A stretch of 25,730 nucleotides of DNA from a virus. Lineage: Duplodnaviria > Caudoviricetes. The stretch spans positions 1 to 25,730 of IMG/VR virus record IMGVR_UViG_3300020045_007810. One strand, given 5' to 3'. The notes beneath the pieces were generated by a model. It was not told where the DNA came from and ran no database searches. It was given only the letters and a program-made list of their open reading frames with translations. This document shows, piece by piece, positions 1-25,730 of the stretch. Made by a program: the position numbers and the translations under genes. Each line of letters begins with the position of its first letter. Within the stretch, counting starts at the first letter, position 1.

Positions 1-121
1 CACAAGAAAAAGCCGCTAGTGTTAGTAGCGGCTTAAGTAAGCATGCGGTATTATTGGACAAGCAAGTGTTGAGCGGTTTTTAATAGATGTAGTTTTATGT
101 TGTATAAATTTGTGTTTGGAA
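1..121. repeat. Left copy of 121-bp terminal inverted repeat
   Basis: 1..121 is the exact reverse complement of 25610..25730. Identity breaks at 122 (C, where the complement of 25609 would be T). Confidence 0.97.
3..34 (-). terminator. Intrinsic terminator-like hairpin in left repeat, facing outward
   Basis: Stem AAGCCGCTA (10-18)/TAGCGGCTT (26-34), 7-nt loop, T-run on the minus strand. Confidence 0.55.
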
Positions 122-173
122 CCCTTGATAAAAATATTTTGCTCCTGATGATAGTTATTTGAAAAATTATACT

Positions 174-181
174 TATATTTG
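174..181 (+). promoter_or_regulatory. Putative Bacteroidota -7 promoter element
   Basis: TATATTTG matches TAnnTTTG, about 25 nt upstream of ATG 206 of the first gene. No clear -33 TTG at canonical spacing. Confidence 0.5.
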
Positions 182-205
182 TATAATCTTAAAAACAACA
201 TAACA

Positions 206-442
206 ATGGCAAAGAAAACAATCGGAGGTAAAATATACGCTACTTTCACGATAGATTCAGATATTAAAGTTCAGTTTAATCTTGCGTGTGTAAGTTTAGG
301 GCTAAATATGTCTGAGACAGTAGAAGCTATGATGCAGAATTTCTTAGAAATAAGTAAAAGCAGTATAGAAGCGTCTAAAGAGAGATTTAACGACGCTTCA
401 AATATTGAAGTTGTAGATGAAACCCGTTTAAAATTTGACTAA
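206..442 (+). CDS. Ribbon-helix-helix (CopG/RelB-like) DNA-binding protein
   Basis: ATFTID beta strand, helix SDIKVQFNLACVSLG, then LNMSETVEAMMQNFL. Start moved from TTG 179 to ATG 206 (A-rich leader, downstream of the putative promoter). Confidence 0.65.
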   Translation: MAKKTIGGKIYATFTIDSDIKVQFNLACVSLGLNMSETVEAMMQNFLEISKSSIEASKERFNDASNIEVVDETRLKFD

Positions 443-828
443 TGGAAGGAGAAGAGCTAAAAAACCTATTAAAGCAAGCGGCTACTGAAGCTTTGCCTAA
501 AGAAGTAAAAACAGATGAAAATGTTTATATGGAAAAACAAATGCAAAAAGCTCTTGAAATAGTAGAAGAAGGAAAAGATAAATGGGAAATTATAGCTTCT
601 AAAATGGAAGGCGATTTTGCTGAAAGGTTTTTAATAGAAATGGGAGCGTTAAGCGGAAGAGAATTTGTTAGAACTTATATGAAAATGTTGGAGTACTTTA
701 AACCAAAGATAGTAAGAGTAGAAACAGCGACTAAAGAGGAGGAGGAAAAAATAATAAGAATAGAAATATTCAATTCAGCACCTGCATTACCAGAGCAAAC
801 TATAGATGTAGAACATAAAGAAGAATAA
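442..828 (+). CDS. Putative terminase small subunit
   Basis: 128 aa, helical, with YMKMLEYFKPK motif and C-terminal beta-like IIRIEIF...TIDVE. Lies upstream of the large terminase; TAATG-coupled to the previous gene. Confidence 0.5.
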   Translation: MEGEELKNLLKQAATEALPKEVKTDENVYMEKQMQKALEIVEEGKDKWEIIASKMEGDFAERFLIEMGALSGREFVRTYMKMLEYFKPKIVRVETATKEEEEKIIRIEIFNSAPALPEQTIDVEHKEE

Positions 829-829
829 T

Positions 830-1177
830 ATGGCAGCAAAACAATCAGAAGCAGCATTCCAGCAAGAGTGTAGAATTCATTTTCATAATACTTACCCGGA
901 TTTAAGAGGATTACTATTTCATGTAAGAAATAACTCTGAAAATTCAAGAGATGGTAAATACTGGAAAGAGCTAGGCGTAGTAGCAGGTGTATCTGATTTT
1001 TTATTTTTATACAATGAAAAAGTTTACTGTATAGAATTAAAAACACCAACAGGAAGTCAATCTGAAGCGCAAGAAGAATGGGAGAAAAAAGTTAAAGCAC
1101 AAAAAATAAATTATTTCATAATAAATAGTATAGACAAATTCAAAATATTAATTAAACACTTAGTAGATGAAAAATAA
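830..1177 (+). CDS. VRR-NUC domain (PD-(D/E)XK) nuclease
   Basis: SEAAFQ...GVVAGVSDFLFL...IELKTPTGSQSEAQEEW signature. Confidence 0.9.
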   Translation: MAAKQSEAAFQQECRIHFHNTYPDLRGLLFHVRNNSENSRDGKYWKELGVVAGVSDFLFLYNEKVYCIELKTPTGSQSEAQEEWEKKVKAQKINYFIINSIDKFKILIKHLVDEK

Positions 1178-1433
1178 TAGAAAAAATAATAAATTAAATT
1201 TCATAAGAATCAAAAACAAGTTAAGGCTTGGTTTAGTAAAATTTTATTGTTATGAAAAAATAGGAACAGAAATAGATAACTATGAAATATCATCACTTAT
1301 TGAGAAGGCTAAAAACAGTTTATATAAAAATTATAGACTATCACTACCAAAAATAAGCGTTGATAAAGGACTAGAAGGAAGCGATTTTACTAAGGACTTA
1401 ATAACTTATAGAGTCGTATTATCATTAAAATAA
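1167..1433 (+). CDS. Hypothetical protein
   Basis: 88-aa ORF filling the gap between VRR-NUC and terminase, overlapping the previous stop. Confidence 0.6.
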   Translation: MKNNRKNNKLNFIRIKNKLRLGLVKFYCYEKIGTEIDNYEISSLIEKAKNSLYKNYRLSLPKISVDKGLEGSDFTKDLITYRVVLSLK

Positions 1434-1437
1434 ACTT

Positions 1438-2727
1438 ATGAACAATCTTAAGGTATCAGATACGTTTAAATTAACATATGACGCATTTCATAAACCAGGA
1501 ATAAGACAGCTTGTTTCAATGGGAGGTTCACGTAGTTCTAAGAGTTATTCTATACTACAAATGTTAATGCTAGAATTAATATCTAGGAAAAATATAAAAA
1601 TAACAGTATGGAGAAGTACTAAAGTAGTATGCAGAGCAACTGTGCTTGAAGATTTCCAAAATATAATAATGTTTGACGAGCAGATACATAAAAATTTCAA
1701 GGAAAATAAACAACACGGAACATTTACTTATGTACCTACTGGTTCTAGAATAGTGTTCGAGGGAGCTGATAATATTGGTAAAGTATTAGGAGGAGCTCAG
1801 CATATAAGTTTCTTTAATGAGGTAACTGAATTTTCAAGAGACGTGTACTTACAGATTACACAACGTACGTCTGATAGAGTAATTACAGATTACAATCCAT
1901 CTAAGGATTTTTGGATGGAAAAATATAGACACGATTCTTCTACTATTTTTATTAGGACTAACTTCTCGAATAATGCGTTTTGCCCGCCAAATATTGTTAT
2001 TCAGTTAAAATCATATGAACCGTGGGAATCAGGTTCTTATGAAGTTGTTGATTCAGAAGTATTTTATAAAGGTTCACCAATAACCCCTACAAATCAACCT
2101 CCGCAACATATTAAAAATGTAAAACAAGGTACGGCATCTGTATATATGTGGCTTGTTTATGGTTTAGGGCTAGGTTCTGAAAGACCAAATAAAATATACC
2201 ATGGATGGAGAAAAATAACACAAGAATATTTTGATTCATTGCCGTATGTAGATTATTTTGGCTTAGATTTCGGTACAGCAAATCCAACGGCATGCACACA
2301 AGTAAAATACGACGGTAATGGAGGCATGTATATATGTAAAAGATTATATAAACCACTTGGCGAGATAGATGACTCATTAGCAACTGTTATAAAGACACAA
2401 GTTCCACAAATTAAAAAAGGAAAAAACTACATAATATGTGATTCTGCTAAAGAAAAATACATAGACATATTGAAAAATGAAGGTTATTTAGCAATGGGAG
2501 CTATAAAAGGAGCCGGTTCAATAGAAGCGGGTATATCTATAGTTCAATCATTTACTATTTACTATGTTCCATCTGAAGAATTAGAGAAAGAATATTCTAA
2601 TTATTCTTGGCAATTAGATAGGCAAGGCAAGCCTGTAGACTTACCAATAAAGGCAGATGACCACTTGATGGACTCTATGCGTTACATTATTACTTTTCTA
2701 TACGAATTTTTAAGTATCAAAATATAA
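1438..2727 (+). CDS. terL: Terminase large subunit (PBSX/Terminase_3-like)
   Basis: Walker A GGSRSSKS, Walker B FFNEVTE, coupling motif DYNP, nuclease GLDFG and DDHLMDSMRY. Confidence 0.95.
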   Translation: MNNLKVSDTFKLTYDAFHKPGIRQLVSMGGSRSSKSYSILQMLMLELISRKNIKITVWRSTKVVCRATVLEDFQNIIMFDEQIHKNFKENKQHGTFTYVPTGSRIVFEGADNIGKVLGGAQHISFFNEVTEFSRDVYLQITQRTSDRVITDYNPSKDFWMEKYRHDSSTIFIRTNFSNNAFCPPNIVIQLKSYEPWESGSYEVVDSEVFYKGSPITPTNQPPQHIKNVKQGTASVYMWLVYGLGLGSERPNKIYHGWRKITQEYFDSLPYVDYFGLDFGTANPTACTQVKYDGNGGMYICKRLYKPLGEIDDSLATVIKTQVPQIKKGKNYIICDSAKEKYIDILKNEGYLAMGAIKGAGSIEAGISIVQSFTIYYVPSEELEKEYSNYSWQLDRQGKPVDLPIKADDHLMDSMRYIITFLYEFLSIKI

Positions 2728-2810
2728 AATCTTTATATATATTGTACCCGCGTCGCATGTGATATACGAAAAAAATATCTAATAAAAAAATTTTTTTTCA
2801 TTTATTTTCG

Positions 2811-2835
2811 TACTAAATTTGGTTAAAATTTAGTA
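2811..2835. promoter_or_regulatory. Operator-like 10-bp inverted repeat overlapping a -7 promoter element
   Basis: TACTAAATTT-ggtta-AAATTTAGTA. TAAATTTG at 2814-2821; portal ATG at 2841. Confidence 0.55.
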
Positions 2836-2840
2836 ACGAC

Positions 2841-4094
2841 ATGAACTTCAAAATGCCAAGCTTCAAGAACCTGTCCTGGGAACGCAATAAATCAGGAGAG
2901 AATTTTTATACTGAAGTGCTAGAAGGCAAGGGATGGGGTTGCAAAGCAAGTAATTTAGAGATGGCTCAAAATCATCCAATACTTACCCCTGCTATGTTGT
3001 TTGTTTCTAAACTTTTTTCACAAGCTAATTTTTACATGAAGAATGTAAAAACAGGAGAATTATTATCAGAGCATCCTTTATTAAACATAATAAATAGTCC
3101 AAATTTTTTTCAAACAAAGATGGATTTGCTGGAAAGCTTAATGTTTATGCAAATAGCTACAGGCGTTGGAGTTTTGTATAAAAAATCAGTAATTGGTTTT
3201 GAAGACGAAATAGAAACAATTTATTTACTTGACTTTAGAAAAATAACTTGGCCAGATGATTTTGTCACAAAGTTATCAATAGCTAATAAAAACAATAGTA
3301 ATAAAAATACAGTTGTTATTTATGACAAAGACGGTGAAAATCTAAATATAAAATTAAGTGAATTAATGTTTTTCTATGATTTACCAAACGGTTTAGATAG
3401 TTCAAACATTTATAAAAATAAATCAAGACTAGACGGATTAACACAAACATTGGTTAATACTGTTGATAGTTTAGTTGCTAAAAACATTATATTGAAAACA
3501 AACGGCAAAGAAATGCTATCTGGTTCAAAAGATGGGTTTCCGCTTGATGTTGACGAAAAAGCACATGCAGAAAGATTATTCAATGTTAAATACGGATTGT
3601 CAAAGACAAGAGGTAGAGCATTAATAACTAAAGCAAATTTAACATGGCAATCGCTGCATATTGCATTACGTGATTTAGGATTAGACGAATCAGTTAAAGT
3701 AGATGGTAATATAATCTACACAGCATTGCACATACCGAAAGATATATTATCTCTAGAAGCTAAAAAAACAACTTATAACAACTTTAAGGAATCAATGGTT
3801 TCTTATATACAAAATGAACACCAATCTAGTTTAGATTCATTTTGCGAAGTTATAAATAAAGGAATACCTTATAAAGGATTGAAGTTGGTTGGCTCGTATG
3901 ACCATTTACCGGTTATGCAAACTATTAAAAAAGAAAAGTATGATTCGGCTAAAACACAAGGCGAAGCATTGAAAGCATTACTTGACGCCGGCGTGCCTGA
4001 CGAAATAGCGTTAGAATTAGTTGGATTGCCAAAAAACACTAAGTTAGTTAAACAGGAACCTAAAGCAGATGTAAGTCAAGATGTTGTATTGTAA
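2841..4094 (+). CDS. Phage portal protein (HK97-like)
   Basis: 417 aa between terminase and protease. HPLLNIINSPNFFQT and IYTALHIPKDIL...TYNN motifs. Confidence 0.9.
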   Translation: MNFKMPSFKNLSWERNKSGENFYTEVLEGKGWGCKASNLEMAQNHPILTPAMLFVSKLFSQANFYMKNVKTGELLSEHPLLNIINSPNFFQTKMDLLESLMFMQIATGVGVLYKKSVIGFEDEIETIYLLDFRKITWPDDFVTKLSIANKNNSNKNTVVIYDKDGENLNIKLSELMFFYDLPNGLDSSNIYKNKSRLDGLTQTLVNTVDSLVAKNIILKTNGKEMLSGSKDGFPLDVDEKAHAERLFNVKYGLSKTRGRALITKANLTWQSLHIALRDLGLDESVKVDGNIIYTALHIPKDILSLEAKKTTYNNFKESMVSYIQNEHQSSLDSFCEVINKGIPYKGLKLVGSYDHLPVMQTIKKEKYDSAKTQGEALKALLDAGVPDEIALELVGLPKNTKLVKQEPKADVSQDVVL

Positions 4095-4152
4095 ATCATG
4101 TGCAGATCGTTGGAAAGAAATATTAATTAAACAACAACTAAATGATATAGTC

Positions 4153-4293
4153 ATGGCAAAAAATAATCAAAAAGAAACAGAAGGTAAAGCAGTAGAAACA
4201 ACAAGTGTTAACAGTTCTGCAAAACCAAATATTAACAAAATTGTTGAAGATAGAAGAAAGGTTCTTCTAGACAGCAAGCAAGTAAACAAATAG
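4153..4293 (+). CDS. Small hypothetical protein (start uncertain, 4081 or 4153)
   Basis: MAKNNQK... ORF ends 4 nt before the protease ATG. The upstream ATG 4081 would add a CxxC-containing 24 aa. Confidence 0.55.
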   Translation: MAKNNQKETEGKAVETTSVNSSAKPNINKIVEDRRKVLLDSKQVNK

Positions 4294-4297
4294 CATC

Positions 4298-5077
4298 ATG
4301 CTTAAGCTACCTGAATTTAAAACTAAAAAGGAATTATTTGATTTTCTTGTTGAAAACAAGGAATCATTAATAGCCCAAAAATGCTCCGCAATAAAAGAAG
4401 CGGACGGTTTTGGATGCCAAACTATTTTAGTAAGGGATGGACTTGTTGGTAAAGCTGCACCAAGTATTATTGACGCTGAAGAAATTAGAGTAAAAGTAGT
4501 TATAAACACTACCAATATAATGGATTCACATGATGATGTTCACATAAAGGGATTATGGAATAAATCTTTAAAAGAAAATAAAAGAATAATGCATGTTCAA
4601 GAGCATAAATCTAATCAGTTTGATAAAATAATTTCAAGCGGAGAAGATTTAAAAGCGTTTGTAAAAGACATGTCTTGGAAAGATTTAGGATATAATGCTG
4701 AAGGAGATTCAGAAGCATTAATATTTGATTCATTGATTAAACGCTCTAGAAACGAGTATATGCTTAATCAATACAAATCTGGTTATGTTAGTAATCACTC
4801 TGTTGGGATGCAGTACGTAAAATTAGATATTGCAATCAATGACAAGGAATATGAAAAAGAAATGGATTTTTTCAATAAATACATTGAAACTATTGTAAAC
4901 AAACAGAAAGCTATTGACAAAGGGTATTTCTGGGTAGTAACAGAAGCTAAAGCAATTGAAGGCTCTGCTGTTCCAAATGGTTCAAATCCAGTAACACCAA
5001 CTATATATATAGAGGATAAACAAGAAATTTACAATCCAAAAGAATTAGCTATTAAGCACTTTTTAGGATTAAAATAA
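4298..5077 (+). CDS. Prohead (capsid maturation) protease, HK97-type
   Basis: DSHDDV, QEH, HSVGM and EGSAVPNGSNPVT motifs; sits between portal and capsid. Confidence 0.88.
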   Translation: MLKLPEFKTKKELFDFLVENKESLIAQKCSAIKEADGFGCQTILVRDGLVGKAAPSIIDAEEIRVKVVINTTNIMDSHDDVHIKGLWNKSLKENKRIMHVQEHKSNQFDKIISSGEDLKAFVKDMSWKDLGYNAEGDSEALIFDSLIKRSRNEYMLNQYKSGYVSNHSVGMQYVKLDIAINDKEYEKEMDFFNKYIETIVNKQKAIDKGYFWVVTEAKAIEGSAVPNGSNPVTPTIYIEDKQEIYNPKELAIKHFLGLK

Positions 5078-5079
5078 TA

Positions 5080-5133
5080 AAATAGCCGCGTAAGCACTAT
5101 TTATAACAAAGTAAGCCGCGTAAGCACTTATTT
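5080..5133 (+). repeat. Tandem hairpin repeat in the capsid gene leader
   Basis: AGCCGCGTAAGCACT at 5084-5098 and 5114-5128, each enclosed by a different complementary stem. Confidence 0.85.
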
Positions 5134-5174
5134 AAAGCACCAAAAAATATTACAAATAAATAAAACTTATCAAA

Positions 5175-6374
5175 ATGGATGAAAAGTTATTAGAAGCATT
5201 GGAAAAAAAATTCCAAGACTTACAAGCGTCGTTAAAAGAAGCTCAAGATAATGGAGCTACTAAAGAAGAGGTTTTAAAATTGCATGAAGCAATTAAAAAA
5301 CAAGGGTCGGCTATTCAGGAGTTCATGGAAGCTCAAGCTGAAAAAGTTCAAAAAAGTTACGGAGAACAACTTGTTTCATTTTTGATTGAAAACAAAGCAA
5401 AGCTTGAAAACATTATCAAAAATCAATCAGGCGTTATTGAATTCGTGCCTAAAGCAGTAGGAGCTATGTCTACAGCTTCTGGAGGAGACGGAGTTATTGT
5501 TCCTCCTAAAAACATGAACACTTCTTTAGAAGGATTCAATTTTAGAAATGATGACTCATTGGTTAACTTAGCAACAGTTACTAACACTAACTCGCCAAAT
5601 TATCCATACACAGAATTAGTGCCAAAAGACGGTAGTTACGCTTTTGTTGCAGAAGGCACAGCTAAACCTATGATTGATTTCACTTGGCAAAATAGATACG
5701 CTACTCCTTACAAAATCGCTGCTTACGAAGTTTTGTCCGAAGAGGTTGTTACTGATATTCCTAGAATGGAATCAACAGCAAGAGAATATTTGTTTAAAAA
5801 ACACAATTTGTTTAAAGCAAACGCGATCTACTTCTCAGCTGAATCAGCAACAACTCCAAAAGGGGCTACAGTTTTTGGCAGAGATTTTGTTCCCGGGGCT
5901 ATGGCTGACAAAGTTGATTCTCCAAATTTCATGGACGCCGTTAATGCGTGTATCACAGACATCTACACTACGCACAACTATGTTGACGAATCTCCATATG
6001 AAGCAAACGTTTGTTTGATTAATCCTGTAGACTTCTTTATAGAATTGGTCTCCGCTAAAGATAAAAATGGTTTGCCATTATATCCTCAAGCAGGATTGTT
6101 CAATACAGTTACAATCGGCGGAGTAACAATCAAACCGTGGGAAAAAATTGTTGCTGGTAAAGTATTCGTTGCTGACATGAAACGATACAATGTATCAAAT
6201 TACATTCCGTTCTCAATTAGAATTGGATGGATTAACGACCAATTCATTACCAATCAATTTACAATGTTGGGAGAAAGCAGATTCTATGCTTATGTTAAAA
6301 AACTTGATGAACAAGCATTTATCTATGATGATATTGCAGCTATTAAAGCAGCAATAGCTGTTCCTGTAGTTTAA
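5175..6374 (+). CDS. Major capsid protein (HK97 fold, N-terminal coiled-coil delta domain)
   Basis: 399 aa. Coiled-coil N-terminus, FVAEGTAKP, LSEEVVTDIP, KDKNGLPLYP, DQFITNQFTMLGESR. Confidence 0.95.
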   Translation: MDEKLLEALEKKFQDLQASLKEAQDNGATKEEVLKLHEAIKKQGSAIQEFMEAQAEKVQKSYGEQLVSFLIENKAKLENIIKNQSGVIEFVPKAVGAMSTASGGDGVIVPPKNMNTSLEGFNFRNDDSLVNLATVTNTNSPNYPYTELVPKDGSYAFVAEGTAKPMIDFTWQNRYATPYKIAAYEVLSEEVVTDIPRMESTAREYLFKKHNLFKANAIYFSAESATTPKGATVFGRDFVPGAMADKVDSPNFMDAVNACITDIYTTHNYVDESPYEANVCLINPVDFFIELVSAKDKNGLPLYPQAGLFNTVTIGGVTIKPWEKIVAGKVFVADMKRYNVSNYIPFSIRIGWINDQFITNQFTMLGESRFYAYVKKLDEQAFIYDDIAAIKAAIAVPVV

Positions 6375-6398
6375 CAGTAATAAACCTAAAGATTTAAT

Positions 6399-7061
6399 AT
6401 GATACTAAATAATTCATACTTTGTAAACGAGATATTTATACCTCACGCCAAGCCTTCTGTTACAGATAACGTGACGGCTATAAGCGCTGATTTATTATAT
6501 TTCATACAAGAATATGAAACAGAGTGTTTATTTAAGTCTTTAGGTTTTTCTTTGTATAAAGAGTTTTTGTCAAATTTAGACGAAACAAAACCAAGCTATA
6601 TAAAAGACGGAGCTGATGAGAAATGGAATAAGTTACTAAATGGAACTGAATACGTCGACTCGTCTGGTAAGCCTTGTATCTGGAAAGGTATTAGAAGAAA
6701 AACAGGTGAAACATACAATAAAAGTTTTTTAGCTGATTATGTTTATTATCATTATGAGAAATCAGCAGATGATGATAGAGTAGGTGTTGGAAACGTAAAA
6801 CAAAACGCTGAAAACGCAGAAATAGTTAATAAAGCACCTAAAGTAGTTGCTGCTTGGAGAAGATTCTTTAAATTAGTACAAGGAGGTTGTTATGAACATA
6901 CGTTTATATCAAATAATTTTGGAGAAGGCGTAGACTGGATTGGCAGCGGAGAAGAAAAATCTTTATATGATTTTATATACGACATGAATCTATTAGATAA
7001 TACAAATTATCAAAATTTTAATCCATATATGTTTACAAACATTAATCAATTTGGAATATAA
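6399..7061 (+). CDS. Putative head-tail adaptor/connector
   Basis: Directly follows the capsid gene; helical, FLADYVYYHY motif, ends INQFGI. Call rests on synteny. Confidence 0.65.
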   Translation: MILNNSYFVNEIFIPHAKPSVTDNVTAISADLLYFIQEYETECLFKSLGFSLYKEFLSNLDETKPSYIKDGADEKWNKLLNGTEYVDSSGKPCIWKGIRRKTGETYNKSFLADYVYYHYEKSADDDRVGVGNVKQNAENAEIVNKAPKVVAAWRRFFKLVQGGCYEHTFISNNFGEGVDWIGSGEEKSLYDFIYDMNLLDNTNYQNFNPYMFTNINQFGI

Positions 7062-7582
7062 TGGTAACTAAAGAGGTAATAATAGTAGAATCAAGATTCA
7101 ATGAAATTTTTGAATATCTACCAGAAATAACTAATAAAGACAACATTGGGTTTAAGCCTACATTTATGTACGGCAATAACAAACAGTTGTTGGATTATCT
7201 TAGGCAAAACAGAAGTATAGAAAGCGTATATCCGTTAATATGGTTAATTTATCCATACAACGAAATACATGAAAGAAGTTTTGTAACTCTTGAAAACGTA
7301 TCAATAGTATTAGCTGTTGAGACAAATTCTTCAATGTTAAATGAGCAGAGACTTAAAGAGACTTATGCTAAGGTTTTATTTCCTTTGTTTGACAATATTA
7401 AGAAAGCTATCGGAATTGCTAATATAATATCTACTGATGAAAAGTATTCTTTAGTTAAATTTCCAAATTATAGCGAAGAGCCAAATTCTGAAAAAAATGC
7501 AACAACATACGTTTGGGATGCTTTAAAGATTACATTCAATTGTAAAATTACAAGTAACTGTTTAAAACCTATTAAATTTTAA
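7061..7582 (+). CDS. Putative tail terminator / neck protein
   Basis: YPLIWL motif, 173 aa, immediately before the major tail gene; TAATG-coupled. Confidence 0.6.
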   Translation: MVTKEVIIVESRFNEIFEYLPEITNKDNIGFKPTFMYGNNKQLLDYLRQNRSIESVYPLIWLIYPYNEIHERSFVTLENVSIVLAVETNSSMLNEQRLKETYAKVLFPLFDNIKKAIGIANIISTDEKYSLVKFPNYSEEPNSEKNATTYVWDALKITFNCKITSNCLKPIKF

Positions 7583-7604
7583 AAACAATTTAAAAAAATA
7601 AAAA

Positions 7605-8537
7605 ATGAGTACAATCGCACAAATATCTGGAAAAAACGTTAACTGCGGAGACGTAGGGGCGGACACGGGTTCTTTAGGATGCCAATTGGAATTTGGAACT
7701 CCTTTGCACGCAATAGGATTAAGAAAAGGTACAATCATACCTAAGGATACTATTTTTGATAAAGTATTTATAGATACTTTAGTACAAATGGGTATTGCAA
7801 CACCTGCTATAGACGCAGATTCATTTGAAGAAACATCTTCAGAAGATACAATGAATACAAACTCAAGAGGCGTAGATAGACTATCTGTTTTAGGGTTACC
7901 TAAATACCAGTTTACTTATCAACTTGGGCATGAGTTTTACAAGCAGATTGCTAATCTTACGTCATTTAAAAAATTAGACTTCATTTTTGGAGACGACCAA
8001 GGGAACTGGAGAATGGCTGTAAATTCAGATGGCGATTTCCATGGATTTTCATGCGGACAAGTTTTGGCTAAAATGACTAAAACAAAAGTTCAAGGAGGAG
8101 ACCCAGAATCAAAAACAATAATTATCCAAATGCTAAACAGAGAGCAATGGGATAAAAACTATACTATTCTAGAGAGAAGTTTATTGACTTTTTCTCCAGA
8201 AGAATTAGGAGGTTCAAACGGAGTAGAGCTTATTTTAGACCCGATTACCGCTGCAAGTGTTTCTATTTCTGTAAAAGCGGTATTAAAAGCGGATAGAGTT
8301 ACACCTGTATCAGGGTGGACAACAACCGAGTTTAGAGTTACCTCCGATGGAGCTACTTTAGCAGGTACTGTTGCAACAGAAAATGAAGATGGCGATTATA
8401 CAATTTCTATTCCAGCACAAGCAGCGGGTAAAAAAATACAAGTTACTTCTTTTGATGATATTACTAAGACTCAAAGGGTATTAGTTGAAGGAATTGTATT
8501 TTCAGCAGAATCAAACATTGTTAGCGTATCTGCCTGA
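7605..8537 (+). CDS. Major tail (tube) protein with C-terminal Ig-like domain
   Basis: N-terminal C...DTGSLGC motif typical of Bacteroidota phage tube proteins; beta-rich C-terminal ~100 aa; synteny. Ends in TGA followed by an in-frame extension to 8591. Confidence 0.8.
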   Translation: MSTIAQISGKNVNCGDVGADTGSLGCQLEFGTPLHAIGLRKGTIIPKDTIFDKVFIDTLVQMGIATPAIDADSFEETSSEDTMNTNSRGVDRLSVLGLPKYQFTYQLGHEFYKQIANLTSFKKLDFIFGDDQGNWRMAVNSDGDFHGFSCGQVLAKMTKTKVQGGDPESKTIIIQMLNREQWDKNYTILERSLLTFSPEELGGSNGVELILDPITAASVSISVKAVLKADRVTPVSGWTTTEFRVTSDGATLAGTVATENEDGDYTISIPAQAAGKKIQVTSFDDITKTQRVLVEGIVFSAESNIVSVSA

Positions 8538-8608
8538 ATAGGACCAACGGCTGGAATATTCAAATTACAGTTTACTAATCAATTTACTTAGCCCTAAAAA
8601 CCATTATC

Positions 8609-9127
8609 ATGGATGACACTCAATTAAAATCACAAATAGACAGTCAAATCACATCGCAAACTGATGTAGATTCAATATCTCCTACAATAGTTGGCGAAAA
8701 CATGAAGGCTATTATTGATTTATCAGTACAAGAAACTAGATTAAAGATTGTTAAAACAATAATACCAACGGCAAGCGTTCTTCAATTGTTTACAACTCCT
8801 GTGACAATATTAGATTCGACAGAGGCCGGCAAGATAAAGTTTCCTATTAGCGTATATGTAAAAAGATTAACCGGCAACGCTTACGCGCTAGCTACCTCGT
8901 CTTTTAGCGTAATAAACGATTTTGGAACTGCTTTATCAGCAAATCTTAATCCTAATCCATTAATAAGTACGCCTGAAGGTTATTTTCAATCTGCTATTAG
9001 TTTATATCAAAATAATAGCGGAGGTAGCAAGAATGCTCTTTATAAGTTAAAAGCCAACTCCGGCGACCCGACGTTAGGCACTGGAGATTTAGAGGTTTAT
9101 ACTACCTATATTGAAATAATAGAATAA
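8609..9127 (+). CDS. Putative tail decoration / accessory virion protein
   Basis: N-terminal helix QLKSQIDSQIT...SISPTIVGENMKAIID followed by a beta-rich domain ending GTGDLEVYTTY. Confidence 0.6.
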   Translation: MDDTQLKSQIDSQITSQTDVDSISPTIVGENMKAIIDLSVQETRLKIVKTIIPTASVLQLFTTPVTILDSTEAGKIKFPISVYVKRLTGNAYALATSSFSVINDFGTALSANLNPNPLISTPEGYFQSAISLYQNNSGGSKNALYKLKANSGDPTLGTGDLEVYTTYIEIIE

Positions 9128-9137
9128 ATTAATAAAT

Positions 9138-9170
9138 TCCCCTCTTAATACAACTAGAGGGGATTTTTTT
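9138..9170 (+). terminator. Rho-independent terminator
   Basis: TCCCCTCT (9138-45)/AGAGGGGA (9156-63) stem followed by T7. Confidence 0.85.
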
Positions 9171-9190
9171 GAAGTTGGTTGGTGTAGTAA

Positions 9191-9652
9191 ATGAAATTAA
9201 ATATGACTTTAGAAAATTACATAGCTAACCTACAAACATTAAAATCTGAATTACCAGAAAAGGTAGATAAGATAATAATGAAAAATCAAGCTTTTATAGT
9301 AGGAATGTTAAAGCAAAGGCTTTATATGTATGGCACAGACGGAAACTACGATTTAATTGGGCAATACTCAAAAAGAACCAAAGAAATTAAAAAAGCTAAT
9401 AATCAAAAAAGTTCATTCATAACGTTAAAAGATTCTGGAAGATGGTATGCTGCAATGTATATAGATTCTAATAACGGAGAATATATAATAGACTCAAAAG
9501 ACTGGAAAACTCCATTACTAATAGAAGTTTACGGAGAATCTATATTAGAACTAACGTTCAAGCAACAGGATGATATAATAAAAAACATTATTGAACCTGA
9601 GCTGCAGAAATATATAAATTCTATTAGCGGCGACCTAGAAATAGAATTATAA
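9191..9652 (+). CDS. Putative tail completion / neck protein (virion morphogenesis family-like)
   Basis: YSKRTKEIKK...ITLKDSGRWYAAM motif resembling the L-x-D-T/S-G morphogenesis proteins. Confidence 0.6.
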   Translation: MKLNMTLENYIANLQTLKSELPEKVDKIIMKNQAFIVGMLKQRLYMYGTDGNYDLIGQYSKRTKEIKKANNQKSSFITLKDSGRWYAAMYIDSNNGEYIIDSKDWKTPLLIEVYGESILELTFKQQDDIIKNIIEPELQKYINSISGDLEIEL

Positions 9653-9861
9653 CAAACTGCTAATATCTACCGCTACCAAACTTCAAATATTTATAATTTC
9701 GCATAAAAACTTTTAAAACTCGAGTTGTTTTAAACGTGCGTAATGTGTTAAAAAATAAAAATAGTATAAATATATTATTTTATATTTTTAATCAATTCTG
9801 GATAGTATGTGTGATTTCTGGAGGCTTTTAACAATTATTATTGTAAACAAATATATTAAAT

Positions 9862-10482
9862 ATGAATTTTCATAAAACATGTAAAACGTTGCCGATATAT
9901 AATTTCAACGAAATACTTTTAAATAAAGATTTAAGATTTTTAATTAAAGATTTCGATGAGTACGATAATGAAGATTTAGTTCTGTCTAGTAAAGAAATAT
10001 GCGTTTTGCAAGATGCTTATAAAAAAATAATATATGAGTATTCAGAATTAACATCTAACAACTCTGTAATATCAAGATATAAATCAGAGTTTAAAATTAG
10101 TGAACTTATTTTTATTTATGAAAATTCAATTAAATTAATAGAAATGTATTCAGAGTACAAAGATATTAATTTACTTAAATTGTTAAATAAATTAAGTTTT
10201 AATTTTAATGAAGAAAATGGAATTAATACTGAGTTAAACAGAATAACTAAATCCATAAGAGCTTTAAAAACAAAAATAGATATATTAAAATTAAAGCATA
10301 AAGAAAAGTTTGAAAAAGAAAATCATAAGACAGATAGCGACGTTAAATATGTAAATAGATTAGAACATGAAGCTATAGCTCTTGAATTAAGTTTAAAATT
10401 AAACTACAGTTTAAATTTAAAAACCTTGTCTACATCAAAATGGGTTATGATGTGGAATATTTCAAACAAAAAAAATTCTTAA
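9862..10482 (+). CDS. Hypothetical protein, tail assembly chaperone position
   Basis: 206 aa, helical, LPIYNF motif, directly upstream of the tape measure gene; very AT-rich. Confidence 0.55.
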   Translation: MNFHKTCKTLPIYNFNEILLNKDLRFLIKDFDEYDNEDLVLSSKEICVLQDAYKKIIYEYSELTSNNSVISRYKSEFKISELIFIYENSIKLIEMYSEYKDINLLKLLNKLSFNFNEENGINTELNRITKSIRALKTKIDILKLKHKEKFEKENHKTDSDVKYVNRLEHEAIALELSLKLNYSLNLKTLSTSKWVMMWNISNKKNS

Positions 10483-10502
10483 TTAAAAAATAAATTTACA
10501 AA

Positions 10503-13500
10503 ATGGCAAAGGCTAAAATAAATACCGAAGATGCTGTAAAAGAAGTTAATGCGTTAATAGACGTTTTTAACAACTTAGTGTCTACTACTAATAAAGTAGG
10601 AGGTGCTAGCTCTGCTAATTTTAGAAAAGTTGAAACAGGCTTAATGGCATTAAAAAATGTTTCTTCTCAAGTAGATTCTTCGTTTAAAGAATTGGAGAAT
10701 AGATATAAAAATATGTCAACTTCTCAAAAAAATTATTTGACACAAACAAGAAATCTAAAAGAGCAAACAAAAGAATTGAATGCTCAAATAACAAAACAAC
10801 AATTAGAACTTGATAAATTATCAAATAAACAAGATAAAGTTAATTCCGGATTCAAAAATATTTTCAGCAGTATTAAAGCTCTTATCGGAGCTTTTGGTAT
10901 AATAAACGGTATACAAATATTTGCTTCGTTAATATCAGACGCTTACAAACTAACTAAGCAATTTGATTCGTTATCATTTGCACTCAATACAGTTACCCAA
11001 AGTGCGTTCGACGCTGCTATATCAGAAAGATTCTTAAAAGAAATAACGCAAGATTTTGGCGTCGAGTTAGTATCTACAACAGAACGATGGGTAAAATTTC
11101 TAGCGGCTGCAAAACAATCAAAAATATCATTAAAAGATACAGAAGATATATTTCGCTCTGTTACTAAAGCTAGTTCTGTTTTAGGATTGCAAACAGATGA
11201 ATTATCAGGAGTATATTTAGCTTTAGAACAAATGATGTCTAAAGGTAAAATTACAACAGAAGAGCTTAGAAGACAACTTGGTGAAAGATTACCAGGAGCA
11301 TTTGGTATAATGGCGGCTGCTGTAGGTGTAAACGTAAACGAATTAGATGCAATGCTTAAGAAAGGAGAATTACTTTCAGCTGAAGTATTGCCTAAGTTCG
11401 CAAAAGCTCTTGAGAACGCTTATAATATCGAAACAGTTGAAAGCATAGAGACAATAACATCTGCTCAAAATAGATTAACAAACACGTGGGAAAATTTTGT
11501 AAAAAGCGTTACCGAAGGAGAAACCTGGATAGGCAAATCATTGAACTCAATTGCTAATGGAATATCTAAAGTTTTGGTTTTAATGTCAGGTAGTGATACA
11601 TATTATAAAAATATGTTCGACGTAAAAACAATAGAAGAGGGCAAAAGATATGCTAAGCAATTAAGAGATTTGGCTACAGAAATATTAGATAGGAAAAAAA
11701 GTGATGAAAACGAATTTGACGCTATTGATTTAGAGGTTAGACAAGCTAGAGAAGCTCGAGTAGAATTAAGTTTAAAAAACGCTAGTGAAAAAGAAAGAAT
11801 AATTGCGCAAGAGAGACTTGATAAAGCATTAATGGCATTGACGCAGTATGGTATAGAAAGAGAAGCTATAGTTAAATCAATAGCTGAAAAAGAAATAGGT
11901 AGAATATCTGCAGCTTGGGAAAAACAAAAAGAAATAACTAACGATGCTAAAAAAAGAATGGATGAAAATGACACGCGAGAAAACAATACTACTTATGGTA
12001 TAGCGTTGTCAACATTAGCAAAATTAGAAGCTAGACTTAGTTATTTAAGAAAATTAACCGAAGTTACTCAAAAAGCTGATTTTGGTGAAGATAAACCAAA
12101 AAAAGCAAAAGTAATAAGAGAATTTGAGTTAAAGGAAATAAACGACTTAAACAATGAGGTTAAACTAGCTTCTTTAAACGCTAGAAAAGAAACAAACGAC
12201 GCTTTAATAGCCGATGATAAAAATAGTTGGGCAGAAAAATTAGAAATGATTAAAGACAATACTAGTATTGAACTTGACATAGCTAAAATACAACAAAATG
12301 AATCTTTAGCAAAAGCTAAAAAATATTACGATGACCAATTGCATGATTTAGCAAAAGCAAAAGCTGACGGTAAAAAAATAATTGGAGATGAAACAAAATG
12401 GCAATTACAATTAGAAGATAACTTAGCTGATGCTAAAACAATAGCTAACGAAGAATACAATAAAAAAATAAATGCAGCTAAAAGAAAACAAGTTGAAGAG
12501 TTTATAAAAATAACAAAATTAGCAGAAGAAGAGGAAGTTGATATATCGCAGGATTTTTTCAACAAAAAAGTAATAGCCGCAAAAGAGGATTATAATTTAT
12601 CTAAAAAAACAAAAGAAGATAAAGCTAAATTAGATAAAGAATTAACTAGAATATCTGTAGAAGAAGCTAACGCTAGGATAGAGATACTAATTAAAAACGC
12701 AGAAGCATTAATAGCGTTAGGCGGATTGACAGAAGATGAAATAGCCGCTATTAAAAGAAATATAAACGACCTTAAGGCGTCAATGAAAGAGTTTGTTCCT
12801 GTTGACGACATTAAAGAATCTCTTAAAAAATTATCAGAAATACTTGAATTTGCTAAAGAGTTTGCAGATGAACTATCAAATTTTAGTAATGCGGCTTTTG
12901 ACAGGACTATAGAGAATATAAATGCTGAAATCGAGGCTGAAAAAAATAAATATGATAAATTAATAGAATTAGCTGCTGGTAATAATGATGAGCAAGTAAG
13001 ACTAGAAAAAGAGAAGCAAGCAAAGCTAGAAGTATTAGAAGCAGAAAGATTAAGACAAGAACAAAGAAAAGCAAAATTTGATAAAGCATTTGCACTAACT
13101 AGTATAGCTTTAAATACAGCTGTAGCTATATCAAAAGTTTTAGGCCAAACTGGTATATTTGGATTAGCTGCATGGATTCCAATAGCTGCCTTAGGAGCCG
13201 TTCAAGCTGCGACTGTATTAGCTACTCCAATACCTAAATATGAAGATGGATTAGATAAAGCTAAAGATGACCACGTAGCGATGATTAACGATGGTAGAAA
13301 GCAAGAGTTTGTTGAAAGAGACGGTAATATATTGACTACTAAAAACAAAAACGCTATAGTCCAATTAAAGAAAGGAGACACTGTACACAAAGACTATGAT
13401 AGCATGATTAGTTCTAATGACATTTTTAAAAACATATCAAGAGCATCTATGTTGACATCTTTATCTAATAAAAACAATGATTTAGACACTAAAAATCTAG

Positions 13501-13640
13501 AACAAATATTTGATTCTAATTTCAAAAATTTGAATAAAGATTTGAAAAACGGTATAAGAGACGGCTTTAAAAATGTGTCTATTCATAATCATACTACTTA
13601 TAATATGGATTGGTTAAAATACAAAAACAATACTTTATAA
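10503..13640 (+). CDS. Tape measure protein
   Basis: 1045 aa, coiled-coil. Tape measure domain QMMSKGKITTEELRRQLGERLPGA, hydrophobic segments, C-terminal PIPKYEDG. Confidence 0.93.
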   Translation: MAKAKINTEDAVKEVNALIDVFNNLVSTTNKVGGASSANFRKVETGLMALKNVSSQVDSSFKELENRYKNMSTSQKNYLTQTRNLKEQTKELNAQITKQQLELDKLSNKQDKVNSGFKNIFSSIKALIGAFGIINGIQIFASLISDAYKLTKQFDSLSFALNTVTQSAFDAAISERFLKEITQDFGVELVSTTERWVKFLAAAKQSKISLKDTEDIFRSVTKASSVLGLQTDELSGVYLALEQMMSKGKITTEELRRQLGERLPGAFGIMAAAVGVNVNELDAMLKKGELLSAEVLPKFAKALENAYNIETVESIETITSAQNRLTNTWENFVKSVTEGETWIGKSLNSIANGISKVLVLMSGSDTYYKNMFDVKTIEEGKRYAKQLRDLATEILDRKKSDENEFDAIDLEVRQAREARVELSLKNASEKERIIAQERLDKALMALTQYGIEREAIVKSIAEKEIGRISAAWEKQKEITNDAKKRMDENDTRENNTTYGIALSTLAKLEARLSYLRKLTEVTQKADFGEDKPKKAKVIREFELKEINDLNNEVKLASLNARKETNDALIADDKNSWAEKLEMIKDNTSIELDIAKIQQNESLAKAKKYYDDQLHDLAKAKADGKKIIGDETKWQLQLEDNLADAKTIANEEYNKKINAAKRKQVEEFIKITKLAEEEEVDISQDFFNKKVIAAKEDYNLSKKTKEDKAKLDKELTRISVEEANARIEILIKNAEALIALGGLTEDEIAAIKRNINDLKASMKEFVPVDDIKESLKKLSEILEFAKEFADELSNFSNAAFDRTIENINAEIEAEKNKYDKLIELAAGNNDEQVRLEKEKQAKLEVLEAERLRQEQRKAKFDKAFALTSIALNTAVAISKVLGQTGIFGLAAWIPIAALGAVQAATVLATPIPKYEDGLDKAKDDHVAMINDGRKQEFVERDGNILTTKNKNAIVQLKKGDTVHKDYDSMISSNDIFKNISRASMLTSLSNKNNDLDTKNLEQIFDSNFKNLNKDLKNGIRDGFKNVSIHNHTTYNMDWLKYKNNTL

Positions 13641-15958
13641 TGGGAAATATTTATCAATCTTATTTTAAAATGTATAGATATTCTCTAAGAGGAGCTCTTG
13701 GATACCTAGAGATATCTCAACCTATAGGATGGGGCGAGGATAACAAGGTTTTTAAAAGAAGTACTGAATGTCATGGCGTTTTTATAAATTTATCTAGTAA
13801 CTTATATTTCTATATAGGAGATGAAAACAATGATGGAGGATACAATTATTTAAAGAACACATATGAAACATATGGAATAAATGCTACTGTGTCTTTGGTA
13901 AAAGAAGAAAACATAAGCGGAACGTGGGAAGAGTCTTATAGAGGGTTCTTTGACTTTTCAACTTACAGCAGAAATAATACATTAATTGAAATAATGTTTA
14001 ATGAAAGTGGTATTTATGAAAAAATAAAATCAAGGAACAGCGAGGATTTAGAGCTTGACAGGCTTACAACAATGGATGGAACTGTTCTTGGGCCGCTTAA
14101 AACGGAATTAATGGAACTGCAAGGTAGGAAGATATTAATAATAAGCGAGTTAAATAGGACAAAAGGAGACGGTAGCTGGATACAAGTTCCAGGAAATATG
14201 TTTGTAGCCGTTAATAATGGAGAAAATGATTCTAAAATACAGTTAGTAACTATAAACAGAGACATAGCTTGTATTATTCCATTGACAATGATTGCTGAGC
14301 AAGACGGTAATGTTCAAACTATATATGGCTATGAAATAAGAGCTAATGCTTCTGCTTATGAAAATGGAACAACAGGCAGCATGTTTTACGCTGTAGCAGA
14401 AAATGATAATACTATAACTGTTGATTTTGATATTGAATTTGCTAGCGTAGAATACAATAGGGTTTCTACATTAAAAGTCGATTTAGTTAAATTTTCAAAC
14501 GGTATAAGTTATGAATACGCTTCTACTACTACATTGTTAACGGTAAATCCAGTTAATCAAGGTCAAGTTTATTCGCTAAAGCAGTCCGGAGTAAAAATAC
14601 CTTTGTTAGCAAACGAAAGTTTAGCATTAGCTATAAGAGCAGAAAACAACAATGGTATAGAAACAATAATATCTGTAACAAAAGCAAGTGTAATAATAAC
14701 AGATGAAACTTATTATCCATCAACACAATCTAAGTTCGTTCTGCCTTTCGAGGCTCTAGAAAGAGTTGTTAACGTAATAACAGACAAAGGAGGTGTTCTA
14801 AAATCAAACGCGTTAGGTAGAACAGACTTAGGTTATTTAGAGGATGGTTATGCTTCACTAACTGGATTGACAAATGGATTTTGGGTTAGAGAATTTAATA
14901 CTGAAAAAATAACAACATCATTTAAAGCTTTTATTGATTCTTTTAATGTTGTTTGGCAAATTGGTTATGGAATAGAAAAAATAGGATTTAATGAAATACT
15001 TCGTGTTGAACATATAAGTCACTTTTATCAGTACGTTGTAACATTGAAGTTGGGTGGTGATGCTCCTAAGAAAATAACAAGAGCTTGTGCTAAAGACTAC
15101 TATTATAGTAGTTTAGAAATAGGTTACTCAGCTCCGTCTGGAACGGTTTTATACGAAGAAGTATTAGGTCTTGATGAGTATAACATTAGAAACAATTATA
15201 CTACCGCTATAACAAAAATTGAAAACAAAAATACATTAATATCTCCATATAGAGCAGATAGTTATGGAACAGAATTTGCTAGGAGAAAACCTAAAGCTAA
15301 GTTTCCAGAAGAAGACACAAGATACGATTTAAGTGTAATGGTTAATGATTTAAAAAGAGGTGTTACAAATGTATTTTCGCAAAGAAAATGGGAAGATGAC
15401 TTTGAAGTGCCTAATCCGTTTAATAGGTTTACAACTGGTGTTTATTCCCCTGAAACAGCTACAAATTTAAGGTTCAGTCCAATGAACATATTAAAAAGAT
15501 GGGGCTTTTGGATTAAAGGAGGCCTTATGAAAAATCTAAATGAATATATAAGGTATTCAAGTAGTAATGGTAATAGTTCTTTGAAAACAAAATCATTAGA
15601 ACAAGGTAGTATTGAAACTGCTGAAAACGGGAACGTATTAAATTCTGATTTAAATAAAAATTTATTTAATGGAGATATAATTAAGTTTAAATTTCCTGTC
15701 GATAGTTCTATGCTTAAAACATTAAATGGCACAACTGTTTTTAATGGAGAGACAATAATGAATTATTATGGGTTAATAGAATTCACAAATGAAGACGGTG
15801 ATTTAGAAACTGGATTTCTACTTTCGCTAGAACCAAACGGAGAAGGAGAATGGGAATTATTATCTTCTACTAAAAGAATTAATAAACAAAGTCAAACAAG
15901 TACTGATAACGGCAAAATAATTGCGCCTAGTGATTTAACAGCACGTAGTTCAATATAA
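13640..15958 (+). CDS. Tail tip / hub structural protein
   Basis: Follows the tape measure gene; start reassigned to ATG 13640 (TAATG overlap). QPIGW and LISPYRADSYGTEFARRK motifs, beta-rich. Confidence 0.7.
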   Translation: MGNIYQSYFKMYRYSLRGALGYLEISQPIGWGEDNKVFKRSTECHGVFINLSSNLYFYIGDENNDGGYNYLKNTYETYGINATVSLVKEENISGTWEESYRGFFDFSTYSRNNTLIEIMFNESGIYEKIKSRNSEDLELDRLTTMDGTVLGPLKTELMELQGRKILIISELNRTKGDGSWIQVPGNMFVAVNNGENDSKIQLVTINRDIACIIPLTMIAEQDGNVQTIYGYEIRANASAYENGTTGSMFYAVAENDNTITVDFDIEFASVEYNRVSTLKVDLVKFSNGISYEYASTTTLLTVNPVNQGQVYSLKQSGVKIPLLANESLALAIRAENNNGIETIISVTKASVIITDETYYPSTQSKFVLPFEALERVVNVITDKGGVLKSNALGRTDLGYLEDGYASLTGLTNGFWVREFNTEKITTSFKAFIDSFNVVWQIGYGIEKIGFNEILRVEHISHFYQYVVTLKLGGDAPKKITRACAKDYYYSSLEIGYSAPSGTVLYEEVLGLDEYNIRNNYTTAITKIENKNTLISPYRADSYGTEFARRKPKAKFPEEDTRYDLSVMVNDLKRGVTNVFSQRKWEDDFEVPNPFNRFTTGVYSPETATNLRFSPMNILKRWGFWIKGGLMKNLNEYIRYSSSNGNSSLKTKSLEQGSIETAENGNVLNSDLNKNLFNGDIIKFKFPVDSSMLKTLNGTTVFNGETIMNYYGLIEFTNEDGDLETGFLLSLEPNGEGEWELLSSTKRINKQSQTSTDNGKIIAPSDLTARSSI

Positions 15959-15969
15959 AAATAATTGCT

Positions 15970-16272
15970 ATGTTAGAAATAATAAACGGAATAGATTCTG
16001 TTATATTGGGCTGGAATCACGCTCAATGCGATGAAGGAATATCTCATTATAGAATATATATAAACGACGCTATAGGAAGAAATATAGTAGGCAATATTAA
16101 TTCTATAATATATGATGGATTAGAACAACAAGTGGAATATTCATTTTACATAGTAGCGGTTACTAATAAAAATAGGATAAGTGAAAAGTCTAACACTATA
16201 AGAATAATGTTGGATTTAACAAGCCCACAAGTTAATTTTAAATTAAACTTTAACTTAAACTTCAATTTATAA
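15970..16272 (+). CDS. Fibronectin type III domain protein with C-terminal aromatic repeat
   Basis: SVILGW...YRIY...GLEQQVEYSFYIVAV...SEKSN FN3 pattern; ends NFKLNFNLNFNL. Confidence 0.75.
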   Translation: MLEIINGIDSVILGWNHAQCDEGISHYRIYINDAIGRNIVGNINSIIYDGLEQQVEYSFYIVAVTNKNRISEKSNTIRIMLDLTSPQVNFKLNFNLNFNL

Positions 16273-16607
16273 TGAGCTCGCTAAAAATAACATACGAAGA
16301 CAAGGAAGCTGTAAATCCTCCTGGCATAAGAAAGAATCAAGCACAAGATGCTGACTTTAATGAAATAAAAGACGTTGTAAATTCTCATGCGGACTCAATA
16401 GACATATCGTTGCTAAAAAGTGCTGCGAATTTATTTAAGTTTGTTCAGAAAGGATTTGGAAACAATGATTTAGAAAACAATCAAGTAGGAGATATTTTTT
16501 GCGGTTGGAGAAATGATGGATTAGTAAGATATTCTGAAGCTATATGGAATGGAGGAGCGTTATCGGACTCAAATAATTTTACGCCGTTAGTACAAACAGA
16601 AATTTAG
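16272..16607 (+). CDS. Small tail-associated protein
   Basis: KITYEDK...DADFNEIKDVVN N-terminal helix; TAATG-coupled to the FN3 gene. Confidence 0.65.
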   Translation: MSSLKITYEDKEAVNPPGIRKNQAQDADFNEIKDVVNSHADSIDISLLKSAANLFKFVQKGFGNNDLENNQVGDIFCGWRNDGLVRYSEAIWNGGALSDSNNFTPLVQTEI

Positions 16608-16628
16608 AAACAATTAAAACAATCAAAT

Positions 16629-19600
16629 ATGAAAAAAACAGTATTATTAGTGTTATTGGTTTTTATATCAGTAATAACTCGAGGCCAAACAACTTTGGCT
16701 AATAAATTAAAAATAACTGGTAACACAACAAGTGTTGGTGCACAAAAGGTAAATGTTCAAGAAGCTGATGGCTTTGTTAATACAATACCAAAATCAGACC
16801 TTGTTGATGTGCTTGAATACGGTACAGCATCTGCATTGCCAATAACTGGTGTCGCTTCAAAAATATATATAACAACTGATGACAATAAGTTATATAGGTG
16901 GAACGGAACATTTTATGAAGAAGTATCGTATGCTGGCGATTATAATCTTAAACAAACTGTATTTACTGGGATTTGCCAAAAGCAATACTTAACAGAAAAT
17001 GATATAGTAGTAGATAATTCAGCAACAACACTTACTATATCTACGGTTAAAAACGGGGAAACAATTTCAGCTGGTAATCCTATTAGGTTTTTTACAGACG
17101 GAAATGGTATAGCTGTTATGCATGAAAAATCAAGTCCTGTAGTTTTTAATTTTACAAACACTACTGGAATCTGGTATTTTTATTTTAATAGTGCAGGTAC
17201 CCCGATAGCAACGCAAACACCATGGAACGATTTTTCAACTATAGCAACTGTCTACAGATTTTATTGGAATGCAACTTTAGGAGTTGCAGATAGACGAGTA
17301 ATTGAAAGTGTTGAGTATCATAAAAATGATATAAGTTGGTCAGACCACGCTTGGAAACACTTAGACGGAGCTAAATGGTCAAGCGGACTTACCGCATCTA
17401 GCAACGCAATTTCAACTGGTGCACCTGCTGTAGATGGTTCGAATGCTGTAATAACGCTATCAAGCGGTACTATTTTGGATGACAACATTTACTATACACT
17501 GACGAATGCTGCTACTGGTACGGTTAAATTCACTCAGAATTTAGGCACAGGATTGCTACCAGCAACAGCAGGTAAGTTTATTTGCATTTCGAATAGCACA
17601 TCCGGATTATTAGAAAAAATTCCTGCAACCGATTTTCCATTTCTTTGGAATAGCGGAACCAACACTCCAGAATATTTGACTGTAAACGGCACACGTACAG
17701 CTGTAACGGCTAATAATTATTTCGTTTACTATGTTTACGCTTTGCAAGACCCCCGTTACGGGGAAACGATTAAAATCAAAAGTGCGGAAACTGATTTCGC
17801 AAATTTAACACTCGCACAAGCGCACAATTGGGAACAATTGCAAACGCTTTTCCCAACTCTTCGCGACGGTGAAATTCGATTACTGTATAAACTTACTTTC
17901 GAATACAAAACCAGCTACGATATTGGCACAAAGAAAAGTGTGTTGAGATATGTGGACGATTTGAGGAAGCAAAAAACAACTACTACGGCTGTGGCTTCGG
18001 GAACAGTGCCAGCTACGAATGTAAGCGTTTCGCCTGTTGGTGGAATTTCTTCTACTAATGTTCAGAGTGCGTTGCAAGAGTTGGATAGTGAAACTGTGAA
18101 ATTAACAGGAAATCAAACAATTGACGGAAACAAAACCTTATCAAAAAGCTTAAATATGCTTTCCGTGGATTTGCCTTATTCAGCCCTAACCGCTGTATCA
18201 GCAGGGGCAGGAGTGTTAAGTGGTGATTTTGTTTGGGGGTTATCGTTTTACACCGCAGAGGGTAAGGAAACAGGGGTAGGAGGTATTTCTTCTGTTGTAA
18301 CGCTATCATCTAATAAAGCAATGGTAACTATACCGACTTCGCCAAACAGTTTAGTTGTGGGTAGAAAATTATATAGGACAAATAGCTCACTTGGAGAAAC
18401 AAGATTGATGCAATTAGTGGTAGATATTCCAAATAATACCGCAACAACCTATGAGGACAATATTTCTAATGGGTCACTTGGTTCTATTCCTATTTGGTTT
18501 AATACAACAGGTGGCGAGATTAAAATTAATGACCAGCGAATTTTTAGCACAAACGGGCAAAATACCGCTATTGGGATTTATGCCAATCCAAGCAATACAG
18601 GTTATGCTAATCAGTCAGTGGGTAATTTTGCGGGGTATAGTTTGACAAGCGGGTACAGAAATGTTTTTTCGGGTTTGTATTCTGGATACGGAACAACAGG
18701 GGGATTTATGAATACAGCCACAGGCGTGCATTCATTGAACTTCAACCCCAATGGTCGTGAAAATTGCGCTTATGGTTTTTCTTCATTAATGTACAATACT
18801 GGTGATGATAATACAGCTTTAGGCACTTTTTCTTTTGCTGAAAACATATCTGGTTCAAGAAACGTAGGTATAGGTGCTGGCGCGGGACAACACGAAATGG
18901 GCAGTTATAAGTTTTACCTAAATAACCATCCAATTAGTAATAACGCGGAAGAACGAACAAATTCTTTGATGTATGGTGAATTTGACAATGACCCGCTTTA
19001 TCAAAATTTAAGAATAAATGCGAGTGTCGGTATCGGCAAATATCCTACCCAAAAATTAGATGTTGAAGGAAATGTTTTAACGAGCAGTTTTTTAATGAGA
19101 GGGGCCTTTTCGAAAGGATGTTTAGCCGGAGGTCAGGATAATTTAGGTAGCACCGGAAGCAAAACTAATCCTATCTATATAATAGGCACAGGATATGCGC
19201 CTACTGATGATTCTCTTGGAAGTATGTTTGGGGTTGGTTACGCAAATAACGGACTTTGGGGTGGAGGAAAAGTAGATAGTTGGGCGCTGTATGTGGCACA
19301 AGGCGGTACAATTCAATCAATTATAGGTGACGATATATGGACAAACGGGAATGTAAAAGCAACAAATTACATAGGTTCAGCAAACCTTACAGACACGCCA
19401 ACAGCCCCAACAGCAACGGCAGGGACAGATACAGACCAGATTGCTACAACTAAGTTTGTGCAGGAAAGCAAAATATTACCCGTAACCGAAACAGGAACAT
19501 CATTTTCATTAACCGATGCCTACAACGGTAAAGTAGTAATTTTCACAGCGAGTTGCACGGTAACAATTCCCAACGGGTTAGTGGCTAATTTTGAATGTAG

Positions 19601-19754
19601 TTTTGTAACTTTGACAGGCGTGACATTGACGGTTGCAACAGGGGGCAGCGTAGTGCTTCATAATAATGCAGGCACTACAATGGCCGAAAAATTAAGCGCT
19701 ACAATCAAACAGAGAACAACGTTAAACAATTATATAGTAGTAGGCTCATTATGA
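16629..19754 (+). CDS. Tail fibre/adhesin-like protein with N-terminal signal peptide
   Basis: Fibre motifs STNVQSALQEL, TGNQTIDGNKT and APTATAGTDTDQIATTKFV; NTAxG/NVGIG beta-roll repeats; VGIGKYPTQKLDVEGN. N-terminus MKKTVLLVLLVFISVITRG-Q. Confidence 0.75.
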   Translation: MKKTVLLVLLVFISVITRGQTTLANKLKITGNTTSVGAQKVNVQEADGFVNTIPKSDLVDVLEYGTASALPITGVASKIYITTDDNKLYRWNGTFYEEVSYAGDYNLKQTVFTGICQKQYLTENDIVVDNSATTLTISTVKNGETISAGNPIRFFTDGNGIAVMHEKSSPVVFNFTNTTGIWYFYFNSAGTPIATQTPWNDFSTIATVYRFYWNATLGVADRRVIESVEYHKNDISWSDHAWKHLDGAKWSSGLTASSNAISTGAPAVDGSNAVITLSSGTILDDNIYYTLTNAATGTVKFTQNLGTGLLPATAGKFICISNSTSGLLEKIPATDFPFLWNSGTNTPEYLTVNGTRTAVTANNYFVYYVYALQDPRYGETIKIKSAETDFANLTLAQAHNWEQLQTLFPTLRDGEIRLLYKLTFEYKTSYDIGTKKSVLRYVDDLRKQKTTTTAVASGTVPATNVSVSPVGGISSTNVQSALQELDSETVKLTGNQTIDGNKTLSKSLNMLSVDLPYSALTAVSAGAGVLSGDFVWGLSFYTAEGKETGVGGISSVVTLSSNKAMVTIPTSPNSLVVGRKLYRTNSSLGETRLMQLVVDIPNNTATTYEDNISNGSLGSIPIWFNTTGGEIKINDQRIFSTNGQNTAIGIYANPSNTGYANQSVGNFAGYSLTSGYRNVFSGLYSGYGTTGGFMNTATGVHSLNFNPNGRENCAYGFSSLMYNTGDDNTALGTFSFAENISGSRNVGIGAGAGQHEMGSYKFYLNNHPISNNAEERTNSLMYGEFDNDPLYQNLRINASVGIGKYPTQKLDVEGNVLTSSFLMRGAFSKGCLAGGQDNLGSTGSKTNPIYIIGTGYAPTDDSLGSMFGVGYANNGLWGGGKVDSWALYVAQGGTIQSIIGDDIWTNGNVKATNYIGSANLTDTPTAPTATAGTDTDQIATTKFVQESKILPVTETGTSFSLTDAYNGKVVIFTASCTVTIPNGLVANFECSFVTLTGVTLTVATGGSVVLHNNAGTTMAEKLSATIKQRTTLNNYIVVGSL

Positions 19755-21472
19755 AAAAATATATCTTAATATTATTTAGTGTTTTTGCTTTTGGGCAATC
19801 GGGATTGATTGCAAGGCAGAATTTCGCATACAAAGCAGTTTCAACAGGAACAAACACCGAAATCGGAGGAGTTGCTGCAACAATCTCAACACCTGCTTTA
19901 TTAGCTACTAAACTTGGTATTGATGTAAGCAGGATTAGTAATTTCAGTATAGTAGGCAGCGATATTAAATGTAAGATTACAGGGAGTTACGGGGCGTCTA
20001 TAAGTACTTTTTTAAATGACAGCTCTATAACTTATTATTATGACTATGATGACTTAGTAAATACCTTGCCTAGTCAAATGTTTTATAACGCAACTAATTT
20101 TTATGATTTTAAATTAGACGGAGTATCTTCTATAAGTCAGAGATGTTTTCAAAACACAAAATTAAATTTAATTTATTTGCCAAATTTAACAAGTGCGCCC
20201 ATAATTTCTTTTAATGAAATTTCACAAAATAAAAGCTTTCCTACACAAATATATATACCTAATTGTGCAACTTTAGGAGTGAATGTAAACACTAATGAAA
20301 ATGTTTTTTTTGGTATTACATCAGGAAGCATTATTTATGCACATCCAAGCCTGGCTACGGTCAATTCTGGGGGGGTTGAGGCAGATTTAGCCTATGCAAT
20401 AACACAGGGAGCAATAGTACGCTACGTCACAAACTTCACAACTCCAAATCCAGTGGCAGATTTAGCAGCAGGAGCAATTTATAATACAGCGGTACAATTG
20501 AATTTTACACCTCCAAGCAGTACGAATGCAATTGAGTATTATGAGTGCTATGCTAATGGTGTTTTTAAAAATAGAGTTCTCGGAAGCGGGCAATTCATAA
20601 ATAGCTTGTCTCAAAACACGAATTACAATCTAACTGTTTATGCCGTTGATATTTTTTTAAATAAAAGTTTAGCTTCAAATGTTGTAAACACAACTACCAC
20701 TAATTCATTAGCCGATACAGATGCAGTAGCCTACACTTCCGCATCAAGTAATACAAGCTACCAATATATCATTCAAGATTTGTATAAAATGCTAAAAGAT
20801 AATTCTCTTTACGCTAAATTACAAGCTTTTTATCCCTTCTTAGGGACAACATCTGCACAACATAAATGGAACGGTAAAAATCCACTTGATACGGATGCAG
20901 CTTTTAGATTAACTTTTTCAGGCACAGCAACATTTAGCGGTAGCGGATACACCCCTAATGGAAGCACGGGGTACGCCAATACTTATTTTATTCCAAGTAC
21001 GAATCAAAATGTAAACAGCAATGGGTTGACTTTAGTTTGTGGCACAAATAATGCCGCAGCAGGTGGAGACGTAGTAGAATTAGGCTCGTTTAATTCTGTA
21101 TCGCAAGCCTCTACATTAACTGTTAAAAATAATAATTCTACTTATGGTAAATTAAGCAGAATGAATGGTTCTGTGATTCAATATTTAGGCAATAATGAGA
21201 GTAGAGGGATTTTTACAGGAACAAAACAAAGCTCAACTGTTACAGATTTGTTCAGGAATGGCACTCAATTATCCACAGGAAACAGCGGAGGAACTTTACC
21301 AACTATATCTTGTTATATTGGGGCTTTGAATTTAAACGGTTCGCCTTATGGCTATTCAAATCAAAGATTTCAATTCACAGCAATTCACGAAGGCTTAAGT
21401 GACGTAGAAGTAGCAACTTTACACACAATTATAGACACATTTGAAACAGCTTTAGGGCGCAAAACTTGGTAA
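19751..21472 (+). CDS. Multidomain protein: signal peptide, BspA-like LRR, FN3, ConA/LamG-like domain
   Basis: MKKYILILFSVFAFG-Q; LPSQMFYNA and ISQRCFQNTKLNLIYLPNL repeats; PNPVADL...YNLTVYAVD FN3; C-terminal AFYPFLG...GLSDVEVATL. Confidence 0.7.
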   Translation: MKKYILILFSVFAFGQSGLIARQNFAYKAVSTGTNTEIGGVAATISTPALLATKLGIDVSRISNFSIVGSDIKCKITGSYGASISTFLNDSSITYYYDYDDLVNTLPSQMFYNATNFYDFKLDGVSSISQRCFQNTKLNLIYLPNLTSAPIISFNEISQNKSFPTQIYIPNCATLGVNVNTNENVFFGITSGSIIYAHPSLATVNSGGVEADLAYAITQGAIVRYVTNFTTPNPVADLAAGAIYNTAVQLNFTPPSSTNAIEYYECYANGVFKNRVLGSGQFINSLSQNTNYNLTVYAVDIFLNKSLASNVVNTTTTNSLADTDAVAYTSASSNTSYQYIIQDLYKMLKDNSLYAKLQAFYPFLGTTSAQHKWNGKNPLDTDAAFRLTFSGTATFSGSGYTPNGSTGYANTYFIPSTNQNVNSNGLTLVCGTNNAAAGGDVVELGSFNSVSQASTLTVKNNNSTYGKLSRMNGSVIQYLGNNESRGIFTGTKQSSTVTDLFRNGTQLSTGNSGGTLPTISCYIGALNLNGSPYGYSNQRFQFTAIHEGLSDVEVATLHTIIDTFETALGRKTW

Positions 21473-21475
21473 AAT

Positions 21476-21859
21476 ATGAAAGTAATATCAAAAACAAAGG
21501 CAATCTTATTGCACGACAGAGAGGGAATTTTGGAAGAATTTGTACAAATCAAAATTCAGCAAACATTGAGAGACAGCGAAAACAAAACTATTACCTTTAA
21601 GACGGTGGATAGTTTAGTTTTGAACCGAGGCTTGGAAAACGAAAGCTATCAAGTACACAAAGACAGGCGAGGAAGCGAACAGGTTTTGACGTACGCAAAA
21701 ACTTTTGCGGAATACAAAGCGCAACGAAAAGCTATTTTATTGGCCAATCCATCAACATTGACAGGGGATGATTTGGATGATTATGTGCTTGTAATGTCAT
21801 TACTCGATGATTTGGCGAAAAAGCCAGTTTACGGGGTTGAATTCGAAATTAAACCGTGA
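21476..21859 (+). CDS. Hypothetical protein (possible fibre chaperone)
   Basis: 127 aa, tightly packed after the fibre-like genes. Confidence 0.65.
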   Translation: MKVISKTKAILLHDREGILEEFVQIKIQQTLRDSENKTITFKTVDSLVLNRGLENESYQVHKDRRGSEQVLTYAKTFAEYKAQRKAILLANPSTLTGDDLDDYVLVMSLLDDLAKKPVYGVEFEIKP

Positions 21860-22056
21860 TAACAACAGTCTTACAATCAGCAATAATAGCATCAGGAAGC
21901 GCAACCTACACGGTAGGGGAAGCATTTCCTATTATGCAGCAAATTGAAAAAGAAAAATCGTTATCTTTGAGCGTGCCAAAGTTCGAAACCGTACCGATTG
22001 TAAAGAAGAAAAAACTAACATTTTGGCAAAAACTTTTAAAAATTTTAAGATTATGA
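21856..22056 (+). CDS. Hypothetical protein with basic amphipathic C-terminus
   Basis: GTGA and ATGA overlaps at both ends; ends KKKKLTFWQKLLKILRL. Confidence 0.6.
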   Translation: MITTVLQSAIIASGSATYTVGEAFPIMQQIEKEKSLSLSVPKFETVPIVKKKKLTFWQKLLKILRL

Positions 22057-22235
22057 AAAATTGGAAAACAACATTAGCCGGATGGCTAGCTGGAGGATTA
22101 TTAGCAATTGATCCGTTGATCAAAGCGTATGCAGCAGGGACATTTGACGGCAAGACAGGAAAACAATTAGCTATAGCAGCAGCTATTGTGTTACTAGGAT
22201 GGCTGGCTGGAGATAAAAATAAGCAACCTGAATAA
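22053..22235 (+). CDS. Small 2-TM holin-like protein
   Basis: MKNWKTTLAG start, two hydrophobic segments, charged tail. Start reassigned to ATG 22053. Confidence 0.7.
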   Translation: MKNWKTTLAGWLAGGLLAIDPLIKAYAAGTFDGKTGKQLAIAAAIVLLGWLAGDKNKQPE

Positions 22236-22268
22236 AATCAGACTGCATTACTCTAAGCTACAATTAAA

Positions 22269-22300
22269 AAAACCAAGGCACAATTATTTGCCTTGGTTTT
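22269..22300. terminator. Bidirectional terminator-like hairpin
   Basis: AAAACCAAGGCA (22269-80)/TGCCTTGGTTTT (22289-300), 8-nt loop. Confidence 0.75.
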
Positions 22301-22328
22301 AAAATATAGTAATTAATAATTTAATAAT

Positions 22329-22817
22329 ATGGACGAACATAAGTCTTTTTTAGCATCAATAGCAAATGCTTTATTTTATTTTTTTAGAGACGTATATATA
22401 ATAATAATAAGCTCTATAATAAGTTTTGTTTGTTATTTGATGCCAGTAAAAAACATAGTGCATTCAATGGTATTGTTTTTTGTAATTGATGTTGTTTTTG
22501 GTTATTGGGCAGCTAGAAAAATAAAAAAGCAAAGATTTTCTGTTAAAATAATATGGAACTATACTATGCCAAGAATGTTGTTATCAATAGTGTTGGTTGT
22601 TAGTTGTTTTTTATGGGATGAAGTATATGCTCAAGAAGTTGTTTCTACATCAAATTTTGTAGGCTGGTTTATATCTGGTGTATTAATATGTTCTATAGCT
22701 GAAAACGGTTATAAAATAACAAAGTGGGCAATATTTCCTAAAATAGTAAGATTGCTTAGTGCCGAAATAAAAGAAAAAACTAATTTTGATATTAATAAAA
22801 AAAATAAATATGAATAA
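22329..22817 (+). CDS. Holin (Phage_holin_4-like)
   Basis: Multiple TM segments, FVIDVVFGYWAA and SIAEN motifs; overlaps the endolysin start. Confidence 0.8.
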   Translation: MDEHKSFLASIANALFYFFRDVYIIIISSIISFVCYLMPVKNIVHSMVLFFVIDVVFGYWAARKIKKQRFSVKIIWNYTMPRMLLSIVLVVSCFLWDEVYAQEVVSTSNFVGWFISGVLICSIAENGYKITKWAIFPKIVRLLSAEIKEKTNFDINKKNKYE

Positions 22818-23253
22818 TATAGTAGAAATAGCTAAAAAAGAAATAGGCGTTACTGAAAAGCCTGAAAACTCAAATAAAACAAAATATGGAAAATGGTTTG
22901 GTTTTGATGGAGTTGCTTGGTGTGGAATGTTTGTTAGTTGGGTTTATAGTGCAGCTGGATTTGCGCTGCCTAAGATAGGATTTAGTAAAGGATTTGCAGG
23001 ATGTCAAACAGCAGTTGCATACTTTATTAAAAACAAAAAAATTACGACGGAACCAATACCTGGTGATATTGTGTTTTTTGATTGGAATTCTGATAATAGA
23101 TATGACCACACTGGTATATTTGTTAAATGGATTATTAAAAACAAAACTTTCGAATCTGTAGAAGGCAATACGTCTTTAACGAATCAAAGTAATGGTGGGC
23201 AAGTTATGCTCAGAGAGCGTTCAAATAAAAATGTGTTATTTGTTCATATTTAA
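22810..23253 (+). CDS. Endolysin, CHAP-domain amidase/endopeptidase
   Basis: AWCGMFVSWV, PGDIVFFDW, DHTGI, VEGNT. Start reassigned to ATG 22810. Confidence 0.9.
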   Translation: MNNIVEIAKKEIGVTEKPENSNKTKYGKWFGFDGVAWCGMFVSWVYSAAGFALPKIGFSKGFAGCQTAVAYFIKNKKITTEPIPGDIVFFDWNSDNRYDHTGIFVKWIIKNKTFESVEGNTSLTNQSNGGQVMLRERSNKNVLFVHI

Positions 23254-23264
23254 TATACATAAAA

Positions 23265-23768
23265 ATGAAAAGACAAGAAATTAACCATTTGTTATTGTGG
23301 ATATTTGCAATAATAATAGCTTTTTTATTAAACTCATGTGATGTTTTAAAGTATAATACAAAGGATAAAGCCGAATCAGAGTTTAGCGAATCAATTAACT
23401 ATACAACATATAGAAAAGGAGATACGGTTAGATATAATATTCCAGCTGTTAGGTTTAAAGACACAACAATACTTAAAACTAATACACAAGGCACTACAAT
23501 AGCTACTAGATATGATAATAACGGTGATATATCTTCTATAGATTGTTTCTCTTCTACTATACAAGAAATTAGAGAGGAAAATAGAAAACTTATAGATTCT
23601 ATTAAAAATAAAGAAGCTTCTAAAGAAAAAACTGTAAATGTAAAAATATACATGTACATAGTAATAGGTGTAGTTGTTATTTTTATTTTTATAATAATTG
23701 CAATGTTTTTTTATTTTAATAATCAAACAAATAAAATAAATGAAACTTTAAAAAATTTAATACAATAG
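23265..23768 (+). CDS. Putative unimolecular spanin
   Basis: N-terminal lipoprotein signal with lipobox LNSC plus C-terminal TM (IYMYIVIGVVVIFIFIIIAMFFYF), directly after the endolysin. Confidence 0.75.
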   Translation: MKRQEINHLLLWIFAIIIAFLLNSCDVLKYNTKDKAESEFSESINYTTYRKGDTVRYNIPAVRFKDTTILKTNTQGTTIATRYDNNGDISSIDCFSSTIQEIREENRKLIDSIKNKEASKEKTVNVKIYMYIVIGVVVIFIFIIIAMFFYFNNQTNKINETLKNLIQ

Positions 23769-23772
23769 TAAA

Positions 23773-25680
23773 ATGGCAAAATCTAAAGTAGTAATAACAT
23801 TTAATTACGCATCTGACGAAGGTGAATATTTATCATTTATAAATAGTTTATCAGCAACTGAACTTAGTGAAGTATTTGTAGCACTGCGTTCTGGCCCATT
23901 TCAAGCTAGCTTAGGTAGCGACGAGTATTCTAGTTCTTACAATTACATGAATGCTTTGATAACTGATTATCAAAGTTCTGGTCTATATAATATTAGTTTA
24001 AACTCTAATGAAGTTACTATAGAAGCTACGCAGTCTAATGTTGTATTTTCAGCAGCAGTTGATTTTCTTGCTCCATCTGTATCGTATGTTATAACTAATG
24101 AAATAGAGGACGCTCCAATATCATTTGTAAGCATAAATAAATTGCAAAACGATACTGATTACTGTAATTACGTTAAATTAGAGGTTACAACAAATGTTTT
24201 AGCTGTTGAAGTTTCAACAGGTTCTTCTACATATCCAAACACAAACAATCCGTTTTATATAATAGCATTAAGAGGAAGTATTGTCAACATAACAGCTATA
24301 GATGCTAGTAATAATAATTCTATCATACAAGTAAAAACTCCAGCAACTTTATCGTCACAAAACACAAATATAAATGTTAATAATACGCCAAACGGAGCTG
24401 ATATAACAATTTCAATGTATGACGACTATGATTTATTATTAGAATATTCTTTAGACGATAATATTTGGCAATCAGCAAACACTTTTAGCAGTTTACCAGC
24501 TGGAACTTATGTTTTGTACGTTAGAGACCAGTTTGGCTGTAAAATATCAAAACTTTTCCAAGTAACTGTTTTTTCACCTATAGTAACTTCACTTAATGCA
24601 TATTCTTATATATCTCCAGCAATGTCTATAAGATATAAAAAGCACGAAACATGGGATAATATTGATATTTATAGAAACGATAGTAATACACTTAGTTGTG
24701 AAGAATTAACTGGTCAATCGTACAAATATATTCAAAAATTCAAACCATCAAATCTAGTAACAACACAATTAAAATCTAATTATGATTATATAGCTGTTAA
24801 TATTATAAAGGATGATGGTTCTAAACAGCCTGTTCAGTTGTCACTTGTGAAAAAATTCATAGACATAAAAGAAAGAATGGACGCTAGAATGTATAGTATA
24901 TCAAATAATAAATCTGGAATATATTTTACATCAGGAAATACTTATGATTATAATACAGGTTCTATAATAGGTTCTTATGCTCTTAATGGAAAACTACCTA
25001 ATTTTGGCGTAGTAGGAAATTTCATAAATATACCAGGGATTGGGTGGTTTTTAATAGAAGACATAATTTACAATGAGTCTATTAATGCTGATGTTTTGGT
25101 TATAAGTTATGTTTATTTTGGAATAGACTCTTCAATAGTTATAGCCTCTAATTATAATCAAGAAAATTTCAATGTTTATGAGTTTAAAATTGACTTTGCA
25201 TTATACAATAATCAATCTATTAATATAGAAATATTACAGTCAAAAAATGGCTACAAAGATTGCAACTATTTAAGTGAAGAGTTGGAGATTTGTATGTTAG
25301 ATGATAATTATATTGAATTAATTTGGTATAATATAAAAGATACAGATGTGTTTTATAATACCGGTATTAAAAACATAGGTAACTTTGAATTTTTATCTTT
25401 TGACGCTGATAATGATAGTTCTTTAGAGATTCACAAAACTTCAACTTCTGCTATGATAATAGAAGCTTCTAATTATGAGTTAAAGGTTTTAGAAATAGAC
25501 GATGTTAGCACAGCTATAATGCTGCAATTAATACAAGCTTCATTGCATAAGGAAATATATGTAAATAGAGTTAAGTATATTTCAAATAGCAATCCAGATA
25601 TAGAAGTTATTCCAAACACAAATTTATACAACATAAAACTACATCTATTAAAAACCGCTCAACACTTGCTTGTCCAATAA
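23773..25680 (+). CDS. Putative tail structural protein with SprB/Ig-like repeat
   Basis: 635 aa, beta-rich; EYSLDDNIWQSANTFSSLPAGTYVLYVRDQFGC repeat unit. Last 22 codons lie within the terminal repeat. Confidence 0.65.
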   Translation: MAKSKVVITFNYASDEGEYLSFINSLSATELSEVFVALRSGPFQASLGSDEYSSSYNYMNALITDYQSSGLYNISLNSNEVTIEATQSNVVFSAAVDFLAPSVSYVITNEIEDAPISFVSINKLQNDTDYCNYVKLEVTTNVLAVEVSTGSSTYPNTNNPFYIIALRGSIVNITAIDASNNNSIIQVKTPATLSSQNTNINVNNTPNGADITISMYDDYDLLLEYSLDDNIWQSANTFSSLPAGTYVLYVRDQFGCKISKLFQVTVFSPIVTSLNAYSYISPAMSIRYKKHETWDNIDIYRNDSNTLSCEELTGQSYKYIQKFKPSNLVTTQLKSNYDYIAVNIIKDDGSKQPVQLSLVKKFIDIKERMDARMYSISNNKSGIYFTSGNTYDYNTGSIIGSYALNGKLPNFGVVGNFINIPGIGWFLIEDIIYNESINADVLVISYVYFGIDSSIVIASNYNQENFNVYEFKIDFALYNNQSINIEILQSKNGYKDCNYLSEELEICMLDDNYIELIWYNIKDTDVFYNTGIKNIGNFEFLSFDADNDSSLEIHKTSTSAMIIEASNYELKVLEIDDVSTAIMLQLIQASLHKEIYVNRVKYISNSNPDIEVIPNTNLYNIKLHLLKTAQHLLVQ

Positions 25681-25730
25681 TACCGCATGCTTACTTAAGC
25701 CGCTACTAACACTAGCGGCTTTTTCTTGTG
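25610..25730. repeat. Right copy of 121-bp terminal inverted repeat
   Basis: Exact reverse complement of 1..121. Confidence 0.97.
25697..25728 (+). terminator. Rho-independent terminator after the last gene
   Basis: AAGCCGCTA-ctaacac-TAGCGGCTT then TTTCTT, 16 nt after stop 25680. Confidence 0.8.

Follow-up and report, generated by a model that had tools for sequence, protein, structure and literature searches.

The 25,730-nucleotide stretch of viral DNA considered here (hereafter the window) represents a 25.7-kb partial siphophage genome that contains terminase, portal, HK97-type capsid, tape measure, and fibre genes. Within it, the major tail tube gene ends in TGA, its frame stays open into a short, Phe-rich peptide (the tag), and the next gene (8609..9127) encodes a candidate fibre-like protein (the partner). 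The relevant features are the following.

7605..8537, + strand: major tail tube gene, 310 aa, consisting of a tube domain and a C-terminal Ig-like domain (fold and homologue matches)
8535..8537, + strand: TGA stop in the context GCC TGA ATA (8532-8540), putative readthrough site (all 43 tagged extensions follow TGA)
8538..8591, + strand: 17-codon in-frame extension IGPTAGIFKLQFTNQFT, made of the linker IGPTAG and the tag IFKLQFTNQFT, then TAG (8589-91) (read from the sequence)
8609..8734, + strand: N-terminal helix-loop-helix domain of the partner, ~42 aa, putative tag-binding anchor (model helices 3-15 and 25-40)
8735..9127, + strand: beta-sandwich head of the partner, 130 aa, putative trimeric adhesin-like tip (model and weak fold matches)
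9138..9170, + strand: terminator-like hairpin with a 10-nt loop and a T run (fold z -1.97; not called by the consensus scan)
15970..16272, + strand: fn3-domain gene whose in-frame end is NFKLNFNLNFNL, possibly a second tag (16237-16269)

The tail-tube assignment made in the initial annotation is borne out by the predicted structure of the 7605..8537 product (pLDDT 88.6), whose best Foldseek matches are lambda gpV (E 3e-7), T5 pb6 (E 1e-6), and the neck structure of phage Chi; a Pfam Big_6 match is weak (E 4e-4) and lies below its cut-off. Since the cultured relatives of this protein are found solely among Flavobacterium phages (46 records, 24% identical, Lillamyvirus homologues included), the host probably belongs to the Flavobacteriaceae. 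A window protein scan of viral contigs and two genome-contig scans gave no match, and no prophage or named host.

The architecture of the stop region is exactly as initially described, with a GCC TGA ATA end, 17 open codons, a TAG at 8589-91, and a gap of 17 nt to the partner ATG at 8609; the three Phe codons of the extension lie at 8559, 8571, and 8583. The 28 called genes of the window end in TAA (21), TAG (3), or TGA (4), and the tube-gene TGA is, as had also been claimed, the only free-standing one, the remaining three (19754, 21859, and 22056) all falling within ATGA/GTGA overlaps. In 200,000 shuffles of the 71-nt spacer, an open frame of at least 17 codons was common (29%), whereas [FY]xxxFxxx[FY] as a terminal motif was rare (72 shuffles).

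Distribution of the tag, the TGA, and the partner gene

Within the window's own tube family, 74 distinct 3′ ends from fetched loci divide into 60 TAA, 11 TAG, and 3 TGA enders. The FxxxFxxxF peptide and the partner gene accompany all three TGA enders (the window, L005, and L271, the last of which was found via a partner search and not the tube search) and none of the 71 TAA/TAG enders; relatives that lack the cassette simply terminate in TAA or TAG. All 107 protein homologues of the window tube are 300-316 aa long, and none carries a sense codon in place of the TGA. In two TAA enders (L038 and L007), a terminator-like hairpin directly follows the tube stop, and in the window ~590 bp comprising the tag and the partner gene lie between the tube stop and such a hairpin; the cassette is thus an insertion between stop and hairpin. 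The three tagged tubes share 26-64% identity among themselves, versus 71-90% with untagged neighbours, and being closer to these neighbours than to one another they point to separate gains or losses.

Two further observations concern the same family. The L271 and L287 tubes (L271:2438-2950; L287:1610-2755) are 90% identical; the partner follows the TGA tag on the tube in L271 and an in-frame tag on a 291-aa protein in L287, so that, given this difference in tag placement between such similar tubes, the fibre appears to change the site at which it is anchored. In L004 (3001-4207), the tube itself reaches 402 aa through an in-frame extension, probably a further domain, which would represent another route to tail decoration.

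The N-terminus of the partner matches gp37 of Flavobacterium phage 11b, a phage of an Arctic host. Immediately upstream of gp37 lies gp36, which encodes a 146-aa major tail protein (PHROG 1407) without detectable homology to the window tube; it too ends in TGA, followed by TSVFSDTFALTFE, an extension left unannotated in the 11b record. Among the best 80 of 179 relatives of this tube, reduced to 66 distinct ends by removal of 13 duplicates and one truncated sequence, the tag is intact in 26 of 28 TGA enders versus 0 of 38 TAA/TAG enders. The corresponding Fisher p of 2e-16 overstates independence, the loci being related and many stemming from few sample series; likewise, queries seeded from TGA-type tubes inflate the TGA share, although not the association. 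In both exceptions (L337 and L353, 2439-2610 in each), the TGA is kept, the tag sequence lies behind a premature TAA, and the partner ORF is lost or eroded. On a maximum-likelihood tree of 76 tubes (147 columns), many forks of which are unresolved, the tag label changes 14 times, compared with a mean of 25 for shuffled labels, and at least 9 of the 14 changes are forced by well-supported branches. The cassette is therefore clustered yet mobile, and on this tree has been gained or lost at least nine times.

A third family of carriers is represented by the TGA case in L288, which sits on an MP2-like protein. None of eight cultured phages of the MP2 family is tagged, and three of the eight nonetheless end in TGA, so that TGA alone is not diagnostic. 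The L288 protein (1714-2331) belongs to PHROG 8193, labelled major head protein, with members described as tail or capsid depending on the record; a tail-tube role fits, given that it bears the tube-type cassette. Alignment with hhalign found no homology between the three carrier families, a comparison of profile against single sequence that leaves room for remote homology.

The comparison of 3′ ends among tail-gene homologues thus uncovered a conserved TGA with an in-frame FxxxFxxxF in 43 loci, distributed over three tube or putative tail families that lack detectable sequence homology, which amounts at the sequence level to the conserved stop and conserved in-frame extension by which programmed readthrough is recognized. 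With the identical TGA recurring in 42 other loci, a sequencing error or private nonsense mutation, which would have undone the initial proposal, is very unlikely. Every tagged locus of the 43 adjoins a homologue of the partner's N-terminal domain, save one whose contig ends within the partner gene. The TGA, the in-frame peptide, and the next gene are thereby confirmed, on comparative sequence grounds, as one portable cassette.

Viewed from the partner, the association is equally tight. The tag lies directly upstream of the 42-residue N-terminal domain in 56 of 57 distinct loci, the sole miss (L256) having a degenerate in-frame tag. It stands behind TGA in 42 of these 56, in frame on other proteins in 14 (one of them, L289, a broken gene), and behind TAA or TAG in none. 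The in-frame carriers are mostly 134-295 aa long, belong to at least two other families, and have no PHROG name; outside the tube genes, therefore, the tag is genuinely the C-terminus of a protein. Across the long-ORF stops of the phage loci (n = 1,155), the tag follows 42 of 175 TGA, 0 of 163 TAG, and 1 of 817 TAA codons. Chance matches to this short, Phe-rich motif do arise: the single case behind TAA, located in the window, is one, and another occurs in 11b. A DNA pattern scan of roughly 12 of 64 parts of the collection returned 120 loci, of which 5 were real cassettes and the rest mostly noise.

These counts bear on whether the tag is expressed from tube genes at all. The cassette might be a silent hitch-hiker, taken from an in-frame tagged gene, with the TGA silencing the tag and the partner acting elsewhere or not at all. 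The clear mobility of the cassette, the additional in-frame tag in the window, and the fact that no tube homologue reads a sense codon at the TGA position are compatible with such an origin. However, a silencing stop would be expected to be mostly TAA, as are 817 of the 1,155 long-ORF stops, yet none of the 43 tube tags stands behind TAA or TAG, and frame and Phe residues are preserved across a synonymous divergence of ~0.5. Moreover, the tube extension is the sole tag available to the partner in phage 11b (it is the only one behind a TGA, and an in-frame tag terminates none of the 65 CDS), so that gp37, if it depends on a tag, can obtain one only by readthrough. We consider silence of the tag improbable.

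Coding signal and decoding of the TGA

The 43 extensions span 13, 14, 17, or 18 codons, all in frame with the preceding gene. The 11 core codons give a pS of 0.52 against a pN of 0.29, which argues for constraint on the extension as protein, in part circularly for the Phe columns, where the pN of 0.03 reflects a motif that itself served as the selection criterion. Among 28 unique cores, the first Phe codon is TTT in 11 and TTC in 17, and the middle one is TTT in all 28. In raw counts over the 43 loci, TGA is followed by A 37 times, by G 5 times, and by T once.

The uniform middle codon, and the possibility that the spacer contains initiation signals for the partner, could be taken to mean that what is conserved works at the RNA or DNA level, or is a micro-ORF translated on its own. 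Against this, the search for RNA structure gave nothing stable or covarying (consensus energy -0.7 kcal/mol; of 7 contexts folded, 6 had z above 0), the extension has no conserved start codon and its first codon varies among ACT, AGT, GCT, GGA, GGC, ACC, ATA, and TTA, and the peptide occurs in frame on long proteins. Such a role is scarcely credible.

Nor is the TGA likely to be sense by design, through Trp reassignment, a suppressor tRNA, or selenocysteine, such that most or all tube subunits would be tagged. The contig is partial, and the other three TGA stops of the window are followed by extensions of 0-6 codons that would cost little if read through. On the other side, the 28 window genes, in which A-ending codons outnumber G-ending ones 4-5 fold, contain 88 TGG and no internal TGA codons, on which grounds reassignment finds no support; the complete 11b genome has 109 TGG codons and 10 TGA stops, and tRNA genes are absent from both the window and 11b. 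Selenocysteine likewise finds no support, there being no conserved bacterial SECIS-type hairpin directly 3′ of the UGA. Altogether, we regard a dedicated sense codon as highly improbable. Frameshifting is not supported as the source of the extension, with all 43 tags in frame 0; two out-of-frame motif matches (L299 and L349) fall inside the next gene.

Ordinary leaky termination fits these data, and very probably a minority of tube subunits gain the tag by UGA readthrough. Host ribosomes would read the TGA through at low frequency, inserting Trp or Cys by near-cognate decoding without a phage tRNA or an RNA stem, and few tube subunits would thus receive a C-terminal tag. No conserved readthrough stimulator or stem was found 3′ of the TGA. 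The initial proposal had also invoked UGA followed by A as a leaky context; the passages of PMC11126739 on stop context name G after the stop as leaky and T as tightening termination, not A. The same source describes the TGA of E. coli as read mainly as Trp, with readthrough rising at low temperature (PMC11126739). By analogy, we infer that UGA decoding in Flavobacterium may behave similarly.

The partner and the proposed docking of the tag

The model of the 8609 product (pLDDT 77) consists of two N-terminal helices and a beta-sandwich head, the latter with weak Foldseek matches to the CBD of the short tail fibre of cyanophage A-1(L) (E 7e-4) and to TNF-like lectins. Pfam, PHROG, and PDB sequence searches provided no name for the partner or its anchor, and no significant PDB match. 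The same head is found elsewhere, preceded by collagen repeats or by other N-termini. Conversely, the proteins headed by the anchor domain form 369 clusters when grouped at 50% identity, and their C-termini vary. Among the best 150 of the 369 representatives, lengths range from 40 to 2001 aa, and 29 have collagen-like repeats right after the anchor, which implies trimers; some anchor proteins, in a scan of 140 of these 150, bear a CBM_5_12, BppL_N, or K1-lyase C-terminal domain. As judged from domain organization, the layout of the anchor proteins is that of trimeric accessory fibres with swappable tips.

By eye, signal-peptide-like leaders ending in AQ, GQ, or SQ are present on tail-fibre-like genes of the window (16629..16688 and 19751..19798), with similar leaders in L286:2450-2500, L288:2440-2500, P0222, P0241, P0260, P0271, P0276, P0277, P0284, and P0285. 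Their presence on fibre-like and some anchor-domain proteins suggests Sec export of phage fibres.

The tag probably docks the partner protein, a reading based on co-occurrence, namely adjacency and joint loss. The three Phe residues would bind the trimeric N-terminal bundle of the partner, and a fibre-like trimer would thereby be docked along the tail. Readthrough would keep decoration sparse on the high-copy tube, other proteins carrying the tag in frame, and the variable partner heads would provide accessory adhesion to the surfaces of hosts or particles. Complex prediction for the natural L285 pair, with three copies each of anchor residues 1-48 and the 33-aa in-frame tag, speaks neither for nor against binding (score 0.01, mark 0.32).

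Co-occurrence in one mobile cassette is no proof of contact. Readthrough could be real with the tag binding another target, such as the tail terminator, an assembly factor, or the tube subunits, or with the extension coupling translation of the partner; in nearly all loci, a mere 3-19 nt separate the stop of the extension from the partner ATG. Yet coupling alone would not preserve three Phe residues at 4-residue spacing. The order of tag and domain is identical where the tag is in frame on other proteins (134-295 aa, from two or more further families), and tag and partner decay together in L337 and L353. We judge a different target or a coupling role unlikely, and place the preferred reading of the tube-gene cassette, that is, readthrough and docking of the partner jointly, at a probability of about 0.65.

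The window offers one further candidate site. The fn3-domain gene with the in-frame tag is followed by a gene (16272..16607) with a different N-terminal domain (KITYEDKE...NEIKxVVN), and the two are possibly a second tag-anchor pair. The pair is weakly conserved, with a full upstream tag in 0 of 6 relatives; the fn3 homologue in L375 keeps two of the Phe residues, and those in L376-L378 are without the tag. The window partner could also dock on the tag at 16237-16269 instead of that of the tube. In the same region, the TAG of 16272..16607 is in frame with a 1041-aa fibre gene through 7 open codons (16605..16628), and further downstream the frame of 19751..21472 is shared, across its TAA, by the gene that follows (21470..21475); either arrangement could be chance or a readthrough fusion.

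More broadly, and tentatively, the cassette may be a portable plug-and-socket system of Flavobacterium-type phages, in which a three-Phe tag that can be grafted onto any virion protein recruits hundreds of interchangeable trimeric adhesins via a 42-residue anchor, the number of sockets on the tube being set by the leakiness of UGA in the host. If so, decoration density would shift with temperature or host stress. The tag would represent a putative, undescribed short-peptide docking module, paired with 369 clusters of unannotated fibre-like proteins, and could explain the swapping of accessory adhesins in aquatic Bacteroidota phages. Gene callers miss the extension; with the cassette present in the cultured phage 11b, these proposals are directly testable.

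Comparison with known systems

Searches of open-access text found no published report of the tag or of readthrough in a tailed-phage tube, the original 11b genome/proteome paper falling outside it, and within the same text no case was found of programmed stop-codon readthrough on a structural gene of a tailed DNA phage. The recoding described in a passage of PMC3091744 concerns the chaperone frameshift only.

In crAss001, the head fibre gp21 and the tail fibre gp22 are trimers that attach through N-terminal residues 1-38 and 1-26, respectively (PMC10172136); the main text of that report does not use the words readthrough, phenylalanine, or hydrophobic. The likeness resides in Bacteroidota phage fibres with a short N-terminal trimeric anchor, as predicted here from the genes. 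In contrast, gp21 and gp22 bind pockets of folded capsid or hub proteins, and the profile of the present anchor matches no PDB sequence.

In the RNA phage Qbeta, readthrough adds a large domain. The A1 coat readthrough protein of this phage was the first case of in-frame readthrough, as recounted in part of PMC8310308. As with A1, a UGA that ends a major virion gene would give rise to a minor, longer structural product. Here, however, a tailed DNA phage adds 13-18 residues that would dock a separately encoded protein, and, unlike in Qbeta, the window-type unit moves between unrelated genes.

The SPP1 protein gp17.1* is a frameshift-extended form of the tail tube protein. Frameshift-derived C-terminal Ig-like extensions of capsid or major tail proteins are described for T3, A2, and the Listeria phages A118, A500, and PSA in the relevant part of PMC5009743. 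The present tubes would resemble these in that recoding adds an outward C-terminal part to a fixed minority of subunits; in both, the module is mobile and in some cases in frame. The addition itself differs from a folded Ig/FN3-like domain, comprising only 13-18 residues, and the Ig-like domain of the window tube precedes the stop. Whereas the frameshift-extended tubes fuse a domain through a +1 or -1 shift, the 43 extensions lie in frame behind TGA and the adhesive domain resides on a separate gene.
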